Below are positions 1 to 64,000 of a stretch of DNA of 64,000 nt, piece by piece. How positions within the stretch are numbered: the first letter of the stretch is position 1; each line of letters starts with the position of its first letter. The notes beneath the pieces are model-generated. The model did no database searches, was not told where the DNA came from, and worked only from the letters and a program-made list of their open reading frames with translations. Made by a program: the position numbers and the translations under genes. Location of the stretch: sequence record LC667451.1; one strand, given 5' to 3'.

Positions 1-70
1 GCGCGATGGTCAACATGATGTTTCCTTTCAGGAGAGTTGTACAACACAAGATAACTCTCCTGAAGATTCA

Positions 71-292
71 TCAGCTGGCCAACTTGTGACGCTCGAAACC
101 GACGAAGGTTGCGTGGCCGTTTGCTTCCAGCCACTTGTTCAGTTCGTCCAGTTCTTCGTGCCATTCCTTGGGGATTTCCTTGTCCGCATCGAAGTAGCGG
201 CTCATGGCTGCCGTGATTTCACGAGCCCGTTCTTCCGCCACGATAAAGCGCGGACGCAGTCCCAACGGCGGCTTCACATTTTCATTTGCCAC
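71..292 (-). CDS. hypothetical phage protein (PPLGLxP..R..EI..AM.RY family)
   Basis: ORF track 71..355; GTG at 292 with GGAG SD; motif recalled from many phages. Confidence 0.7.
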   Translation of the reverse strand: MANENVKPPLGLRPRFIVAEERAREITAAMSRYFDADKEIPKEWHEELDELNKWLEANGHATFVGFERHKLAS

Positions 293-389
293 AAACGTCT
301 CCAAAGAGGTTGATACAGACGACACAGTCGCCCTCGGCGGTGTGCCAGCGAACACACCGACACACCTGACAGTACTTGTGACCCATCGC

Positions 390-1247
390 TTACTTGAACG
401 TGAGGTTGATGAGCTTCACGCCGACGTCTGCGCCACGCGGCGGCATGAAGAACGGGAACTGCGCAGCGATGCCTTCGTCCAGCGCGTTGATGAGCAGACG
501 CTTGCCGAAGATACCCGTGAGCGATTCCGGAAAGAGCGAATGGAAGAACGTGAACGCATAGTCCTGGCCCTGGAACACGAACTCGCCCTGCACCGTCGAC
601 GCGCCATTGGCTTTTCCGTAACGTTCGTTGGGGTCGAAGTCCACCGCATACGGCATCGGCACGAAGTTGTGTGTTGCGTGCTGCTTAGCCACCGCATAGA
701 AGCGCAGGCCGCCGTCGAGCAACAGATCGAAGCGGAAGCGACCTGCCTTCGTGTCCGGACGCTCGAGCGTGATCGAACTACCGTTACGCACATGCCAGCC
801 GCCATGTACCGGCATCTCCTTCTGATTGGCGACCGCGAGTACCGCGTACGCGTTGTAGCTGCGCAGTTCCGCCTGATCCGGAGTCCACTCGCGACGAACC
901 GCCGGATTGCTGAGCGTGCTGCGATCGTAGTTCTGCAGGAAGTTCGTCGGGACCAGACGATACGGTGCCGTGCCGTCGTCTTCGATGATGGTTTCCAGTA
1001 CGTCACGCGTCACCGAGTGCAGCAATGTCGGATCGTGCTTGTCCTGGTCGTACGTCGAGTCGTGGATACGCAGGAAGATCGTGCCGCGTTCGTGCGAACC
1101 CATGCTGGCGATTTCGAGACGGTAGTTCGGCAGCTTGGCGGCTTCCGTGATGTCAGCGAGCGGCCCGCACACTTCGATCTTGAAGAGTCCCAGATCGAAC
1201 ATCGGCGTTTCGGGTTGCGACAGGACTTGGTTGATGATCTTTGCCAT
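390..1247 (-). CDS. hypothetical protein
   Basis: 285-aa ORF, AAGGAA SD, fits minus-strand gene order. Confidence 0.8.
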   Translation of the reverse strand: MAKIINQVLSQPETPMFDLGLFKIEVCGPLADITEAAKLPNYRLEIASMGSHERGTIFLRIHDSTYDQDKHDPTLLHSVTRDVLETIIEDDGTAPYRLVPTNFLQNYDRSTLSNPAVRREWTPDQAELRSYNAYAVLAVANQKEMPVHGGWHVRNGSSITLERPDTKAGRFRFDLLLDGGLRFYAVAKQHATHNFVPMPYAVDFDPNERYGKANGASTVQGEFVFQGQDYAFTFFHSLFPESLTGIFGKRLLINALDEGIAAQFPFFMPPRGADVGVKLINLTFK

Positions 1248-1294
1248 GATAGTGGTTTCCTTGTTTCAGTTGTAAGTGAGTTTTACTGCTGGTT

Positions 1295-2077
1295 TTACTT
1301 CGAGATGCCTTCCCAGTCCAGCATGAAGTCATCAGGTCCGACTGCGCCACGCAGGTCGCCCGCATAGCGACGCAGGTGTTCATCGACGATGCGCTGCAGC
1401 GCTGCACCGTCGTAATACGTCGGCAGCTGATCACCCAACACGTTGTGAGAGATCTGGAAACGATACGACGCATCGCGCAGGCGCGTAGTGCCGTACAGGC
1501 GACCTTCCGGGATCTGCTTACCTTCGCCCAGCGGTTCCATCTTGAACGCGAAACCATGGCCCATGTAGCTTTCGATACGGTAACGACGACCCGGTGCCGT
1601 TTCGTAGCATTCGACTTTGCAGTACGGTTTCGAGTCGTCCTTGAAACGACGACGCAGACTATCGATGATCGACTTGGCGTAGCTTTGCGCATCGCTCAGA
1701 TCACGGGTGTGGAAGAGCGCCATCGTGAAGAGACTCAGTTCCTCACGGGCAAACACCAGTCGGCAATCGAGTTGCCTTTCGGCTTGCGTACGCAGCGTAT
1801 CCAGCCAGCTGGCCAAACGATCTTCCATCACGCCCCAGTTGACCGACGGATTAGCGAGCCCATCCGGATAACGCAGCCAGACGTTGATTTCTTCACCCGT
1901 GACCGCATTGCAAAACTTGAAGCCGTAGTCCGGCGCCGACGTAATTTCCGTGAGCGGTTGGAACTCGTAACCGGTACGCGCTTTGCTATAGTCGATCACA
2001 CGAATGTCCGACAAGGGTGCCGTACCAACGACTGTCAGGGAACGCTTCGGGGTGACTTCTTCGAACTTGAACGACAT
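1295..2077 (-). CDS. hypothetical protein
   Basis: 260-aa ORF, AAGGAA SD. Confidence 0.8.
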   Translation of the reverse strand: MSFKFEEVTPKRSLTVVGTAPLSDIRVIDYSKARTGYEFQPLTEITSAPDYGFKFCNAVTGEEINVWLRYPDGLANPSVNWGVMEDRLASWLDTLRTQAERQLDCRLVFAREELSLFTMALFHTRDLSDAQSYAKSIIDSLRRRFKDDSKPYCKVECYETAPGRRYRIESYMGHGFAFKMEPLGEGKQIPEGRLYGTTRLRDASYRFQISHNVLGDQLPTYYDGAALQRIVDEHLRRYAGDLRGAVGPDDFMLDWEGISK

Positions 2078-2078
2078 G

Positions 2079-2462
2079 TTAATTTCCTTGTTTCACGTTA
2101 GGGAGTGCTGCGATGGCTGTCCGATCCGCATCAGACAGTTCGTAGTGCAAAGGTGAGGTGCCACGCTCGTCGTTATCTGCGAACGTTTGATCGTGGTCCT
2201 TCGTTTGAAGCGCGATCCTCTTCGTGCTCGGTCGAGCGAAGCGTAGACGATCGATACCGCGTGAATGCGCCACCCAGACGGCCGCGTAGATCTTCGGATG
2301 GGTGTAGGGCTTACCGGGATCAAACTCGACCACGTAGCCCTTTTCCTCTAAGAGCGACTTGATCTCACCGTAGAACTTCTCGGCTAAGGGTCTGATCTTC
2401 GGCTGACGCAGGTACTTCGGATTGCCCTGGATGATGATGGCCAGGTTAGTGGGTCGTGCCAC
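2079..2462 (-). CDS. hypothetical protein, possible minimal alpha/beta-hydrolase-like fold
   Basis: GTG start with GGAGG SD; VWVAHSRG resembles a nucleophile elbow. Confidence 0.65.
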   Translation of the reverse strand: MARPTNLAIIIQGNPKYLRQPKIRPLAEKFYGEIKSLLEEKGYVVEFDPGKPYTHPKIYAAVWVAHSRGIDRLRFARPSTKRIALQTKDHDQTFADNDERGTSPLHYELSDADRTAIAALPNVKQGN

Positions 2463-2471
2463 TCTGCCTCC

Positions 2472-2564
2472 TCAGACGGGTGGACGTTTAGTGCCCCAGA
2501 TCAAAATCAAAATGGCCATAAACACGAAGAGCCAGAATTTCGGCCCGCTGGTTGCTTTCTTCAT
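2472..2564 (-). CDS. 30-aa single-pass membrane peptide (MKKATSGPKFWLFVFMAILILIWGTKRPPV)
   Basis: manual translation; GGAGG SD; fills the gap between terminator and next gene; below ORF-track cutoff. Confidence 0.65.
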   Translation of the reverse strand: MKKATSGPKFWLFVFMAILILIWGTKRPPV

Positions 2565-2577
2565 AGTGCCTCCTACG

Positions 2578-2610
2578 ACATAAGAGGCAGGACTGACCCT
2601 GCCTCTCTCC
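2578..2610 (-). terminator. hairpin with TTATGTC tail
   Basis: AGAGGCAGG/CCTGCCTCT stem. Confidence 0.7.
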
Positions 2611-2615
2611 TGGTT

Positions 2616-3041
2616 TTACTGCAAAGTCGGACGGTTGTCGATCACCGTATCGCGGAAGAGCAAACGGTGACGCTGCGTCGCGCGCGGGGCGCGCAATTCC
2701 ACGCCGTCGAGCATGGTGGTGTTGTAGCGCATGTACGAGACGTCCTTGTTGATCGTGCCCGCACTGAACTTCAACAGCTTGGCGATGAGAGTCTGCTTGA
2801 TGCCGTGCTTCAACATGTCAGCAACAATGGGCCGCCGCTCGTCCGGTCCCAGCCAGTACGACAACACTTCATCGACGCCGTCCCGAAACAGCTTGATGTC
2901 GTGTTTATCGCCGACCTGGGTCACCACCAGTTCGAGGTTCTTGTACTTGTGAACGGTGAGGCTGTAGTATTTGCGACTGCGTTGATACTTTGCTCGGAAG
3001 TCGCTAATGAAGTCGCCCACGCGATCGAATTTCTTTGCCAT
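2616..3041 (-). CDS. HTH DNA-binding protein
   Basis: LKHGIKQTLIAKLLKFSAGTINKDV HTH-like segment; start placed at MAKKF. Confidence 0.65.
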   Translation of the reverse strand: MAKKFDRVGDFISDFRAKYQRSRKYYSLTVHKYKNLELVVTQVGDKHDIKLFRDGVDEVLSYWLGPDERRPIVADMLKHGIKQTLIAKLLKFSAGTINKDVSYMRYNTTMLDGVELRAPRATQRHRLLFRDTVIDNRPTLQ

Positions 3042-3124
3042 GATCGTAACTTTTCCTGTAGAATTGTAAACTTCGTTGTAAAAGGGTAATGACCTTACCC
3101 ATACCAAGAGTGCGGGACGTAAAT

Positions 3125-3628
3125 TTAGTCCTGCAACTGGGTGTATTTGTGGAACTGATCCAGCGTATCCAACCAGATCTTCATCTGCTTCTGGATGTCG
3201 AGGGCATACTTGCGGCCGATGGCCGCTTTCGTTTCACCTGCCTTGTGACCCATGCAAAGCGTGAACCAGTAGTAGATCAGATCCGCAGAAAGGTGTGCCT
3301 TACGTGCCGGAACAGGAATCGCCACAGGCAACAAATGCGAACCAAACTGCGGCATCAGGTACACATTGTCCGATAACGAGAACTCTTTGTGACCAGACTT
3401 CTTACGCTCTTCCACGTCCTCAGTCAGGTAAACGCTACTGACCGTCAGGGCAGCGTTTGGCACGCCCTTGGGCTCCATTCTGAAGATCTGGTGACGTCGC
3501 CCATCTTCGGCTTCACAATCGATCCACGTCGTGTGGAGTTCCATGCTCGGATGCTTGATACCTTCCAGCAACAACACAATGTCCCAGAATGAACGATGAA
3601 ATTCCAGTCCAGTAACCAACATGATCAT
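3125..3628 (-). CDS. hypothetical protein
   Basis: ORF with AAGGAA SD before the ATG at 3628. Confidence 0.7.
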   Translation of the reverse strand: MIMLVTGLEFHRSFWDIVLLLEGIKHPSMELHTTWIDCEAEDGRRHQIFRMEPKGVPNAALTVSSVYLTEDVEERKKSGHKEFSLSDNVYLMPQFGSHLLPVAIPVPARKAHLSADLIYYWFTLCMGHKAGETKAAIGRKYALDIQKQMKIWLDTLDQFHKYTQLQD

Positions 3629-3653
3629 TTCCTTGTAAACACGTTGTAATAAG

Positions 3654-3683
3654 GGCATAAGAGGAGAGCCGAAGCCCTCCTCT
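3654..3683 (-). terminator. hairpin (TTCG loop) with TTATGCC tail ending the RNA cluster
   Basis: AGAGGAG..CTTCGG..CTCCTCT TATGCC. Confidence 0.75.
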
Positions 3684-3689
3684 CGATAC

Positions 3690-4140
3690 CAAAGCGTCGA
3701 TTAGCAGAGTCCAGTTAGTTAGGTAGCTGGGGAATGCTTTGACTCCTTGCGACTCGAATGCACTTCCGGCTACTCTCACAATCGGCGACCCGGATCGCCA
3801 TTCTGAAAGCAGACGGCTGCGCATTCTCAGCGACCATCGTAAGGCGCGAGACCTTTCGTCCAGCGCAGAAGCAACACATCACCGAAAGCGCGACGCACAC
3901 AAGGAAAGCGACAAGCGCAAACATCTCCGGGCGGGCACGTCGGGTTACCCCGGTTACCCACTGTTCGCGAAGAGCGATGACGTGCCACCAGACGGCAGCA
4001 GAGAACAAACAACTTGTCGAGCGTTGCGCACCCGACCGGACGGTTTATCAGAAGACCCCGCACGCAACTGCAGGCTTCCGAAACGAAGTGTCCCCCCATT
4101 AACCGTCAGTCATGGGGTCACAGGCGGAACCCGCCTGATC
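3690..4140 (-). ncRNA. candidate ~450-nt structured ncRNA downstream of tRNA-Phe
   Basis: no convincing ORF; many stems that need G-U pairs on the minus strand (GTTGCGTGC/GTGCGCAAC, GGCACGTC/GACGTGCC, CAGGCGG/CCGCCTG, CTGCGC/GCGCAG). Confidence 0.5.
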
Positions 4141-4216
4141 TGGTGGAAACGGGTAGAATCGAACTACCGACCACTGGATTTTCAGTCCAGCACTCTACCT
4201 GCTGAGTTACGTTTCC
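4141..4216 (-). tRNA. tRNA-Phe(GAA)
   Basis: full cloverleaf, CTGGA-CTGAAAA-TCCAG anticodon arm, encoded CCA. Confidence 0.97.
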
Positions 4217-4229
4217 GAATTCAATGGAT

Positions 4230-4307
4230 TGGGGTGTCGGATGGGATTCGAACCCATGACCCCTGGAATCACAATCCAGTACTCTAACCAACTGAGCTAC
4301 CGACACC
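4230..4307 (-). tRNA. tRNA-His(GTG)
   Basis: cloverleaf with G-1:C73 identity element, encoded CCA. Confidence 0.97.
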
Positions 4308-4320
4308 ACTGCTAAACAAG

Positions 4321-4398
4321 TGGCAGAGGGGGAAGGATTCGAACCTTCGCATGGCGGAATCAAAATCCGCTGCCTTAGACCAACTTGGCGACCCCCCT
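4321..4398 (-). tRNA. tRNA-Gln(TTG)
   Basis: cloverleaf, GCGGA-TTTTGAT-TCCGC, encoded CCA. Confidence 0.95.
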
Positions 4399-4408
4399 AA
4401 ATGAATCT

Positions 4409-4576
4409 GCTGCGAATACGGACAGGTAGGATTCGAACCTACGCTCGCCGAACCGATTCAAAAGGCTCTCTTCTGGCAGCAAGCCAGCCCCTCCTAAAGT
4501 CCAGTCCGACAAGATAACGGCGTAGCAAATAGCCGTTATTGCCTTCATCCGCTCAGCCACTGAACGTACCCGCAGC
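4409..4576 (-). ncRNA. tRNA-Ser-like RNA with extended acceptor stem, 8-bp anticodon-position stem and giant variable arm
   Basis: Ser-type D arm (GTGGCTGAGCGGATGAAGGC), intact T arm (GTAGG-TTCGAAT-CCTAC), no CCA. Confidence 0.7.
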
Positions 4577-4597
4577 AAAACCTTCTACTACTAATAA

Positions 4598-4674
4598 TGG
4601 CGCGGCGTAGGGGACTTGAACCCCTGACCTCTGGCGTGACAGGCCAGCGCTCTAACCAGCTGAGCTAACACCGC
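4598..4674 (-). tRNA. tRNA-Asp(GTC)
   Basis: cloverleaf, CTGGC-CTGTCAC-GCCAG, encoded CCA. Confidence 0.97.
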
Positions 4675-4680
4675 AAAATC

Positions 4681-4810
4681 TATTCAGCGCGTGATCACTC
4701 GTAGATCCTATCTGCCGCACGCATACAACAGACAAGCCCAGTGGATTGCGTCCACTCTCACTATATCGCACGAATAGGCGATTGTGTTACAAGTAATCCG
4801 CGCTGAATAG
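4681..4810 (-). ncRNA. ~130-nt multibranch structured RNA between tRNA-Glu and tRNA-Asp
   Basis: ~22-bp closing helix (TATTCAGCGCG+GATTACTTGTA / TACGAGTGATC+CGCGCTGAATA) enclosing three hairpins. Confidence 0.65.
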
Positions 4811-4824
4811 ACTACAAAAAAGCA

Positions 4825-4900
4825 TGGAGCAGCGTACGGGATTCGAACCCGTGTACTCACCGTGAAAGGGTGATGTCCTAGGCCACTAGACGAACACTGC
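4825..4900 (-). tRNA. tRNA-Glu(TTC)
   Basis: cloverleaf, TCACC-CTTTCAC-GGTGA, encoded CCA. Confidence 0.97.
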
Positions 4901-4917
4901 GAGGACTACAGAATGGG

Positions 4918-5055
4918 TTGTTGCCGTTTGGGGTGGACTCGAACCACCAGCCTCCCGTTTGTTTACCAGTTACCCTGCCCCAATACAACGATGGGGGGCA
5001 GACCCGGATTTGAACCGGGGTACACGGGCGCTCTAACCCTTGAGCTACCACGGCC
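4918..5055 (-). ncRNA. double-tRNA RNA 1 (outer tRNA body plus permuted inner tRNA body, no anticodon)
   Basis: two T arms (CCCGG-TTCAAAT-CCGGG; GGTGG-TTCGAGT-CCACC), two D-like arms, inner stem TCTGCCC/GGGCAGG. Confidence 0.75.
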
Positions 5056-5084
5056 ATCGACAAACTACTACTACTACGAAACTG

Positions 5085-5202
5085 TGGTCCCGCAAGGGTA
5101 GGATTTGAACCTACGACCTTCCCCTGGTGGCAAGCGGGAAACCCGCCTCAGTGGGCGGGGTCGCTTAAATGGGGACGCTCTACCAGACTGAGCTACCACG
5201 GG
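5085..5202 (-). ncRNA. tRNA-like RNA whose anticodon loop is replaced by a ~46-nt branched hairpin
   Basis: D arm GCTC-AGTCTGGTA-GAGC, stem TCCCC/GGGGA, T arm GTAGG-TTCAAAT-CCTAC, bulged acceptor, CCA. Confidence 0.75.
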
Positions 5203-5227
5203 CACTGATACATCTACTACGGAATTC

Positions 5228-5378
5228 TGTTACCGCAAGGTGTGGAATCGAACCACAGTCTTCCCCTAGTTTGTGCGTCTACCAGTTCCGCCACTGCGCG
5301 CGAACGCGCAGACGGGATTCGAACCCGCAAGTTTTGCGAACGCAAAGTGAGGACGATCTACCATTGATCTACCGCGGT
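5228..5378 (-). ncRNA. double-tRNA RNA 2 (outer body plus permuted Leu-like inner body)
   Basis: two T arms; inner acceptor CTGCGCG/CGCGCAG capped by TTCG; Leu-type D arm GGCGGAACTGGTAGACGC. Confidence 0.78.
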
Positions 5379-5406
5379 CATCGTGAAACATCTACTACAA
5401 TACTGC

Positions 5407-5496
5407 TGGCGGAGGCGGTGAGATTCGAACTCACGGCCAGGTTGCCCCGACGTCGGTTTTCAAGACCGGTGCCTTAAACCGCTCGGCCACACCTCC
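5407..5496 (-). tRNA. tRNA-Ser(TGA)
   Basis: class II cloverleaf with long variable arm, encoded CCA. Confidence 0.97.
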
Positions 5497-5512
5497 AGGT
5501 ACTACGAATTCT

Positions 5513-5588
5513 TGGCTCCCCAGGGTGGACTTGAACCACCGACCAACGGATTAACAGTCCGCTACTCTACCGACTGAGCTACTAGGGA
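5513..5588 (-). tRNA. tRNA-Asn(GTT)
   Basis: cloverleaf, GCGGA-CTGTTAA-TCCGT, encoded CCA. Confidence 0.97.
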
Positions 5589-5606
5589 ATTGACGCTGTA
5601 TGTGCA

Positions 5607-5694
5607 TGGTGGGTGCGGCAAGGATTCGAACCTGCGAAGACATGAAGCCAACAGATTTACAGTCTGCCCCCTTTAGCCACTTGGTTACACACCC
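5607..5694 (-). tRNA. tRNA-Tyr(GTA)
   Basis: class II cloverleaf, GCAGA-CTGTAAA-TCTGT, encoded CCA. Confidence 0.96.
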
Positions 5695-5708
5695 GATGCA
5701 TATACATA

Positions 5709-5804
5709 AGCGCTGAGAGAGTGATGGAGGAAAAGCACAGCGCAAAGCAAGCTCCCTTTTGCAAGGAAGCCGTATTACAGCGTCACTCTCTCAAAACATG
5801 CGCT
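5709..5804 (-). ncRNA. stem-bubble-hairpin RNA at the 5' end of the tRNA cluster
   Basis: TGAGAGAGTGA/TCACTCTCTCA 11-bp stem; CTTCCTT-GCAA-AAGGGAG GNRA hairpin. Confidence 0.5.
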
Positions 5805-5821
5805 ACAGCGGTAAATTTTTA

Positions 5822-6160
5822 CTACGCGGGCCCAGATAGGCGCCCTGGGATGCGTCCGACTCCCAGTTCGAAGAGCTGGATTTCGTAGGATGACACGAGG
5901 AGTTTGCGACCCTTGTAGTCCGACCCTTCCATCACGGCATCGCTGTCGTCCCACTGGTAGAACTGCAAGAACGGTTTCTTGTTCACCAGTTGATCGAACG
6001 CCCGCTTGGCCGACTCTTCCTTCGTGTACGTCAGGACCTTGTTACCCGGCAAAGCCCAGCGCGTATCGAATTGCGTGGGAAACTCCGTCTCCGCTGCCTC
6101 GACCAGATACAGTGGATCAGGGTGGTACGAACTGCGAATCCACATGCGGATCATGAACAT
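5822..6160 (-). CDS. hypothetical protein
   Basis: AGGAGG SD before ATG 6160. Confidence 0.75.
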   Translation of the reverse strand: MFMIRMWIRSSYHPDPLYLVEAAETEFPTQFDTRWALPGNKVLTYTKEESAKRAFDQLVNKKPFLQFYQWDDSDAVMEGSDYKGRKLLVSSYEIQLFELGVGRIPGRLSGPA

Positions 6161-6161
6161 C

Positions 6162-6668
6162 TCACACCTCCTTGAATTGCCGCCCGTAGTATTTTCCGCC
6201 GAATTCGAACTCTGGCACGGATACATACCACCAGCCGTGTTCGAGCGTCGCTAAGATCTTGTTGCGCATGGCTTCGTAACTATGACCGCACTCCTCGGCA
6301 ATCTCACGAGCCATCGTGTTCAGATCGGGATAGACCTTGGTGATTGGCGTACCCTCCGTCACTTCTTCGTACACCTGCCAACCCGTAGCTTGCTCGGGTG
6401 TCCATGCTGGCGTGTATCTCGAAGCTTCAGGGCGCGCGCCGTAGTACAACACGATTCCCTTAGCCTTGTGAGACTGTGACAAGGCGACGATTTCGCTGTC
6501 GTCCTCCACAAGGCCCGCATTCCAAAGTTCTTGCCAGCGATCCCATTGAGCTTGTTCGGCAATGAGTTTCGTTCCATCACGTAACGGTCTATAGTGGTCC
6601 TCGCCATAGACCTGATACGTCGGATGAACCCAGTCCGGTGCTACTCGGCGATATGCGATCTTGCCCAT
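6162..6668 (-). CDS. hypothetical protein (paralog of 8778..9296)
   Basis: shared R.VA.DW.HP, PL.DG, WTP..AT...YE....GTP motifs. Confidence 0.8.
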   Translation of the reverse strand: MGKIAYRRVAPDWVHPTYQVYGEDHYRPLRDGTKLIAEQAQWDRWQELWNAGLVEDDSEIVALSQSHKAKGIVLYYGARPEASRYTPAWTPEQATGWQVYEEVTEGTPITKVYPDLNTMAREIAEECGHSYEAMRNKILATLEHGWWYVSVPEFEFGGKYYGRQFKEV

Positions 6669-6669
6669 G

Positions 6670-7068
6670 TTAGAACCCCGCGACGTTGACCTGAAATTGA
6701 AGAAGCGACTTGAAGCGTTCCATGTCGACGCTATCTCCGTAGTCGGGCCATTTGCAACCCAGAAGGAAATGCGAGAGCACGTTCAGTGCCGCTTCCTTGG
6801 CGTCCTGAGCGATTGTGTTGCCGACCAGCGTGATCAGAATACGATCACGCGGATACAGCGAGAAGATCGCCGACACCTGATCGGTGTTGAGGACGACGCC
6901 CGCTTCCTTGTCCCACAATGCAGCCACCGTCTGGTAGGCTTCGTCGGGTGTCGCCAGATAGCGATGGTTGAGCATGTCCGTCGATTCACGCAGCCGTCCA
7001 TCGATGATGAAGAACTGATGCTGGTTTTCTGCGGTTTGCAGCGTGTTCTTAGCGGTATCGAATTTCAT
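6670..7068 (-). CDS. hypothetical protein (tandem paralog of 7079..7486)
   Basis: shared QV..I..LYP..R and F.LGC.WP.YGD motifs. Confidence 0.8.
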   Translation of the reverse strand: MKFDTAKNTLQTAENQHQFFIIDGRLRESTDMLNHRYLATPDEAYQTVAALWDKEAGVVLNTDQVSAIFSLYPRDRILITLVGNTIAQDAKEAALNVLSHFLLGCKWPDYGDSVDMERFKSLLQFQVNVAGF

Positions 7069-7078
7069 GATCGTCTCC

Positions 7079-7486
7079 TTAGTGCGTGAAGCCCATTTTG
7101 CGAGCACGTTCTTGCAACAATTGCCGGAACTGATCTAGCTGGCGCTCAGTCAGTTTGTCGCCATACGTCGGCCAGGGGCAACCGAGGAAGAAATCTGCGA
7201 CTGCGTCCGATACTAGACCACAGACTTCAGTGTCGTTCGCGCCACCGTACTCGATAAACTTCACCCGAGCATGCGGGTACAGATCCAGGATACCCTTGAC
7301 CTGTTCCGGGCGCAGATCAAAGCCGATCTGCGACGAAACAAACTCCGCCGCCTTCAGTGCCATGCGTTCGTCGAGTTGCTTGTGACGGTTCTCGAACAAG
7401 AACAGGTTTTTGTGCAGATTCATGTTCAAGAGCAGTTCGTTGGTTTCGTCTTTCTCGAGAACAGCGCGGGGTGTACGTGCGATCAT
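7079..7486 (-). CDS. hypothetical protein (tandem paralog of 6670..7068)
   Basis: shared motifs as above; GGAAG SD. Confidence 0.8.
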   Translation of the reverse strand: MIARTPRAVLEKDETNELLLNMNLHKNLFLFENRHKQLDERMALKAAEFVSSQIGFDLRPEQVKGILDLYPHARVKFIEYGGANDTEVCGLVSDAVADFFLGCPWPTYGDKLTERQLDQFRQLLQERARKMGFTH

Positions 7487-7505
7487 GATTGTAGCTTCCT
7501 TGTAA

Positions 7506-7991
7506 TTAACGGTACTGTTCTTTAAACGTGTCGACAGCCTGACGCAGTTTGTCTTCCGTGACAAAGCGCAAGACTGCCGGGATGTAGTAGTTCGGTTGCC
7601 ATCCGCCGACGAGTTTGACACGATCCTGTTCGAAACAGAGCACGCGATTCAATGCCTCGGCGTTCTCGACCATGAAGTACATCTCGACGAATCCAGCCAG
7701 TTCGCAATCCTGCGATTTGAGCGTAGCGACACGCCAGCCTTGACGACACAGCCACTGCACGTGGATTTCCACTTGATGCAGAGCGTGAGCTGGTGACACA
7801 CCCAGCGCGATGCAGATCGCGATGAACGCATCCATGCTGAGCTCGGTGTAGCCGTTCTCGATCTTGCAGTAAGCGTTCTGCGACTTGCCTGCCTTCGCGG
7901 CCACCATGCCTTGCGACTGACTGCCTGCAATGCGCAGTTCTTTGAGTGCGGCCGCCATCAGCGTGGACGGCTTGAAATATCGAACGGCCAT
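7506..7991 (-). CDS. XRE-family HTH transcriptional regulator
   Basis: LKELR...SQGMVAAKAGKSQNAYCKIENG cro/C1-type HTH. Confidence 0.85.
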   Translation of the reverse strand: MAVRYFKPSTLMAAALKELRIAGSQSQGMVAAKAGKSQNAYCKIENGYTELSMDAFIAICIALGVSPAHALHQVEIHVQWLCRQGWRVATLKSQDCELAGFVEMYFMVENAEALNRVLCFEQDRVKLVGGWQPNYYIPAVLRFVTEDKLRQAVDTFKEQYR

Positions 7992-7993
7992 GA

Positions 7994-8668
7994 TTATTTT
8001 CCTTGTACTTGATTGTCGAATGCCCAGTTCTTGATGTCCGCGAGATCAATAAACGGGAAGGCTTTACGCAAACCAGCGATGACGATCTTGCGAGCATCGC
8101 CTGCGGTCATGATCATCGACAGATCGAAGAGCGGATGGCTCAATTCGAAGTGATGCACCTGACCAAGCAAGTTCACCGTACCACTGATGCACTTGTAGTT
8201 GCGCTTGAAACACGTGTGGCTCTGGGTCGTGGTAAAGAGCAGATCATTTTCAAGCCCAAGGGTGATCGGGTTAAAACGCTTGCCCGGCACCGACTCCATC
8301 ACAGTACGCACGTTACGACCGCGGCGTTGAAAGAAGTTGTAGAACTCCTTGGAGACGCGGTAGTTCTCCGACTCCGTCGGCGCGCACTGCATCCAGTTAT
8401 TGAGCACGAGCTCGCCAAATTGAGCGATGAAGTTCTCATCCTTGAGCAGGGCCTTGATGTAGTCCACGGCGTTCAGTGCGTCCTGCATGTCGGTCGGATA
8501 ACCAGCGTCGTACTGAATCTGCATATACAGCTTGACGGCTTTACCGGTTTCTTTGTCCGCTACTGTGACAAACCAGTTCGGCAAGTCCGCGACTTTCTTC
8601 ACCTGTTTCGGCGCTTTCAGAAAGGTGAACTTGCAATAGGGCTTTTCCAGGATGATCGGGGTAGTCAT
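7994..8668 (-). CDS. hypothetical protein
   Basis: ORF; start placed at MTTPI downstream of the terminator. Confidence 0.75.
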   Translation of the reverse strand: MTTPIILEKPYCKFTFLKAPKQVKKVADLPNWFVTVADKETGKAVKLYMQIQYDAGYPTDMQDALNAVDYIKALLKDENFIAQFGELVLNNWMQCAPTESENYRVSKEFYNFFQRRGRNVRTVMESVPGKRFNPITLGLENDLLFTTTQSHTCFKRNYKCISGTVNLLGQVHHFELSHPLFDLSMIMTAGDARKIVIAGLRKAFPFIDLADIKNWAFDNQVQGK

Positions 8669-8728
8669 TATGTCAGTCTCAGTGATGGGGTCTTGCGCGC
8701 ATTTAGGTAGCGGGCTTGGACACCATGA

Positions 8729-8761
8729 TGGCATAAAAGGCCGGGAGTTTCCTCCCGGCCA
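8729..8761 (-). terminator. hairpin with TTATGCC tail
   Basis: GGCCGGGAG/CTCCCGGCC stem. Confidence 0.7.
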
Positions 8762-8777
8762 AGGTACAGCTGGAGGT

Positions 8778-9296
8778 TCATGCGAAAGCAGCGGTCGGCT
8801 GTTCAATGAACAGCGTATCCACTTTCTCCCGCATTAGCTGCGACAAGGTGTAACCCTTGCACAGCTTGAGCCAACCCGTGAGGGTCAAGCGACGCGTCTC
8901 GCACAGCGTCACGTTGTTTTCAACGCACCAGTGAGCGAGTTCGTCGTGAGTCGCGAACGAAGGGGTCAGAGGCGTCCCACGCGTTTGCGTCTCATACAGC
9001 ACATAGTGAGTCGCTTCGTCTGGAGTCCAAAGCGGCATGTATTCATCGGGAGCCGGGGGTGGTCCGTAGAACGTATCAAAACAAGACTCGGTAAGTCCTG
9101 CTTCACCACGAGAGATCCACGCCGTGTGATCCATGGGATCGCGAACCTGACCAAGCGTCCACATACGGCGTTCCTCTTCATACCGCTGAAAATCCTTCTG
9201 AAACTTCGCACCATCTAACAACGGCACAAACAGCTTGGCATTCAACTTCGGATGCTGCCAATCGACTGCAACCTTACGAACTTCGCGGCTCATCAC
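8778..9296 (-). CDS. hypothetical protein (paralog of 6162..6668)
   Basis: shared motifs; GGAGG SD. Confidence 0.8.
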   Translation of the reverse strand: MMSREVRKVAVDWQHPKLNAKLFVPLLDGAKFQKDFQRYEEERRMWTLGQVRDPMDHTAWISRGEAGLTESCFDTFYGPPPAPDEYMPLWTPDEATHYVLYETQTRGTPLTPSFATHDELAHWCVENNVTLCETRRLTLTGWLKLCKGYTLSQLMREKVDTLFIEQPTAAFA

Positions 9297-9322
9297 TTAC
9301 CTCCAAAGTGGGTGATGTCTAG

Positions 9323-9811
9323 CTAAGTCGGTTGGAACGCCTTGTAGTCAGAGTTGTCGGTAAGACAATACCGAAGCTGCAAAGCATCCCAAAGTGCATG
9401 GTGCTGTACTGCGCCATCCAGCGTGCGAGCGTACGAATACGCATCCACACGCTTTACCTCGAAGACGATACCAGGGATGTTCACCATCGTGCCAGGTCCC
9501 GTGATCAGCAATTCGCTGAGATACTTCACGTCATCTGGCCAGTCGGTTACGATCCGAATCTCGTCCTCCTCTTTCTGCAGATACGCTTGCAGAACCTGTT
9601 GAAACTCCTCCACAGTTAAGTGAGGAGCCCAAATACCACTGGGTGCCTGGTCCAGGTACGGGACCACATTGCGTGCCACCCAAGGATTGATCGGGGCTTT
9701 CGGTTTCGGGAACACGTTGTAGAGCGCCTCCCCGTTTTCCTTGACGAGCCCAACACTCATCACTTCGCCCTTGTACGAGTTGAACTCGAAGTCGCAGTAG
9801 ATCTTACCCAC
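9323..9811 (-). CDS. DEDDh 3'-5' exonuclease (RNase AS/Rv2179c-like)
   Basis: IYCDFEF (ExoI), DWP.DVKY (ExoII), HHALWDA (ExoIII). Confidence 0.8.
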   Translation of the reverse strand: MGKIYCDFEFNSYKGEVMSVGLVKENGEALYNVFPKPKAPINPWVARNVVPYLDQAPSGIWAPHLTVEEFQQVLQAYLQKEEDEIRIVTDWPDDVKYLSELLITGPGTMVNIPGIVFEVKRVDAYSYARTLDGAVQHHALWDALQLRYCLTDNSDYKAFQPT

Positions 9812-9813
9812 GA

Positions 9814-10596
9814 TTAACGCACCTTATTCAGAATGTGGTCGAACTGCACGATGTAGTAACGGTTGTTCGTCACCGCCTCGTCCGAGTACACACTGACTTG
9901 CAGTCGTACCTTGCCCTCGCCGATGTGCTCGTAACGCACGCCGCACTTGTAGTCGTTGTGCATTTCAAGCATGCAGTCCGCGTAGGTACGGAACTTCTGG
10001 AAGAGATCTTCCGTATCTTGACCTGCGTACTGACGCACCTGCTCTTGCAGACACTGCAGGTACAGCGTGCCCTGATCCTTGAACTCCACCGATGAACCGA
10101 GGTTGTCGAAGATCGTGTAGCTGGAGAAGCGCTGTTCGGTCGTGGTGTCCATCGGGAAGCACGGCTCGGCGATGCTGTAGATCTTCGACGAGTTGACTTC
10201 GATGCGATCGACGAACCAGCCAATCGTGTTCTCCGTAGTGTTCGGCGTACGCATCACAGCCTCGAAACTGGCCAGTGGTTCTGCACTGCCGTGCGGCAAC
10301 ACCAACACCTGGAAGCGGAAGCAGTTCGGGTTGACGATCTTCTCTTCGATGATGCCGTACATGAAGAGCGTACGCATCGCGTTGAGACTGCGATCTGCCA
10401 CAATCGCATCGACGAGGTTAGGCCAGTTCGGCCGACCGATCGCCAGGTTATGCACCAGCGTCTGGAGCACCACCGTATCTTCCCAGGTGTACTGCGGACG
10501 ACCGGCCTTGAAGAGCTCCATTAATTCTGCGTAGTTGAAACGACCAGCGTTCTTGAACGTGGTGTACATGTTGTACACATCGCTATTTTGTTCCAT
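9814..10596 (-). CDS. hypothetical protein
   Basis: 260-aa ORF directly downstream of an early-type promoter. Confidence 0.8.
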   Translation of the reverse strand: MEQNSDVYNMYTTFKNAGRFNYAELMELFKAGRPQYTWEDTVVLQTLVHNLAIGRPNWPNLVDAIVADRSLNAMRTLFMYGIIEEKIVNPNCFRFQVLVLPHGSAEPLASFEAVMRTPNTTENTIGWFVDRIEVNSSKIYSIAEPCFPMDTTTEQRFSSYTIFDNLGSSVEFKDQGTLYLQCLQEQVRQYAGQDTEDLFQKFRTYADCMLEMHNDYKCGVRYEHIGEGKVRLQVSVYSDEAVTNNRYYIVQFDHILNKVR

Positions 10597-10638
10597 GCTT
10601 GTCCTCGTTGTAAGTACATTGTTAGTACTGCTCTCCGG

Positions 10639-10668
10639 AGTAATATATATCCCAAACTCCTTTCAATC
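10639..10668 (-). promoter_or_regulatory. phage early-type promoter
   Basis: GGATTGAAAGGAGTTTGGGATATATATTAC matches the repeated motif. Confidence 0.65.
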
Positions 10669-10695
10669 CGGCATAAATCCAGGTTTCGCCTGGCT
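10669..10695 (-). terminator. hairpin with TTATGCC tail
   Basis: CCAGG-CGAAA-CCTGG followed by ATTTATGCC. Confidence 0.55.
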
Positions 10696-10858
10696 GCCCT
10701 TTTTTATTTGTGTTCTTAGAGAAAAAGAGAGGGAAGACCAACCGCTATGGTGGAGAACGATTGCCTTACGGCCTTCCCTCTGGAGGAGACTACAACGCTA
10801 CAACGGAGGACACGACGAACTACACCTACACCAACCTAGAAAGATCTCCCCGACTGGT

Positions 10859-11254
10859 TCAGTCTGATGCTACGCGCCAATCTTCGGCCGCATGGATCAC
10901 CTTGGCGGCACGTTCTTCCAATGGCAAATTCAGCAATCGCTGCTGGGACGCATGCACGCCCTTGATAAAGCCAGGTCCCGAGTACAGTACCACGAACGGT
11001 TTGCCCTCGTGTTTGCCGTCTGCGATCTCTTGCGCCATGGTGGCGCGGGATGCAAACGGCTGGCCTGCTAACAACTCCACGGGCGCCAGTTCGTTGAGTT
11101 CGTCCTGACCAGTAACAAGAAACGCATGCGTGCCTTCCACGACTGCGCTATGACGCGTGAGCACATCAAGTAACTGATCAGGTGTGCGCACAGGCGCGAG
11201 CGTACCGTCCTGAAACACGGTATGCATGAAGATACTCATCGGGTGCTTCATCAT
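10859..11254 (-). CDS. hypothetical protein
   Basis: ORF with GAGGAG SD. Confidence 0.75.
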   Translation of the reverse strand: MMKHPMSIFMHTVFQDGTLAPVRTPDQLLDVLTRHSAVVEGTHAFLVTGQDELNELAPVELLAGQPFASRATMAQEIADGKHEGKPFVVLYSGPGFIKGVHASQQRLLNLPLEERAAKVIHAAEDWRVASD

Positions 11255-11260
11255 CTCTCC

Positions 11261-11593
11261 TCAGCTAAAGAACGACACCGCCAGAATCCGAATGCGATTC
11301 ATCCGCATCGGGGTACCTGCTGCTCCCATGGCCCAGTCTTCGAGGATCTGTGCGTTAGGATGTGCCGTACTATGCTTGAGCAGTCCGCATGCCAGATACT
11401 CGATCGGGGCTAACCCGTTCAGTGCGTTCTTGGTCGACGGTTTGGTCAACGCAGTACGCGTCAGAGCGGGTACACCTGGGACTTGCAGGATCGCTTCCAG
11501 CAAGGCATCTGGCTTACCAATGTAGGCGTTGACTAACGCCGTCATGTCGGTCAGATTCTTGCCAGTGAATAACTGCTGAAACGTGATTGCCAT
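11261..11593 (-). CDS. hypothetical protein
   Basis: ORF with GAGGA SD. Confidence 0.7.
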   Translation of the reverse strand: MAITFQQLFTGKNLTDMTALVNAYIGKPDALLEAILQVPGVPALTRTALTKPSTKNALNGLAPIEYLACGLLKHSTAHPNAQILEDWAMGAAGTPMRMNRIRILAVSFFS

Positions 11594-11652
11594 GTGACTT
11601 CCTCAAAGGGTGGACGAACTACACATCATCCACCCTCGCCGCCCTGCTTGCC

Positions 11653-12669
11653 TTAGTGCTTCGCGTTCGTGCCTTCGACGCCCTTGGCCACACGTTTAGC
11701 GGTGCGCGACTTCAGTGCCGCCAGGGCTGCATCGACGTGTTCCAGTGCTTCCTGGTTTTCCGGGCAGTTGAACGGGCCGTCCTGGAAACCTTCCAGACGA
11801 TGTGAGACCAGTGCGAGCAGCGCCTCGATCGTCACGCCGTTGTTGCCGAATTCCGGAATCGGACCGTTCTGGAACAGGATCGACAGCATCTGAGTCGCGC
11901 CGTCGGCGTCTTCGGCCGCATTGCCTGCCGTGTTGAAGCCAGTGATGTCGTAGCGATGGTTCGCGTTCGTCTTGACGTTCGCTTCGTCGCCGACACGAAT
12001 CACCAGGTTCGATGCCGCGCCTTCGACTTCGTGCTTGCTGATCTGGAAACCGCGGCTGTAGTACGCGACGTCGTTACCCGGACGCTTTTCTTGCGTTGGT
12101 GCGAGCACTTCTTGCTCGTAGGCTTCGATTTCCGCCGGAGTCGCCGGAACGATCAGCGTGTCGCCTTCGCGGTTCCATTCGGATACCGAGATGATCACGA
12201 CGTCGTCCACCGGCACGTCCTGGTGGAAGCCCTTGCTGCCGGTCTTCACGCGACGGATCTGGTCGATCACTTCCTGGCCTTCGATCACCTTGCCAAACAC
12301 AGCGTAGCCCCAACCTTGCGGGGTCGGCGACGAGTGGTTCAGGAAGTCGTTGCGGTTGACGTTGATGAAGAACTGCGCGGTCGCCGAATGCGGATCGTTG
12401 GTCCGCGCCATGGCGATCGTGTACGAGTCGTTCTTCAGGCCGTTCTGCGCTTCGTTCTTGATCGGGGTTTGCGTGTCCTTCTGGATCATGCCCGGCTTAA
12501 AGCCGCCACCTTGCACCATGAAACCGTCGATCACGCGATGGAAGATCGTGCCGTCGTAGTGCTTGCTGTGCACGTAGCTCAGGAAGTTCGCGACAGTGGC
12601 CGGTGCCTTCTCGTCATTGAGTTCGACGAAAAAGAAACCCAGGTTCGTATTGAAACGTACGTATTTCAT
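11653..12669 (-). CDS. ppiB: cyclophilin-type PPIase (PpiB-like) fused to a Tad1-like immune-signal sponge domain
   Basis: N-term [42 protein letters not shown]; C-term [34 protein letters not shown]...R...VEGT. Confidence 0.85.
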
Positions 12670-12687
12670 CTTCTTATTGGTCCTTGT

Positions 12688-13440
12688 TTAAGCAGAATAC
12701 CCGTAGCGTGCGGCGAGGGCGGCAGCAGCCAAGTCCAGATCAGGCGTACGCTTGCTCGAAGGCGAACGATATTCCGGATTCAGCATGTTCATGCGGTCGA
12801 TGTCCAGCGTAAAGCCGAGGACTTCGACGTTGTTCGTGATCTTCTCGATGTCCTCGTGAATCGAGGTCTGGATGCCGTGGTCTTGCAATGACTTGTGGGC
12901 CGGAAAGCGCGTATGTACGCCTTGTACTCGACCGCCGAGCGTAGTGTCGGCCAGTTCAAGATTAATCGTGCTACGCAGATCGAGCGTGATCTGGATCTTC
13001 AGGCCAGCGCTCAAGAACGGATCGAGCAGACGGAACGGTACACCCTGGTGGTCACGTGTGCTTGCATCAAGCTCCGCCAGGAACGCATAATCGAGCATCA
13101 TCACGCGATAACCCGAGTGCGAACCACGTGTAAAGGGCAGTTCAACGCGTTGTTGCAGGATCTGGTCGCCGATACGAATGTACACGTATTCCAGTGTGGC
13201 CTTGGTCGAGAGATGGTCGGTCGGGTTATGCAGCTTCGCGTCGACTGTCTGCTCGTTCTGGCTGATACCCAGCAACGAGAACGTCACCCCATTCTTCACA
13301 GGCGCAGTGTCGAAGTTCACTCCGTCGACTTGCACCTCGTGTCCCAATTCCGTGACCAAATACTGGTCACGCCCCTCTGACCAAATCGGCCAGGCCCGGA
13401 CCGATCGATGTAGCCGGTCTTCTACGATAAACGATTGCAT
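12688..13440 (-). CDS. hypothetical protein
   Basis: 250-aa ORF, AAGGAA SD. Confidence 0.8.
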   Translation of the reverse strand: MQSFIVEDRLHRSVRAWPIWSEGRDQYLVTELGHEVQVDGVNFDTAPVKNGVTFSLLGISQNEQTVDAKLHNPTDHLSTKATLEYVYIRIGDQILQQRVELPFTRGSHSGYRVMMLDYAFLAELDASTRDHQGVPFRLLDPFLSAGLKIQITLDLRSTINLELADTTLGGRVQGVHTRFPAHKSLQDHGIQTSIHEDIEKITNNVEVLGFTLDIDRMNMLNPEYRSPSSKRTPDLDLAAAALAARYGYSA

Positions 13441-13469
13441 TCCACTTTCCTTCGTTTTTTGGTTTTAGT

Positions 13470-13945
13470 GACGCACTCCACAGATTGCTCTTCGACACTC
13501 ACCCGTCTTACCGTCCTCCTTTCGGTTAGAGCGGTAGTCCTCAACAGGTTCGTCGACACGCGAGGTCGTGTCGTTTGGACCAAAGAACTTTCTGCAGGCT
13601 GCGCCCTTTACTTTGTCAACGGCTTCTTGGCTGTTTTGCGAGGACAGCGTCTGCCGCTATGTTCGTTTCAAGGTACAACTTGCTGTGACTCCGGTAGCAC
13701 CGTAAGTCGTTGCCGTACGATTTTGAGCGCAGGGACCTTGGCGGGTAGCGCGCTCATGCGGGTGTGCCCGAACCGGGCAACGCTCGCCTTGCGTAGGATC
13801 GTGAACCTAGTGCTCTGAGGGGGACGTGAGAAATCCCCCTTTCGCGGGCTTTACCCCACGAATTACCAATCGCCACTTGAGAAGGGTGTACTAAACAGGA
13901 TGACGATTGATAACCGGTCGCCGACTTGCACGGCTCATCAGAGAG
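13470..13945 (-). ncRNA. candidate ~480-nt structured intergenic RNA
   Basis: no minus-strand ORF of 60 aa or more; more than 10 hairpins, several GNRA loops, G-U pairs favour the minus strand. Confidence 0.45.
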
Positions 13946-13947
13946 CT

Positions 13948-14223
13948 TTACAGACTGCGCAGCCAGGGTTCATGGTCGCGAATCCGTTGAACCACGTCCT
14001 TATGGCCGCGGCGCTTAATCGTGTCACGAATGACTTGCGTAGCTTCGAAGGTTTCGTGCATCTTCTCTTCGATCACTTCAGCCACCTGGCCGATGCACTT
14101 CGGGTCCGATTCCAGATGACCCTTCAGTTGGTGCGCTTCGCTAATGAGTGCATTCTGGGCAATGACCAGCGCTTCCGTGAGGGCGCGAGACAGCGGTTGA
14201 AATCTGAAGTTATTGTCGTTCAC
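13948..14223 (-). CDS. hypothetical helical protein
   Basis: GTG start with AAGGA SD. Confidence 0.7.
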   Translation of the reverse strand: MNDNNFRFQPLSRALTEALVIAQNALISEAHQLKGHLESDPKCIGQVAEVIEEKMHETFEATQVIRDTIKRRGHKDVVQRIRDHEPWLRSL

Positions 14224-14286
14224 GGTATTCCTTGTTATTCGTTTGGCATGTTCCTTCTAAATCATGACCCCACTCAGTAAGTTTTC

Positions 14287-14835
14287 CTATCCGGCTGATT
14301 TTACGACCAGCTGATGCGAACCCTCGATTACCTGGGCTCGGATCTCTTCGGCCGTATGATCGCGATCAATCCCATCCTCGTCACGCTGACGAAAACCACC
14401 CGGTAGCGTCGCTTCAGCAGGAATGCCCAGTCGATACGCCGCAATGATACCTGCAATGTCCGCGCCTGTCTGTCCACCTGAGATAATCTTCTCTAAGGGC
14501 CAGGCGTGATGGACAAGCGCCAGGATATCGTAGACGTATTGGTTCACTTGTGCGCGCGTGATACCTGCCTTGGCATAGGTCGCAATCCCATTGCCTGCCA
14601 CGTTGAGTACCTTGACACTGCGCTTACGACACTCGATGAAGAGTCGCCGTGCATTCTCAATCATCGGTTCGTGAAAAGGTAGAGCGATAAACTTCTCCCC
14701 AGCGGCTTTGTGCGTGAGCTTCTCACCACCCGTGTAGTAGTTCACCGCCACAGCAATGGTCAGGTCAGAGGTCGAAGCATTGTGAAACGTACGTGGAACA
14801 TAGCTCTTGCTCTGGTGTTCGAGGATAGTCAGCAT
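14287..14835 (-). CDS. SLOG-superfamily (YpsA/MoCo-carrier-like) nucleotide-binding protein
   Basis: RT..N..SD.T, LNVAGN and IISGGQTGAD.AG motifs. Confidence 0.8.
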   Translation of the reverse strand: MLTILEHQSKSYVPRTFHNASTSDLTIAVAVNYYTGGEKLTHKAAGEKFIALPFHEPMIENARRLFIECRKRSVKVLNVAGNGIATYAKAGITRAQVNQYVYDILALVHHAWPLEKIISGGQTGADIAGIIAAYRLGIPAEATLPGGFRQRDEDGIDRDHTAEEIRAQVIEGSHQLVVKSAG

Positions 14836-14879
14836 GGTGTTCTCCTATATCTACACCATAGCGCGTTACAGTAAAAACG

Positions 14880-14909
14880 GCATAAGAGCGGACCCGAAGG
14901 CCCGCTCTC
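14880..14909 (-). terminator. hairpin (TTCG loop) with TTATGCC tail
   Basis: AGAGCGG/CCGCTCT stem. Confidence 0.75.
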
Positions 14910-14929
14910 ACTGAGACGCACTAAGACGC

Positions 14930-15289
14930 TTAAGCGCCTGCGTTCGATTCGCCTTCGCTCGAGCTCGGCGTGCCGTTGGGCAGATGCGACGTACCGTCGA
15001 CCGGCACCGCGTAGCCCGTGGCCGTCACGAACGGACCCGTTGCCGGGGGCGCTTCACCCGTGTCGACGAACGGCACGTTGGTCATGGAGAACGCGCCTTG
15101 CGGGGTCTGCTTGGTTTGCGCGGGATTCTCGACCGCAACGTTCACGCGGCTGCCGCCGGTCAGGACCTTGACGATCGTACAGGGCAGCGGAGCGATGGTC
15201 GTGGTGGTTGCACCGGTGCCATCGACACCCAGGGCGGGAAGGTTGTGTTGCGGGTAGTACTTGGCTGCGGTATTGACTACGGCGGGCAT
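14930..15289 (-). CDS. hypothetical Pro/Thr-rich protein (paralog of 15323..15787)
   Basis: shared YP..PL...V.V....NVP....GY pattern. Confidence 0.7.
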   Translation of the reverse strand: MPAVVNTAAKYYPQHNLPALGVDGTGATTTTIAPLPCTIVKVLTGGSRVNVAVENPAQTKQTPQGAFSMTNVPFVDTGEAPPATGPFVTATGYAVPVDGTSHLPNGTPSSSEGESNAGA

Positions 15290-15322
15290 GGATTACTCCG
15301 TGGTGTGAAAAAGTGAAGAAGC

Positions 15323-15787
15323 TTATTCCGGATCGCTGGCGACCGGGGTTTCCGTCGCCGTGGTCGGCGTACCGGTTTCGTTCGCCATGATCTTGACAGG
15401 CACGTACGGCTGAGCACTATCGTCCGGATTGGCAGGCGGATGCGTCGGCGAGAGCGGCATGTTCCAGCCAGCCGGTTGATACGGCACGGTCTTCGCAGGC
15501 GGGAACGCGGGTGCATCGTTCGGGTCCACACAGTAGCCGCCATCACCAGGGATGAGGTTCGTGTACGGACGCGTGGCGAATTCGCTGTCGAAGTACGGCA
15601 CATTCTTGATCGTGTACGGACGACCACCGGCCGCAGGCGTCACGTAGAGCGTGAGCTTGAGAGTCGGTCCCACAGTGACCACACGGGCGCTAAGCGGCGT
15701 GATCGCTTGGATTGCGTTCAGATCCGCCAGCTGTCCACCCCGTTTGGGATAGAAGTTTACGGTCTGACCGACGGTTGGAGCTGCCAT
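15323..15787 (-). CDS. hypothetical Pro/Thr-rich protein (PTVG..V.FY family)
   Basis: GGGGA SD; motif shared with its neighbour. Confidence 0.75.
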   Translation of the reverse strand: MAAPTVGQTVNFYPKRGGQLADLNAIQAITPLSARVVTVGPTLKLTLYVTPAAGGRPYTIKNVPYFDSEFATRPYTNLIPGDGGYCVDPNDAPAFPPAKTVPYQPAGWNMPLSPTHPPANPDDSAQPYVPVKIMANETGTPTTATETPVASDPE

Positions 15788-15901
15788 CAGATCCCCCAGA
15801 GAAGGAACGGGTTAAACATGGCGAACGCATTGAGCATGGCACGTTGTGTCACACCCTGCATCAGCATGGAATACGTCATGAAAGACATGTCTCTTCCTTG
15901 G

Positions 15902-16246
15902 TTATTGTCCGCCCCGAAAATCAGGTGGCGGCATTGGGACTTCAGAGTTCTGCTTGAGCTTCACGCCCCACGCAGCTGCCAGTGCCTGACCAGAGATGGC
16001 CACGCAACCTGTGGAGAACGCCAGGCTGTTGAACGCATGGTTTTTCAGCGTGTCGTAAATCGTGAGCGCGATAAACACGAAGCCACACAGCAAGACGAAA
16101 CCGTAACCGATCAGTCGGGCGGGATCGTAATCGCCGTTCCAGTTCTGAAACATGTCACCGCAGGTCTTAGCGATGAGTTGTCGCGTGCGCTTCAAAGTGA
16201 CGGCATCACTCAGCCACTTCATAAACGCCATGAGTTTTTCTTTCAT
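15902..16246 (-). CDS. two-TM membrane protein, holin-like
   Basis: two hydrophobic helices, charged N-terminus, 114 aa. Confidence 0.55.
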   Translation of the reverse strand: MKEKLMAFMKWLSDAVTLKRTRQLIAKTCGDMFQNWNGDYDPARLIGYGFVLLCGFVFIALTIYDTLKNHAFNSLAFSTGCVAISGQALAAAWGVKLKQNSEVPMPPPDFRGGQ

Positions 16247-16363
16247 TGCTAAGCCCCTTAGCGTATTTTCACTGTGTCATATTGATTCGGTCACCTGCGA
16301 GCCCAAAAAAAAAAGAGGTGACGCGCACTGAGCCCCCGAAGGAGCTCAGCACACAGGATGAAG

Positions 16364-16732
16364 TTACACAGTAGCAGCAACGTTCGATGCATTCAGTTCT
16401 GCCGCCAGCAACATCTCGTCATAGCGGCGACGGTTCGCTTCGGTATTCACATAGAGCCACTGGATACAGAGCATACCAAGGTAGAGCAGCATGCCGTGAC
16501 CGGTCGTGACGAAACCGCAGGCGTAAGCCAAGAGGGCAGCGCCAGCGTAGAGTAAGGCCGTGTAGACCATCTCCTTGCCGCTGGCAAAGCACATTGAAAA
16601 GAAGCTCTTTTGTAAAGCGATGACGACTCGCGATTGCGGGTCCTTGACACACAGGCATGCCAAGAGCCTGATGATCCAGAACGTGACGACGGCCACATAG
16701 ATCACCAAGCCGATTGTGTAAGCAGTCGCCAT
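16364..16732 (-). CDS. small multi-TM membrane protein
   Basis: three hydrophobic segments. Confidence 0.75.
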   Translation of the reverse strand: MATAYTIGLVIYVAVVTFWIIRLLACLCVKDPQSRVVIALQKSFFSMCFASGKEMVYTALLYAGAALLAYACGFVTTGHGMLLYLGMLCIQWLYVNTEANRRRYDEMLLAAELNASNVAATV

Positions 16733-16740
16733 GATGGGAA

Positions 16741-17058
16741 TTATTGAACGGTGTCCGGATGCAGGGCAGCCTGAACGGGGTTGACGGATTCACCAGGCTG
16801 CTTCTTCATGGCAGAAGTCAACAAGGCTTCGAGGATGCCAAGGCCGGTGTTCATCGTGACATCGACCAGCTTGTCCATCGTCTGCTGGTCTTGCAACGTG
16901 GTGTCGAGTGCACACGTCGCATGGATCGGCTCCAGATTGTTCTGGTGCTTTTCCTGACGCTCATCGCTGATGTTCCAGTATGCGACCAGACCGACGATCG
17001 TGAGCAAGCCAGCGGTAGCGAGGATGGCGCCGATGTTTTCGTTGATGAAGTTCAGCAT
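16741..17058 (-). CDS. membrane-anchored hypothetical protein
   Basis: N-terminal TM; GGAGA SD. Confidence 0.75.
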   Translation of the reverse strand: MLNFINENIGAILATAGLLTIVGLVAYWNISDERQEKHQNNLEPIHATCALDTTLQDQQTMDKLVDVTMNTGLGILEALLTSAMKKQPGESVNPVQAALHPDTVQ

Positions 17059-17153
17059 GGTAAATCTCCAGAAAAGGTAATCAACTCGTCGAATGTAGGA
17101 GGGGGACCCGAATCCCCCTCCCGTGTACTACAGGACTACGGAACTACGCCGTC

Positions 17154-17339
17154 TTAGACGGTCTGTGCGGCTTCAGCCGCCGGTGCTGCGGACGCGCGAG
17201 CCGTGGCTTGCGCGGCTGCGCGCTTGGCAGCGCTGCGGCGACGCAGGGCCTTCGTACCCTTGTAGCCGCCGTAACCGATGCCGACTGCACCGAGGACTGC
17301 GCCAGCGATGATACCGTACTTGACGAGGTTTGCGTTCAT
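17154..17339 (-). CDS. small membrane protein with Ala/Arg-rich tail
   Basis: AAGGAG SD; TM followed by a basic low-complexity tail. Confidence 0.75.
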   Translation of the reverse strand: MNANLVKYGIIAGAVLGAVGIGYGGYKGTKALRRRSAAKRAAAQATARASAAPAAEAAQTV

Positions 17340-17414
17340 GGTAAAGCTCCTTTGTAACGATTGAAAGGATACTGCTGTTTAACTGCTAGGGGTGTACGCT
17401 CTTAAGCGACGTAC

Positions 17415-17498
17415 TTACTGTCTCCTGACGAGCAGGACGAACCACACGAGAAGCGTCAACACGAGGAAGGTCGACAGCTTCGATTGTTTCTTGGCCAT
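17415..17498 (-). CDS. 27-aa membrane peptide (MAKKQSKLSTFLVLTLLVWFVLLVRRQ)
   Basis: manual translation, positive-inside topology. Confidence 0.55.
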   Translation of the reverse strand: MAKKQSKLSTFLVLTLLVWFVLLVRRQ

Positions 17499-17508
17499 GA
17501 GAGCCGCC

Positions 17509-17568
17509 TTACATGCGGATCAGGATCATCACGACGATGATGAGCGCGAGGAACTTGCCCATTGTCAT
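17509..17568 (-). CDS. 19-aa membrane peptide (MTMGKFLALIIVVMILIRM)
   Basis: manual translation, AAGGAG SD overlapping the upstream stop. Confidence 0.55.
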   Translation of the reverse strand: MTMGKFLALIIVVMILIRM

Positions 17569-17573
17569 TCTCC

Positions 17574-17897
17574 TTAGACGAACTTGGCTTTGACGTTAGC
17601 CATTGCTTGGTTAGCACGGTTGTGCACGAGCAGGATCGAGCCGACCACCACCGACATGCCCATCATGGCAGCGAAGATGCGATAGTCGTATTGCGTGACC
17701 GAGATGATCGCGGCGACCACGATCGCGGCATTCATCACCTCGGACTCACCTGCGAGCTTTTGGGCTTCATGAAAGAACGCCCGCACCCGCTCGACTGCGG
17801 GCGATTTCGCTTGACGCTGATGGAAGTTAAACCAGATTCCCATGGCGAAGGCGACGATACCCAAGATTTGCAGCAGTACAAAGAGGTGTGCGAGCAT
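17574..17897 (-). CDS. small multi-TM membrane protein
   Basis: three hydrophobic segments. Confidence 0.75.
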   Translation of the reverse strand: MLAHLFVLLQILGIVAFAMGIWFNFHQRQAKSPAVERVRAFFHEAQKLAGESEVMNAAIVVAAIISVTQYDYRIFAAMMGMSVVVGSILLVHNRANQAMANVKAKFV

Positions 17898-17924
17898 GTT
17901 AGTTTCCTGAAGAGTTGTGAAGCA

Positions 17925-18299
17925 TCAGACAGCGCCCATGCTGTCCGAGGTTGGCCAGGGCCAGGGACCTGGATCATCTCCGGGGTCGGGCACGGCGAGG
18001 TTCGCAGCATCCACCACCTTCTGGATCGTCACGTAGGACGCCAGGATGATGATGAGGGTGAGACCAGCTAGAATCGCCGCCAGATGCATCTCGACGTAGA
18101 GCGTCGCGACGATGATGGCAGCGAGGATCACGATGGCCGTGACGGGGAACTTCGGTTTGTGGAAGGGCTTGTCCGCATCCAGGGCCTTCGGTTGTTCGGA
18201 TGCAGCTTCCGGCTTAGACGCCGGAGCTGCGTTAGGTGTCTTCTTGGTGAAGACCAAATCGAACGCCGCACGGGCGCCCTTGATCAGGTGGTCAAACAT
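17925..18299 (-). CDS. membrane protein
   Basis: two central TM segments; GGAGG SD. Confidence 0.75.
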   Translation of the reverse strand: MFDHLIKGARAAFDLVFTKKTPNAAPASKPEAASEQPKALDADKPFHKPKFPVTAIVILAAIIVATLYVEMHLAAILAGLTLIIILASYVTIQKVVDAANLAVPDPGDDPGPWPWPTSDSMGAV

Positions 18300-18310
18300 A
18301 CAGCCTCCAG

Positions 18311-18703
18311 TTAGGCCGTCCGGAATTCGAAGATCTGTGCGCTTTCGACGACAGTCGGATCTTCGTGGTTCATGATGAACAGACGAACCTGGTTACGAAT
18401 GGCTTCCGACAGCATGATGGTGCCGTGGAAGAACGTGTAGCCGCACGTGTAGTACAGGCCGCACCATGCACAGAGGCAAGCGAGCGACAGGAACACACCG
18501 GCGAAGATCAGTTCGAAGCTGATCTTGCTGTGGCGGCCCGACCAATAGCGGTTGTCGCGTTGTGCCTTAGCGATAGCTTCGGCTTGTTCCTTCGCGTCCA
18601 TCTTCTTGAACGTGATGAACTCGTTCACCGACTTACGTGCGACGAACAGAGCGATCACCAGAGCAGCGATCAGGATAGTAGCGATGAGAGCGGGAGTCGA
18701 CAT
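18311..18703 (-). CDS. small multi-TM membrane protein
   Basis: TM-charged helix-TM hairpin architecture. Confidence 0.78.
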   Translation of the reverse strand: MSTPALIATILIAALVIALFVARKSVNEFITFKKMDAKEQAEAIAKAQRDNRYWSGRHSKISFELIFAGVFLSLACLCAWCGLYYTCGYTFFHGTIMLSEAIRNQVRLFIMNHEDPTVVESAQIFEFRTA

Positions 18704-18751
18704 GATAGTGTCCTTGTAAATAAGCGGTAGGTGTACTGCGAGATGCCCGGC

Positions 18752-19129
18752 TTAAGCCGTAGCGACGTTGTCAAACTTGCCAGCAGCCGTGTCGATCATG
18801 ATCTTGATCTTCAGCACGTCAGCCAGTTCAAAACAGATAGCGGCGAAGCACAGCACGAAGAAGCAAGTGCAGAACGACAGGCCAGCCAATGCGCACAGAG
18901 CGATCAGCACAGCGGCGATCACTACCGGCGTGAAGTCCGGCTCGTATTCGCCTTCGCTCACCAGCTTGCCACGCATTTGCAGGCGCGACTTCAGGATGTC
19001 GATGTAAGCCGCTTGTTGCTCGGCCGACATGTTCTTGTAGTCGCGTTGTGCTTCCTCGACGTTGTAGCCCAGGTACATAAGGGCACCGATAACGATCGCG
19101 ATCATGGCGATGATTGCATAGGTCAACAT
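18752..19129 (-). CDS. small multi-TM membrane protein
   Basis: same architecture; AAGGAG SD. Confidence 0.78.
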   Translation of the reverse strand: MLTYAIIAMIAIVIGALMYLGYNVEEAQRDYKNMSAEQQAAYIDILKSRLQMRGKLVSEGEYEPDFTPVVIAAVLIALCALAGLSFCTCFFVLCFAAICFELADVLKIKIMIDTAAGKFDNVATA

Positions 19130-19156
19130 GGTAAAGCTCCTTGAATTCGATTTCGA

Positions 19157-19519
19157 TTAGGCAGTACGGAAGCTGTTGTCAACTTCGTTCTCACCCATGA
19201 CTTCTTTGAGTGCCCAGCTTTCCAGCGAGCAGAGATAGAGTGCCTTCAGGAAAGCGTACATCGACAGCGCGAAGAGCGGCCAGCCGAGCCACGGGAAGAT
19301 CGAGACCAGATAGAAGCTGGCCCACACGCCAATCAGGGCAACGCCCAGGATGTTCTTGTTCTTTTCGGAGTCACCGGCATTCATCGCCAGGTAGTCTTCC
19401 GCGAAAGCACGTTCCGAACCGGCTGCATCCAGCGCCTTGAAGAAGCGCACGCAGAAGAAGAACAAGCTGATGATGATCAGCACGAAGAACAGGAAGACTG
19501 CGAGTACGAGATGGCCCAT
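19157..19519 (-). CDS. small multi-TM membrane protein
   Basis: same architecture. Confidence 0.78.
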   Translation of the reverse strand: MGHLVLAVFLFFVLIIISLFFFCVRFFKALDAAGSERAFAEDYLAMNAGDSEKNKNILGVALIGVWASFYLVSIFPWLGWPLFALSMYAFLKALYLCSLESWALKEVMGENEVDNSFRTA

Positions 19520-19546
19520 GATGGACTCCAGAGAGTTGTGGGGTTC

Positions 19547-19888
19547 TTAAGCAGGCATCGGCACCGGTGCGCCGTTAGCCTTGTGGATCAGCACGCAGAT
19601 TGCGCGATGGAAGATGCCACCCATGTTCATGTTGATCGGCAGTGCCGTGAAGTAGAGCAGCACGCCACCGAAGCCCGTCGTGTAGATCAGGGCGCAGACA
19701 GCGATCAGGAAAACGTACAGCACGACCATCGTCACGATAGCCGTCTTCCAGTCAAACGGGCTCAGTGCGATGCGCTCAGCGTGAGCCGCCAGGCCGCCGT
19801 GCTTAGCACCGAAGTACAGGTTGATCAAAGCAACGACCAGAGCGATCACGAACGTTGCGAAAATGATAGCGGCGATGTAGTTCAGCAT
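19547..19888 (-). CDS. small multi-TM membrane protein
   Basis: hydrophobic throughout; first gene after promoter 19944. Confidence 0.78.
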   Translation of the reverse strand: MLNYIAAIIFATFVIALVVALINLYFGAKHGGLAAHAERIALSPFDWKTAIVTMVVLYVFLIAVCALIYTTGFGGVLLYFTALPINMNMGGIFHRAICVLIHKANGAPVPMPA

Positions 19889-19943
19889 TTTAATGCTCCT
19901 TAAAACGTGTTAGGGATGAAGCTCTTTGCTTCAGTTCACCGGA

Positions 19944-19972
19944 GTTATATAGGTTTGAAATTATTTTCAATC
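19944..19972 (-). promoter_or_regulatory. phage early-type promoter
   Basis: GGATTGAAAATAATTTCAAACCTATATAAC, near-identical to the copy at 56197. Confidence 0.7.
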
Positions 19973-20035
19973 CACGTTTTATCATGGATTCAAGATAATT
20001 CCAGGGGAGTCCATCGACTCCCCCAGGTTACTGCG

Positions 20036-20395
20036 TTACATCCAGTGGCACAGCGGGTGCAGCTGTTGCGGGCGGAAGTTGCGAGCCGGGAACAGATGCA
20101 TCAGGATGCTGCGCAGGATGCAGGCGAGCGCACCGAGCATCGTGAAGATGCCACAGGCTTGCCAGCCGAAGTACCACATCACCGCTGCGGCGATGAAGTA
20201 GGCCGTCGGAATACACCAGTCTTGCCAGATCTCCAACGTACGACGGGTCGGTGCAACCAGGATCACACTGCGACACCAGGTGGTAGCCGGATGCTGGATC
20301 GGCCCGCAAGACGCGATCATCAGGACGACCGTGTGGAATGCAAAGCCCCAAGCCATGATGCCGGTCACTGCGATTTCGAATTTGCTCATGATCAA
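20036..20395 (-). CDS. membrane protein
   Basis: hydrophobic segments; GGAG SD. Confidence 0.65.
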   Translation of the reverse strand: MIMSKFEIAVTGIMAWGFAFHTVVLMIASCGPIQHPATTWCRSVILVAPTRRTLEIWQDWCIPTAYFIAAAVMWYFGWQACGIFTMLGALACILRSILMHLFPARNFRPQQLHPLCHWM

Positions 20396-20445
20396 CTCCA
20401 GTTGTAAAGGGTTATGAACTCGATATGGTTTCGAGCTCGCCGGAA

Positions 20446-20470
20446 GAATATATGTTTGATTTTTTCTAGG
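20446..20470 (-). promoter_or_regulatory. phage early-type promoter (variant)
   Basis: AAAAAATCAAACATATATTC. Confidence 0.5.
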
Positions 20471-20493
20471 ATCGAGCCAAAAAAGAAAAGTGC

Positions 20494-20522
20494 GGCATAG
20501 GAGGGAGCCGAAGCCCCCTCCC
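20494..20522 (-). terminator. hairpin (TTCG loop) with CTATGCC tail
   Basis: GGAGGG/CCCTCC stem. Confidence 0.7.
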
Positions 20523-20532
20523 GTTCCTGGTG

Positions 20533-20898
20533 TTACAGATGTTGATCGCTAGACGTCAAACGCTTGAGCTCCTGACCCTGATGCTCAAGTACGGCACGTT
20601 CCGCATCCGTGCTCTTGAAGGCATCGCGCGGATAAACGATGTAATAACCATTCTGACCGTTCGCCACTTGCTCGTGTGTCTGAATATCGCGACACACGCC
20701 ACTGCGACACAGAATGACTTGCCCGCCCAAGGACTGCACATCTTCCAGCAGGCTTTCCAAACTGGCGTAGTGTCGAGTGGTGGCTTCCTGAATCTTCTCG
20801 TACTGGTGGTACTTGATCAGGAGGAAACCGGATACGGCGAGGATACCAACGATGATCGCTTGCTTCAAGCGACGGCGTCGGATCAGTTTGGCTGTCAT
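20533..20898 (-). CDS. membrane-anchored hypothetical protein
   Basis: basic N-terminus plus TM. Confidence 0.7.
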   Translation of the reverse strand: MTAKLIRRRRLKQAIIVGILAVSGFLLIKYHQYEKIQEATTRHYASLESLLEDVQSLGGQVILCRSGVCRDIQTHEQVANGQNGYYIVYPRDAFKSTDAERAVLEHQGQELKRLTSSDQHL

Positions 20899-20913
20899 AG
20901 TGCTCTCTAGTTT

Positions 20914-21261
20914 TTAGCCGTTTATAGACAGGGAGTCCTTGTACACCCCGACCACACAACCTTCTGGACACAGGGCGACCAGAAAGGTTGAGAAGTTATG
21001 CTGTTCTAATTTACTGCGATTGGGCGGCGATGCCACCATCCTGACACGGACGATCCGCTTGTTGTTCGGAAACGTATGCACGAGTTCGAACGACATGTCC
21101 ATGACCAGTTCACCACGCGTGTGAACACGCTTGGCCTTTTCAACGCCGACCCATGTGTGGGCCAACACAGAATGAAAGACATCACGGCTACTGCACATGC
21201 GTAGGTACTCCATCCCCCGGCGTTCGTCGATTTCCTCGTTGACGTATTGCAGTAGACTCAT
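20914..21261 (-). CDS. hypothetical protein
   Basis: GGAGG SD before MSLLQ. Confidence 0.7.
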   Translation of the reverse strand: MSLLQYVNEEIDERRGMEYLRMCSSRDVFHSVLAHTWVGVEKAKRVHTRGELVMDMSFELVHTFPNNKRIVRVRMVASPPNRSKLEQHNFSTFLVALCPEGCVVGVYKDSLSING

Positions 21262-21271
21262 GAATCCTCCC

Positions 21272-21634
21272 TTATGCGTAATGTGTCTCCCACACCGGAC
21301 AACGCATGCGGATCGTTTCGACCACTTTGATAGGCGACATTTCGACGATCTGGGCCTTGACGATGTCATCCATGTTGATGAGCATGCCTTCGAGTTGATC
21401 TTCCCAACTCGCTGCGTAAAGCTTCATCAAGAACAGATGGCGATGTTCCCAGTGGTCCGTGTTCTTCGGGAAAGTCATGGCCTGCAATACTTCGACCTTT
21501 TCTTTCGCCGCTTCCATCGTGACAAACTTGACTGCCAGATCAGGCTCAGTTACCAACCTCATGTTGATCTGATCCGGCTGCATCGAGTAGTAACGCGCTG
21601 CTCGATCGGGTCGCTTGAAACGCAACAAATACAT
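21272..21634 (-). CDS. hypothetical protein
   Basis: ORF track; GAGGAG SD. Confidence 0.65.
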   Translation of the reverse strand: MYLLRFKRPDRAARYYSMQPDQINMRLVTEPDLAVKFVTMEAAKEKVEVLQAMTFPKNTDHWEHRHLFLMKLYAASWEDQLEGMLINMDDIVKAQIVEMSPIKVVETIRMRCPVWETHYA

Positions 21635-21644
21635 CTTTCTCTCC

Positions 21645-22148
21645 TCAAACTTCGACCGGTACTTTCAAGGTACGCAAAAAGCGCTCCATGTCTTCCATCG
21701 GTTCTGCCATGTTGCCCCATTGTACCGGAGCCAGATCGCCGTAGGTTGTCTTCAGGAACTGCTCGACCTGCTTCTTGCCCATTCCGCTCTTAGCCCGCAA
21801 GAACCAGTAGGCAATCAGCAGCGACATCTCCTTGACTTCCCCGTGTCTCATGTAGAGCACCTTCTCCGGAGCAGGTGTGTGCACCGAGGTCGTCTCCGCA
21901 AAGATGATCGGTGAAAACAGCAAGCCCCTGACCTGGTACTCATTGCCAAAGAGCTCCATCTTCTCCTGCAGCGAAATGGCAAAACGACGCTCCATGTCGA
22001 ACAGGATAAAGGTGGGACCTAACGGCGTCTTCGACAGAATTGGCGGCATACATGCCTCGACGAAGAGATCACCCCCGATGTGACGCAGCTTCATATCCGT
22101 GAGGAGATGATGCATGGTCGATATAATCGTTGCGTTTCTAATGTTCAT
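21645..22148 (-). CDS. hypothetical protein
   Basis: ORF track, tight packing. Confidence 0.7.
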   Translation of the reverse strand: MNIRNATIISTMHHLLTDMKLRHIGGDLFVEACMPPILSKTPLGPTFILFDMERRFAISLQEKMELFGNEYQVRGLLFSPIIFAETTSVHTPAPEKVLYMRHGEVKEMSLLIAYWFLRAKSGMGKKQVEQFLKTTYGDLAPVQWGNMAEPMEDMERFLRTLKVPVEV

Positions 22149-22152
22149 GGTT

Positions 22153-22620
22153 CTAAATGTCGTACTCTTTGTGTTCGAACTGACAGAACGTGCCCTGGCT
22201 CACAAACGCTAGGCCTTGTTCCAGCGCATCTTTGACCAATACGTTCATCTTCTCCATGAACTGTATTTCGGAGTCCAGATAACTGACGACCTTGAAAACA
22301 TCGACCAGCCACTGGGCTAACTTCTGCTTCTGCTTGACGCCGAGATCGTACATGTCCACACACCAAGCCTTCGGAGTATTGTTCGGCATGAGGGTGCAGG
22401 CAGTGATAATCAGACCAAACGGCAAATTCGGGTCGTCGTGGGTCAACAGCACGATTCCGCCGGTGTCCGGCGAGATGAGTGTCGAAACCTTATTTTTCTT
22501 GTACGTGGAATGCATGTAGTCGAGCGAGTATTTCACTTCCTCGTCTTGCGCGCCTGCCTCAGCCATGAAGCGAACCAGGGAATCACCAAACTGCATCAAG
22601 CTCGACTGGCGGATCTGCAT
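22153..22620 (-). CDS. hypothetical protein
   Basis: AAGGAG SD. Confidence 0.75.
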   Translation of the reverse strand: MQIRQSSLMQFGDSLVRFMAEAGAQDEEVKYSLDYMHSTYKKNKVSTLISPDTGGIVLLTHDDPNLPFGLIITACTLMPNNTPKAWCVDMYDLGVKQKQKLAQWLVDVFKVVSYLDSEIQFMEKMNVLVKDALEQGLAFVSQGTFCQFEHKEYDI

Positions 22621-22697
22621 GCTGTACTCTCCTTGTAAGTGGGCCTATCTCCGTACTCCAGTTAATGGGTCGACTGCGTGAAAATCACTATTTGCCA

Positions 22698-22726
22698 GCA
22701 TACAGGCGGAGCCGTAGCCCCGCCTG
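22698..22726 (-). terminator. hairpin (CTACGG loop) with GTATGC tail
   Basis: AGGCGG/CCGCCT stem. Confidence 0.65.
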
Positions 22727-22730
22727 CGTT

Positions 22731-23285
22731 TTATGACCGCGCAATCTCTAGGCCGCGAATGACCCCAGATTCCGTGGTGTCCAGATTCAGACGCGCACAT
22801 GGTCGGTGTTCACGTGTGACGCGTTGTCCAGCAGGAAAATCAAAGAGGATCACGAAGACGCGATCGAAGACGTCGCGCCCGATCCGCCAGGCTGCGGTGC
22901 GAGCCCGCAAATGCGCCATGCCTTCAAACTGACGCTCGCCGACCTCATCCATCTTGCGGACCAGTTTGTCCTGGGTCTGTTCATTCTTGCAGAAGGGGCC
23001 TAGCAGGTTCAGAATGTCCTGGTAGGAATGGGTTTCCCCTTGAACAGAACGCAGATCGTACACACCACCGGTTTTGCTGGTCTTGATCCGAGGTGGACAG
23101 AAGCCTTCCTTCAGATTGCTGCACAGTTCCCGGTAGAGCTTCACCCCGTAGTACTCACGCGTAATCTGGTCGCGATATTGTCGATGAGTGAATTTGTCTT
23201 TGCCGATGTCTTTCGCCCGTACCTTCGCGGCATGCACGATCCATTGCTTGATACGCTGGGCGTCTTCTTGAGTTACAGCAATCAT
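22731..23285 (-). CDS. hypothetical protein
   Basis: GGAG SD. Confidence 0.75.
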   Translation of the reverse strand: MIAVTQEDAQRIKQWIVHAAKVRAKDIGKDKFTHRQYRDQITREYYGVKLYRELCSNLKEGFCPPRIKTSKTGGVYDLRSVQGETHSYQDILNLLGPFCKNEQTQDKLVRKMDEVGERQFEGMAHLRARTAAWRIGRDVFDRVFVILFDFPAGQRVTREHRPCARLNLDTTESGVIRGLEIARS

Positions 23286-23338
23286 TGCTACTACTCCAAT
23301 ATTTTCTCACCCCATAAGTCGTGTGGATAAAAAATGAC

Positions 23339-23369
23339 GTCATAGGAGCGGAGCCGTAGCCCCGCTCCC
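23339..23369 (-). terminator. hairpin (CTACGG loop) with CTATGAC tail
   Basis: GGAGCGG/CCGCTCC stem. Confidence 0.7.
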
Positions 23370-23372
23370 GTC

Positions 23373-23819
23373 TCACTCGGTCGTGAGGTTGAAGTCTGGT
23401 GCAGGATTTTTCAGCGGCACGTAGTAGAACGTCCAGCGGGTAAACTGATGGACCCCGAAGTCCACAATCATCCCGCTAGTCGGATCGAGTTTGTAACTCA
23501 TACGTGCGTAGCGTGGTTGCTTCAGTGCAGTAACGTCCAGTGCCACGTTGGATGCGATCACCGACATCTGCAGCGTGGGATCGGCGTAGTAGTACAGAAT
23601 CAACTGATCCTGCGTCAACGTGATCCCGCGCCTGGCGTACTGATCGAGCGTGAACTCGACAAACTTGAAGTAACTATCCCGTGCTTGCCAGCCTGGCATC
23701 GCTAACTGGTCCGAGTAGGCAATAAGATCCGCCTCGAACTGAGCCAACGTCACCGGCACCAGTGTTCCATTGGGTGGTACCTTACTCAGAAACCCTGCCA
23801 TATGCGCGCTCCTTATCAT
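23373..23819 (-). CDS. hypothetical protein
   Basis: ORF track; true start may be MAGFL. Confidence 0.7.
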   Translation of the reverse strand: MIRSAHMAGFLSKVPPNGTLVPVTLAQFEADLIAYSDQLAMPGWQARDSYFKFVEFTLDQYARRGITLTQDQLILYYYADPTLQMSVIASNVALDVTALKQPRYARMSYKLDPTSGMIVDFGVHQFTRWTFYYVPLKNPAPDFNLTTE

Positions 23820-23844
23820 GACACAGGATGAGGAGCCGCTTTCC

Positions 23845-24288
23845 TTACTTCATCAACTCTTCCACCCGGTTCACCGAGAGGTGGAACATGTCGCGCAAAT
23901 GCGCCGTTGAGAAGTGCCGGTTGATCTGGTGATTGTGGCCCAGAAAGAAGTAAGCGATCACAAAAGCGATCTCCTCAGTCTTCTCCGGGTCCAACTTCCA
24001 CTGACGCACCGGCTTCATGCGACCATCGTCGTGCTTGGAAGCGTAGACGGTAATCTCATTCGGAGGCAGGAACTTCTCCGCACTTTCGTCATAGCGAAGC
24101 TCGTCCACCAACGAGACTATCAGTTGACCGCTTTCATCCTCCAGGCTCTTGATCGTGCCGCCTGTAATCGAGAACTTGCTGGTTTCGCGCAGCTGCATCG
24201 TGGGCAGGACACGACGTTCGATAGCATGCACCACATTGTGGAACACACGGTCAAGCCGCCGGATCTCGCTGCGGGTCTGAATCTTCAT
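23845..24288 (-). CDS. hypothetical protein
   Basis: AAGGA SD. Confidence 0.75.
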   Translation of the reverse strand: MKIQTRSEIRRLDRVFHNVVHAIERRVLPTMQLRETSKFSITGGTIKSLEDESGQLIVSLVDELRYDESAEKFLPPNEITVYASKHDDGRMKPVRQWKLDPEKTEEIAFVIAYFFLGHNHQINRHFSTAHLRDMFHLSVNRVEELMK

Positions 24289-24367
24289 AACGGTTCCTTA
24301 TTTGCTGTAAGTTTGCTGTAGTGGGTGGATACCCAAATGATGGGGTCACCCCGTAAGAAATACAGAC

Positions 24368-24395
24368 GGCATAGGGGGAGGCACGAGGCCTCCCC
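24368..24395 (-). terminator. hairpin with CTATGCC tail
   Basis: GGGGAGG/CCTCCCC stem. Confidence 0.7.
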
Positions 24396-24401
24396 AGGCG
24401 A

Positions 24402-24950
24402 CTACTCGCTAGGACGCATGCTGCTCGCGTCGGGTTCTTCCGGTACTTCAGGTAAAGGGGCTGCTGCCTTCGGCTTGCCGTGCAGGCCTGGCGCTTCCGT
24501 GTTGAGTGGAATCTGCAGGTCGTACGCCGGATACATCAGTTCGATGCCTTGCCGCGGGTTCGTGATGAGACCCACAGTCTGCAAGAACATCCGCGCGACT
24601 TCGAACGAGATGTTGCCGACCTTACGTACATCGGCGGGGAAGATCTGATGCCAGACGGGCTCTGCCTTCTCGCCGTCGTTCTTCGTTTGCACGAGGAGGA
24701 CATTGAGCACTGCGGGCAATTTCTCGTCTTCCTCGTTCGCCTTCTTGACGATAGCGAAGTGCATTTCACGACCTTCTTTGGGCAGCTTGCACGAGAGCGT
24801 TTCCAGGATCTCGTTGTTCCACCGCACGCCGCTATTCAACGTCGTGTACAAACCGATGTCCGGCAAGTTACGACGCTCGAGGTCCATCAATACGCGAATG
24901 AAAAGTTCGCGCTCGGGTGCGATTGCCATCCCGAAATTCTGAATACGCAT
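24402..24950 (-). CDS. hypothetical protein
   Basis: AAGGAG SD. Confidence 0.75.
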   Translation of the reverse strand: MRIQNFGMAIAPERELFIRVLMDLERRNLPDIGLYTTLNSGVRWNNEILETLSCKLPKEGREMHFAIVKKANEEDEKLPAVLNVLLVQTKNDGEKAEPVWHQIFPADVRKVGNISFEVARMFLQTVGLITNPRQGIELMYPAYDLQIPLNTEAPGLHGKPKAAAPLPEVPEEPDASSMRPSE

Positions 24951-24965
24951 TACTACTCCTTGAAG

Positions 24966-25559
24966 TTATTGCGACGCCGGACGCAGATTGATAGCGTGCG
25001 ACTTGCCCGATTCGAACTGTTTCTGCACGTCGCCGTTCACGAGTGGCTTGTACTTGTCCAGGTCCAGATGCGGATAGCCGACCAGATGCATCATGAAGCC
25101 GCCGGGCATCGAGCCGAGTGCGGTCTTGTAGGAGCGCGTCACGTCGATCAATGTGGTCTGGTTGTTCTGGAATTCATCCCGTCCGGCCACGATGATTTCC
25201 TGCAGCTTCTTGTACACCGTCGAATCGATCTGCGGGTTCTGCTCGTGGATCGCCTGGAACACCGCTTTCGCGCCGTCCTTGCCGTAACGGCCTTGGAGTG
25301 CCGACACGATCACGTCCTTGATGTCCGACTTCTGCATGTCGGTCACCTGGGCGGCTTCCTGCACCTTCTCGGTGTAGTTCGAGAGGATGTTCTGGTTGTT
25401 GCTGTAGACCGCTTCGATCCGGTTCTCGAAGCGGTTACCGCGGTTGTACGCGCTCACCAGCGTGACGAGTGCGAGCAACGCACCGACGACGATCACGGCG
25501 ACGAAGCCCAGCAGTACGTAGAGGGCCGTCTTGTTCGAGTTGTTTTGCGTGGTTGCCAT
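24966..25559 (-). CDS. LemA-like membrane-anchored helical protein
   Basis: N-terminal TM then YN....E..I.A...N..N.L helical pattern; start placed at MATTQ. Confidence 0.65.
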   Translation of the reverse strand: MATTQNNSNKTALYVLLGFVAVIVVGALLALVTLVSAYNRGNRFENRIEAVYSNNQNILSNYTEKVQEAAQVTDMQKSDIKDVIVSALQGRYGKDGAKAVFQAIHEQNPQIDSTVYKKLQEIIVAGRDEFQNNQTTLIDVTRSYKTALGSMPGGFMMHLVGYPHLDLDKYKPLVNGDVQKQFESGKSHAINLRPASQ

Positions 25560-25573
25560 TTCTGGTTCTTTCC

Positions 25574-26674
25574 TTAGTAGCGGTAGTGACGACGCCGGGG
25601 CGTCTTGTTGAGAAACACGTAGAACGCAATGGCCGTCGCCAAGAGCGAACAGATTGCGATGATGGCACACGTGCCGATAGTCGGCGCCGATTCCCAGGCG
25701 AGATAGTTGAAGTCCTTCATGTGCTTGCGATGAAAGTCCTTCACGATAAACCCGCCGATCATCGTCGTCGTATCGACAGGGTCCAGCGTACCTTTGTCCT
25801 GGATCGCGTCAGCCAACTCGACTTTGAACGTCTCGTTATCTGTCCAGCTAACGATACGCGCCCAGTTGACCTTCGGATAGTCAGCGGTTCCGATGACCAC
25901 CACGACGTCGTTTTTCTTGCCCCCAAGCCAAGCCGTGCGAAGAGCATTGGCAAAATTAGGGTCTTGAACAGACGTAAGCACAATGATGACATTGACTTGT
26001 TTCTCCGGTCCGAGTGGTCGCAGCATGAGAGCGAGTTGCTGGTTCCACGCATTGAGTTTCAGGTCGTCCATCGGCACGTTACCGACTAACAAGACCCGCT
26101 TGAGCTTGTAGTAGTCGTACACGTTATCCGGGTACTCCGGAATCAAAGGCTTGAACTGCTTGAAGGCCGTCTGGGCATCCTGGTTGTTAAACAAGGAGTC
26201 CTTCGCCCCCATCACGTAGTTCACGAAGTAGTGATCCTGAGCCACTGGATCACCGACCTGGGCCTGGGACCAGCGCGGTGGTTCATCAATGCCCTGACGA
26301 TCGACCCGTCGGATCTTGATGTCATTGCCCGCGTTGTTCTCGAGCTTCCAGTCCACATCGAAGTTATGCTCGTAACAAGTCGAGCACGTCTTGCGACCGT
26401 CCTTGTCGGTGGAGCAGTTACACTCGTAGCTGTGTTCACACGAGACTTCTTCGCGGACCTTCTTGGTGATCTCGCCATTCCAGATTTCCGTATCGATCCG
26501 GTTATGGAAGAGCACACCACCGTAACCCGCCAGCGTGACGATGGGTCCGATCAGAAAGAGCGCGATCAGCACGCGTCTCTCGATGTGTTTACGCGCCCAC
26601 ATCGTGACGCCAAAACTGAACCCGCCCGAGAGGGCGAGCAGTAAGAGAAGGGATTCCATATTCTTGTTAGACAC
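25574..26674 (-). CDS. membrane protein with Cys motif and TPM-like C-terminal domain
   Basis: two N-terminal TMs, CEHSY.C...C.TC, LGGKKNDVVVVIG, C-terminal TM; adjacent to the LemA-like gene. Confidence 0.6.
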   Translation of the reverse strand: MSNKNMESLLLLLALSGGFSFGVTMWARKHIERRVLIALFLIGPIVTLAGYGGVLFHNRIDTEIWNGEITKKVREEVSCEHSYECNCSTDKDGRKTCSTCYEHNFDVDWKLENNAGNDIKIRRVDRQGIDEPPRWSQAQVGDPVAQDHYFVNYVMGAKDSLFNNQDAQTAFKQFKPLIPEYPDNVYDYYKLKRVLLVGNVPMDDLKLNAWNQQLALMLRPLGPEKQVNVIIVLTSVQDPNFANALRTAWLGGKKNDVVVVIGTADYPKVNWARIVSWTDNETFKVELADAIQDKGTLDPVDTTTMIGGFIVKDFHRKHMKDFNYLAWESAPTIGTCAIIAICSLLATAIAFYVFLNKTPRRRHYRY

Positions 26675-26960
26675 CCGATCTGAAGATAACGATAAAGAGA
26701 ATCACCCCGATGACGAGGTACGACCATAGACACACTCGCCAGATGATGCGACACCGTTTCTTAAGTTTCGTGGTCTTTTCATCGTAAGCATGAAACGGTT
26801 CTTTGGTGTACGCCCAGAGGGCTAGTCCCCCGAACGGGATCATGAGTATCATCATGATCCCTTGCCAAAGCACCGGTCCAATATGGGAGCCCGTGCTGAT
26901 GTGGTTTTGTGTGGCAGACATCAGTACAATTGTGGTAGCAGCAGTAACTGCGGCACTCAT
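26667..26960 (-). CDS. membrane protein
   Basis: two TM segments. Confidence 0.65.
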   Translation of the reverse strand: MSAAVTAATTIVLMSATQNHISTGSHIGPVLWQGIMMILMIPFGGLALWAYTKEPFHAYDEKTTKLKKRCRIIWRVCLWSYLVIGVILFIVIFRSGV

Positions 26961-27013
26961 GGTCTTCCTTTCTATTTAGGTGGCCTCACTCCTAAGATGG
27001 CAACCGAAAGTAA

Positions 27014-27412
27014 TTATTGTACGGTAGTGGAGGGGGTACCGTCCGGCCGCACACCGGGCAGGTAGACGTTGACAATCAGTCCGCTGGTTTCGTCTTCGAC
27101 GGCAAAGACGCAGTCTGCTTGTTTAGGCGCATGATGCGGTTCAGCACCCTGAATGGTAATGAGCAACTGATAGCCGTAGATCTCACGCTCGATACCTTCG
27201 ACTGGCAGATTCATGCGACAGCGATGCAGTTCCACCGCGCACGTGACGTCGTCAGTGTTATTGACCGCACCATACATGCGCAATTCTTCCACTACCCAGT
27301 TGATAGCGAGTTTGAGGATTTCGTTGCGGCGCTCTTCGACGATCTTGGGACGCAGAAAGTCGATCACTTCCGTCAGGAAAGGGGTGGTTTCTTGTTGCTG
27401 TTCGTCAGACAT
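27014..27412 (-). CDS. hypothetical protein
   Basis: AAGGAG SD. Confidence 0.75.
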   Translation of the reverse strand: MSDEQQQETTPFLTEVIDFLRPKIVEERRNEILKLAINWVVEELRMYGAVNNTDDVTCAVELHRCRMNLPVEGIEREIYGYQLLITIQGAEPHHAPKQADCVFAVEDETSGLIVNVYLPGVRPDGTPSTTVQ

Positions 27413-27438
27413 AAGAGGCTCCTTGTGTAAGCTCAGGT

Positions 27439-27470
27439 GATGATATATCGCCGTAAAATCTTCGGTTGAA
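27439..27470 (-). promoter_or_regulatory. phage early-type promoter (variant)
   Basis: GATTTTACGGCGATATATCATC upstream of the gene starting at 27412. Confidence 0.45.
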
Positions 27471-27537
27471 TAAGTAAATACTTACAGATCGTATGAAGTG
27501 TATTTTTTTGCTTCGATTTCCACCGAAAGGGGTTAGC

Positions 27538-28329
27538 ATGACGATCAGTAAGTACAACCGCAAGAAGAAGACGCAGGACGATCGTGACTTCGTTTACGAA
27601 GGCCACAAGCGTTTCGGCGATGCGGCCATTCCGCCCAAAGCGGATCTCACGCCCTACCTGGGTCCGGTGTTCGACCAGGATCAACTAGGTAGCTGCACGG
27701 CCAACGCCTGCGCTGGGGCGCTGGAGTACGAAGAGAACATCCAGGCTGCCAACGACAACGCCGTCTGTCTGTCGCGTCTGTTCCTGTATTGGAACGAACG
27801 CAATCTGGAAGGCACGGTTGACCAGGATTCAGGCGGCGAAATTCGTGACGTGGTGAAGGTGGCCGCCAAGTACGGTGCGCCGCTCGAAACCACCTGGCCG
27901 TACAACGAAGACAAGTTCACGGTCAAGCCCTCACTCGAAGCCTACAACGAGGGTCTGCAACATCGTGCGCTCAAGTACGAGGCGGTGCCGCAAGACCTGA
28001 CGGCGTTCAAACATGTGCTGGCGGTGCTCAACCGCCCGATCCTGATCGGTATCACGGTATTCGACTCGTTCGAGTCCGATGAGACGATCGCTTCGGGCGT
28101 GGTGCCGATGCCCAAGCATCATGAGAACTGTGTGGGTGGTCATGCCGTGCTGTGTGTGGGCTACGACGACGAGAAGCAAGCGTTTCTGGTGCGCAACTCG
28201 TGGAACACCATCTATCCACCTGCCTGGCCTGGCTCGAAAGAGAAAGGCTCGTTCTGGCTGCCGTACGAATACATGATGAATCCGGAACTGGCTGAAGACT
28301 TCTGGGTAATAACTCAGATCTCGAGTTAA
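27538..28329 (+). CDS. papain-like C1A cysteine peptidase (xylellain-like)
   Basis: DQDQLGSCTAN (catalytic Cys), GGHAV (His), RNSW (Asn). Confidence 0.92.
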   Translation: MTISKYNRKKKTQDDRDFVYEGHKRFGDAAIPPKADLTPYLGPVFDQDQLGSCTANACAGALEYEENIQAANDNAVCLSRLFLYWNERNLEGTVDQDSGGEIRDVVKVAAKYGAPLETTWPYNEDKFTVKPSLEAYNEGLQHRALKYEAVPQDLTAFKHVLAVLNRPILIGITVFDSFESDETIASGVVPMPKHHENCVGGHAVLCVGYDDEKQAFLVRNSWNTIYPPAWPGSKEKGSFWLPYEYMMNPELAEDFWVITQISS

Positions 28330-28347
28330 TGCCAAAAAAGAAGTGAT

Positions 28348-28384
28348 GTCATAGAGCGGAGCCCTAGGGCTCCGCTCTTATGCC
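28348..28384. terminator. bidirectional hairpin with TATG tails on both sides
   Basis: gtcata-AGAGCGGAGCCC/GGGCTCCGCTCT-tatgcc between convergent genes. Confidence 0.75.
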
Positions 28385-28386
28385 GA

Positions 28387-28947
28387 TCATTCAGAAGTCG
28401 GCGGGTCTTGTTCAAAATACTGAACTGTCCAGCCATTATAAGAGGGGTATCTGCAATTGGCCACAAGCGTCATGCTGGACCTGGATAGGTTTTGCTCTCT
28501 ACAAAACTCCGAAAGATTGTGACCATGGTGAACTGTATTATCAGGCCCTATCGCAAGAAACTCTTTCGATCTCGTAGCAGCAGCTGCTACTTCCTTTTCC
28601 GGATCATAACGACCGTTTGCTCGACACTCTTGCATGTTTTGCAACTTCGTGATGAAGCGACAACTCTCGTTCGTATATGGGCCTGTGTCGCCGATACGAC
28701 CAAGCTGAAACTGATCTCGTCGATGTCCGATTTGATCTGGATTTGTTAGTCCCGCTTCCGCCACCTTCTGCATATAGTCCTCAAAGGTGAGTTCAGTAAC
28801 CTTGCCATTCTGATTGGCATTGTTTCTGTGGTAATGGAACTTCCTGTACCAGGGTTGAAGATCTTCAGGTTTGAAACCACGATCCGTCAACACCTTTTGC
28901 TTCTCTCCCAAATCGGCCGTGGGCCTACCTGTTCTAGGCATCTTCAA
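28387..28947 (-). CDS. HNH/NUMOD-type homing-endonuclease-like protein
   Basis: L.R.GD.GPY...CRFIT...N beta-beta-alpha-Me-like segment; C-terminal FCRE.NLSRSSM HTH/NUMOD1-like. Confidence 0.6.
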   Translation of the reverse strand: MKMPRTGRPTADLGEKQKVLTDRGFKPEDLQPWYRKFHYHRNNANQNGKVTELTFEDYMQKVAEAGLTNPDQIGHRRDQFQLGRIGDTGPYTNESCRFITKLQNMQECRANGRYDPEKEVAAAATRSKEFLAIGPDNTVHHGHNLSEFCREQNLSRSSMTLVANCRYPSYNGWTVQYFEQDPPTSE

Positions 28948-28961
28948 TCCTTAACACAAAT

Positions 28962-28997
28962 AAAAAGAGCCCAGGGAAAAGTCCCTGGGCTTATGCC
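28962..28997. terminator. bidirectional hairpin (U-tail on minus, TTATGCC on plus)
   Basis: GCCCAGGG/CCCTGGGC stem. Confidence 0.7.
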
Positions 28998-28999
28998 GC

Positions 29000-29251
29000 T
29001 TACTGAGCTTCTGCTGAGTGAGCAATCATCGCCAAACGCAACCAGCACCACTGATGATAGTTCTGCATGTTGGGAGAATTCGGATTGCCACTACGCTTGC
29101 GCGCACCTTCCCATGCTTTCTTCGTGACAATCGGATGTTCACCACCCTGATCGAGTTTGTACTTCTTGGTCAGTTTCTCACCGCCCAACTTGTGGTCAGC
29201 GATACATTGTTCGATCTGTTGCTGGGTGAGTTCCTTGCCATTGAGTAACAT
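29000..29251 (-). CDS. hypothetical protein
   Basis: AAGGAA SD. Confidence 0.7.
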   Translation of the reverse strand: MLLNGKELTQQQIEQCIADHKLGGEKLTKKYKLDQGGEHPIVTKKAWEGARKRSGNPNSPNMQNYHQWCWLRLAMIAHSAEAQ

Positions 29252-29349
29252 GATGTTTCCTTAACGAATTCACCTTGTTGTCGGTCAGGAAGCCCTGATT
29301 CATACTGCTCGCCGAGGCAGCTGGTGAGGAAAGCGCTGCCCTACTACTC

Positions 29350-29766
29350 TTACTTCGACTTATCTTGCTCTTCCCAGCGCTGCTTGTTAAGGCGACGCTG
29401 ATAAAGCAAAGCCAGCTGGCGATCCGTGAGGCGCTCGATGACTTCGTGCTGTTCGGTTTCGCCCTCCAGCCGATAATGCAGGCTGATGATCTCCACCCAG
29501 GGCGCCGGTGCGTCGTCATTGTACTTCGGCATCTCCCGCATCGAGTCTGCGATACGATTGCGCGAGTACAGTTCGAGCAAGATCGTGTTGACCTTGCCAT
29601 CAGTGAACATGTGAGTCGGGATCGGGAACTTGTTCTCGTACAGTTCGTACAATCCAGCATGCTCGCCATCTTGCGTGATGAGTAACTTACCGGAAATTTG
29701 ATGCACGAGACGATACAAAATGGTCACTTGACCAGCCGTCTCCATCGGAGATTCTTGCTCCATCAC
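29350..29766 (-). CDS. hypothetical protein
   Basis: GGAGG SD. Confidence 0.7.
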   Translation of the reverse strand: MMEQESPMETAGQVTILYRLVHQISGKLLITQDGEHAGLYELYENKFPIPTHMFTDGKVNTILLELYSRNRIADSMREMPKYNDDAPAPWVEIISLHYRLEGETEQHEVIERLTDRQLALLYQRRLNKQRWEEQDKSK

Positions 29767-29772
29767 TTCCTC

Positions 29773-30507
29773 CTAAAAAAGACTTTCGATACCATCAGGG
29801 AGTTCCTGCAAGAGATCGTCGACCTTTCCTTCCCAACACTTCATGGCGTCGGGATAGAGTTGATCAGGATCGCGAGCCGCATGGATGTCCGAGTCCTCAC
29901 CGTAGATGATGAGATCCGCTGTCTCAGGATCATCCCACCACGTGCCGCCTAGCTTCACGACGGCCTTAAGCAGGTTCTCACGTGGGTAGATCGTGGTGCC
30001 GCTCACCATGACCTTCTTGTCGTGGAAGTAAGGATTCTTCATCGGTGCATCCTTCCAGTCCTTGAACATGATCTCGCTCCAACCACGGTTCTGTTCGTCC
30101 CGCAATCGTTCGATCATGGCCCAATCGATCTCGTGATCAGGCACGCGCCGAATCGCCAGCACTTGATCTTTCGGTTTCAAGAGCGCAATCTGCCGCACGC
30201 CACGACTGAGGTAGTGAGGGGTGTAGATGACAATGTCGAAGCCGCCCTGCTCCAGGAACTTCTGGTTGATGCGATTGTGGTCGGCGAAGATCTCCTCGTA
30301 ATCCGTGAACTGACCCTGCAGAATCAACGGCTTTTGGTAGACGACGTCGATCTCATAGAGCTCCATGCCCTTGATGTGGGGAGCCGCCCACGAGAAGATG
30401 TCATCACACACGTAAAGCGGCGTGTTGTTGTGCAGCGTTTTACGTGAAAGCTTCATATCCGTGCTTGGATCAAGCCAGTGATAGAAGATGGCGATCTCGC
30501 TACCCAC
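29773..30507 (-). CDS. ADP-ribosyltransferase-like domain fused to a C-terminal BRCT domain
   Basis: YH..LYV..Y.I.V...KPL..GGFD.VI...QI.LL.P.DQ pattern; KKVMVSGT...RENL...V.KLGG....ADLII.GE BRCT pattern. Confidence 0.55.
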   Translation of the reverse strand: MGSEIAIFYHWLDPSTDMKLSRKTLHNNTPLYVCDDIFSWAAPHIKGMELYEIDVVYQKPLILQGQFTDYEEIFADHNRINQKFLEQGGFDIVIYTPHYLSRGVRQIALLKPKDQVLAIRRVPDHEIDWAMIERLRDEQNRGWSEIMFKDWKDAPMKNPYFHDKKVMVSGTTIYPRENLLKAVVKLGGTWWDDPETADLIIYGEDSDIHAARDPDQLYPDAMKCWEGKVDDLLQELPDGIESLF

Positions 30508-30515
30508 AATTCCCC

Positions 30516-30848
30516 CTAGAGTTTGATGATGATTTCAATCGACGTCGCGGGCACGCCTAACGCTTCAGCCAAATCCCGCTTGGCGTCATTAACCACCTCT
30601 CTGATGTCCGGCTTAGTGTCTGGTGTCTCCGCCATGAAGAAGAGGTTGAGTCGGTCGAGCAGGTCGTCACGCGGGCGTGAACACAGTCGGTGCTCAGGCG
30701 GATACTCCCAGTTATAAATGGTCTTATCCGTCACCTTGAGATGATCCGCAAGCTTCTGACGACTAAGCTTACGGGCCACACGCGCGGCACGCAGTTCAAT
30801 GTGAAATGTGGGCGACTTGGGATCGAATCCCGTTTTCCGTACTTCCAT
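30516..30848 (-). CDS. XRE-family HTH regulator
   Basis: LRAARVARKLSRQKLADHLKVTDKTIYNWE. Confidence 0.85.
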   Translation of the reverse strand: MEVRKTGFDPKSPTFHIELRAARVARKLSRQKLADHLKVTDKTIYNWEYPPEHRLCSRPRDDLLDRLNLFFMAETPDTKPDIREVVNDAKRDLAEALGVPATSIEIIIKL

Positions 30849-31210
30849 TACATCGCCGCCACGACTTCCTTGAACTCACCCGGAATCTCACGAATCGAGT
30901 CCGGCTCGTAGACATCGCGATAGCCGTTCGGATACTTCTTGCCGATCTCGCTATCGTCGTTACGCGGGTCCCAGTGCACCACGTACGGACAGCGGCCGCC
31001 ATGGTAGAAGCTGCTGACCACCGTATCGAGCAATGCGCCTTTCAGAATCGGATCTTCGACCTGATTGACGGCTTTCACTGCTTCGCCGGGATTTTCTTCG
31101 ACGTACGCGTTGGGCTTCACGCCGTTGTAAGCGACGATCGTACCCTTGCCGTGCGTGTCCGGACCACCACCGAAGTGGGTAACACGTTGACCGATTTTCA
31201 GCAATTCCAT
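30848..31210 (-). CDS. hypothetical protein (SH3-like start)
   Basis: coupled overlap with neighbours. Confidence 0.75.
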   Translation of the reverse strand: MELLKIGQRVTHFGGGPDTHGKGTIVAYNGVKPNAYVEENPGEAVKAVNQVEDPILKGALLDTVVSSFYHGGRCPYVVHWDPRNDDSEIGKKYPNGYRDVYEPDSIREIPGEFKEVVAAM

Positions 31211-32211
31211 TACTTGTTCCCCTCGCCCAGATCGAACACTTTCGACTCAGCATCAAAACGCACATTGCAACGCACCAGATCCAACACCTGATCACGGTCA
31301 GCGTTGCGCTTGAACTTCTCGACGTCGTAGCGCAGCACGCCTTGCAGCTTCGGATGCGGCTCGACCAGCATCGGGCCGTTATCGCCATCACACGCTGCCA
31401 GTTCGTTCAGCAGCTTGACTGCGTGCACCGTCGGATGATCAGACAGGCGATTGCGCACCAGACGGAATCGACCGCGCTCACACGCGTTGCTGTAATACTG
31501 GAAGAGCTTTTCCAAGCCTTCGTCCGAGAGCTTGGTCAGGCGTGCCGACACTTCACGGGTTTCGATGACCAGGGTGTCATCGCCCCAGCGCTCGCAGAAT
31601 TCACGCGCCACCGACGACGGATTGCCCATTTCATCGGACAGGTTGGTCGTCGCACACTTGCGTGTCTCGTAGGCCAACTGCTTGTCGTGCGTGACGAAGC
31701 CTTCAGAACGCGTAGCATTCCACACCGTGTATTCCGGCATGGTCGCTTCGACTTGAAGTTCGAGCTTCGTGGGTTCTTCCACAGGGCGCATGCGCATTTG
31801 CCAGCCACCCAGCTGATGACGTTCGAACACACCGTACTTGTAGCCCGAAGCGCGCAAGACGAAGAAGATCTCGATGGTGTTCGTCACACCCGAGCATGAG
31901 ATCCCAATCTTGAAGCCGTCGTAGTAATCGTAGTCGCCATTCTCTTTGGCAACTGCCATGTAGAGCTTGACCGGTAGCCAGTGGTAACGGAGCTTGCCGT
32001 CGTCTTTGCCGTCACAGCCGTTGGTGAGTTGCAGCAACGAATACGCGGCGTCATTCACGCGTTTCATGATGCGCAACACAAACGAGTCGTTGGCTTCGCC
32101 GTCGATGGTGGTAGCCTGATGAACCATCTCGGTGAGTTCGCGATAGTTCGGCAGGTAGATGTCCTGCAACATGAAGAAGTTATGCGTCGGATCGTGTGTG
32201 ATCTTGCTCAT
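31210..32211 (-). CDS. hypothetical multidomain protein
   Basis: 333-aa ORF, AAGGAA SD. Confidence 0.8.
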   Translation of the reverse strand: MSKITHDPTHNFFMLQDIYLPNYRELTEMVHQATTIDGEANDSFVLRIMKRVNDAAYSLLQLTNGCDGKDDGKLRYHWLPVKLYMAVAKENGDYDYYDGFKIGISCSGVTNTIEIFFVLRASGYKYGVFERHQLGGWQMRMRPVEEPTKLELQVEATMPEYTVWNATRSEGFVTHDKQLAYETRKCATTNLSDEMGNPSSVAREFCERWGDDTLVIETREVSARLTKLSDEGLEKLFQYYSNACERGRFRLVRNRLSDHPTVHAVKLLNELAACDGDNGPMLVEPHPKLQGVLRYDVEKFKRNADRDQVLDLVRCNVRFDAESKVFDLGEGNK

Positions 32212-32268
32212 TGTAAGTTCCTTGTTTGTAACATACGCCCAGGGTTCCCCCTGGGCGAGCGTGCTGCC

Positions 32269-32295
32269 TTACTGCAACAACAGACTACGCATCAT
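32269..32295 (-). other. 8-codon uORF (MMRSLLLQ) preceding a hairpin-TATG element at 32232..32257
   Basis: AGGAG SD; GCCCAGG/CCTGGGC hairpin follows. Confidence 0.35.
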
Positions 32296-32302
32296 CGTGC
32301 TC

Positions 32303-32692
32303 CTAACGAATGGAGAGTTTGTCGAAGGTGAGCAATGCCTCTTCGCGCACACTCACCACCTGGCCCTCTTCATTTGTCTCCGCCATCAGCAAACGGGTTT
32401 CGCCGAACGAGTCATCGGTGTTCAACATCGCAACACAAATGACCCAGCCATTGAAAGTTTGCTCCCCCAGCTTAAGATTTTGAACCTGTAGCAAGAGGCG
32501 GTGGTATTTCTGATGTCGATTCGACGTGATCTTCGGTTTCACGAAATCCGTGTACGTCTTATCCAACCACGAAGAGACCTGCAAAGTCTGCGCAGGGTTT
32601 AAGTGGATGGCACGCGAACGGAAAGCTTCCATGACCGAGCGACCTCGGGCGATGACTGTTGTTTTACCTGCCTCAGTTGTAGTTGTATTCAT
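32303..32692 (-). CDS. hypothetical protein
   Basis: GGGAGGG SD. Confidence 0.7.
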   Translation of the reverse strand: MNTTTTEAGKTTVIARGRSVMEAFRSRAIHLNPAQTLQVSSWLDKTYTDFVKPKITSNRHQKYHRLLLQVQNLKLGEQTFNGWVICVAMLNTDDSFGETRLLMAETNEEGQVVSVREEALLTFDKLSIR

Positions 32693-32722
32693 GTTTCCCT
32701 CCCTTCTGTATAGCGATGGGGA

Positions 32723-33073
32723 TCAATGCATGATCATCGACGTGGAGGGTAGATCCGGATCTTGCTCGGTGATCTCCGTGATCAGATCCATCTCGTCGAC
32801 AAAGAGCGCCCAACGCGTCACTTGCCCGTCCGCACGGGTAAGTGTAAGCACGTATGCATAGCGCTCCGTGCCGTTACTCAGATGCAACTTGCCGTAAGTC
32901 ATGTGCTGCTTGAGCGGCTTATCCGTAAACCGCGCGAGAAGTGCTTCTGAGTAAGGTTTGACAATCTGCTGGAACGACTGCTTGGCCTTCATGTCCTTGC
33001 AGCGCGCGTAGATTGCCAGAACTAGATCTCCGAAATCCGGATTCTTGGAGATCGATAACAACGACTGTTCCAT
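32723..33073 (-). CDS. hypothetical protein
   Basis: GGAGG SD. Confidence 0.7.
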   Translation of the reverse strand: MEQSLLSISKNPDFGDLVLAIYARCKDMKAKQSFQQIVKPYSEALLARFTDKPLKQHMTYGKLHLSNGTERYAYVLTLTRADGQVTRWALFVDEMDLITEITEQDPDLPSTSMIMH

Positions 33074-33080
33074 AATCCTC

Positions 33081-33461
33081 CTATGCAGGTTGAGGGGAAA
33101 GCACCATCAGGTGTTCCCAGAGTGCGGCCACTACGCGGGTTTCGATAACGTCGTGTTGTATCAGGTTGTTCACCCGATTAATCGTCATGCGTTTAGCTGA
33201 CGAGTCCTCCACCAGTCGCAGGAGCTTTTCCAGCGACGGGCACGCATCATCGAGAAATATGAAGTCGATGAACGGTTCCAGGTTGAAGGTCCCTGGAGCA
33301 CGCCCAACAACAACGTACACGTACTTACCCGTAGCGGTGCTGATTTGCATCATACGACGCTCCGAGTCGACCTGAATCGTCAACATGGGTGCCGTACGTA
33401 CTGACTCAAACTTCTTTGACACCCAGTACGCGATGTCAGACAGACTGATCACGTCGTTCAC
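33081..33461 (-). CDS. hypothetical protein
   Basis: GTG start, GGAG SD. Confidence 0.65.
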   Translation of the reverse strand: MNDVISLSDIAYWVSKKFESVRTAPMLTIQVDSERRMMQISTATGKYVYVVVGRAPGTFNLEPFIDFIFLDDACPSLEKLLRLVEDSSAKRMTINRVNNLIQHDVIETRVVAALWEHLMVLSPQPA

Positions 33462-33473
33462 AACTCTTCTCCT

Positions 33474-33971
33474 CTAGTTGCTTGCCATAAGCGCTAGGTA
33501 CGGGTTGGACTTCTTCGCTACCACTTGCTGCTGCCTAGCTGCAAGAATCGTCTTGACCGCCTTCTGAACCTTGACGGCGTACTGAGCGCGCTCTTTGGGC
33601 GTATTCGAGTGATAGCCGCCCACTGCCACCCAGTTATTACCGTGGCGATCCATCTGGCGACGCAGCAACCAGGCTGCGACGTATATGTTCTTGCAGCTAT
33701 TCATCAGGTCCCGACGTCGGATCTTGTACTTCTTCAACTCAGGCAGATGGATCGAATTGATCTGCATCATGCCGAGATCCACGGAGCCATTCTTGTTGCG
33801 TCCAATCGCACGGGGGTCAGCTTGCGCATTCTCCACCATGCGAATACCACGTAAAACTGTGGGATTGACATGCTGGTACGCAGCGGCTTCATCAAAGCAA
33901 TCTGCACGCGCTACCCCCGAAAACATCATAGTTGCTGCGGCGAGGGACATCAGGATGGTTTTTCGAATCAT
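33474..33971 (-). CDS. lytic transglycosylase (SLT, IagB/EtgA-like) with signal peptide
   Basis: CF..AA....V.P..L.GI..VE; NKNGS.DLG.MQINS; NI...AW.L; AVG.YHS. Confidence 0.9.
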   Translation of the reverse strand: MIRKTILMSLAAATMMFSGVARADCFDEAAAYQHVNPTVLRGIRMVENAQADPRAIGRNKNGSVDLGMMQINSIHLPELKKYKIRRRDLMNSCKNIYVAAWLLRRQMDRHGNNWVAVGGYHSNTPKERAQYAVKVQKAVKTILAARQQQVVAKKSNPYLALMASN

Positions 33972-34014
33972 CGTTCTTCCTAGTTGTAACTACGTTGTAG
34001 GTACCGCTCTAGTT

Positions 34015-34041
34015 GTAATATAGGGCTGACTTCTTTTAAGG
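34015..34041 (-). promoter_or_regulatory. phage early-type promoter
   Basis: CCTTAAAAGAAGTCAGCCCTATATTAC. Confidence 0.65.
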
Positions 34042-34089
34042 TCATAGCGCGAAGAGGTAAAAAACCTCTTCGCACGATGGTTCTTGTTT

Positions 34090-34398
34090 TTAGTGATGCA
34101 GCGCAGCGAAGAGATCCGTCACCGTCCAGCCGTAACGGGCGGCCAGTTGGTTCGACCATGACAGGCATTCCGCGTGCGTGCCGACATCGCACACCGAGTG
34201 AGCACGACCGTCCTTGCCGCGCAGATAGGCCGAGAAGAATTCCGGCGTTTCATTGTCGACCACGACCGGGTGACGACCATCGCCGTCGGCTTCCTGTTCC
34301 TTGTCGTGCGACACGCCATTGATTTCCACACCGTCGAAGAGTTCCGGCTGGTCTTTGATCACAGCCGCTGCGTAGAACTCGTTCTTGAAGCCTTCCAT
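34090..34398 (-). CDS. hypothetical protein
   Basis: AAGGAG SD before MEGFK. Confidence 0.7.
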   Translation of the reverse strand: MEGFKNEFYAAAVIKDQPELFDGVEINGVSHDKEQEADGDGRHPVVVDNETPEFFSAYLRGKDGRAHSVCDVGTHAECLSWSNQLAARYGWTVTDLFAALHH

Positions 34399-34400
34399 TG

Positions 34401-34655
34401 CTATTCTCCTTGTTTGTATTGCGGTGGCACCACGTGGCTTAAACGGATGCCGTGGGTTTTCAGATAGTCCGCTGGTACCGGCCAGTGTTGCAGTCGATAG
34501 ACCACATCCTGACAGCGACAACAGTAGACTTGGTGGTTTAGGATGTCGAACGTGACTGTCCGTTGTCCGCACTTCGGACAGTCAGGATTGGCACCCCATG
34601 TTTGGCGACGTAGAGGAGGCTGCTTACGAAACAGCTTCGTGACCCAGCCGATCAT
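34401..34655 (-). CDS. small zinc-finger protein
   Basis: CPKC...YCCRC. Confidence 0.6.
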   Translation of the reverse strand: MIGWVTKLFRKQPPLRRQTWGANPDCPKCGQRTVTFDILNHQVYCCRCQDVVYRLQHWPVPADYLKTHGIRLSHVVPPQYKQGE

Positions 34656-34683
34656 TTCGCGCTCCTTGTTTCTGACAACTCAG

Positions 34684-35043
34684 TTAGTGCACGTTGATCT
34701 TGTTGTCTGGAATCAGTTCTTCTGCGAACTTCGTCCAATCGACAACGCGGTTGTTGTTATCCAGCCGGAACAGATACGTCACCTGCGCAGGCGGCGTCAC
34801 ATTCATGACCTTAACAAAGAGCCGGTAGCCAATGTGTTTCGTTTGGCCATCGAGACTGAATTCGACCAGCCCGAAATTCCACTCGAAATCGACGAGCTTG
34901 AGTTCCTTGGCCATGCGATCAAGGGCCTGCAGTTCCTTCTCCCACTTGGCCAATACTGCTTGGCCTGCTTCACCTTCCGCAGCAGTGGCATTGAGCCACT
35001 TGGTGAAGTCATCGGGAAAAGCCTTGATGTCCTTTGCTTCCAC
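34684..35043 (-). CDS. hypothetical protein
   Basis: GTG start, AGGAG SD. Confidence 0.7.
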   Translation of the reverse strand: MEAKDIKAFPDDFTKWLNATAAEGEAGQAVLAKWEKELQALDRMAKELKLVDFEWNFGLVEFSLDGQTKHIGYRLFVKVMNVTPPAQVTYLFRLDNNNRVVDWTKFAEELIPDNKINVH

Positions 35044-35052
35044 TCGGGTCTC

Positions 35053-35436
35053 CTAATCAAACTTGATGTCGCGCAGGGACTGCTTAGCGGGTTTGCGCAA
35101 CCAACCGAAGCTGAGCACCCAGCGCGTTCCGGTTTCGATCTTGGTCACGCTATGCACTTGTTCGTCAGGACGAAACAGCGCAATCCGCCACCAACGGAAG
35201 ATGCACTTCTCGCATTCGAACTTGCCTCCGAGCTTTGGTCGCCTCACTTCGATGTTGAGTCGGTAGTGACGCTGATCGAAATTGGCCTTGTCCTTGTGTG
35301 GGGGAATTGACGAGCCAGTCGGATAGTAGATCACGTGCATGTCGACCTTGAAGCGCTTGTTATTCACCAGCGTCAAGATCCGATAGCCGCTTAACTGCCG
35401 TCCGAGCTCCCACTTAGGCAGTAGGCGTTTGAGCAT
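35053..35436 (-). CDS. 2OG-Fe(II) oxygenase
   Basis: HKD...H...R facial triad and 2OG-binding Arg (VHSV...RWVLS). Confidence 0.82.
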   Translation of the reverse strand: MLKRLLPKWELGRQLSGYRILTLVNNKRFKVDMHVIYYPTGSSIPPHKDKANFDQRHYRLNIEVRRPKLGGKFECEKCIFRWWRIALFRPDEQVHSVTKIETGTRWVLSFGWLRKPAKQSLRDIKFD

Positions 35437-35605
35437 TGCTCTCCCTCGCCTTGTTAACGCGACGATTTTGGGATTGATCCTTGAGAATCTCGGTGTAGAG
35501 CTTTAAGCCCAGTGCCAAGATCCCCAAGTTCACGGCCGTGAGCAACAGAGTGCTCACGAACATGATCCCAGACACAATCAACAGTGTAGTGGGATTGAAG
35601 GGCAT
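35414..35605 (-). CDS. small membrane protein
   Basis: long hydrophobic segment. Confidence 0.6.
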   Translation of the reverse strand: MPFNPTTLLIVSGIMFVSTLLLTAVNLGILALGLKLYTEILKDQSQNRRVNKARESNAQTPTA

Positions 35606-35895
35606 TATTCCGCGCGCTCCAGATCCTTCTCGGTCACGCGCGGTTCAGCCTTGGGCGGTTCCGGCGGGATGTCCTGCAGCCAGTCTTCCGCGCAGTCCAC
35701 TTCCATGCCGATGCCGCCATGCTCGGAGATGAACTCCATGCCGTCGGCCGAAGCGACACGCCAGATCGGACCATGCAGCGAATGCTCGTGGCCGTACAGG
35801 AACTTCGCCACACACTTGCGCCCGACCGACGGGCCATTGGGACCATTGGCCGAACCGATGATCAAATACGTCTTACCTGCTTGTACGCGCGACAT
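35605..35895 (-). CDS. hypothetical protein
   Basis: GGAGG SD; coupled. Confidence 0.75.
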   Translation of the reverse strand: MSRVQAGKTYLIIGSANGPNGPSVGRKCVAKFLYGHEHSLHGPIWRVASADGMEFISEHGGIGMEVDCAEDWLQDIPPEPPKAEPRVTEKDLERAE

Positions 35896-36302
35896 TACGC
35901 CGCCTCCTTTGCTTCTGCGCCCGTGTTCAGGCGGCCTTGTTTCGGTTTTGCAAGCAGACGCATCATCGTGAGCAGGTTCGGCACTTCCGAGACCTCCGTG
36001 ATGTCCACCAGCCAGTGTTCCACCGAGCGCGATTCGCGCAAAGACAAACGAATGCCGCAGTAGTACGGGCGGCTCTTGTCCTTGTCTTGCACAATCGGAC
36101 GCAGCGTGAACTTACGGCCGTCCGTGCAGTGGAACTCATGCACGTTATGGCCCTGACGCCAAGACGCGAAGCCGAGGTGCTTGACTGCGCCTTCCATCGC
36201 CTCGATGAAGGGACGAATATATTCGGCGTGGTGATCGGCATTCTCATACGTGCCGGTGATACCACGACTGTCCTTGCGGATCAAACCAACTTTTGTTTCC
36301 AT
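35895..36302 (-). CDS. hypothetical protein
   Basis: coupled ORF. Confidence 0.75.
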   Translation of the reverse strand: METKVGLIRKDSRGITGTYENADHHAEYIRPFIEAMEGAVKHLGFASWRQGHNVHEFHCTDGRKFTLRPIVQDKDKSRPYYCGIRLSLRESRSVEHWLVDITEVSEVPNLLTMMRLLAKPKQGRLNTGAEAKEAA

Positions 36303-36362
36303 TTCCTAGCTCCTAATAAGCTTAGTGAAGACCCGACTCCAAGTCTGGGCCAGCGGGTACTA

Positions 36363-36473
36363 CTAACGAACGAGATGATGGTGACACGACGGACAGTAGA
36401 ACCGTCCACCACCTTCATCTAGCATTGCGTGCTTACAGTTCGGACACTGTTGTATCTTCACTGGTGAGAACAT
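36363..36473 (-). CDS. 36-aa zinc-ribbon peptide (MFSPVKIQQCPNCKHAMLDEGGGRFYCPSCHHHLVR)
   Basis: manual translation; CxxC-x13-CxxC. Confidence 0.55.
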   Translation of the reverse strand: MFSPVKIQQCPNCKHAMLDEGGGRFYCPSCHHHLVR

Positions 36474-36486
36474 CGGCGGAACTCGA

Positions 36487-36918
36487 TTAACGAGTTTGTT
36501 GAGCAGCTGTTTGAGCTTGTTCACTTCTTTGCTCCTCCTCCATCATCGCCTGCTGAATAACGCGTAATGCGTCGACCCACGCTGGCGATGGATTAAACAA
36601 CAACTCCTGCATCTTGCGCGCGACAACGCACTGCGGCCACGGCGTAATCGATGCGTCTCCTGCAAACGGATCGTTCAGCGCAAACGTAAAACCTGACATG
36701 TAGTATCGAACATCACGCCGCGGATAACGCTTGCATGCGATGCGCATGATGTTGGCGCGAGCCGCAATTTCCGCGTAGTCGCGATGCTCAATACCCGCAG
36801 GCGGAGCAGGCACTAAAAACTTGCAAACGTTCCGTGCGAGTGTGCCGACTGGATTCAGTGGCTCGCCGTTCTTGTTATCGAAAAGCTCGTATGCAGCGAG
36901 CACTGTAATCGTGGACAT
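36487..36918 (-). CDS. hypothetical protein
   Basis: AAGGA SD. Confidence 0.7.
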   Translation of the reverse strand: MSTITVLAAYELFDNKNGEPLNPVGTLARNVCKFLVPAPPAGIEHRDYAEIAARANIMRIACKRYPRRDVRYYMSGFTFALNDPFAGDASITPWPQCVVARKMQELLFNPSPAWVDALRVIQQAMMEEEQRSEQAQTAAQQTR

Positions 36919-36927
36919 GCCTATCCT

Positions 36928-37257
36928 TTACTGGTCAGGGGTTTCGAGCGCGTAGTTGATCGTGAACTGACGGATCTCCGAAGCACTGGGACCCATCTTG
37001 ACCCACTTGAGAATCACTTGGTCATTGCTGACCGTGATCGTCTTGGAGTCCGACTGCAGCATCTCGTCGATCTCGTCCTTGCAGAAGAGACCGCTCTCGC
37101 GCATATTGCGCAACGTGGCATCGATGCCGAGAATCGCCGCAGTCACCAGCGAACCTGCTTCTTGATTTTGCAGGTGGCTCGTGAGATTGAGACTCGTATC
37201 GAGCTTCTTGTCCGGAATCGGATCGCGACCTTCTTTGATGTTTGTCAAATCCATCAT
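36928..37257 (-). CDS. hypothetical protein
   Basis: ATGA overlap with the upstream gene. Confidence 0.65.
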   Translation of the reverse strand: MMDLTNIKEGRDPIPDKKLDTSLNLTSHLQNQEAGSLVTAAILGIDATLRNMRESGLFCKDEIDEMLQSDSKTITVSNDQVILKWVKMGPSASEIRQFTINYALETPDQ

Positions 37258-37523
37258 GTCTCCGGGAGTGTTTTCGAGACCCACGACGGCGAATGTCTCG
37301 AGAAAAAAGGCGATGCGTTCAGACTGGTCTTGTCCGCCGTATCAATTTGGGCGTGAGAGTCAATCTCACCGAAAGTCGTACCCGGCGTTTGAGCAGGCAT
37401 CCAGCGCTCACGCGCATCCGTAAGCTCCCGCACGAGCTCAGGTGGATAGTTCAATTCACGCAAACGACCATCGTGCCATTCGCGGAATTGCCGAATCTGT
37501 TCAGCGGACCACGTACTTTTCAC
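37254..37523 (-). CDS. hypothetical protein
   Basis: GTG start 5 nt after GGAGG. Confidence 0.55.
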   Translation of the reverse strand: MKSTWSAEQIRQFREWHDGRLRELNYPPELVRELTDARERWMPAQTPGTTFGEIDSHAQIDTADKTSLNASPFFSRHSPSWVSKTLPET

Positions 37524-37698
37524 TGAGCCTCCGAATCGATTCAGGTACTTCGTTCGTGGGTTTGAGCGTGAACGACTGGCGGCCCGTACGCAGGACAAAC
37601 AGTCGACCATCCGTCACTTCCTTGAGCAACGCATCACCAGTCAGGCCGTTGTACGTTGCAGCGCGGATGGCATTCTTCTCAGCTTCCGTCAATTCCAT
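37501..37698 (-). CDS. hypothetical protein
   Basis: start placed at MELTE. Confidence 0.55.
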   Translation of the reverse strand: MELTEAEKNAIRAATYNGLTGDALLKEVTDGRLFVLRTGRQSFTLKPTNEVPESIRRLSEKYVVR

Positions 37699-37699
37699 T

Positions 37700-38650
37700 T
37701 TAAACCCTTGCAGTTGTAATACCGAGTTGGCCCTGATACTTGCCCTGACGCAGCGCGTACGAGACTTCGCACGGGTCACCCTTCAGGAACATGAACTGGG
37801 CAATCCCCATGTCAGCGTAGACCTTCATGGGCAGCGGTGTCTGGTTGGCGATCTCGATCACCACCTGACCTTCGAAGCCCGGCTCGATCGGCGTCACGTT
37901 GATCGCGCAGCCTGCACGCGCGTACGTCGACTTGCCGACACAGATCGCCACCACATCTTCCGGCATGCGGAAATATTCGATCGTGTGGCCGAGCACGTAG
38001 CTGTTCGGCGGAATCACCACGTAGTCACCTTCGTGATCGACGTAGGCCTTTTCCGGCATGTTCAGCGGATCGATGATCTCCGAGAAGACGTTCGTGAAGA
38101 TCTTGAACTTACGACCCAGCCGCACATCGTAACCCATGCTGCTGGTGCCGTACGAGATGACCTTCTTCTTCAGCGGATTGTTGCGATAAGCTTCCAGTGT
38201 GAAGAGAGCCGACTTGTACAGGTCGATCTGCGCGTGACGAGCCGGATCGTCGATGTAACGCTTGAGTACGTGGATGTCGTTCAAGCCGAAGCCGTGAACA
38301 CGCATCCCTTCGTGATCATCTGTTGTCCGAACCTGACGCGGCTCGAACGGATAGATCATGCGTCCCCACTTTTGCAGGCTTTCGCGTGCTGTCTGGGACA
38401 GGTTCTCTAGCGCGGGATCGGGAACCAGACCACCCCCCGGTGCAAAGCCCCGTTGTTCTTCCGGTGTAAGCGCCTTCAGATCCTTGCCGTGCTCTTCCAT
38501 GAACTTGCTGGTATAGCGATGGCCGGTGTTCACCGAGTAGAACTCATCGCCCACTACGGCATAGAGGCTACGTTCCCGATCCGGACCATTCCACGTAGAA
38601 TGGGTCGGGACGAGGCAGAGTGAGCGAATTGCTCTGTCGTTAAGAATCAT
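37700..38650 (-). CDS. dcd: dCTP deaminase with two N-terminal in-frame insertions
   Basis: ISYGTSS.GYDVR, GKSTYARAG, TPIEPGFEG...EI.N, GIAQF.F, KYQGQ. Confidence 0.92.
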   Translation of the reverse strand: MILNDRAIRSLCLVPTHSTWNGPDRERSLYAVVGDEFYSVNTGHRYTSKFMEEHGKDLKALTPEEQRGFAPGGGLVPDPALENLSQTARESLQKWGRMIYPFEPRQVRTTDDHEGMRVHGFGLNDIHVLKRYIDDPARHAQIDLYKSALFTLEAYRNNPLKKKVISYGTSSMGYDVRLGRKFKIFTNVFSEIIDPLNMPEKAYVDHEGDYVVIPPNSYVLGHTIEYFRMPEDVVAICVGKSTYARAGCAINVTPIEPGFEGQVVIEIANQTPLPMKVYADMGIAQFMFLKGDPCEVSYALRQGKYQGQLGITTARV

Positions 38651-38712
38651 CGTTTCGGTCCTTGTTTTCTTTGAAGTTCCATCACCTACACTATCACCCT
38701 ACAGCGTAATTA

Positions 38713-39123
38713 TTACTCTAGGATCAAGGGTTTACCGGCAATCGAGATGTGGCGTTCCGCAAACGCCTTGAGGAATGCCTTGAACTCGGGATCGGGTTCG
38801 ACATTGTGGTCGCTCAGGTAGTGACGATAACCCTGTGGCCACGTGAAGCCACCCAACACGAATTCCTTGGTGCCGTTCATCTCACCACAGATCCGACAAT
38901 GCGACCAGCCGCGATAGTGATGGACATCAGCATCGGGATATTCGTCCTGATAACGGCTGTGACCAGGCTTGAAATTTGCCGCTTTGTCGTCGTTCTCCAT
39001 CGTCAGTTGGAGCGCTGTCAAGACTGCCATGTAGTGACTCCGACCACGCCACGCCGTGATCCCTGCTTCAGGCATCGGCAATTCCGGCTCCGACTCGCTG
39101 TACCAAAATCCTACCTTCTTCAT
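38713..39123 (-). CDS. hypothetical protein (Y.G.S.CR.C...NG..E....F.WP.G..HY...H family)
   Basis: recognised widespread motif; GGAGG SD. Confidence 0.75.
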   Translation of the reverse strand: MKKVGFWYSESEPELPMPEAGITAWRGRSHYMAVLTALQLTMENDDKAANFKPGHSRYQDEYPDADVHHYRGWSHCRICGEMNGTKEFVLGGFTWPQGYRHYLSDHNVEPDPEFKAFLKAFAERHISIAGKPLILE

Positions 39124-39133
39124 TGTGCCCTCC

Positions 39134-39511
39134 TCAGAGCTCTACACGTGCGTCTTCTGTGGACACGGAAGCCCCATACTGTCGTAGGAACTCCCGTGCC
39201 GCGTTAAAGGTGTTGTCGCCCCATTCGCGCCAGTCTTCGATCAACCAAAGCTTGCCCGAGCCGGGTTGGTTCGGTATGGCTTCGGCATGACGAATATGAC
39301 GCCATACTGCGTACTCGGCTGAAGTTTGCGGGACCTCTTTATCCGCAGTCTTCATAGCCAACGACGGGATAGATTTGAAGTCTTCTATCTCCACTGACCC
39401 ATCGACCCATGGACTGCACATCTCGATCACACACCAGGCAATTGAGTGACCGGCTGTTTCGATTGTGCCCAGTTCGTCTTCGGGAATATCGACTGCGATC
39501 TGGGCACCCAT
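39134..39511 (-). CDS. hypothetical protein
   Basis: coupled ORF. Confidence 0.7.
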   Translation of the reverse strand: MGAQIAVDIPEDELGTIETAGHSIAWCVIEMCSPWVDGSVEIEDFKSIPSLAMKTADKEVPQTSAEYAVWRHIRHAEAIPNQPGSGKLWLIEDWREWGDNTFNAAREFLRQYGASVSTEDARVEL

Positions 39512-39819
39512 CAGCCTTTCTCCTGACGAGCCAAGTAAGCCTGCACCCGAGCGATTTCCTCAGGTGTCGGGTCTTTTGGCAGTTTGTCGAATTCGACAGG
39601 TTCCAGATACGTCTTGATCTTCTTGACAAAGCCGATCTGCACACCGCAACTCTCGCACCAGCAGTGGCCGTTCGGGACGTTCTCTTCCAGCATCTCGTCC
39701 ATCACGATGCCTTCGTCGATGTCTTCGAGCTTCTTGTCCGCGTCGGATAAACGTGTCACGTAACGCACGATATTTTCACAGCGCGGGCAATCGAAAACGA
39801 TGTCGTAACAGATCCCCAT
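39511..39819 (-). CDS. zinc-ribbon protein
   Basis: CPRC ... CESC. Confidence 0.65.
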   Translation of the reverse strand: MGICYDIVFDCPRCENIVRYVTRLSDADKKLEDIDEGIVMDEMLEENVPNGHCWCESCGVQIGFVKKIKTYLEPVEFDKLPKDPTPEEIARVQAYLARQEKG

Positions 39820-40772
39820 TATTCGTTCTCCTTCTTGGTGATCTCGTCCTTCACTTCATTCAGACGCTTGGCAAGTTCGGGATCACGTTGAACGACCGGG
39901 AAGTGCAAAGCACGGACATGGCGGTCAGCGGCAGTGTGACTGTGGATCTTGTCACCATTGCCGATGGTCACATGAGTGAGGGTCGGACCTGCTGGATCGA
40001 ATCCCAGCATGGCCACGGGCTTGCCTTTGATCGACGCTTCGACTTCCACGAAACTCTTGCCCGGCGGATCGATCTCATGAGCTTCGTCCAGAATCACGAT
40101 CGGCTCGATCACATTCGGGTACATCTGTTCCAGTTCCTTACGGGACTGTTCCATGAAATACTCGATGTGCTTCTTCGGTGTCTGCGGACCGACCACGATA
40201 CCGCCGACCAGTGATTCGAGCGGGCTGTAGTGCAACCACGGGCGATGGCTATTGGTGCGTGTCGGGAAGTCACCGTAGATCGTCTTCTTGCCCTGCCAGT
40301 CTTCACCGACACGCTTGCGCAGCTTCGCCTTGCGCCACATGTGCGGATGCTCAAACGCGATGCGATACGTCGGTGAGCGCTCCATGCGTTCGCAGTAACG
40401 CAATGCCGCGCGTTGCGTCGTGAAGAAATAGTCGACCGTCGTTTTGACGGCCCACTCACTCACATCGGTGAAGATGCCGAACGCACTGCAATCGAAATGG
40501 TGCTTTTCCGAATAGACTTCGTCGTACCAGACGCGTCCTTCAAACGTCCAATCGGCATGCTTGAGATGACCCAGACCATCAAGATCATCTTCGACCATAG
40601 TGCGAAACGGTTTCTTGGTGATCTCGACGCGAACTGGTGCGGCCAGCAGGTCTACTGGATTGCCATTTGCAAGAACTTCGCGCCACTTCTTTTCAATCCT
40701 GGTGCGCACCAACCAGAATACCTTGCCTGCTTTGATGTCTTTGAACTGCACACGACCTGCTTTCGATGCCAT
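39819..40772 (-). CDS. hypothetical protein
   Basis: 317-aa ORF, AAGGAG SD. Confidence 0.8.
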   Translation of the reverse strand: MASKAGRVQFKDIKAGKVFWLVRTRIEKKWREVLANGNPVDLLAAPVRVEITKKPFRTMVEDDLDGLGHLKHADWTFEGRVWYDEVYSEKHHFDCSAFGIFTDVSEWAVKTTVDYFFTTQRAALRYCERMERSPTYRIAFEHPHMWRKAKLRKRVGEDWQGKKTIYGDFPTRTNSHRPWLHYSPLESLVGGIVVGPQTPKKHIEYFMEQSRKELEQMYPNVIEPIVILDEAHEIDPPGKSFVEVEASIKGKPVAMLGFDPAGPTLTHVTIGNGDKIHSHTAADRHVRALHFPVVQRDPELAKRLNEVKDEITKKENE

Positions 40773-40797
40773 TGTAATTCTCCTTGTAACGTAACGG

Positions 40798-41037
40798 TTA
40801 CTGCTTCTTATCCTGCTCGTCCAACCACTTCAGGTGTTCTTCGATCACCTTGCGCGGCGTGTAGATCAGCAGCTGTCGCCAAGCGCGCTTATCCACGGCC
40901 TTGATTTCACGCGGATTACGACCGCAGCATTCAGCGACATAATTCAGCCGATCCTCGATACGCTCCGCAATGTTCTCGGGCGTATCGGGACCGGCATGAT
41001 TGAGCCCATGGATCGGATGGTAGTTCGGTCTGTTCAT
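40798..41037 (-). CDS. hypothetical protein
   Basis: coupled ORF. Confidence 0.65.
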   Translation of the reverse strand: MNRPNYHPIHGLNHAGPDTPENIAERIEDRLNYVAECCGRNPREIKAVDKRAWRQLLIYTPRKVIEEHLKWLDEQDKKQ

Positions 41038-41234
41038 GGCATCCCTGCGAACGAATCCAACACCATCAAGGGACCCTTCTTCATTTCCGCGTAATCTTCA
41101 CGCGTGAGAACAGGCAACTTCGGTGCCGTGAACAAGCCCAGCTTCTGGAACTGTTCAGTGGCACGTCTCAGACGACCCGTGAAGTCTTCCGAGTCGTAAA
41201 TGATTTCGCCCTTCTCATTGGTAAACACAGCCAT
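41034..41234 (-). CDS. hypothetical protein
   Basis: ATGA overlap with the upstream gene. Confidence 0.6.
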   Translation of the reverse strand: MAVFTNEKGEIIYDSEDFTGRLRRATEQFQKLGLFTAPKLPVLTREDYAEMKKGPLMVLDSFAGMP

Positions 41235-41665
41235 CAGTGAATCTCCTTGTTCAATTGCTTCCACGCTTCCAGCACGATCAGAAAACGCTGATATTGCGGC
41301 ATGTCACCCGGTGCATTCACGAGCAACTCCATTTCATCGCGTTTAGCGACACACAGATGACCTGCGTCAAAGGCCCGCAGGAGCTCCGGTGTGACTTCCC
41401 GATAGGGTAACGTGTAAATGCCTTGCAGGATGGAGCGCGCACCCAAATCGATTTGCTCTTCGATCGGTCGCGGCTCCAGTCTCAGATAAGCGACGTCGCG
41501 GCTATCCACGTACCCGAAAATATCAAAGACATTTTCCGAGAAACCTTTCTCTGCAGCTTTACGGCTGAGACTGATCATCAGGTCAGTGATGTGCTCTTTA
41601 AACAACTGCGAGATGTGCAGCACACGTACGTACTCGGGATTGGTCGGGACTTGGATAATCGGCAT
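41234..41665 (-). CDS. hypothetical protein
   Basis: ORF track. Confidence 0.7.
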   Translation of the reverse strand: MPIIQVPTNPEYVRVLHISQLFKEHITDLMISLSRKAAEKGFSENVFDIFGYVDSRDVAYLRLEPRPIEEQIDLGARSILQGIYTLPYREVTPELLRAFDAGHLCVAKRDEMELLVNAPGDMPQYQRFLIVLEAWKQLNKEIH

Positions 41666-41675
41666 ACGAGCACTC

Positions 41676-42026
41676 TTAATGGATGGTCTGTCGAAACGGC
41701 AACAGTTCTACGATCTTGCCCAGTTCCGAGAGACGCAGAAACACTTCCGAAACCTGTGTCTTCACGACCTTCTCTTCGTAATTATCGAAGGTCACGATAA
41801 ACACATGGCCGTATTGAGGTGTGCCAAAACCCGGTACTTCAAAACGACGGGCTTCTGTTAGCGCTACGGAGATCTCCGCCAGACCACACGGGTCGTAGCG
41901 TTGGAGTTGTTTGTAATACCAGGCACCAAACGCGTCGTCGAGCAACTCCGTCTCGACATGATTGGCAACGTACACACGGGCCACATAGTCAAACGCAATA
42001 CGCTTGACTCGCGAGATGTCAACCAC
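41676..42026 (-). CDS. hypothetical protein
   Basis: GTG start, GAGGAGG SD. Confidence 0.7.
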   Translation of the reverse strand: MVDISRVKRIAFDYVARVYVANHVETELLDDAFGAWYYKQLQRYDPCGLAEISVALTEARRFEVPGFGTPQYGHVFIVTFDNYEEKVVKTQVSEVFLRLSELGKIVELLPFRQTIH

Positions 42027-42050
42027 GATTACCTCCTCAGGTCCACGTGG

Positions 42051-42308
42051 TTAAAACGGCCACTTGAGCGCGTCGTACTCGCCCTTGAAGACCTTCCAGG
42101 CAATCTTCAGTCGCTTGAGTAGGCAGAAGCCTTGCCAGCCCATCGGGCGCGCAGGCACCCAGTGCACATTGTCGATTGACGTGTGCGTTTGCCAGTTGTT
42201 CTTCTCGAACTGCTCGGGCGTGAACACACCCGGCACGCCGCCGCCATTGCTTTGCAACTTGTTCGGCCGTGCCGTCTTGCCGCGAACCATGCCTACCGTG
42301 CTCATCAC
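42051..42308 (-). CDS. conserved small phage protein (WVPARP..RLK.AW.VF.G..DAL.W)
   Basis: recognised widespread phage motif. Confidence 0.8.
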   Translation of the reverse strand: MMSTVGMVRGKTARPNKLQSNGGGVPGVFTPEQFEKNNWQTHTSIDNVHWVPARPMGWQGFCLLKRLKIAWKVFKGEYDALKWPF

Positions 42309-42317
42309 TTCTTCTCC

Positions 42318-42680
42318 TTAGAAATCGTAAGTCTGACAGATCCGGACATTCAAGTCCTGGGTGAGAAAACGTTTGAACTCCAGCATCAACTCGTACGAGC
42401 TCATGCCGTTGTTGATAAAGCTGTGACGTTGGTGCCACACCACCACGGTTGTCACGTAGTGGCGCGTACGACGACGGAACTGGGTCAGGTAGTTCGCCTG
42501 ATGAAAGAGCATTTCGTGGAATTCCGCAATATCACGAAATGGTCCTACGGGTTCACTCATGATCCAATCACGCCAGATCCAGTCACAGGCTTTGATAGCC
42601 ATGCGACGACCCTTTCTACGCGACTTGATGCGACAGTACCGTTTGTAAGCGATACGTGATTTGGCTCGCTTGCTCAGCAT
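42318..42680 (-). CDS. hypothetical basic protein
   Basis: AAGGAG SD, downstream of an early promoter. Confidence 0.7.
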   Translation of the reverse strand: MLSKRAKSRIAYKRYCRIKSRRKGRRMAIKACDWIWRDWIMSEPVGPFRDIAEFHEMLFHQANYLTQFRRRTRHYVTTVVVWHQRHSFINNGMSSYELMLEFKRFLTQDLNVRICQTYDF

Positions 42681-42716
42681 AACTGCTCCTTGAGGGGTTG
42701 TTTAGTGCTCCTTCTG

Positions 42717-42744
42717 GTAATATATCGTTGAAAACTGGTTCATT
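42717..42744 (-). promoter_or_regulatory. phage early-type promoter
   Basis: AATGAACCAGTTTTCAACGATATATTAC. Confidence 0.7.
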
Positions 42745-42762
42745 ACAAAGAAAAAAGAAGCG

Positions 42763-42790
42763 AATAGAAAGGGGAGGCCGAAGCCTCCCC
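42763..42790 (-). terminator. hairpin terminator (TTCG loop)
   Basis: GGGGAGGC/GCCTCCCC stem, T-rich tail. Confidence 0.7.
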
Positions 42791-42813
42791 GATCTTAATC
42801 CATCCGGCTGCGT

Positions 42814-43260
42814 TTAGTCGGCGAACGAAGCGACAACTGCACGCATGGTCTTGTTGGCCTGTTCATCCGTGGTACCGGACGGGAACTTCAGGCCGATCGA
42901 ACGACCGCCCTTGGCCGTCAGCTTGACCATGCCCGTGTCGCGGAACATCGGCGACTGCGAAGGACGGCCGTCGGTGCCCGTGGCCTTCTTGGCTTCAGCT
43001 TGCACAGCGACTTGTTCGATCGGCTTGGCGACAGCGCCGAGCGAGTTCAGTTGGTCGTCGGCTTGTGCCGCCAGGATGGTACGCGGTTCGATGTTCAGAG
43101 CTTCGCCGAACTTCTTCGCCAAGAGCGGCGAGAATTCCATCGAGCCGTCGACGAGCAAATCGAACTCGTCAGCCGGGATGCCCACCAGGTTGATCACTTC
43201 TTCTTTGTTCGTGCCCTTCAGAGCGGTCTTCAGGAGCTTGACGATTGCTTTCGTTGCCAT
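42814..43260 (-). CDS. HigA/XRE-like HTH protein
   Basis: EVINLVGIP..EF..LVDG....SP.LA.KFGEALNI.P..IL.AQ pattern. Confidence 0.6.
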   Translation of the reverse strand: MATKAIVKLLKTALKGTNKEEVINLVGIPADEFDLLVDGSMEFSPLLAKKFGEALNIEPRTILAAQADDQLNSLGAVAKPIEQVAVQAEAKKATGTDGRPSQSPMFRDTGMVKLTAKGGRSIGLKFPSGTTDEQANKTMRAVVASFAD

Positions 43261-43299
43261 GGTACTTTCTTTCCTTATTTCGGTTGAGGTGAGGACTGC

Positions 43300-44277
43300 T
43301 TAACGGAAGTTCATCATGTCGCCACCGACTGCTTTCGGCGCGCGACGACGACGGGTGGTAACAACAGCGGCATCAGCAGGCGCATCAGCCTTCGGAAGTT
43401 TCAGTTGCTTCACCGTAATTGGCTTGGCTTCCTTCTTCAGTCTGGCGATCTGCTTCTTCAGCTTCTCGATCGCGTTCTGGTGGATGACCGCCGTCGCTGC
43501 ACGGTCTTCTTCCAGTTGCACGATCTGGTCATGCAGGAGCGTGTTCTCAAGGCGAACCTTGATCACCTCGTCACGCATCTTCGCACTGCGCTTGAACTGC
43601 ATCGGTACCTTGTCGGTACCGGGTTTCGGCCAGTGCATATCGAGCACATGCAGAATCAGGTCCTTGGGGATCGGTTCACGCAGGCCAATACGACGGAAGC
43701 TCCAACGATCCGTCTTTACGCCATCGACTTCGTGCTCGACGATCGCCATCTCCCACACATCGACCCAGCCGCCCGACATCTCGTCCGTCGCGAACGCTTG
43801 CAACATCGCACGCATACCGTCGCCGTGATGCTGAACGTGTTTGACAGCCATCTCGCCACCAGTGCCCAAACCAAGCACCTTGTCACCGCGCGGATAGAAG
43901 ACATAGCAGAAACCCGCACCATCGAAGCGGAAGCTGTGGTTGCCTTTCTCGCCGATCAGCACTGCCTCGAACACGTTGCCGTGCACGAGCAGACCGCCGA
44001 CGTAGGCCATGTTGAAGTGTCCGATCGCACCATGGATGTTGCCTTGACCGTCCATGTCCGTACGCAGACAGTCAATCAGGCCTTCCATCGCCGGTTGCGA
44101 ACCAGTGCCGCTGTAGCCATAAACCACGTCGTCCACGACATAGTCCTGACGCTCGGAGAAGATTCGAAACGGAATCTCGAATGCCTTGATCTTGGTCAGG
44201 CAGTCCAGCCGCTCCGAACCCTTCATCACGGTGGAGTCAGCGTACACGCGATCTTTGTAAAACAGTACCGTAGTCAT
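43300..44277 (-). CDS. Ntn-hydrolase (HslV/proteasome-beta-like) protease with C-terminal coiled coil
   Basis: N-terminal MTT, YADS, K, G.SG.G, GLG.G, D..SGG.V. Confidence 0.65.
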   Translation of the reverse strand: MTTVLFYKDRVYADSTVMKGSERLDCLTKIKAFEIPFRIFSERQDYVVDDVVYGYSGTGSQPAMEGLIDCLRTDMDGQGNIHGAIGHFNMAYVGGLLVHGNVFEAVLIGEKGNHSFRFDGAGFCYVFYPRGDKVLGLGTGGEMAVKHVQHHGDGMRAMLQAFATDEMSGGWVDVWEMAIVEHEVDGVKTDRWSFRRIGLREPIPKDLILHVLDMHWPKPGTDKVPMQFKRSAKMRDEVIKVRLENTLLHDQIVQLEEDRAATAVIHQNAIEKLKKQIARLKKEAKPITVKQLKLPKADAPADAAVVTTRRRRAPKAVGGDMMNFR

Positions 44278-44301
44278 TGTAATCAACCTGTAGTGTGAAT
44301 T

Positions 44302-44661
44302 TTAGTTGTCCTTGGTCTCGGTAAAACCTTCTTCCAGCTGAAGGATCGTCCCGAGCTCAGGTACGAGGAAGTCAGTGAAGTACCGCTTCCCGGTTTTGAA
44401 GTACATCTCTTCCGCAACAGGCATAAAGCCCTGCAAAAACTCGAACTGTCCGTGCTCGTGGGCAGTGATTGTTACGACACATCCTAACTCCGATTCACCG
44501 GCCGGGTTCTTGTAGACCGCATCATTCACGGTCATGACAAACTGACGTTCGCCAATTTGATTGAAGAACTCGGCGAACTTATCGACGGCTTCCGGATTCG
44601 CGATCAGGCCACTGAGCAGCTTGATCGTGTCCACAACTGTTGCACGAACCAACTCGGACAT
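44302..44661 (-). CDS. hypothetical protein
   Basis: AAGGA SD. Confidence 0.7.
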   Translation of the reverse strand: MSELVRATVVDTIKLLSGLIANPEAVDKFAEFFNQIGERQFVMTVNDAVYKNPAGESELGCVVTITAHEHGQFEFLQGFMPVAEEMYFKTGKRYFTDFLVPELGTILQLEEGFTETKDN

Positions 44662-44670
44662 TTCTTTTCC

Positions 44671-45087
44671 TTAAGCGATGTCATCCAAGCGAACGGCTTC
44701 GGTCGAAGACAACAACTCTTCGATCCGCTTAACGGCTTCTGCGCTCACCTCGGGTGGTGGATTGGGATCGTTCGGCACAACACTAATCATCGCACCGATT
44801 CCCACAAGATCAGAGATCCGCATCTTCCTGTGCACGAACTCCCCCGAGCGCATGCGCAAGTAGCCCTCTTCTAACAAGATGCGCTCCACCTTATCCGAAG
44901 TGGTTTCCAACGACATCGAGAACGACGTGTCCTGCATGATGCGTACGTTCTCTCGACCAACTGCCCGAATGACACGCTTGATGGTGCGAGCCGCAATGCT
45001 GTCGAGCAACTGTTGGCGTGTCATGCGCAGTTTGCCAATACTTCGATTCAACTTACGGACCCTACGTAGTTGACTTGCCTTGCTCAT
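44671..45087 (-). CDS. hypothetical basic protein
   Basis: GAGGAAGG SD. Confidence 0.7.
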   Translation of the reverse strand: MSKASQLRRVRKLNRSIGKLRMTRQQLLDSIAARTIKRVIRAVGRENVRIMQDTSFSMSLETTSDKVERILLEEGYLRMRSGEFVHRKMRISDLVGIGAMISVVPNDPNPPPEVSAEAVKRIEELLSSTEAVRLDDIA

Positions 45088-45107
45088 TGCCTTCCTCTTC
45101 TTTTCAA

Positions 45108-45259
45108 TCGCCTGAGTGCTGGGGGTTGGATTTGGGCAGGAGGTGAACAGTCTCCATCCCTACCAACGGGCTTTTACCATCGACTTGGAAGTCCGGCCAA
45201 ACCTGTAAACCGGCACGATGACTCGCTCCCCGTGAGCGCCGCGCCCAGCACTCAGGCGA
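45108..45259 (-). ncRNA. ~150-nt intergenic structured RNA closed by a perfect 16-bp inverted repeat
   Basis: TCGCCTGAGTGCTGGG (45108-45123) / CCCAGCACTCAGGCGA (45244-45259). Confidence 0.55.
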
Positions 45260-45265
45260 CTAACG

Positions 45266-45520
45266 TTACTGCTGTCGGACAAAGATCGGCATGGAGAAGC
45301 GCGGCTGACGCGCCTTTCGTTTGCGGACCCGATTGCGTTCCCGTAACACTTTCATCACGTAACGGCGATAGTCAGGATCGGTTTCCATCAACGGTCTCTC
45401 GTCCGGTGACTGGACCCGATCCTTCAGTATCGCTTCACGTTTAGCCTTGGCTCGCTTATACGTCAACGAACGCTTCAGCTTGTTACGACGGATGCGAACT
45501 TTGACGTGTTGGCTAAGCAT
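45266..45520 (-). CDS. highly basic small protein
   Basis: Arg/Lys-rich ORF. Confidence 0.6.
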   Translation of the reverse strand: MLSQHVKVRIRRNKLKRSLTYKRAKAKREAILKDRVQSPDERPLMETDPDYRRYVMKVLRERNRVRKRKARQPRFSMPIFVRQQ

Positions 45521-45529
45521 AGCTGGACC

Positions 45530-45826
45530 TTATTCGAGCTCCGAGGTATCGCAGTACGTGACTTCAAACAGCGCGAAGGGATTCCAATAGCCCTGCTTGG
45601 CTGCTGCGACAAACACAGCGCCCATCGGGACATCGGTTTCGTCATTCGCTGCAATGAACACGAACTTGCGTTTTTCGAACTGGTCCGAGAACTCCTCCAG
45701 AATCAGGAGCCGCGGATTCTGTCCGGCACGTTCTTCCACCGCCACGATCGACGCCCCCGGATACAGATCGAGAGCGAAGACTTTGCCGGGCTGGATCGTG
45801 ACTTCAAGAGTACGTAGCTTCGACAT
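45530..45826 (-). CDS. hypothetical protein
   Basis: AAGGAG SD before MSKL. Confidence 0.7.
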   Translation of the reverse strand: MSKLRTLEVTIQPGKVFALDLYPGASIVAVEERAGQNPRLLILEEFSDQFEKRKFVFIAANDETDVPMGAVFVAAAKQGYWNPFALFEVTYCDTSELE

Positions 45827-46310
45827 GTGCGACTCCTTGAGCAAGTGCTAACAATGAGACGCGAATGCCAACGCCGTCGTGCTCCATGAACTTGAGCATC
45901 TCACGACCCACTTCGCGCTGTTCTTCTGTCGCGTACGGCCACTCGGCTTCGAACCATTCGAGAAACATCCGATGGTCGGTGCGCGGCGGAATGTACCACA
46001 GCTTCTGGCCCAGTCGCGACTGGTAATGCACGTAGGTGTGAGTCCGGATCAACTGAGGCAAAACGATCTCAGGCGGTCGATGTCGTGCGATGATCTCAGC
46101 GATCTTCTCCGCAAAGGCCATCGGTACATACGTCCACTGAGCACGGCCGAACACGAAGCGATTGCACGGATTGAGGACGTACATTTCCTTCAGTTCGGCC
46201 TCCATCCGCGAGTGACTGGCATACCAGTCTTTATCCCTGTCGGCGAAGTACTGCTTGATCGCCTCGTGGTCGAGTGGTGCTTCAGGCTTCGGCGGCAGCG
46301 GTAGTTCCAT
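45804..46310 (-). CDS. hypothetical protein
   Basis: GGAG SD before MELP. Confidence 0.65.
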   Translation of the reverse strand: MELPLPPKPEAPLDHEAIKQYFADRDKDWYASHSRMEAELKEMYVLNPCNRFVFGRAQWTYVPMAFAEKIAEIIARHRPPEIVLPQLIRTHTYVHYQSRLGQKLWYIPPRTDHRMFLEWFEAEWPYATEEQREVGREMLKFMEHDGVGIRVSLLALAQGVAHVEATYS

Positions 46311-46821
46311 CGATCGTCTCCAGGTCAGCACCCATGGCAGCGAGCAGCATCTTCATCGCTTCCTTCTCTTCGTCCGAAGCGTAGATCTCTTCAGACTGCA
46401 CGTACTGGACGAACTTCGTGTGGTCCGTCGAGGGCGGCAGATTCGCAGGCTTTTCGCCGTCGATGTTCAGTTCCGCATACGACCAGCCCTTGCCGACGTT
46501 TTCCTTCGAAGCGGCTTCCAGGCCGAACTTCGCATGCAGTTCCTGGATCTTGCCTGCCAGTTCGACGCTTACGTACGTGAACTTGCCGCGCCCGTAGGCG
46601 AGCTCCTTGAACGGGTTCGTTGCATGCAGTGCCGTGATCTCAGCCTGGAATTCCTTGGACGAGACGATCGACACTTGGCGGTTGTGCATGTACTGCGCCG
46701 TGAACTGCTGACCCAGCAGCGGGGTGCCGTCGCTCTTGCTGGCTGCGGCCAACAGACGCTGCGTCACGAGCGGGACTTTGTTCTTGTTGGCACCGCGACG
46801 TTGTTGGACGGTCTTGCTCAT
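46282..46821 (-). CDS. hypothetical protein
   Basis: ATGA overlap. Confidence 0.7.
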   Translation of the reverse strand: MSKTVQQRRGANKNKVPLVTQRLLAAASKSDGTPLLGQQFTAQYMHNRQVSIVSSKEFQAEITALHATNPFKELAYGRGKFTYVSVELAGKIQELHAKFGLEAASKENVGKGWSYAELNIDGEKPANLPPSTDHTKFVQYVQSEEIYASDEEKEAMKMLLAAMGADLETIDGTTAAAEA

Positions 46822-47324
46822 TGCTTGGTTTCCTTTTGTTCGGAGGGGTTGGTATATTCGATCCCCATGGCTTCCAGGGATTTCTTGAAACGGTCTTCGT
46901 CGAAGTACTCGGCGTCGTGCTCAAACGAAACAGGGAACACGATCTTGAGATCGGGATTCTGCTGCTTCATTTTGAGGATCGTGTGGAACATGAGGTTCGA
47001 CTTGCATTCAGGGGGCGTATAGACGACGAGCGGCAGGAGCTCGCCGCGCTTGAAACCGCCCGGCGGAATCAGGTCCTGAAACCCTTTGAGGCCCGTCGGG
47101 ATCAGCGGTGAGGTTTTGAAACCTTTGCTCATCTCGCGCAGCTTCTCGTAGAGCGTTGCGGTTTCCGGATTGGGTTCAGGCCGACGCAGCAGGTCCAGGC
47201 CTTCATGCTTGCTAATTTCGCGATTCATGATCTCCCACTCCTTGCCTTCCGGTGTCTTCAGGAAGGCCGCATGTGCTTCGAGTTGAGCAGCTATGTCAGC
47301 GATGCTCGGGCTCTTCATTTCCAT
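46818..47324 (-). CDS. hypothetical protein with a DnaB/RecA-like N-terminal fragment motif
   Basis: IPTG.KGFQDLIP.GGFKRGEL, but no Walker A follows. Confidence 0.65.
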   Translation of the reverse strand: MEMKSPSIADIAAQLEAHAAFLKTPEGKEWEIMNREISKHEGLDLLRRPEPNPETATLYEKLREMSKGFKTSPLIPTGLKGFQDLIPPGGFKRGELLPLVVYTPPECKSNLMFHTILKMKQQNPDLKIVFPVSFEHDAEYFDEDRFKKSLEAMGIEYTNPSEQKETKQ

Positions 47325-47500
47325 AAGGCTCTCTCGGAAAAAGTGTTAGCTGTTCCCCATTGCCACCGCAAATACGATTGCCTTTAGCAGCAGGGTCCTT
47401 CCTTCGTGTCAGATAGTTCTGGGGTTTGTCGTCGCGGTAGCGGCATTCAGCGCACTGGATCACCGTCTTATACCCGCATTCAAAGACGATCCCCTTAGGA
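47296..47500 (-). CDS. small Cys-rich protein (start uncertain)
   Basis: 3' part of ORF 47296..47688: ECG...QCAECRY...KDP. Confidence 0.4.
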
Positions 47501-47992
47501 CCGTCCGTCCACGTCGCCAGGCACAGCGGGTGGAGTGCCTTCCCAGGCTGCAACTGGAGCCACGTAGTTTCCGTCGTATCTGGCGTAAGGGGCGTACTTG
47601 ATGTTCTCGAGATAGCGGTAGAATCGCTCTCGGTTGAGGGCGTCGCAGGCTCGCTGGCAGCGACGACGAGTTGTAAATGCGCTCGCATGATAGAACGAAC
47701 CGTCAGGTGAAGATAGAATGTTCTCGGGGGAGTCGGGATGAAATGCCCAAATCGTGATGCTGTTATGAAAACTGAGCAGGGTCGTTGCCAACATCGGCAT
47801 TGTCACGACTTGCATCGCCCCATCGACTTCACGAATTCCCACAACCCGCTGGCGCGGCCCTTGGATGACGAAGTGCGCTTCAGGCACGTAGTTCTTATCC
47901 AATTCACTATTGCCAGGCATCCAGAACGTCTTGCCTTGGCGCAAGTCGGCGAGTTTGATACGACCTGATTTAGTCGGCATGATTCTTTGCAA
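47495..47992 (-). CDS. hypothetical protein
   Basis: ORF track. Confidence 0.65.
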   Translation of the reverse strand: MQRIMPTKSGRIKLADLRQGKTFWMPGNSELDKNYVPEAHFVIQGPRQRVVGIREVDGAMQVVTMPMLATTLLSFHNSITIWAFHPDSPENILSSPDGSFYHASAFTTRRRCQRACDALNRERFYRYLENIKYAPYARYDGNYVAPVAAWEGTPPAVPGDVDGRS

Positions 47993-48263
47993 AACCTGGA
48001 TGAGTTCGAGGCAGCGGTTGCTGGCGCAGTGATCGCATCATGACGTGGGAGTCTTCCTGCTGGTCCATGATATCGAGCAGTTCATCGAGCGACTTGTCCA
48101 CCGTCAACTCGGCGCACATTTCACCCATCCACCGCGGGCCTTCGGGCAGATCGAGCGGGTCAGACATAACGTCCATCTTGAACGTCACGCCTTTCTCGTT
48201 CAACGTCTGTGCGAAGGTACTGACGTCGTGCTGGCATTCAGCAACAAATGAGAAAATTGGCAT
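47970..48263 (-). CDS. hypothetical protein
   Basis: AAGGAGG SD. Confidence 0.75.
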   Translation of the reverse strand: MPIFSFVAECQHDVSTFAQTLNEKGVTFKMDVMSDPLDLPEGPRWMGEMCAELTVDKSLDELLDIMDQQEDSHVMMRSLRQQPLPRTHPGFAKNHAD

Positions 48264-48304
48264 GTTACCTCCTTATACAGACCATGGGTCTATCCTGTAA
48301 AAAC

Positions 48305-48330
48305 GGCATAGAGGGAGCCGTAGCTCCCTC
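48305..48330 (-). terminator. hairpin (CTACGG loop) with CTATGCC tail
   Basis: GAGGGAGC/GCTCCCTC stem. Confidence 0.72.
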
Positions 48331-48335
48331 GTGCT

Positions 48336-48743
48336 TTAGGCAACCTTAGGTCGGCGAGCTAAACTATTGTGCTTCGGATTCACAAGCGGCTGCAAATTCA
48401 GGGCACGCCGACGACTAAAGATAGGCGTGTCTTGCTCCATGCGCGCAACACCTAACTCCACCACCCGCGCGCGCTCGTAAAGGCTCGTGAGTACCCAGGG
48501 ATCAAATAGAGAACGACCCATAGGAGGTTGGATGAAATACGCTACCAGGGCTTCGAAAACACGATCAGCAAGGGTGCTGTCCGTGTATTGCTCAGCCTCT
48601 GAGAGCTTTTTATACCAGCCACCTAGCAAACCGGTAGCAACAATCTTACCGAGGAAATACACGTCACCCGTATAGATCCGCGCTGTGATCACATGGACTA
48701 CCATTGGAATTCTCCTTTTGGTCCTGGTGTACTGCAAAAGCAC
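48336..48743 (-). CDS. hypothetical protein
   Basis: ORF track; start may be MVVHV. Confidence 0.65.
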   Translation of the reverse strand: MLLQYTRTKRRIPMVVHVITARIYTGDVYFLGKIVATGLLGGWYKKLSEAEQYTDSTLADRVFEALVAYFIQPPMGRSLFDPWVLTSLYERARVVELGVARMEQDTPIFSRRRALNLQPLVNPKHNSLARRPKVA

Positions 48744-49300
48744 TACGACTGGATTTTTAAGGGATGCGTTTCCATTAACGACTTTAGCGTCTCGGTCCAG
48801 ACCTGTGGGTCAGTGTGCTTAAACCCCATGATCGGCAGACTCTCGATGTGCTTAAACGACGGTTGCACATCGAGTTCTTCGGGCTTATATGACGGTGTGC
48901 CATGCGGCAACAAGCCATTCGGTTCCAACGGGCCGTGGAACTGCGGCATCGGTCCGACCAATGGACGAAACCGATACACTGTCCGGGTGCGCGGGATCTT
49001 GATGTCGTCCAAGATTTCAGCGAATGGCTTTGGTAGATGCAACACGACCTTCAGCAGATCGGTGACTGTCTCGATGTGGTAGACGTCAGAGTCTTCCAGT
49101 GCTTCCCTGAGATTGCGTTCGTAACCATAACCGACTGCCATTGCCACACGCTCGGCAAGCGACATCGGGACGGTTTCAGTCCAATGCTCGCCTGCGTTCT
49201 CATTAAGACCGGAGAAGAAGCACTTCCAATCTTCTCCCTTTGGTGCCCAGCCGATCAGTCGCAATCGAGGCCGCCAGGCAATCTCGCCATTCCAGGTCAT
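48743..49300 (-). CDS. hypothetical protein
   Basis: ATGA overlap. Confidence 0.7.
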   Translation of the reverse strand: MTWNGEIAWRPRLRLIGWAPKGEDWKCFFSGLNENAGEHWTETVPMSLAERVAMAVGYGYERNLREALEDSDVYHIETVTDLLKVVLHLPKPFAEILDDIKIPRTRTVYRFRPLVGPMPQFHGPLEPNGLLPHGTPSYKPEELDVQPSFKHIESLPIMGFKHTDPQVWTETLKSLMETHPLKIQS

Positions 49301-49587
49301 ATCGCATCCTTGTACTTGTACGTGATCACATCAACGTCCCAACGGATGCCGCCGATCCGATGTTTCAAGTACGAATCCGTGCGCATGCGTTGCCGAAAGA
49401 CTTGCTCGAAAGCTTCCACCGTCAAACGTTTGATCTCCACGAGTTGTTTCCCCGGCTCATGAATCAGCCAGCGATCCATCTCGACGATGGTATTGAAGTC
49501 TTCAGCACGGATGAGTTCATTGCGTTTAATCCTGGCAATGATGCGCACCCGCGCCGAGACTGCTATTTTCTTTTTCGTCGTATCCAT
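49297..49587 (-). CDS. hypothetical protein
   Basis: GAGG SD. Confidence 0.7.
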   Translation of the reverse strand: MDTTKKKIAVSARVRIIARIKRNELIRAEDFNTIVEMDRWLIHEPGKQLVEIKRLTVEAFEQVFRQRMRTDSYLKHRIGGIRWDVDVITYKYKDAI

Positions 49588-49613
49588 TGTAATCGCACCT
49601 CAGCTGTAATGGG

Positions 49614-49895
49614 CTACACCCGTATCTCAGTGGTTGACGTAGCCTGCGAGCCAACCTCCTCGATCGAGAGTGTGCCTTGAATGGGACCGCGCGTTGGACG
49701 TACCAACACGTCACGCACAATCGCCGAGCCCTGCAGCGTTGAGCGTAGGAAGACAAAGTCCTGTCCGACCGAACCATCGTCCGGGTATAGCGTGGCTTCT
49801 CCAACTCCTTCGTGGAAGCCTTGTGGGCTGGTGTGCCCATTCGAGTAGTAATACTTGCGACCGTCAGCGCTTATGAGCGTGATCAGATTAAACAT
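49614..49895 (-). CDS. hypothetical protein
   Basis: GGAGG SD, downstream of a promoter-like motif. Confidence 0.7.
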   Translation of the reverse strand: MFNLITLISADGRKYYYSNGHTSPQGFHEGVGEATLYPDDGSVGQDFVFLRSTLQGSAIVRDVLVRPTRGPIQGTLSIEEVGSQATSTTEIRV

Positions 49896-49916
49896 ATGAC
49901 CTCCCTGACACTTGGG

Positions 49917-49945
49917 AATGATATATCTGATGAAAGCCCCCGTAT
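49917..49945 (-). promoter_or_regulatory. phage early-type promoter (variant)
   Basis: GGGCTTTCATCAGATATATCATT. Confidence 0.45.
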
Positions 49946-49969
49946 CCTACCTAGTTATTGGAGTAATCC

Positions 49970-50353
49970 ATGTCCGCCACCGAGACCACGGTTTCCGTTG
50001 TGCAACACACTGCACAAGGCGACCGGCCGAATAACGCAGGCATCATCCAGCAAGCCCAGAAATGGGGTTTGCTTGACGCTGATGATGCAACCAAGATCGG
50101 CAAGACTCTTGAGGCTAACCCTCAAGGCGTGATCGTGAACTTCGCTCACCTGATCTTCGCAGCGGTCGCGTTCTCGAAAGACGGTGAGGCCAACACACCG
50201 CATCCAGTTACAGGCGAACTTGACATGTGGGACTATGTCCAACGCATGATCAAGAAAGCCCAGGCCGCCGGTTTGGTCTTTACCGTGGCCCTGGATGAAA
50301 ATGGTCAGATGGTACCGACCATCCAAAAAGCAGCGCCCGCTACCAAGCCCTAA
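49970..50353 (+). CDS. hypothetical protein (one of two plus-strand genes)
   Basis: GGAG SD, own downstream hairpin-TTATGCC. Confidence 0.75.
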   Translation: MSATETTVSVVQHTAQGDRPNNAGIIQQAQKWGLLDADDATKIGKTLEANPQGVIVNFAHLIFAAVAFSKDGEANTPHPVTGELDMWDYVQRMIKKAQAAGLVFTVALDENGQMVPTIQKAAPATKP

Positions 50354-50370
50354 GCGAGAGGCAGCAGCTT

Positions 50371-50401
50371 TCCCCCCGGCGATGAGCCGGGGGTTTATGC
50401 C
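50371..50401 (+). terminator. hairpin with TTATGCC tail
   Basis: CCCCCGGC/GCCGGGGG stem. Confidence 0.72.
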
Positions 50402-50402
50402 G

Positions 50403-51020
50403 TCAATCCGTATAAGGCACTTGCACGGGCGTAATCGACGTGAACGTCTGGTAACGTGCGTTGATCGTGAGCGGCGGTTCTTCCGGATGCGAAGGTTCCA
50501 CGTCCGTAAAGAGGAACGTGCCCGACAGGATGTGGTTGGCCAAGTCCACGCCGATCTCACCGTCGCGATCGCTTGTATAAAGCGGTACGCGGTAGACCGG
50601 GTAGTCCTGATCGAACAGCCCCACCAGGTACATCGGTTCTGTCGTGTTAGGTACAGCAGCGAATTCACGATGCATCAGGTAGCGCACACGCAGTACGTCA
50701 CTGTCATGAAAGCGAATCACCTTGGCGGTGCGATGGAGCATGGACGAGTTACCGCTCTTGCTACCAAAGTCACCTTGCGTGCTGAAGATCACCGCCTCAT
50801 AACCCGGTCCCGCTTCGAGACCATACATCAGTACGCGTTGCCAGCGGCCGTAACCCGTGTTGAGCACCGAGTTGTTCTTGCCGTGCGCCCATTTCAACAA
50901 ATGCCGACCGATGCCAGCGAAACCCATACGTTCCAGTTCTCCCCAACCGCGCTCCTCGCCCGTCACCGAGTTGAGGAAATTCTCTTGTCTGGGGAAGTCT
51001 TCGTAAGCGACCGTGTTCAT
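50403..51020 (-). CDS. hypothetical protein
   Basis: AGGAG SD. Confidence 0.75.
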   Translation of the reverse strand: MNTVAYEDFPRQENFLNSVTGEERGWGELERMGFAGIGRHLLKWAHGKNNSVLNTGYGRWQRVLMYGLEAGPGYEAVIFSTQGDFGSKSGNSSMLHRTAKVIRFHDSDVLRVRYLMHREFAAVPNTTEPMYLVGLFDQDYPVYRVPLYTSDRDGEIGVDLANHILSGTFLFTDVEPSHPEEPPLTINARYQTFTSITPVQVPYTD

Positions 51021-51042
51021 TTTTTACTCCTACCCTATATTG

Positions 51043-51094
51043 GGCATAAGAGGAGGCTACCCCGTTAGTTTTACCTAGCGGGCATAACCTCCTA
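51043..51094 (-). terminator. long hairpin with internal and terminal TTATGCC
   Basis: AGGAGGTTA/TAGCCTCCT outer stem. Confidence 0.6.
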
Positions 51095-51114
51095 AGGGAT
51101 TGATTTACAACGAC

Positions 51115-52236
51115 TTACAGTTGCACCGGCTCCAGGTAGAACGGCTTGTTCAGCCACATCGAGGACACCACCATCTGGCGCTCGATGTCGATCATCTCCA
51201 TCCAAACACGATCATGCTGCAAGAGTCGTGCCTTCAGGGTAACCTGGTTTTTGAGCAGCTTGTAGGCCGCCTTCTCCGTTTCATCATCGTCTGCCGGTTG
51301 AGCAGGCAACGGTGCGTTGACATCCAGTGCTTCGAAGCCCTGCATGAAAGCCCGGACTTGTGCTTCCGTGCCGATGAACGATTCGTCCGACGTGAAGTCT
51401 TCATCCGCCCCGCCTTCTGCGTTGATCCACAGATCCTGCAGCGGTTCACGGATGATGCGGACTGCGAAGTGATGTGCGCCTTCGATCATGACGACCGTGC
51501 GCAACTGGTGCGTCTCGACCGTCTCGTCACGTTGTTCGTCGTAGATGCACAGCCGCACGTCCGTATGCGCCATCAGCGGATTCTCGGGCTTGCCTTCGTC
51601 GTCCATCACGACGCCTTCGGTGTAGTCCACCGGCTTCTTGACGAGCAAGAGCTTCAGACGCGACCAGCCGTCGCTATTGGCCAGTGCTTCTTCGGCCGCT
51701 TCTTCCGTTTCGTGCGAGGTCGCGAGTTCGCCGATCGAGGCTTCCTGCAAACGCTGGATGAGGCTACGCACCAGGTTCATCGACGTGTAGCGAGTGGCTT
51801 CCTCAATGTTCACTGTGACATCGATCTCCGCGTTCTCGCTCACGTTGATGTACAGATCGTCTTCCTCGGGACGCTGCACCATCAAGAGGAAAGTCTCCGA
51901 GGTCTTGCTGCCTTCCGGGACTTTGGCATCCTCACCCCAGTACGAATTCGCATGCATGATCGTGCCGTCGGATTCACGGATCACATGCAGGGCCGCCACG
52001 TCGGTGTCCAGTTGTTCACGCAGGCTGATGAAGACGCCATCGTCGGCCTCACCGGAGGCAATCGAATCGAGCTTGGTGATCGCCATCGCCAGGTCGTCGA
52101 ACTTCGCAGCAATGTCGATTTGCCCCCAGAACTCGCGATCGTTCAGGAATGCGTAGTAGACTTCGCCCGTGTTGCCAGACTTCACGCACTTGATCAGGAA
52201 CTTCGAATCCGTCGGGTTCATTGCTTGGTTCATCAA
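51115..52236 (-). CDS. hypothetical acidic multidomain protein
   Basis: 373-aa ORF after an early promoter; AAGGAG SD. Confidence 0.8.
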   Translation of the reverse strand: MMNQAMNPTDSKFLIKCVKSGNTGEVYYAFLNDREFWGQIDIAAKFDDLAMAITKLDSIASGEADDGVFISLREQLDTDVAALHVIRESDGTIMHANSYWGEDAKVPEGSKTSETFLLMVQRPEEDDLYINVSENAEIDVTVNIEEATRYTSMNLVRSLIQRLQEASIGELATSHETEEAAEEALANSDGWSRLKLLLVKKPVDYTEGVVMDDEGKPENPLMAHTDVRLCIYDEQRDETVETHQLRTVVMIEGAHHFAVRIIREPLQDLWINAEGGADEDFTSDESFIGTEAQVRAFMQGFEALDVNAPLPAQPADDDETEKAAYKLLKNQVTLKARLLQHDRVWMEMIDIERQMVVSSMWLNKPFYLEPVQL

Positions 52237-52282
52237 CTTCTCCTTGTTTAGCTGTAGTCAGGCTATGTGATAGCTCTGGTTT

Positions 52283-52310
52283 GTAATATATGTTTTCAAC
52301 CTGTTTCGAT
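52283..52310 (-). promoter_or_regulatory. phage early-type promoter
   Basis: ATCGAAACAGGTTGAAAACATATATTAC. Confidence 0.65.
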
Positions 52311-52356
52311 ACAAAAGAAAAGATACAAAGGAACAGGGGCCGAAGCCCCCTTTCCC

Positions 52357-53031
52357 TTAAACCATTTCTGCGCCGCGGTACGGCGTAAAGGCGCATACCG
52401 AACCATGCAGCGCGTCGCGTTGGAACTCCGTCGACAACTGGACCTGCTGGCGACCGTAGCAGATTTCGCGCACTTCGGTAGCAATCGGCTTAGCCGCGAA
52501 ACCCATCGCTTGCCAGCGATCGAGGATTTCCTTGGCTTTGCCTGCCGCCACCACGTCACTCACCCAGACACAGCTGTTGAAGAAGTCAGGGTCACCAATG
52601 CCCGACCATTCCGAGCGTGCATGGGCACGCAACGGATTGTCTGCGTTCGGTTCGAACCAGAGCGTTTCGTGTTCACGACCCGGCATCGTGACCTTGATTG
52701 CGTAACGGGACACCCAGTTCGAACGCACGCGCTCTACGCTCGGGATCAGCAAACCAATCTTGCTTTCATTGACCGTGCGGATCACTTCCGACACGGCAGC
52801 CGGAGAAAGGCCATCGATCTTCGAGCGAATCAGTTCGGCACGAATGATCTCGACCACGTTGTTGCCATTCGGGTCAAGCCAGCCCAATTCCTTGTTGGAC
52901 GGAATCGTGTAACCTTCAGGGACATAGAGCGTATCCGACACGGCGAGCACGCGCACGAGTCGGTTGTCCGGATGGGACGGGTGTTCTTGAACGAAAGGGA
53001 ATTTGCGAATCAGCGTTTGGATGGCGTTCAT
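52357..53031 (-). CDS. hypothetical protein
   Basis: 224-aa ORF. Confidence 0.75.
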   Translation of the reverse strand: MNAIQTLIRKFPFVQEHPSHPDNRLVRVLAVSDTLYVPEGYTIPSNKELGWLDPNGNNVVEIIRAELIRSKIDGLSPAAVSEVIRTVNESKIGLLIPSVERVRSNWVSRYAIKVTMPGREHETLWFEPNADNPLRAHARSEWSGIGDPDFFNSCVWVSDVVAAGKAKEILDRWQAMGFAAKPIATEVREICYGRQQVQLSTEFQRDALHGSVCAFTPYRGAEMV

Positions 53032-53058
53032 TTTGTCGACCTGTTTATCTGTTGTAAT

Positions 53059-53197
53059 TAGGTAGCGTATCGGTTTTATCTAAAATGCATAACTATCGAG
53101 CGAGAAGAGTGCGTCCTGAGAACCTTGCGGCGTCCGGTCTCAAGGGTGAGCACGCGGCACGCACACCCTCCTCGCTGGGATAGTCACTAGATACCTA
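53059..53197 (-). ncRNA. ~140-nt long-stem structured RNA
   Basis: ACTATC/GATAGT, AGCGAGGAGGG/CTCTTCTCGCT, TGCGT/ACGCA, CC-GCAA-GG apical loop. Confidence 0.5.
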
Positions 53198-53225
53198 TTC
53201 TGAATAAAAAAAGAAGTTTGGTAAA

Positions 53226-53257
53226 GCTGGGACGGGGAAAGGCCCCGTCCCTATGCC
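53226..53257. terminator. bidirectional hairpin
   Basis: GGGACGGGG/CCCCGTCCC stem; TATGCC on plus. Confidence 0.7.
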
Positions 53258-53258
53258 G

Positions 53259-54017
53259 TTAATAGCCGCGATACCCTACAGACCAGCCACGGCGGCTGTT
53301 GTAGTTGATGTAGCCACCACCATACGCCGGATAGACCGGATAGTTACGCGGCACGTAACCCTGAGCGATCACAACCGGTGGCGGTACATAGACCGGTTGC
53401 GGTTGCACGTACACCGGACGCGGCGGCACTTGGTAGCCCGGCGGCGGGTATGGATCATAACCGTACTCTTCGTAGGCTTCCTGGCGATTACGCCAACTCG
53501 GTGCGCGGCCATACTGCGTGGCCGGTTCGTAGTAGCGTGGGTCAGGTTGCACCACATTCACCACCACAGGCGGTTGCGGGCGTTGCTGATAGACGACTTG
53601 CGGCTGTTGCTGGACCGGCGCATACATCGGACGCTGAGCCGGGATCGCTTGTACCTGTGCGGCCTGCGGATAGCCCGCGTACGCCTTCGGTTGAGCCGGA
53701 GCCTGCGTAGGCATGTCCGCCGGAAGCGGAGGCAAGGGAGGCACGTTTTGCGCATCCATTTGCTTCTGCATTGCACGGCCATTGATCAGACCGTTACGGA
53801 AGGCCCGAGCAGTCGGCGTCATCGGGTGCTGCGGATCTTCCACCGCACCGTCGTCGTTCGTCAGGCCTTCGCTGACCACACGCTCGTTAGGGGCGAGCGC
53901 AAGATCCTCCGTGCCATCGTACGCAGAGACAGGACCATCGGCCCATGCCAGATGCGGGGTTGCCACGAGCATGACTGCCGCTGCAGTTGCAGCCACCATC
54001 AGTTCTTTGAAGTTCAT
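53259..54017 (-). CDS. secreted Pro/Gln/Tyr-rich low-complexity protein
   Basis: signal peptide (AWA|D); PQY-rich C-terminal half. Confidence 0.75.
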   Translation of the reverse strand: MNFKELMVAATAAAVMLVATPHLAWADGPVSAYDGTEDLALAPNERVVSEGLTNDDGAVEDPQHPMTPTARAFRNGLINGRAMQKQMDAQNVPPLPPLPADMPTQAPAQPKAYAGYPQAAQVQAIPAQRPMYAPVQQQPQVVYQQRPQPPVVVNVVQPDPRYYEPATQYGRAPSWRNRQEAYEEYGYDPYPPPGYQVPPRPVYVQPQPVYVPPPVVIAQGYVPRNYPVYPAYGGGYINYNSRRGWSVGYRGY

Positions 54018-54037
54018 TGCGCTCTCCTTGAGCTAAA

Positions 54038-54430
54038 TTACAGGTCCCACTTCAGCTGCGTTTGTGCGCTGATCAGGTGGTTCCACACATCGTCGATAAA
54101 CTGATTCAGTTGCTGTTCGTCAGCGAACTGGATCAGCTGCATGTCGTCTACACCGAACACCGGGTGACGTTCCGAAAGGTGTCGGTCGTAAATGGCATAC
54201 TTGAAGATGCCTTGTTCACGATCGAGCGGGTTGATGAGGATAGCGCGCTGCATGCCGCCGGGATTCTGGTTCACCGGAAACGGATGGGTGACCTCCGTGG
54301 CACGACCGTCACCGAAGTCAAACATCAGTGCCTGATAGTTACCCGTGTTTTCGGCCTTATCCATCAGACGGGCCATGATGTTGCTCATCATTACGCGCAT
54401 TACTTGGTACTCCTGAAAAAAGAAGGGCAT
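54038..54430 (-). CDS. hypothetical protein
   Basis: ORF; start probably MRVMM at 54400. Confidence 0.7.
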   Translation of the reverse strand: MPFFFQEYQVMRVMMSNIMARLMDKAENTGNYQALMFDFGDGRATEVTHPFPVNQNPGGMQRAILINPLDREQGIFKYAIYDRHLSERHPVFGVDDMQLIQFADEQQLNQFIDDVWNHLISAQTQLKWDL

Positions 54431-54462
54431 AAAGCTCCGGTAGCCCGAAGGCCACCGGAGTC
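54427..54462 (-). terminator. hairpin (TTCG loop) with TTATGCC tail
   Basis: CTCCGG/CCGGAG stem. Confidence 0.7.
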
Positions 54463-54477
54463 CTCACTGCTTAGTGC

Positions 54478-56127
54478 TTAGGCGCGGACGTTGTCCTTGC
54501 CGTAGCCTGCCTTGAGCAGACCGTCGCACAGTTCCACCAGTTCACGCATGGTGAACTCGGCGCCCTTGATCTCGACGGTCTGATTGACCAGCGTGAGCGA
54601 GCGGACCTTGTTGTCCGAGTAGCCCAGTGCGGTCAGTTCGTCAGCCAGCTGATCGGCTTCAGCCTGCGTGAACGCGATACCCTTGATGTGGATATCGGTA
54701 TTCAACAGGGGAGCCGTCGACGGTGCCGGAGCAGCCTTGACGTTGACGAGGGGTTTTGCTGCGCCTGCTTGCGTTGCTTTGGTCATGGTAGACTCTTCGG
54801 TGTTGTCTTGCGATTGAACGACGGATGCTGCCGGTTCTTGTGCCGGGGCTTCTTGTGCTACGGGCGCTGCGTCCATCGGCAGTTCCGATTGCTCGGGTGC
54901 CTTGGCTGCCGCTTGCAGAGCTTCCTGCGTTTCCTTCGGGATGCGATGTTGCAGGCGGTTATCTGCGGGCATCGGCACACCTTCCTTCAGGCGGTAGTTG
55001 AAGTAGAACTTGCCTTCCACCGCCTGGCGTTCCAACAGACCGTCCTGGAACATCTTGGAGAGCATCGTCGCGGCCGACTTTGCACTGATGTCCGGCTTGC
55101 CTGCTACCACGAGCGTCTGGATTTCCGGCGTGGTGTACCACTTATGGTCGTGGATCACCTTCCAGATCACCTGCGCATTCGAATCATCCGGCTGGACGAT
55201 GTAGAGGCTCGGGTCGACTGCAGGTGTCGCTTCAACCGCCGGATCAGCAGCGGCTGCCAGATGCGCAGCGTCGTCTTCCTTCTCCTCGACGCGTTCTTGC
55301 GCGATGGCTTGCTCGAGCGCAGCGACACCACGATCCATGGCTTCGGCGCTGTGACCCAGATGGCCGCTGAAGTCGATGTTCGACGGCGCGAACTTCGCCG
55401 CCACCGTTTCGGTGATGTTGCCCTTGAATTCGCTGAAGGCTGCCGGGAGCATCGGGTCGCTATTGGACATCGTGGGCATCGGCATGGTCTTCTTAAGCGT
55501 GTACGTCGTATCACGACCCCGACCCTTGGCCACCCGATCAAACCAGCGGTTATTGCGAATCAGCGTATCGAGACGACGATCCACCTGACGACCATCGAAC
55601 TTGTATTCGACGAGGATCTGACGAATCTCGCCCGGCGTACGCGGCTTGTAGTCTGCCATCGTCTTCCACACTGCGAGGTCGATGCCGTCTTCGAGCGTGA
55701 TCACACCCTTCGGGTCCATCGCCTTGCGGGTGCCTTCCGGATCACGCAACACAAACGGCGCTGCCTTGTTGCGAGCGCTCGTGATCGTTTCGACCGGAGT
55801 GCGTTTCAGGGTGTACGTATTTGCGCGACCTGTGATTGCCATGATTTCGAACTTTCCTTCGTTTGCGAACTTGTTCATGAGTGCCGGAACGGTTCCGGCA
55901 TCGGGGTGCTTAGCCAAAGCACGCTGCACTTCACCCGCCGTCCAGCCGCGGTAGTTGCGCATCAGGTTGAGAATGCAAATCTCAATCTCGTCAAACGTTT
56001 CTACCTTTGCTGCGACCTCTGCGGCAGCCAGCTGTTCAGAGAAGCTACCTTCTTGCTCCTGCTTACCGAACAGTTGATGGATGTTGCGCAGATCCTTCAG
56101 TGTGCGACCTTTACTCATCACAAACAA
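54478..56127 (-). CDS. protein with three winged-helix-like repeats and two short C-terminal repeats
   Basis: three ~65-aa I/VW..M......T..EI...L repeats ending in Y.LK; IKG..FT..E...L.D.L twice. Confidence 0.75.
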   Translation of the reverse strand: MFVMSKGRTLKDLRNIHQLFGKQEQEGSFSEQLAAAEVAAKVETFDEIEICILNLMRNYRGWTAGEVQRALAKHPDAGTVPALMNKFANEGKFEIMAITGRANTYTLKRTPVETITSARNKAAPFVLRDPEGTRKAMDPKGVITLEDGIDLAVWKTMADYKPRTPGEIRQILVEYKFDGRQVDRRLDTLIRNNRWFDRVAKGRGRDTTYTLKKTMPMPTMSNSDPMLPAAFSEFKGNITETVAAKFAPSNIDFSGHLGHSAEAMDRGVAALEQAIAQERVEEKEDDAAHLAAAADPAVEATPAVDPSLYIVQPDDSNAQVIWKVIHDHKWYTTPEIQTLVVAGKPDISAKSAATMLSKMFQDGLLERQAVEGKFYFNYRLKEGVPMPADNRLQHRIPKETQEALQAAAKAPEQSELPMDAAPVAQEAPAQEPAASVVQSQDNTEESTMTKATQAGAAKPLVNVKAAPAPSTAPLLNTDIHIKGIAFTQAEADQLADELTALGYSDNKVRSLTLVNQTVEIKGAEFTMRELVELCDGLLKAGYGKDNVRA

Positions 56128-56196
56128 CTCCTTTTTCTTAGCTGTAATTGATCAACTAGACTTACTGAGATCTCACATCTGTTTGATCTCACGCTG

Positions 56197-56226
56197 GTTA
56201 TATAGGGCTGAAATTCTTTTCAATCC
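56197..56226 (-). promoter_or_regulatory. phage early-type promoter
   Basis: GGATTGAAAAGAATTTCAGCCCTATATAAC. Confidence 0.7.
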
Positions 56227-56299
56227 ACCATAAACGACCTGTTGCTCGTCCCCCTGCGGAGCATCCGATAATTGCGTCCGGTAAGAATAGCACAACAAG

Positions 56300-56330
56300 G
56301 TCATAAAGGCGAGGCCGAAGCCCCGCCCTT
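56300..56330 (-). terminator. hairpin (TTCG loop) with TTATGAC tail
   Basis: GGCG.GGC-TTCG-GCC.CGCC stem. Confidence 0.7.
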
Positions 56331-56342
56331 ATTTACATTGAA

Positions 56343-56852
56343 TTACGTCGGATCAGTCCAGACGATCTTGGCCACGTCTTCCGGCGTACCGGCGTTCGCA
56401 ACTTGTGCTTCGAGCACGTTCAGCTGATAGGTGCACTTCTCGATACGCGCCATGCCATCGAGCCCCACCTTCTGAATCTGGGCAGCCGTGTGGGCACGCA
56501 ATGAAGTCGCGCCTGAGGTGCTGGTACACTTGAAGAGCGTGGTCCAGGTCGAGGGCAAGCTCGGTAGCATTGACGCAATCACCGATGAGGACAGATTGGC
56601 CTGATCCTCGAGAGTGGACGGATACGTGTACGGCGCACCCAGCGCGCTGGACACAAAACCGCTCTGCGTAGCAGCCTGCCAGGCGGCATTCAGGGTGGCG
56701 ACCTGTTGTTCGCGGGCAATGTTCAGCGGTGTGGGGAGATCCGCAGCGGCTTCTTCGTCAGTGAGAACCACGCTACCGGGCGGCAATTCATTGATGAAAG
56801 CGATCGAGGCGAAATACACCACTGCGCCATCGGTGTTTCTGTAGTAAGGCAT
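56343..56852 (-). CDS. tail fibre assembly/chaperone-like protein (DUF4376-like)
   Basis: L..A......GF.S.ALG..Y.YPS...DQ.NL ... HTA.QI..V motif. Confidence 0.7.
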   Translation of the reverse strand: MPYYRNTDGAVVYFASIAFINELPPGSVVLTDEEAAADLPTPLNIAREQQVATLNAAWQAATQSGFVSSALGAPYTYPSTLEDQANLSSSVIASMLPSLPSTWTTLFKCTSTSGATSLRAHTAAQIQKVGLDGMARIEKCTYQLNVLEAQVANAGTPEDVAKIVWTDPT

Positions 56853-56861
56853 TGCTTCCTC

Positions 56862-57800
56862 TTAAATGTTGTCAGTCCAACCCATCACGCACAGGATACC
56901 CGAGTTCCCTGACGTGCCTGGTGTCGGCGGCTGAGCGCCCGCGTTGGAGGCCCAGTAGATGTTGTTGGACTCCACGGCAATGTCATCATCCGTGAAGAGG
57001 TACGAACCCACGTTCGAATGCATAATCGGGGGCAGGTTAGCGATCGAGTTCCAGGCACCGAAGTTATTGTTCGGCGCCACCATCACAGTACAGGAACCAC
57101 CGTTCGAACCCGTGAGCAGCTTCAGATCCACCGTGGTCGGCGGTGCAAATGCAGTCCAGGGAATCGCCACCCAGGTCGGAATGGTGGTGTCGCCCGCCGC
57201 GCCGCTTGCCAGAATCGGCAAGGCCGTAACGTTCGAGCTTGCAGTCACCTTGTAGCGAACTTCTGCGCCCTTTTGCTGCATGGCCAACGGACGACAGTTG
57301 GTGGTCGAATCCGTACGAATCCAACCCACGCGCGTGTAGAACGTATAGCCCGAAGGCAACGTCGGCGCTGTAGCACTGGCTGAAAGGATTGCCCCTGCAC
57401 CCACAGAGGGATTGTAGACGACCCAGACAGAATACCAGGTGTTCGGTTGGAACGTACCGGTGTCCAGACTGTTCAGCCCACTGCCCACAATGCCCTGATT
57501 ACTACAAGCAGCCACCACGTTGACGTTGGAGAGCACGACGACATGACCACTGCCGTCTTTAAGCACCATCTCCAAAGCCTGGACCGAAACACTTTGATCC
57601 TTACCCGTGGTATTGACTGTCAGCGCATTGAACAAACCCCGCACCAAGGCGATGTTACTCACCGTGTTACTGAGCGTCGTGATCTGGTTCTGCAACGCTG
57701 ACTCATCGGAATCAGTTGCAGTTTGAAAACTCTTGATCTTCGTGGCTACCTGACCAATCGCAGTCGAGGCGGCAGCCAGCGCGTCAGATAGTGCTGACAT
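56862..57800 (-). CDS. tail-fibre-related protein
   Basis: N-terminal coiled coil; LDTG...NTWY.VW..LS.S.T.PTLPSGY...RVGW module common in phage tail fibres. Confidence 0.7.
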   Translation of the reverse strand: MSALSDALAAASTAIGQVATKIKSFQTATDSDESALQNQITTLSNTVSNIALVRGLFNALTVNTTGKDQSVSVQALEMVLKDGSGHVVVLSNVNVVAACSNQGIVGSGLNSLDTGTFQPNTWYSVWVVYNPSVGAGAILSASATAPTLPSGYTFYTRVGWIRTDSTTNCRPLAMQQKGAEVRYKVTASSNVTALPILASGAAGDTTIPTWVAIPWTAFAPPTTVDLKLLTGSNGGSCTVMVAPNNNFGAWNSIANLPPIMHSNVGSYLFTDDDIAVESNNIYWASNAGAQPPTPGTSGNSGILCVMGWTDNI

Positions 57801-57815
57801 GATTCATCCTTTCGT

Positions 57816-58421
57816 TTATGCGGCGATGAAGAAACCTCCCACGCGCGCGGTAAATGCATTGCCTGCGTCACCGTCAGCATGAACGGTGAGTACGATCTGC
57901 ACGACCTGACCTGCACTGACAGGGACTGTACCGAAGTGTGACTGAGAAGTCACTGTGCTATCCCCGGAGACGTTCGTGCCAGCAATCGATAGATTTACCG
58001 TCATGCTTGCGGTGGCATTGTTCGACATATTCAGCGAGCCGAAGGCAAAGACGTGGCCAGCAGCAGGCGCAGTCAGCGAACACGTGAGGGTCTGTGTCTG
58101 ACCCGCGCTGAGGGTTGAGCCCTGTGCCCCATCCGTCACAACGGGCGCAATGATGTCGGCCTTCAGGACGTTGATCTGATTCTGCAGACTGACGTCGGCG
58201 TTGTTACGTGCGGTAGCTTCCGCTGAATCTGCGCTCGCCCGCGCGGATGCCTCACTCGTATCGGCGTTCGCTCGTGTCGTAGCTTCACTACTATCAGCGT
58301 TGGTGCGATTCGTGGTTTCAGTCGAGATGGACGTACTAAGATGGCTGAGGTCCAACCCGAGCGCATTACCCACACCTTGAACGGCAGTCACGAGTGCCTG
58401 CACGCTACTGGCAATTCCCAT
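57816..58421 (-). CDS. tail-fibre-related protein with 11-aa coiled-coil repeats
   Basis: SEATTRANADT-type repeats; beta-rich C-terminus. Confidence 0.7.
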   Translation of the reverse strand: MGIASSVQALVTAVQGVGNALGLDLSHLSTSISTETTNRTNADSSEATTRANADTSEASARASADSAEATARNNADVSLQNQINVLKADIIAPVVTDGAQGSTLSAGQTQTLTCSLTAPAAGHVFAFGSLNMSNNATASMTVNLSIAGTNVSGDSTVTSQSHFGTVPVSAGQVVQIVLTVHADGDAGNAFTARVGGFFIAA

Positions 58422-58481
58422 ATTGACCTCAGATGCGAAGAGTATTTTACATAGGATTGGCCGAACTTTTGACGTCACGAC

Positions 58482-58518
58482 GGCATAAAGCCCGGAGGTT
58501 TCCCTCCGGGCCTATGAC
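58482..58518. terminator. bidirectional hairpin with TATG on both sides
   Basis: GCCCGGAGG/CCTCCGGGC stem. Confidence 0.7.
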
Positions 58519-58546
58519 CAGGGTTTCGTTGTGCCGCACTCATCAG
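58516..58546 (-). other. hammerhead-ribozyme-like core
   Basis: CTGATGAG-N10-CGAAAC-CCTG-GTC; stem I not identifiable. Confidence 0.35.
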
Positions 58547-58628
58547 TACTACGGTGTTGGCAGCACCCTGCTGAGCGTCCTATCGGTGAAACCCTATCGC
58601 CGTCGCTAGGAGCAGACGATGGCAATGC

Positions 58629-59207
58629 TTACAACGGAAAGTCCGCTTTCTTGATCTTCACCATGCGGCCATCGGGATGATGCCACACGATGCCCTCAAT
58701 CGAGCGGGCTTGCAAGTAGTCCTTCAGGCCTACGAAGATGCGCGGCGCATCTTCGATCACATCCTTACCGTGAGGGATCAGAGTGTGTTCGCTGAGCTTT
58801 TCAGGATTGGCACCATGGCGAGTACCAATCTTGGGCCCACATGCTTCGTAGGTACCATCCGGAACCCCGTTTTCCCACAACTGCTTCGCTTTGTTCACCG
58901 CCTCCATGACATGCTTTCCTGCCGCACAATCAGCAGGCACCCAGCCCGGCCAATGGCCAGTCTTAGGATCGGCAGCAGGTTGGGCAGGGATAAAGCCTTC
59001 TGGCTCTTGGCGGCCTTGCTTCAGATCGTAGCGCATGAATGCGACACCATCCTTAATCAAGACCGCTACGCCGTCCCATTTGCGCGTCGCGATACCTTCA
59101 CCGCGAATCACCCATTCTGCACCTTCCGTCACGACATCGTGGACGAGACGACCCCGCGCGGGATCGGCTTCACGAAGACGTTGAAACAGCGAGACTATCT
59201 TTTTCAT
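58629..59207 (-). CDS. RNA ligase-like nucleotidyltransferase (DUF5565-like)
   Basis: motif I TRKWDG, III TYE..G, IV EGIV, V VKIK. Confidence 0.75.
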   Translation of the reverse strand: MKKIVSLFQRLREADPARGRLVHDVVTEGAEWVIRGEGIATRKWDGVAVLIKDGVAFMRYDLKQGRQEPEGFIPAQPAADPKTGHWPGWVPADCAAGKHVMEAVNKAKQLWENGVPDGTYEACGPKIGTRHGANPEKLSEHTLIPHGKDVIEDAPRIFVGLKDYLQARSIEGIVWHHPDGRMVKIKKADFPL

Positions 59208-59276
59208 GCTACACCTTAAATGATGGATTGAATTAAGTTTTCGAATCCCATCACCCCCACCATTAAGGCTTACTAC

Positions 59277-59627
59277 TTACTGCCGGGGCCGACGATTGTA
59301 GTTCACGCGTGTTACGCGGACCTTAAGCGTCACCCCTTCCAACGCGTCGACGTTGGTGTCTTTCGACAGCGTCACGTCGCCAAGTTCCGTGTTAAACACC
59401 ACGGAACCTTCGTGCTTGCCGTTACGCTGGAGTGCGAATGCAATCTGGCGCGGCGGCTGCGGAATACGGCGCTCGGCAGTCCATGTAAAACCTTCCCCGT
59501 GGATACCCAGCACTTCAACGGACTCGACACAATCGGTCGAGTCCGCGTATTCCATCTGGTCCGTTTCCGACAGCAGGTTATGCGAAGCCGGTTGGTCCAG
59601 TTTAATGTGTACTTCGTCGAAATTCAT
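59277..59627 (-). CDS. hypothetical protein
   Basis: ORF track, GAGAG SD. Confidence 0.65.
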   Translation of the reverse strand: MNFDEVHIKLDQPASHNLLSETDQMEYADSTDCVESVEVLGIHGEGFTWTAERRIPQPPRQIAFALQRNGKHEGSVVFNTELGDVTLSKDTNVDALEGVTLKVRVTRVNYNRRPRQ

Positions 59628-59812
59628 GCTCTACTCTCTATCCTGATCTCTGAAAGGTGATTAGCGCTTCATGATCATTCCTTCTTCACGTTGGCCCCCG
59701 CAGGCAGGACGGTCAGGGTGTACGCTCCCGTTAGGCTCGCAATTGAGAGGATAGTACGGTTAGACCGGGATTGAAGTTATCGTTGCAAAACATGGATAAC
59801 TCGAGTCAAAAA

Positions 59813-60568
59813 TTACTTCGACTCGATCGGGTCCTTGGCCTGCGTCTTCAACTCGTTGAGTAAAGAACTCGGATAAAGCTGGGGATTCATCGCCTTGATG
59901 ACTTCACCCATGTAATTCTGACCGGTAGCGAGTTCCCAGTCTTCGATCGTGTGCTTCAGTAACCGGCACGGCTTACAGTGCTTGCACGCGACGAGCTTCT
60001 TGTGTGCATACTCGCCTTCGTACTTGGGCATTTCACAAACCCAGGTCGAACTCACCAATCGCTTGTCAATCCGATCTAACACATCGTACTTGGTCAACTG
60101 ATGATTCAAGATCGGAAAGAGCAACGGTGGTACCGGATCGAGCACGCCACGAGTCATGGTCCAACCCGCCGACCAGAAGTCCTCGTACTGCTTGCGAAAC
60201 GCAGGTGCCTGATCACCCAACACATAGCCAATGTTGACGCTGTGGTGGCGGCTGGGTTCATAGATAGCTAACGCTGCTACCAACCAGCTGATTTGCTGCA
60301 CCCCGTTCAAGCGCTGATGCTGGCTGAACGTTCGATCCAGATCGTACTCGTGGTCATGGAGTACGCGGTGCTTGTAATACTTCTCGAACAGTCCGAAGAG
60401 CTTACGCCTTGCGTCGGCCTCCTTCTTGCGTTTGAAGGGATGTGGATCGGCTTTGACAAATACCGTCTCCACATCCCCGTACTGCAAAAACCACTGCACG
60501 AGAAAGGTGGAGTCCATACCGCCTGAGAACAGGATCAGGGGGACTTTCTTATCTTCTTGTTGTTCCAT
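59813..60568 (-). CDS. QueC-like PP-loop ATPase
   Basis: LFSGGMDS PP-loop; TWVC...C..C..C zinc site. Confidence 0.75.
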   Translation of the reverse strand: MEQQEDKKVPLILFSGGMDSTFLVQWFLQYGDVETVFVKADPHPFKRKKEADARRKLFGLFEKYYKHRVLHDHEYDLDRTFSQHQRLNGVQQISWLVAALAIYEPSRHHSVNIGYVLGDQAPAFRKQYEDFWSAGWTMTRGVLDPVPPLLFPILNHQLTKYDVLDRIDKRLVSSTWVCEMPKYEGEYAHKKLVACKHCKPCRLLKHTIEDWELATGQNYMGEVIKAMNPQLYPSSLLNELKTQAKDPIESK

Positions 60569-60571
60569 TGC

Positions 60572-61036
60572 TTAGTACATTTGATCGATGGTTGAACACG
60601 GCGACGCAGAGTAGTAAAGATCTTCAGTCCGCACTTTCATGAAGACTGGAGATTGACGGTCAAGCCAACTCTCAAAGAGGTAATGACACAAACCATCGTG
60701 GTGATACATGTCGAGCATCTTGAACTGTTCGATCAGATGCTCGCCGACCATCTTAGCAGCCGACGCATAGATCATGCCGTCCATGCGACAGTCCGCTTGA
60801 TCGTGATCTTCGATGATGCGCTCAAGATACGCCTGCAGGCCATCGGTTGCCGAAGACTTCTCGTTGATGTAGCCGGGCAAGATCTCCAACACCTCGGTGA
60901 GATCACCCGAACACTGCTGCATCGCACCGACGCGCTTATGAAACGCTGCTTCAATGCCCTGCAAATCCATCACGATGTAGATCGGTCCCGGCGCATCCGC
61001 AGGCAACGGTCCCAAAGGTACTTTCTCGTACAACAT
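60572..61036 (-). CDS. hypothetical protein (distant paralog of 61059..61460)
   Basis: similar size and I.I.D...F / G.....A...GE.L...F....Y pattern. Confidence 0.75.
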   Translation of the reverse strand: MLYEKVPLGPLPADAPGPIYIVMDLQGIEAAFHKRVGAMQQCSGDLTEVLEILPGYINEKSSATDGLQAYLERIIEDHDQADCRMDGMIYASAAKMVGEHLIEQFKMLDMYHHDGLCHYLFESWLDRQSPVFMKVRTEDLYYSASPCSTIDQMY

Positions 61037-61058
61037 GACTGTCCTCCTCAGAACAGAC

Positions 61059-61460
61059 TTACTGACGTTCGCCAGTACGTGCCAGGATCAAATCCATTAC
61101 GCCGATGCGACCCGAATAGTAGTAGCCTAACTTGCCTTTGTGGTAGGCGCTAATACTGCGCAAGTCCTGATGAATCGATTCGCCGAGTTCCAATGCCGAC
61201 TTAGCCAGCACGAGGCCTTCGCTGCGCTGATCACACAGTTCGCAGTTTTCTTTCAGCTTGCGCGTGTAGTCCCAAAGATTGCTGACTGCACAAGCGTCGT
61301 AGTAGACCGCGTCCAGCACGCCGTCGATGATACTGTCGAGATATTCTTCGAGATGATCCCGCGCAATATCGATCCCGTGCGAGTTATAAAAGTCGGTACG
61401 TCTAATAAAGCGCTGAAACGCTTTTGTCGTATCGATGATAATAAACTCAGACCTTGCCAT
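61059..61460 (-). CDS. hypothetical protein
   Basis: GGAGG SD before MARSE. Confidence 0.75.
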   Translation of the reverse strand: MARSEFIIIDTTKAFQRFIRRTDFYNSHGIDIARDHLEEYLDSIIDGVLDAVYYDACAVSNLWDYTRKLKENCELCDQRSEGLVLAKSALELGESIHQDLRSISAYHKGKLGYYYSGRIGVMDLILARTGERQ

Positions 61461-61542
61461 GGTTTCCTCCCTGTATTCACTACACCATGGGCCGGGTACG
61501 TAAATATTGAACGGCAGTTTCCCACACGACATGCGAAAGAAC

Positions 61543-61573
61543 GGCATAAACCCAGGGACCGAAGTCCCTGGGC
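61543..61573 (-). terminator. hairpin (TTCG loop) with TTATGCC tail
   Basis: CCCAGGGAC/GTCCCTGGG stem. Confidence 0.75.
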
Positions 61574-61596
61574 CTAAGCTCTTCGCGCTTCCCTTC

Positions 61597-61685
61597 CGGG
61601 TCACATAAACGATGGTCTCATCGCTACGCCACTTCGTGTGTTGAGTGGCTTTATCGTAGAGCCACTATCGGATCACACAGACCCG
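61597..61685 (-). ncRNA. ~90-nt multibranch intergenic structure
   Basis: CGGGTC/GACCCG closing stem; AGTGGCT/AGCCACT and CGATG/CATCG hairpins. Confidence 0.4.
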
Positions 61686-61692
61686 CATAACA

Positions 61693-62424
61693 TTACGCTG
61701 CCTGCGGCAGCTGCGGGAACTTCGCGTTGACCATGCAGAATTGCAGGCGTTTGTTGACTTCCGCGATCTGGTGGTCGTTGGCGTTACTACCGCCACGATA
61801 CTGAGCCACCGAGGTCCATTCAGCGCCTGTCGAGAGCAGCCAGAGAAGCGGCATCTGGGCATCATGCACGTAACCTTGGTGTGGCGGCCAGTTGAACCAC
61901 GTGTCCAGACCACACACTGTCACCACTGCGTTCTTCAGGTCACCGCGGTACGCATCCCAGTAATCCTGGGTCGCGCACTGTGGCGGTTCAAACGCGTAGA
62001 TGTCGGCGATCAGTGCTGGGTCCATGAAGATCGGCGCCAGTAGGGCACGCTCTGCGCCGAGGGAGTGACCTTCGATGTTGATCGGAGTGCCCGTGGGCAC
62101 CAACGTCCACACCCAAGCCCAGAAGTCCTTCATGCCACAGTACACACCTGAGGGCACCAGACCGCCCTTGGGTGCCTTGATCGGAGCGAGCCAGATGTCG
62201 GCCAACAGATCTGCACCAAAGCCTTCAGACCAACGGGTACCCGTGATCGTCACGTAGTAACGATCCTTGGCGTCTTTCGATACCACGCCTTGATGGGTGC
62301 TGTCCTGATACTGACCCAAGAAGGTCATGCCCAGTTGTTCGAAGGCGGTCTTTGCCGCTGCTGGGTCGACGATGTAAGCGGCCTCTGCTCGCTGTCCTGC
62401 TGCCACAATAGCGATGGGATTCAT
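61693..62424 (-). CDS. class 3 lipase / alpha-beta hydrolase
   Basis: GHSLG nucleophile elbow, YAFEPP, D and H candidates (GLD, DH). Confidence 0.82.
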   Translation of the reverse strand: MNPIAIVAAGQRAEAAYIVDPAAAKTAFEQLGMTFLGQYQDSTHQGVVSKDAKDRYYVTITGTRWSEGFGADLLADIWLAPIKAPKGGLVPSGVYCGMKDFWAWVWTLVPTGTPINIEGHSLGAERALLAPIFMDPALIADIYAFEPPQCATQDYWDAYRGDLKNAVVTVCGLDTWFNWPPHQGYVHDAQMPLLWLLSTGAEWTSVAQYRGGSNANDHQIAEVNKRLQFCMVNAKFPQLPQAA

Positions 62425-62427
62425 GAC

Positions 62428-63141
62428 TTAAAGTGTCCTGACTACATTAGAAATAGCCCCGTTGACGATATTGAACGTAATGCCAATAGCGCCGTCCAAC
62501 GTTCCGCTGTCTGTCCCTCCTGTGCCAATACCCGTTTGGTACGTACCTGCATAGATTTCAGCCGCCTTACCGACACCCTTGGTACCAAGGAGCAGATATG
62601 CGCCTCGATACTGGATACCGTTCAGGATGGATGACGAAGCACCCAATGCCAGCAGTGCATTAACCGCCGCAGCAATCGGCGGATTAGTCACGCCTGGCTC
62701 GACAGGCGCTACACCACTAGCCGGTTCATCGAAAGTCACCACAATGAAGTTCGTACCCGCAGCCATGGCACTCACATCAGCCGAAAGCTGCGCCGAACCA
62801 TACGGTGTGGACGTCGGTGAACCACCCGATGATTCACCGAAGATGTCGTACGATCGCTGGAACACGATATTGCCGTACTTGTCGAAGGTGACCAGACTGT
62901 ACGAACGAACGGGTCCGAGCTTCTGTGCCCCATTCACCCACAGTCCGCCGTTGGCCACCGCAAGCCGGTTTTCCAACAAGCCGAGCGAGTACGCCGTGAA
63001 GTCGTTGTCGCCATGGTACTGTGTCCAAACACCACCACTATTCCGGAAAGCGCGCCGAACCTTGGTCCAGGTGCCGCCGACCTTCTTGTAGATGTGCTTA
63101 ACGACAGTCCAGGTCCCACTTACGTTCTTGTAAATCGGCAT
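62428..63141 (-). CDS. tail-associated protein with ILEI/GG-type lectin domain
   Basis: N-terminal K.V.GTW..V repeats; SY.LVTFD..G...SYDI.G ... VTFDEP ... ALLALGA ... YRGAYLLLG.KG. Confidence 0.7.
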   Translation of the reverse strand: MPIYKNVSGTWTVVKHIYKKVGGTWTKVRRAFRNSGGVWTQYHGDNDFTAYSLGLLENRLAVANGGLWVNGAQKLGPVRSYSLVTFDKYGNIVFQRSYDIFGESSGGSPTSTPYGSAQLSADVSAMAAGTNFIVVTFDEPASGVAPVEPGVTNPPIAAAVNALLALGASSSILNGIQYRGAYLLLGTKGVGKAAEIYAGTYQTGIGTGGTDSGTLDGAIGITFNIVNGAISNVVRTL

Positions 63142-63143
63142 GA

Positions 63144-63755
63144 TTACACCTGATACCAAGTGTCACCCGACGCGCCACCCGATGGTGCTGCAGACGACAC
63201 CGTGATGCGACCATCGCCACCGATCTGATACGTACCACCTTCGGCCAGGTAGCTCGCACCGTCAAAGTAGAGCTCCACCGTACTACCCGGTGCCATCACG
63301 AGTGAAGTTGCCCCACCGCTTTGTGACGACAGAATGTTGGAGCCCGTGAGCGTCCAGTTAAAGGCTGAGGTATTGTTGAACTCCAAACGTTTGCCTGCAT
63401 TCCCTGCTGCCACTGCAGGCAGTGCGGTTGTCAACGCTGCCGTCGTATTCGCTGCATCGGTTTGGAATACATAACCCCACGGATCAGCAGGCAGGGTTTG
63501 AGCGGCCGTCTTGATTGCGATCACGCCGCGCTGGCTACCAACCAGCGCACCCAGTGCAGTATCGGCAGCTGCACGCGTGGTGGCTTCGGCAGTATCTGCG
63601 TTTGCCCGTGTTGTCGCTTCCGACGTGTCCGCATTACCGCGCGTGGTGGCTTCAGATGAGATAGCCGTAGCGTTCGCTGCGTCCTTGCCATGGACAGCCG
63701 TACCAACGCCCGTAATCGCGGTTTGAAGTTGTGTAAGTTGGTCAGAAAGAGACAT
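63144..63755 (-). CDS. tail-fibre-related protein with 11-aa repeats
   Basis: SEATTR.NADT repeats; TVS..APSGG..GD.WY C-terminal motif. Confidence 0.72.
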   Translation of the reverse strand: MSLSDQLTQLQTAITGVGTAVHGKDAANATAISSEATTRGNADTSEATTRANADTAEATTRAAADTALGALVGSQRGVIAIKTAAQTLPADPWGYVFQTDAANTTAALTTALPAVAAGNAGKRLEFNNTSAFNWTLTGSNILSSQSGGATSLVMAPGSTVELYFDGASYLAEGGTYQIGGDGRITVSSAAPSGGASGDTWYQV

Positions 63756-63808
63756 TCTGGCTCCGTTGAAATTTAAGATCCATACGATGTCGTAGGAAAT
63801 TATTCGAC

Positions 63809-63836
63809 GGCATAGAGGGCGAGCCGAAGCTCGCCC
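63809..63836 (-). terminator. hairpin (TTCG loop) with CTATGCC tail
   Basis: GGGCGAGC/GCTCGCCC stem. Confidence 0.75.
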
Positions 63837-63842
63837 GGCAGA

Positions 63843-64000
63843 TCATTCGACCGGCAGAATGTAGATGGGGGAACTGTCTTGCGGCTCGTAAAGGGGTTTC
63901 TCTTCACGACCCAGCAAACGCCGCATCGCGTGTTTCTGACCCAGCTTCGCTTGCATGAAGTCGGCGATCTTCGCACCGGCTTCCGCCTGTGTCTTGAAGC
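63843..64000 (-). CDS. 3' end of a gene truncated by the window edge
   Basis: open frame ...FKTQAEAGAKIADF...IYILPVE* ending before the hairpin. Confidence 0.6.
   Translation of the reverse strand, partial: FKTQAEAGAKIADFMQAKLGQKHAMRRLLGREEKPLYEPQDSSPIYILPVE

What the first reader, a model, noticed from the sequence alone, without database searches (positions are those of the whole stretch)
3690..4140. ~450-nt highly structured RNA at the 3' end of the tRNA operon
Seen: the region starts right after the tRNA-Phe CCA, ends at the cluster terminator, and has no convincing ORF. It has many nested stems (e.g. 9-bp GTTGCGTGC/GTGCGCAAC, 8-bp GGCACGTC/GACGTGCC) and possible pseudoknot pairs (CGACAAG/CTTGTCG vs GCGCAA/TTGCGC). 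It lacks the tmRNA tRNA-like domain and the RNase P conserved motifs. Established: large ornate phage ncRNAs (GOLLD, ROOL) sit next to tRNA clusters. Inference: a relative of these or a new class.
Basis: partly seen in the sequence, partly recalled or inferred. Interest (0 to 1): 0.68.

Follow-up and report, generated by a model that had tools for sequence, protein, structure and literature searches.

The report
New large folded phage RNA
The last gene of the tRNA operon of the giant Burkholderia phage FLC9 encodes a roughly 490-base, intricately folded non-coding RNA that matches no known RNA family; its soil relatives all keep it, and its function is unknown.

Summary
The window is Burkholderia jumbo phage FLC9 (LC667451.1). 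The flagged stretch is real. On the minus strand, window 4140 to about 3654 starts directly after the CCA of tRNA-Phe and ends in a hairpin terminator.

Homologues lie at the 3' end of the tRNA array in every FLC9-like phage genome or contig I could reach: 9 full copies in about 6 lineages, 389-585 nt, with one copy in each of the four near-complete or complete genomes checked.

Compensatory base changes support:
- a 5' domain with a pseudoknot and a 6-bp loop-loop (kissing) pairing
- a long helix, P5, that closes a middle domain of variable size
- a conserved 3' domain with two arms

G·U pairs outnumber A·C mismatches 79 to 2, which fixes the strand. No ORF is conserved. Nothing in Rfam 15 matches any of five divergent copies at E up to 10, including GOLLD, ROOL, tmRNA, RNase P and group I introns.

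Two rhizosphere metatranscriptomes from one study hold contigs on its 5' half, but none on the flanking gene.

Verdict: a new family of large structured phage ncRNA. It resembles GOLLD and ROOL in setting but is not a member of either. Its function is unknown. The scan has noted other tRNA-linked phage RNAs on other DNA, but not this one.

The parts
3654..4140 (-). Whole RNA gene (487 nt; RNA position = 4141 minus window coordinate).
   Evidence: Homologues align end to end. Models R1 and R2 each hit once in the window.
4141..4216 (-). tRNA-Phe(GAA), the last tRNA of the operon. Its encoded CCA abuts the RNA.
   Evidence: ARAGORN and Rfam.
4121..4137 (-). P1 hairpin (RNA 4-10 with 14-20).
   Evidence: helix 1: 96% of cells paired; the closing pair is seen as A-U and G-C.
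4093..4117 (-). P2 hairpin (24-27 with 45-48). Its 16-nt conserved loop holds the 5' strand of the pseudoknot.
   Evidence: helix 2: C-G changes to U-A in one clade; 100% paired.
4101..4106 (-). Pseudoknot PK1, 5' strand (RNA 35-40, ACGGUU).
   Evidence: helix 3: G-C changes to A-U together with 96-101.
4040..4045 (-). Pseudoknot PK1, 3' strand (RNA 96-101, AACCGU).
   Evidence: helix 3.
4058..4073 (-). P3 hairpin (68-72 with 79-83). Its 6-nt loop GUUGCG (73-78) is fully paired with the loop of P4.
   Evidence: helix 4 (4 of 5 pairs compensatory) and helix 5 (kissing loop).
4016..4036 (-). P4 hairpin (105-111 with 119-125). Loop CGCAAC (113-118) is the partner of the P3 loop.
   Evidence: helix 6: 6 of 7 pairs compensatory, 100% paired. 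Kissing pairs seen: GUUGCG/CGCAAC, UUUGCG/CGCAAA, UUACGG/CCGUAA.
4008..4015 (-). Invariant single-stranded AAGUUGUU, followed by a 5-6 nt linker to P5.
   Evidence: Invariant in all 9 copies. No complement in the operon transcripts.
3827..4002 (-). Middle domain closed by the 10-12 bp helix P5 (139-150 with 303-314). Its inside varies from 81 to 276 nt between lineages.
   Evidence: The P5 duplex is present in all lineages with different sequences.
3931..3961 (-). P7 (180-186 with 204-210) enclosing the GNRA-capped hairpin P8 (189-192, GUAA, 197-200).
   Evidence: G-C, U-A and U-G at one P7 pair; P8 changes G-C to A-U and GUAA to GAAA in L006. Absent from L002.
3756..3826 (-). 3'-domain arm 1: Px (315-322 with 378-385, invariant) stacked directly on P5, then the Py helices and an apical hairpin.
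   Evidence: helices 2 and 3: 10 pairs with compensatory changes.
3696..3753 (-). 3'-domain arm 2: Pw (388-391 with 442-445, invariant), Pz (395-399 with 431-435), an inner hairpin CCAG/CUGG, and the invariant blocks GAGUCGCA and AAUCGACGC.
   Evidence: helices 4 and 5. The inner hairpin is CCUG/CAGG in the L008 clade (read).
3660..3684 (-). Terminator hairpin followed by CUUAUGCC.
   Evidence: Conserved with compensatory changes. The same hairpin-plus-motif recurs in other intergenic regions.

Best explanation
This is the gene of a stable, trans-acting, multi-domain structured non-coding RNA of a previously undescribed family.

Shown:
- It is encoded on the minus strand as the last unit of the phage tRNA operon, with no spacer after the CCA of tRNA-Phe and a hairpin terminator at its end.
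- It is kept at that position in all FLC9-like jumbo phages found, whatever the last tRNA is.
- Its fold is under selection. The fold has a 5' domain with a pseudoknot and a 6-bp kissing loop, a helix P5 that closes a domain of variable size and sits directly on the invariant helix Px, and a two-armed 3' domain with about 60 invariant unpaired bases.
- It encodes no conserved protein.
- RNA libraries hold its 5' half.

Inferred:
- It is made by read-through of the tRNA operon promoter.
- Its 5' end is freed by the host enzymes that trim the 3' end of tRNA-Phe, and the terminator hairpin protects its 3' end.

Most likely mode of action, by analogy only: it acts as a folded RNA particle, like GOLLD and ROOL. 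It would be a scaffold that self-associates or binds a conserved host or phage partner of the tRNA/translation apparatus during infection. I put about 0.9 on 'real new structured ncRNA', about 0.5 on 'acts as a scaffold or binding particle', and about 0.2 on 'homo-oligomer through the kissing loops'.
For: Identity of the window: 100% match to FLC9. The record annotates no gene here.

Homologues: reached through gp118 relatives and DNA patterns, all at the 3' end of tRNA arrays. One copy per genome in four genomes, three of them rated 98-100% complete by CheckV.

Covariation, 5' domain: 96.8% of cells paired and 15 of 35 pairs compensatory; 0 of 500 shuffles reach this; slid controls give 34-45% paired.

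Covariation, 3' domain: 12 pairs compensatory, 0 of 500 shuffles.

P5 is present in all lineages with different sequences.

Strand: 79 G·U cells against 2 A·C. The sense fold is 40 kcal/mol better than the antisense fold.

Coding: no conserved ORF.

Known families: no Rfam family at E up to 10 in FLC9, L006, L008, L011 or L010.

Expression: RNA-run contigs lie on window 3919-4137 and 3924-4063, with none on gp118 (the laid part, 3400-3622) or on 4412-4587.

Synteny: the downstream gene varies while the RNA stays.
Against: - No function or partner is shown.
- The flanking proteins gp118 and gp117 give no family or fold match.
- Only about 6 lineages of one phage clade are available, so several helices (Px, Pw) are invariant and untested.
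- I found no base pairing that ties the three domains together.
- The metatranscriptome evidence is thin: low-depth assembled contigs from one study, covering only the 5' half. They cannot give strand or exact ends.
- The RNA's overall nucleotide identity (60-72%) is no higher than that of neighbouring genes.
Confidence: 0.72

Rival explanations
1. The stretch is not one RNA. It is a chain of two or three smaller RNAs made from one transcript: a 5' pseudoknot/kissing module of about 135 nt, the P5 domain, and the 3' domain. Each would have its own role.
For: No inter-domain base pairs were found. P4 plus the U-rich tail looks like an intrinsic terminator to a consensus scan. The RNA-library contigs cover only RNA positions 4-222. 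Earlier scan notes on other phages found that similar 'ornate RNA' candidates were chains of modules.
Against: The RNA-run contig runs through the P4 tail to position 222. The linker to P5 is 5-6 nt in every lineage, and P5 abuts Px with no spacer, as expected for one stacked molecule. Order and completeness of the domains are kept in all 9 copies. No promoter-like site lies inside.
Confidence: 0.17
2. It is a cis-acting leader (riboswitch or attenuator) that controls the downstream genes gp118 and gp117.
For: It lies upstream of gp118 on the same strand and ends in a hairpin that could serve as an expression platform.
Against: The downstream gene is not constant. gp118 is missing in the L008/L009/L011/L012 clade, and L002 has about 500 nt carrying a second copy of the terminator motif inserted between the RNA and gp118. 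The terminator motif is a general intergenic signal of this phage. No alternative pairing with the terminator was seen. The size and the tRNA linkage do not fit known leaders.
Confidence: 0.04
3. It is a very divergent member of a known RNA family: tmRNA, RNase P RNA, a group I intron, GOLLD or ROOL.
For: Size and tRNA-linked position fit several of these. One weak hit to permuted tmRNA (16.7 bits, E = 1.3) spans the tRNA-Phe/RNA junction.
Against: That hit rests on the T arm of tRNA-Phe and does not recur in the homologues. ARAGORN finds no tmRNA. No Rfam model reaches E = 10 on the RNA in five divergent copies. The 5' and 3' ends do not pair. There is no tRNA-like domain, no P4-type motifs, and no host gene is interrupted.
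Confidence: 0.04
4. It encodes a small protein (the 90-97 aa minus-strand ORFs, or a short embedded ORF).
For: ORFs of 90 and 97 aa exist on the RNA strand.
Against: ORFs change frame, position and length in every lineage, and indels are not multiples of three (alignment). None has a PHROG match. Substitutions are compensatory in helices, not periodic.
Confidence: 0.02

Closest known systems
ROOL RNA (Rfam RF03087)
   Same: Large, pseudoknotted ncRNA of phages and prophages, often next to tRNA islands. It has a variable, poorly conserved internal region and conserved loop-loop pairings that were first read as tertiary contacts (PMC12286853). Function unknown.
   Different: No match to the Rfam model in any copy. 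Different helices and conserved sequences. ROOL was described mainly from rumen and Firmicutes prophages (my recollection, not checked here), whereas this RNA is in a betaproteobacterial jumbo phage clade. Oligomerisation is untested here.
GOLLD RNA (Rfam RF01998)
   Same: Phage/prophage ncRNA near or downstream of tRNAs. One end is conserved and another part is less conserved. Kissing loops and GNRA-type contacts (PMC12286853).
   Different: GOLLD is often over 800 nt and forms a 14-mer cage. There is no model match here. This RNA is 389-585 nt with a different architecture.
phi29 pRNA
   Same: A phage RNA whose two loops are mutually complementary. This rests on my own knowledge, not on a tool result.
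   Different: pRNA is about 120-174 nt, sits by the packaging genes, and belongs to small Bacillus podoviruses. No sequence or structure similarity was tested or seen.
tmRNA and RNase P RNA
   Same: Pseudoknotted RNAs of about 350-450 nt tied to tRNA biology. Some large phages (the phiCbK group, by my recollection) carry a tmRNA in or near their tRNA cluster.
   Different: No tRNA-like domain, tag frame or CCA end. No P4 motifs. The ends do not pair. ARAGORN and Rfam are negative.

Membership tests
GOLLD (RF01998) | Match to the family covariance model (conserved 3' region, stems P1-P27). | tested here: not met
   No hit at the gathering score or at E up to 10 in FLC9, L006, L008, L011, L010.
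GOLLD (RF01998) | Phage or prophage location next to tRNA genes. | tested here: met
   Directly 3' of the tRNA array in all loci.
ROOL (RF03087) | Match to the family covariance model. | tested here: not met
   No hit in five divergent copies.
ROOL / GOLLD | RNA-only homo-oligomeric cage. | not testable with these tools
   Needs native gels, SEC-MALS or cryo-EM. Only the complementary, covarying P3/P4 loops are known.
tmRNA | tRNA-like domain (acceptor stem with G·U, T arm, CCA) plus a tag reading frame. | tested here: not met
   ARAGORN finds no tmRNA. The Rfam tmRNA models give only a 16.7-bit hit that leans on tRNA-Phe. The only tmRNA-like string, CCCCAGCUACC, is not kept in the L008 clade.
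Bacterial RNase P RNA | Match to the RNase P models; the P4 pseudoknot with its universally conserved motifs; P1 formed by the two ends. | tested here: not met
   No Rfam RNase P hit at E up to 10. I saw none of the P4 consensus strings as I recall them in the sequence. The ends do not pair in the covariation-supported fold.
Group I intron | Interrupts a host gene; the P3-P7 core; a match to the intron models. | tested here: not met
   It is flanked by a complete tRNA-Phe and a terminator. No Rfam intron hit.
Riboswitch / leader RNA | Constant linkage to the regulated downstream gene, and alternative pairing with an expression platform. | tested here: not met
   The downstream gene differs between lineages. 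The terminator motif is generic to this phage.

The most novel reading that the evidence does not exclude
The covarying 6-bp pairing between the P3 and P4 loops may be intermolecular, as happened with a ROOL 'tertiary' kissing loop. The RNA would then assemble into an RNA-only ring or cage. That would make it a third, independently evolved class of tRNA-island-linked phage RNA nanostructure, this one in a culturable jumbo phage and host pair. A less likely alternative is that the roughly 60 invariant unpaired bases form a new catalytic or tRNA-binding site.
Probability: 0.2. Interest if true: 0.85.

Novelty: new variant of a known kind. Interest (0 to 1): 0.64.

Why it matters
Few large, intricately folded bacterial and phage RNAs of unknown function are known. 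Two of them, GOLLD and ROOL, are also phage RNAs next to tRNA genes, and both were recently shown to form RNA-only cages.

An unrelated RNA in the same genomic setting suggests that phages have evolved this kind of RNA more than once. That sharpens the question of what such RNAs do for tRNA-carrying phages.

Two things make it open to experiment:
- FLC9 is a cultured lytic phage with a culturable host, so knock-outs, northern blots, probing and cryo-EM are all feasible.
- The natural size range (389-585 nt) already marks which parts are dispensable.

It also corrects the FLC9 annotation, which lists no tRNAs and no RNA gene in the stretch of the record I read.

Tried and rejected
Searches for more copies:
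- blastn against 50,697 phage records found only FLC9 itself, plus tRNA-Phe hits.
- tblastn with gp118 and gp121 found FLC9 only.
- The first gp118 scan of IMG/VR gave nothing.
- The first 25-mer pattern gave nothing in IMG/VR or in the metagenome contigs.
- The genome contigs pattern scan gave nothing.
- The second metagenome scan gave only L013. It is an unrelated palindromic repeat matched by chance, and I did not pursue it.
- The looser 3' pattern gave 11 further IMG/VR loci, all chance matches by model R2.
- More distant phages that share gp115 (L019-L027) have no copy by R1 or R2.
- Contigs carrying P0005 could not be read because the files were too large.

Structure:
- My own 'Pc' helix (311-314 with 449-452) looked acceptable, but I dropped it because 311-314 belongs to the much better supported P5.
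- In one search the terminator helix was entered one base out of register, which lowers the percentage paired reported there.
- I found no Watson-Crick complement to the invariant single strands in the co-transcribed tRNA-operon RNAs.
- Resemblances to 5S rRNA, to the T-box UGGN motif and to a T loop, seen by eye, are not conserved in the homologues, and I dropped them.

Neighbouring proteins:
- No Pfam or PHROG family for gp113-gp123, apart from one HTH protein and one PHROG of unknown function.
- AlphaFold models of gp118 and gp117 (pLDDT 71 and 75) gave no PDB match at E up to 0.001. gp117 has only a weak HTH-like tail.

Literature: I found no paper describing this RNA.

Full report
**Where the window comes from.** The stretch 3600-4220 is 100% identical to Burkholderia phage FLC9 (LC667451.1, 321,833 bp, host B. 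glumae; window coordinate = record coordinate minus 124,000). In the 8.6 kb of the GenBank record read around the locus, no RNA gene is annotated. Nothing at all is annotated between gp118 (window 3125-3622) and a doubtful 'gp119' at window 4375-4548. A review places FLC9 in a new genus, grouped with Chimalliviridae (PMC12388082).

**The observation.**
- ARAGORN and Rfam find a minus-strand tRNA array from 5694 down to 4141, ending in tRNA-Phe(GAA) at 4141-4216.
- The flagged element starts at the next base, 4140. It runs to a 10-bp hairpin at 3660-3684 followed by CUUAUGCC. gp118 starts at 3622.
- The sense RNA folds at -212 kcal/mol, z = -4.4. The antisense folds at -172 kcal/mol, z = -2.7.
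- So the description is right, except that the 3' end lies about 35 nt beyond 3690.

**Relatives.**
- DNA and protein searches of the cultured-phage collection found FLC9 only.
- The word search with gp118 gave seven relatives at 56-99% identity. Their contigs gave one 326-kb JGI contig (L002) and short Logan contigs (L003-L007).
- A pattern from the most conserved block found five IMG/VR contigs, three of them 310-315 kb (L008-L012).
- In every locus that reaches far enough, the element lies at the 3' end of the tRNA array. The last tRNA varies: Phe-GAA, Ser-GCU, Phe-AAA, or an odd tRNA with an 8-nt anticodon loop.
- The synteny gp122-gp121-gp120 / tRNAs / RNA / (gp118) / gp117 ... gp115 is kept. 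gp118 is missing in one clade, and L002 has about 500 nt inserted after the RNA.
- Model R1 finds exactly one copy in each of four phage genomes. CheckV rates three of them 98-100% complete; no completeness figure is given for the FLC9 record.
- More distant jumbo phages that share gp115 (33-50% identity) have no copy.
- The family therefore has 9 full and 1 partial sequences in about 6 lineages of one phage clade, 389 to 585 nt long.

**The fold** (RNA numbering; window coordinate = 4141 minus position).

5' domain:
- P1: 4-10 with 14-20.
- P2: 24-27 with 45-48.
- Pseudoknot PK1: between the P2 loop (35-40) and 96-101.
- P3: 68-72 with 79-83.
- P4: 105-111 with 119-125.
- Kissing loop: a fully paired 6-bp pairing between the P3 loop (73-78) and the P4 loop (113-118). 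It reads GUUGCG/CGCAAC, UUUGCG/CGCAAA or UUACGG/CCGUAA in different lineages.
- On alignment A3, 96.8% of cells are standard pairs and 15 of 35 pairs show changes on both sides. None of 500 shuffles reaches these values. Sliding the partners by 1-3 columns drops pairing to 34-45%.

Linker and middle domain:
- An invariant AAGUUGUU (126-133) and a 5-6 nt linker lead to P5 (139-150 with 303-314).
- P5 is a 10-12 bp helix present in every lineage with a different sequence. It closes a middle domain of 81 nt (L002) to 276 nt (L010).
- Where present, that domain holds P7 and a GNRA-capped hairpin, P8. In L006, P8 changes G-C to A-U and GUAA to GAAA.

3' domain:
- P5 abuts the invariant helix Px (315-322 with 378-385) with no spacer. 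Px continues into the covarying Py arm.
- A second arm (Pw, Pz and an inner hairpin CCAG/CUGG or CCUG/CAGG) and the terminator follow.
- On A4, 12 pairs carry compensatory changes, with 0 of 500 shuffles reaching the count. I entered the terminator one base out of register in that call.

Strand: across both alignments there are 79 G·U cells against 2 A·C cells. That fixes the RNA on the minus strand and argues against a DNA-level element.

- The 9-bp pair is the kissing loop.
- GGCACGTC/GACGTGCC is kept, but with one-sided changes, and it competes with P7.
- CGACAAG/CTTGTCG and the second GCGCAA/TTGCGC pairing are not conserved, and they clash with P4.

**Not coding, not a known family.**
- ORFs of 45-160 aa occur in every copy, but in different frames and positions. 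Indels are not multiples of three. The FLC9 ORFs have no PHROG match.
- Rfam 15 at E up to 10 gives nothing on the RNA in FLC9, L006, L008, L011 or L010. The one exception is a 16.7-bit permuted-tmRNA hit that leans on the T arm of tRNA-Phe and does not recur.
- ARAGORN finds no tmRNA.
- I found no paper describing this RNA.

**Expression.**
- Of the runs that hold parts of the stretch, two are rhizosphere metatranscriptomes from one study.
- Laid on window 3400-4700, one has a 219-nt contig that lies entirely on 3919-4137, and the other a contig on 3924-4063.
- Neither has anything on the laid part of gp118 (3400-3622), on tRNA-Phe, or on the phage-specific stretch 4412-4587. Their other hits are tRNAs of other organisms at under 95% identity.
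- This fits an abundant or stable RNA whose 5' end lies next to the tRNA, and it shows read-through past the terminator-like P4 tail flagged.
- The evidence is thin: low depth, assembled contigs, one study, no strand information, and only the 5' half covered.

**How it probably works.**
- Shown: position, fold, conservation, non-coding nature, presence in RNA libraries.
- Inferred: transcription from the tRNA operon promoter; release of the 5' end by the enzymes that trim the 3' end of tRNA-Phe; protection of the 3' end by the terminator hairpin.
- The hairpin-plus-CUUAUGCC signal recurs in other intergenic regions (7 matches in the window against 2.2 expected; weak R2 hits). So it is a general end-of-unit signal of this phage, not a regulatory platform for gp118.
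- The constant linkers, the direct stacking of P5 on Px, and about 60 invariant unpaired bases suggest one compact particle with a specific binding or assembly surface.
- GOLLD and ROOL are the closest in setting: phage RNAs near tRNA islands, with a variable internal region, kissing loops and unknown function. In ROOL, a covarying 'tertiary' kissing loop turned out to be intermolecular (PMC12286853). Covariation cannot tell the two cases apart here.
- The neighbours gave no hint. gp113-gp123 have no informative family, and models of gp118 and gp117 have no significant PDB match.

**Caveats.**
- I found no base pairs that tie the three domains together, so a chain of modules remains possible (rival 1).
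- The family is narrow.
- The RNA's overall nucleotide identity is similar to that of neighbouring genes. The signal is the pattern of invariant blocks plus compensatory helices, not a slower rate of change.

**Other notes.** Nothing in this work needed a referred step.

Noticed in passing
window 2577-2612, 3654-3684, 14879-14924, 28377-28384, 28990-28997, 51043-51050; L002 5940-5985: A GC-rich hairpin followed by CUUAUG(C/U)C recurs in intergenic regions (7 motif matches against 2.2 expected; weak hits of model R2). It is probably the phage's own terminator or terminator-promoter signal.
   Followed up: partly
window 4375-4548 (minus strand): The GenBank CDS 'gp119' overlaps tRNA-Gln and the oversized tRNA-Ser-like RNA, so it is probably a spurious ORF call. 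No tRNA or other RNA gene is annotated in the 8.6 kb of the record read around this locus.
   Followed up: no
L010 9528-9602 and 9761-9838; L011 2457-2534: ARAGORN reports tRNAs with four-base anticodons (ttga, cgaa), meaning 8-nt anticodon loops, in the tRNA arrays of FLC9 relatives.
   Followed up: no
L009 9118-9287; L012 12748-12917: One clade carries tRNA-His(ATG) and tRNA-Phe(AAA). By my recollection, A at position 34 is unusual in bacterial-type tRNAs outside tRNA-Arg(ACG).
   Followed up: no
L002 5486-6000: About 500 nt lie between the RNA terminator and the gp118 homologue in the 326-kb JGI contig, ending in a second copy of the hairpin-plus-CUUAUGCC signal. The stretch holds ATG-initiated frames after SD-like strings, which I did not list or check; no gene is called there.
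   Followed up: no
window 4016-4036 plus 4006-4015: P4 plus the invariant AAGUUGUU and a U-rich tail is scored as terminator-like. An RNA-library contig reads through it, so it may instead be a protein-binding or RNase E-type site.
   Followed up: partly
window 2616-3041 (gp117): This small protein is conserved in all lineages just downstream of the RNA. Its C-terminal three helices give weak HTH-like fold matches (LuxR/NarL, DeoR, paired domain), so it may bind DNA.
   Followed up: partly
window 4400-5400: Several gaps in the tRNA array hold structured non-tRNA or anticodon-less tRNA-like RNAs with weak YrlA-like Rfam scores of 25-28 bits. Other findings of this scan already cover them.
   Followed up: no

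Follow-up and report, generated by a model that had tools for sequence, protein, structure and literature searches.

A conserved cyclophilin-Tad1 fusion protein and its capsid-derived partner in the phiKZ-type Burkholderia phage FLC9

The gp131 locus and its surroundings

The window analyzed here is a 64,000-nucleotide stretch of the 321,833-bp genome of Burkholderia phage FLC9 (LC667451.1), a phage of B. glumae that has been studied for biocontrol of rice seedling rot; adding 124,000 to a window coordinate gives the coordinate in the record. Within the window lies the annotated CDS FLC9_gp131 (BDD79650.1), deposited with the product label 'hypothetical protein', which encodes a cyclophilin joined through an acidic linker to a Tad1-family domain (Table 1); Tad1 proteins are viral sponges that sequester the signaling molecules of bacterial immunity. 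The initial annotation had read this region as one 338-aa ORF, and the frame is indeed intact, with an ATG start and no internal stop codon. The gene sits within a long series of small genes that are all on the same strand. Directly upstream and separated by 18 nt is gp132, which has its own Shine-Dalgarno-like AAGGA and encodes a stand-alone paralogue of the insertion (I) domain of the major capsid protein (MCP); both genes belong to an accessory region of small genes that is distant from the structural genes. A terminator scan found none in the gp132-gp131 gap, and a promoter and terminator scan of positions 10500-15500 gave counts below the shuffle expectation. In the surrounding genes, PADLOC matched no defense-system family on gp130-gp134, and gp130 had no match in the PDB.

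Table 1. Features of the gp131 locus (positions in the window)
Feature	Position	Strand	Basis
FLC9 gp131, cyclophilin-Tad1 fusion ORF, 338 aa	11653..12669 (including stop codon)	(-)	ORF list and sequence
gp131 cyclophilin-type PPIase domain, aa 3-162	12184..12663	(-)	PF00160, PDB 3s6m
gp131 acidic linker of variable length, aa 163-208	12046..12183	(-)	comparison of four fusions
gp131 complete Tad1-family domain, aa 209-337, phiKZ gp184 subfamily	11659..12045	(-)	sequence and AF2/Foldseek
FLC9 gp132, stand-alone MCP insertion (I) domain paralogue, 250 aa	12688..13440	(-)	PF25620, tblastn, AF2
Structured RNA-like element in the gp133-gp132 gap, 507 nt	13441..13947	(-)	8 copies, RNAalifold

The gap between gp133 and gp132 holds an element with the features of a structured RNA. 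No ORF across it is retained among relatives, and its eight copies are 80-92% identical in nucleotide sequence in blocks. From these copies RNAalifold predicts 134 pairs, of which 52-54 carry compensatory double changes, and the consensus energy is -139.7 kcal/mol compared with -49.7 +/- 5.0 kcal/mol for 100 column shuffles (z = -18). Folding is also better on the gene strand than on the reverse strand, for which the energy is -91.4 kcal/mol. The element has no match in Rfam at E <= 1, was not found in other deposited phages and is missing from one related contig (L009). A hammerhead reading of its CUGAUGAG start was rejected because the remaining core is missing and there is no Rfam match. 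We regard the element as a strong candidate for a large structured RNA that has not been described before or for a long structured leader of the gp132-gp131 unit. It has also been observed that in three IMG/VR contigs the element DNA is 80-82% identical to that of FLC9, while the adjacent gp132 protein there is just 32-39% identical.

The two domains of gp131 and the recurrence of their fusion

The sequence comparisons establish gp131 as a true two-domain protein that is conserved and belongs to a phiKZ-type jumbo phage. Although FLC9 is the sole deposited phage that carries the fusion of a cyclophilin with Tad1, the same fusion occurs in at least nine further metagenomic jumbo-phage sequences. 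Stop-free fused ORFs are present in FLC9, P0002 (a 326.6-kb contig), P0003, P0004 (where the fusion is cut by the contig end), P0009, P0013, P0014, L018 and, within IMG/VR contigs of 310-315 kb, L024 and L025; their Tad1 parts, which come from independent samples, share 51-81% identity. It had been considered from the start that the fusion could be an assembly or sequencing artefact, in which neighboring genes were joined through a lost stop codon, and the cyclophilin is indeed a separate gene in the related contig L009. However, fused and stop-free ORFs in ten sequences, from independent samples and with diverged Tad1 parts, rule out a lost stop, and the probability left to such an artefact is virtually nil.

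The N-terminal half of gp131 is a full-length cyclophilin. PF00160 covers aa 3-162 over profile positions 1-157 of 159 (E = 2.5e-44; 151.8 bits against a cut-off of 21.7), and the best solved relative is the PpiB of B. pseudomallei (PDB 3s6m, E = 1.2e-80), with which 118 of 156 aligned residues, or about 76%, are identical. These results bear out the initial annotation, which had described aa ~1-165 as a Burkholderia-type PpiB. Since the score against the NCBIfam PpiB equivalog NF008057 (235.3 bits) falls under the 297-bit cut-off, the protein should not be filed as a housekeeping PpiB, and on its sequence it is best classed as PpiB-like rather than as the housekeeping equivalog. The catalytic Arg, the Phe-Met-x-Gln motif and the Gln-Phe-Phe motif are all intact and preserve the spacing of CypA; R45, F50, M51, Q53, Q99, F100 and F101 do not vary across the 10 phage cyclophilin modules that we collected. 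The catalytic set of human CypA consists of Arg55, Phe60, Met61, Gln63 and Phe113 (PMC13162259), and we infer the correspondence between these residues and those of gp131 from the spacing.

It had also been proposed that this domain is a foldase captured from the host. The likeness to a Burkholderia PpiB stands, but a one-off recent capture does not fit the data. The phage cyclophilin modules are common to a jumbo-phage clade and share 66-82% mutual identity, and the GC content of the cyclophilin is phage-like (0.57, compared with 0.55 for the whole window); therefore, the gene looks, from its sequence, like an old and well-kept acquisition of the phage lineage rather than a recent capture. 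A full-protein search of representative sequences returned 28,057 matches, the top of which is dominated by tandem multi-cyclophilin proteins. A peptide-pattern scan of cellular genomes found five distant cyclophilins and none that was fused, a result that has little bearing on distribution or donor given the very specific patterns used. Folding help, capsid binding or another role are all possible for the gp131 cyclophilin.

The linker that follows is 37-46 aa long in four fusions, contains 8-10 Asp and Glu residues and has nearly no conserved columns. The initial annotation had placed Tad1 at aa ~228-338 behind a linker of ~60 aa; the Tad1 identity holds, but the module starts earlier, at about aa 204-209, and the linker in gp131 is correspondingly short, at about 40-46 aa. 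Because hundreds of stand-alone proteins of 130-136 aa, with about 50% identity, cover 90% of the last 143 residues of gp131, its C-terminus is, as judged from these alignments, a whole Tad1 module. The C-terminal half matches phrog_2428 (E = 6e-29), and a phmmer search of the PDB with the Tad1 part finds phiKZ gp184 (8y6v chain I; E = 1.1e-20, 45% identity over ~103 aa) ahead of CmTad1 (2.6e-14) and CbTad1 (~1e-9), the solved Tad1 proteins other than gp184 matching at E = 2.6e-14 to 1.9e-9. Our own Pfam scan did not report Acb2_Tad1_hairpin for gp131, whereas a precomputed table does list it. The FLC9 domain is 58-81% identical to the fused forms, compared with 50-57% to the stand-alone forms.

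The predicted fold agrees with this assignment. An AF2 model of the Tad1 domain, built on a 72-sequence alignment (pLDDT 86), has strands at model residues 28-31, 42-48 and 67-72 and helices at 86-102 and 108-134, which correspond to the antiparallel beta-sheet at the N-terminus and the two long helices at the C-terminus that define Tad1. A Foldseek comparison with Tad1 structures, as suggested in the initial annotation, gave a clear answer: the best 20 PDB matches are all Tad1 (probability 1.00, TM 0.73-0.78), and the next match has E > 0.5. A search of a viral library with the Tad1 domain returned exclusively Acb2/Tad1-type proteins, one of which, from jumbo phage Eowyn, carries a structural-protein annotation.

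Ligand residues were taken from the preprint of Li et al. and mapped onto gp131 through HMMER alignments to the solved Tad1 proteins. In CbTad1, F82, N92, R109 and R113 contact gcADPR and cyclic dinucleotides, R90 and T97 (R88 and T95 in CmTad1) form the cyclic-trinucleotide clamp, and in CmTad1 Q98, E99, M102, W103 and K106 build the interface of the hexamer, a trimer of dimers (bioRxiv 10.1101/2023.11.15.567273). The four residues of the first set correspond to F295, N305, R322 and R326 of gp131, and these positions do not vary among the 72 aligned relatives and are retained in nearly all multi-domain relatives. The other two sets are gone: Pro303 and Glu310 occupy the clamp positions in place of Arg and Thr, and Asp, Ala, Ala, Ala and Ser stand at the five interface positions. 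The Trp of the Tad1 helix had already been recognized as missing, and CmTad1 W103 does align with Ala318 of gp131. Among 71 relatives of stand-alone size, the Arg is found in 28, the Thr in 39 and the Trp in 41, but none of the 19 relatives fused to a cyclophilin or an I domain has these trinucleotide and hexamer residues, which are also absent from phiKZ gp184. On these alignments, the Trp has been lost in a coordinated way together with the other hexamer and trinucleotide features. Because the Arg/Thr phosphate clamp and the Met/Trp contacts are missing, the gp131 domain probably forms no canonical Tad1 hexamer and probably binds no cyclic trinucleotides. The predicted change in specificity would be confined to the trinucleotides and would spare the Thoeris signal, since the Arg/Thr site has disappeared while the pocket for gcADPR and cyclic dinucleotides is intact.

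The capsid-derived partner and the three-part unit

Sequence and fold comparisons identify gp132 as a paralogue of the MCP insertion domain. It matches PF25620 PhiKZ_MCP (2.3e-14) over profile positions 170-364 and, by tblastn, the I-domain region of gp92 (3.8e-12), the FLC9 MCP (phrog_3231, 1e-193; phiKZ gp120, 1.6e-79). Its AF2 model is confident in a core that spans residues 75-218, and the structural matches of this model are exclusively jumbo-phage MCPs, with probability 1.00. The same kind of module is joined to Tad1 in a single chain in P0005-P0012, P0015-P0018 and P0020. Homology connects gp132 with such Tad1-fused modules (P0005, 8e-13; P0014, 3e-14), and it likewise connects the I-domain region of gp92 with the modules of P0014 (7e-25) and P0008 (4e-24). 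The P0005 module aligns to residues 262-332 of phiKZ gp120, whose I domain comprises residues 248-472 and lies on the outer capsid surface.

Comparison of the genomes shows that gp131 and gp132 form a conserved unit, whose parts are combined in different ways. An I-domain gene is followed by a Cyp-Tad1 gene in FLC9, L002, L018, L019/L020, L024 and L025; a cyclophilin gene is followed by a gene for an I-domain-Tad1 protein in L009; and a single Cyp-I-domain-Tad1 chain of 533 aa is encoded in L011 (P0014). In phiKZ gp184, Tad1 stands behind an unrelated N-terminus. That the same parts form one chain in certain genomes and separate proteins in others is a well-known indication of joint function of the cyclophilin, the I domain and Tad1.

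Such persistence of the cyclophilin, which stays with the unit as a Tad1 fusion, as an I-domain fusion or as a separate adjacent gene, together with a catalytic motif that is strictly conserved in 10 of 10 phage modules, would also be expected if the cyclophilin itself were the effector, acting on a host or phage target, and Tad1 served as a nucleotide-sensing or dimerizing handle that places or regulates it. However, no target is known, a cyclophilin is lacking in most Tad1 proteins and in phiKZ gp184, and the 76% identity to the B. pseudomallei PpiB is similar to the 66-82% seen among the phages, which gives no sign of a new specificity. We therefore consider this arrangement highly improbable, the lowest in our estimate of the functional alternatives.

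The I-domain module is not confined to this unit. FLC9 gp87, five genes from the MCP gene gp92, carries the same module followed by a different C-terminal part of 156 aa, which has no match in the PDB.

The relationship to phiKZ is also seen in other FLC9 proteins. FLC9 is a phiKZ-type phage, because it has a phiKZ-type MCP, a homologue of the gp175 head protease (35% identity, 9e-43) and virion RNA polymerase subunits; its homologues of gp176, of the RNA polymerase subunits gp178 and gp180 and of gp182 are in the same order as in phiKZ. A genome-distance tree also grouped FLC9 with Chimalliviridae. In phiKZ, the head protease gp175 cuts gp184, a minor component of the inner capsid vertex complex. 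Later papers call gp184 Tad1 and describe it as non-essential, with its N-terminus wedged in the capsid and its C-terminal part released and injected; a capsid-lodged N-terminus and a released cargo are reported for gp93 as well. The anti-Thoeris and anti-CBASS activity of gp184 is credited to Li et al. 2024 in papers that cite this work. What has been resolved of gp184 in the phiKZ capsid does not include its Tad1 part.

Possible function and comparison with known systems

The best explanation overall, and one that we hold to be reasonably probable, is that gp131 is a conserved Cyp-Tad1 sponge that works in a unit with gp132, with a tie to the capsid and a folding aid as its weaker components. 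In this explanation the Tad1 domain of gp131 would dimerize and trap the gcADPR of Thoeris and the cyclic dinucleotides of CBASS in a pocket at the dimer interface (F295/N305/R322/R326), and the host effectors would thereby be starved of their activating molecule. The I-domain module may anchor the sponge on the capsid, much as gp184 is lodged in the phiKZ capsid and its Tad1 part injected, and the cyclophilin may help to fold or assemble the capsid-tied cargo; these last two steps are more weakly inferred than the first. For the sponge action itself, that is, a dimer that binds gcADPR and cyclic dinucleotides and has no trinucleotide site, we regard the case as likely, because the ligand contacts are invariant and phiKZ gp184 provides a precedent.

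The same relatives could be read in purely structural terms, with the Tad1 fold co-opted as a minor capsid or scaffolding piece that has lost nucleotide binding and the cyclophilin serving as a packaged folding aid for head assembly. Such a role is consistent with the origin of the best PDB sequence match, a chain from the capsid structure of phiKZ, with the link to an MCP-derived module and with the disappearance of the hexamer and trinucleotide features. However, the four ligand contacts, invariant in stand-alone and fused forms, are hard to explain without binding, gp184 is dispensable in phiKZ and is cited as an active Tad1, and its Tad1 part is not among the capsid-resolved parts. A structural accessory alone is thus highly unlikely in our judgment.

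Tethering of the sponge to the capsid by gp132 is a possibility that we consider doubtful. The idea arises because a capsid-derived N-terminal module followed by a C-terminal cargo resembles gp184 and gp93, and gp87 adds support to it. The I domain of phiKZ, however, lies outside the shell, a position that sits uneasily with delivery from within the head, and the fact that the I-domain module is a separate protein in FLC9 also counts against a tether. A broader version would be that the cyclophilin, the I-domain paralogue and Tad1 make up a new capsid-borne counter-defense cargo system, in which duplicated I-domain adaptors dock variable cargo (Tad1 in gp132/gp131, another domain in gp87) for delivery into the next host and the prolyl isomerase refolds or assembles this cargo, possibly together with the ~500-nt RNA; we put this forward as a speculation that is rather unlikely as it stands.

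The separation of the I-domain module and Tad1 on two polypeptides in FLC9 can also be accommodated by a pair of anti-defense proteins that stay in the cytoplasm. Here gp131 would be a free sponge and gp132 a decoy of the exposed I domain that occupies capsid-recognizing host sensors, so that the pair would dampen activation and also soak up the signal. In phiKZ the I domain is what the MCP exposes at the surface, gp131 and gp132 lie in the accessory small-gene region outside the structural module, and the phiKZ gene is described as non-essential, all of which would suit such a pair. However, our analysis found no evidence that hosts have a sensor for the I domain; the module precedes Tad1 at the N-terminal end of one chain in relatives, which is the layout reported for phiKZ gp184 and gp93; gp87 has the same module with another C-terminus only five genes from gp92; and the Tad1-like protein of Eowyn carries its structural annotation. 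Weighing these points, we find a cytoplasmic pair distinctly unlikely and retain the conserved sponge in a unit with gp132 as the preferred explanation.

According to jumbo-phage papers, Tad1 is the sole anti-defense protein so far described in jumbo phages. In this phiKZ-type clade it is not a free small protein but one of three recurring parts, the others being a prolyl isomerase and a duplicated portion of the capsid protein. This leads to three predictions: a Tad1 subfamily that would have kept the pocket for the Thoeris signal and cyclic dinucleotides and lost the hexamer along with the trinucleotide site; a counter-defense cargo that would be physically linked to the capsid through I-domain paralogues; and a virus-encoded foldase that would play a part in this cargo-capsid link. 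It also turns the 'hypothetical' gp131 into an anti-defense candidate in a biocontrol phage.

Among known systems, phiKZ gp184 is the nearest to gp131. Both have Tad1 at the C-terminus of a longer protein, both come from jumbo phages with the same type of capsid, protease and virion RNA polymerase, and their pocket residues are Y/N/R/R in gp184 and F/N/R/R in gp131. Residues 125-226 of gp184 are the sole region that matches gp131 and the sole part of gp184 with a counterpart in FLC9. The two proteins differ at the other end, where gp184, with 230 aa, has its capsid-lodged segment and gp131 has the cyclophilin, with no similarity between them. A gp184-like N-terminal anchor in gp131 or gp132 was sought and rejected for lack of sequence and fold similarity: no such capsid segment is recognizable by sequence in gp131, the gp184 N-terminus shows no similarity to gp132 (E = 0.18), and the gp132 model does not match the resolved gp184 chain (8y6v_I). 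The gene for gp131 also occupies a different genome location and has an MCP I-domain paralogue as its partner, whereas phiKZ gp184 has none. The stand-alone Tad1 proteins CbTad1 (7uav/7uaw/8smd) and CmTad1 (8kbb-8kbd) share with gp131 the fold, the four contact residues and a module of ~130 aa. They are, however, free hexamers of 122-132 aa with two cyclic-trinucleotide sites, unlike gp131, which is fused and has Pro/Glu in the clamp and Ala/Ala for Met/Trp. The anti-CBASS sponge Acb2 resembles the Tad1 domain of gp131 in its Pfam domain, the Acb2/Tad1 hairpin, and in the sponge principle, but its assembly and binding residues differ from those of Tad1 (bioRxiv 10.1101/2023.11.15.567273), and no Acb2 structure is among the PDB sequence matches or the Foldseek fold matches of gp131.

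The other two parts of the unit can be compared in the same way. By Pfam, BLAST and fold, gp132 and the N-terminal modules of the P0005 type are like the I domain of jumbo-phage MCPs (phiKZ gp120, 248-472), but this module is either a free protein of 250 aa or forms the N-terminal part of a cargo protein, and it lacks the HK97-type A and P domains. The cyclophilin resembles the bacterial PpiB proteins (3s6m; E. coli PpiB, 2nul) in its full-length single-domain fold and its catalytic motif, and differs from them in being phage-encoded, below the equivalog cut-off and joined to a second domain. Our literature search found no paper that connects Tad1 with either a cyclophilin or a module derived from the MCP. 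The presence of Tad1 in jumbo phages was already known, and what is new here is its union with a cyclophilin and a module derived from the major capsid protein.

A conserved gene-free element upstream of the Tad1 unit

The Tad1 unit of phage FLC9 consists of gp132, a paralogue of the insertion (I) domain of the major capsid protein (MCP), and gp131, the cyclophilin-Tad1 fusion, and the gene-free element that precedes it is conserved at the DNA level far above the flanking proteins. With RNAalifold, 134 pairs are predicted in this element, of which 52-54 are compensatory; the z-score against a column-shuffle control is -18, and folding is much more favourable for the gene strand than for its reverse. 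No Rfam family matched at E <= 1, and among GenBank phages FLC9 is the only carrier of the element. We consider it a candidate for a novel RNA that is both large and structured, or for a structured leader.

Locations of the features described (window positions unless another sequence is named)
Feature	Location	Strand	Description
gp130 (110 aa)	11261-11593	-	flanks gp132/gp131 unit
Gene-free element (~500 nt)	13441-13947	-	directly upstream of gp132/gp131 unit
Element copy	L002 8733-9227
Element copy	L018 270-764
Element copy	L019 3688-4188
Element copy	L011 7467-8000
Element copy	L023 4801-5305
Element copy	L024 2538-3042
Element copy	L025 7368-7872
gp133 (91 aa)	13948-14223	-	flanks gp132/gp131 unit
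gp134 (182 aa)	14287-14835	-	circularly permuted YpsA SLOG domain
Hairpin	14882-14911	-	strong, terminator-like; 13 pairs, then T-run; just upstream of gp134
gp87	record 92262-93407 (= L021 263-1408)	-	MCP I domain paralogue; outside the window

Neighbouring genes and a possible transcription unit

Two small genes, gp130 and gp133, lie on either side of the unit in all related contigs, with identities of 63-78% and 47-54%, respectively. Family and structure searches gave no match to either protein, and both may be part of the gp132/gp131 module. Two genes upstream of the unit is gp134, which matches PF12694 (9.7e-13) and phrog_10774 (2e-50), with 'molybdenum carrier' as a weak PDB match, and its counterpart in the related contig L011 is 75% identical. 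Because SLOG domains bind nucleotide-derived ligands, gp134 could be a second signal-binding protein and is a candidate for this role. Given its position just upstream of gp134, the hairpin may be the end of the transcript from gp135, and a transcription unit comprising gp134, gp133, the RNA element, gp132 and gp131 may begin at this point.

I-domain and Tad1-like modules in other proteins

FLC9 encodes a second I-domain paralogue, gp87, five genes away from gp92, the gene for the MCP. Residues 2-218 match PhiKZ_MCP (6.7e-16), and the 156-aa C-terminal part behind this module gave no match in Pfam, PHROG or PDB. The combination of an I domain with a different C-terminal part suggests that I-domain modules bear different cargo domains.

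Among metagenomic proteins, one cyclophilin-Tad1 relative of 350 aa (P0009) has a longer C-terminal tail unlike all others, a pattern that a single frameshift within the gene, or one assembly error, could explain; for the last two positions of the pocket, this protein was left out when residues were counted. Two further metagenomic proteins of 224-225 aa, P0043 and P0053, carry an HTH_3 DNA-binding domain followed by a fused Tad1-like domain, in which the F/N/R/R pocket of ligand-contacting residues is intact. These proteins could act as nucleotide-signal-responsive regulators rather than as sponges.
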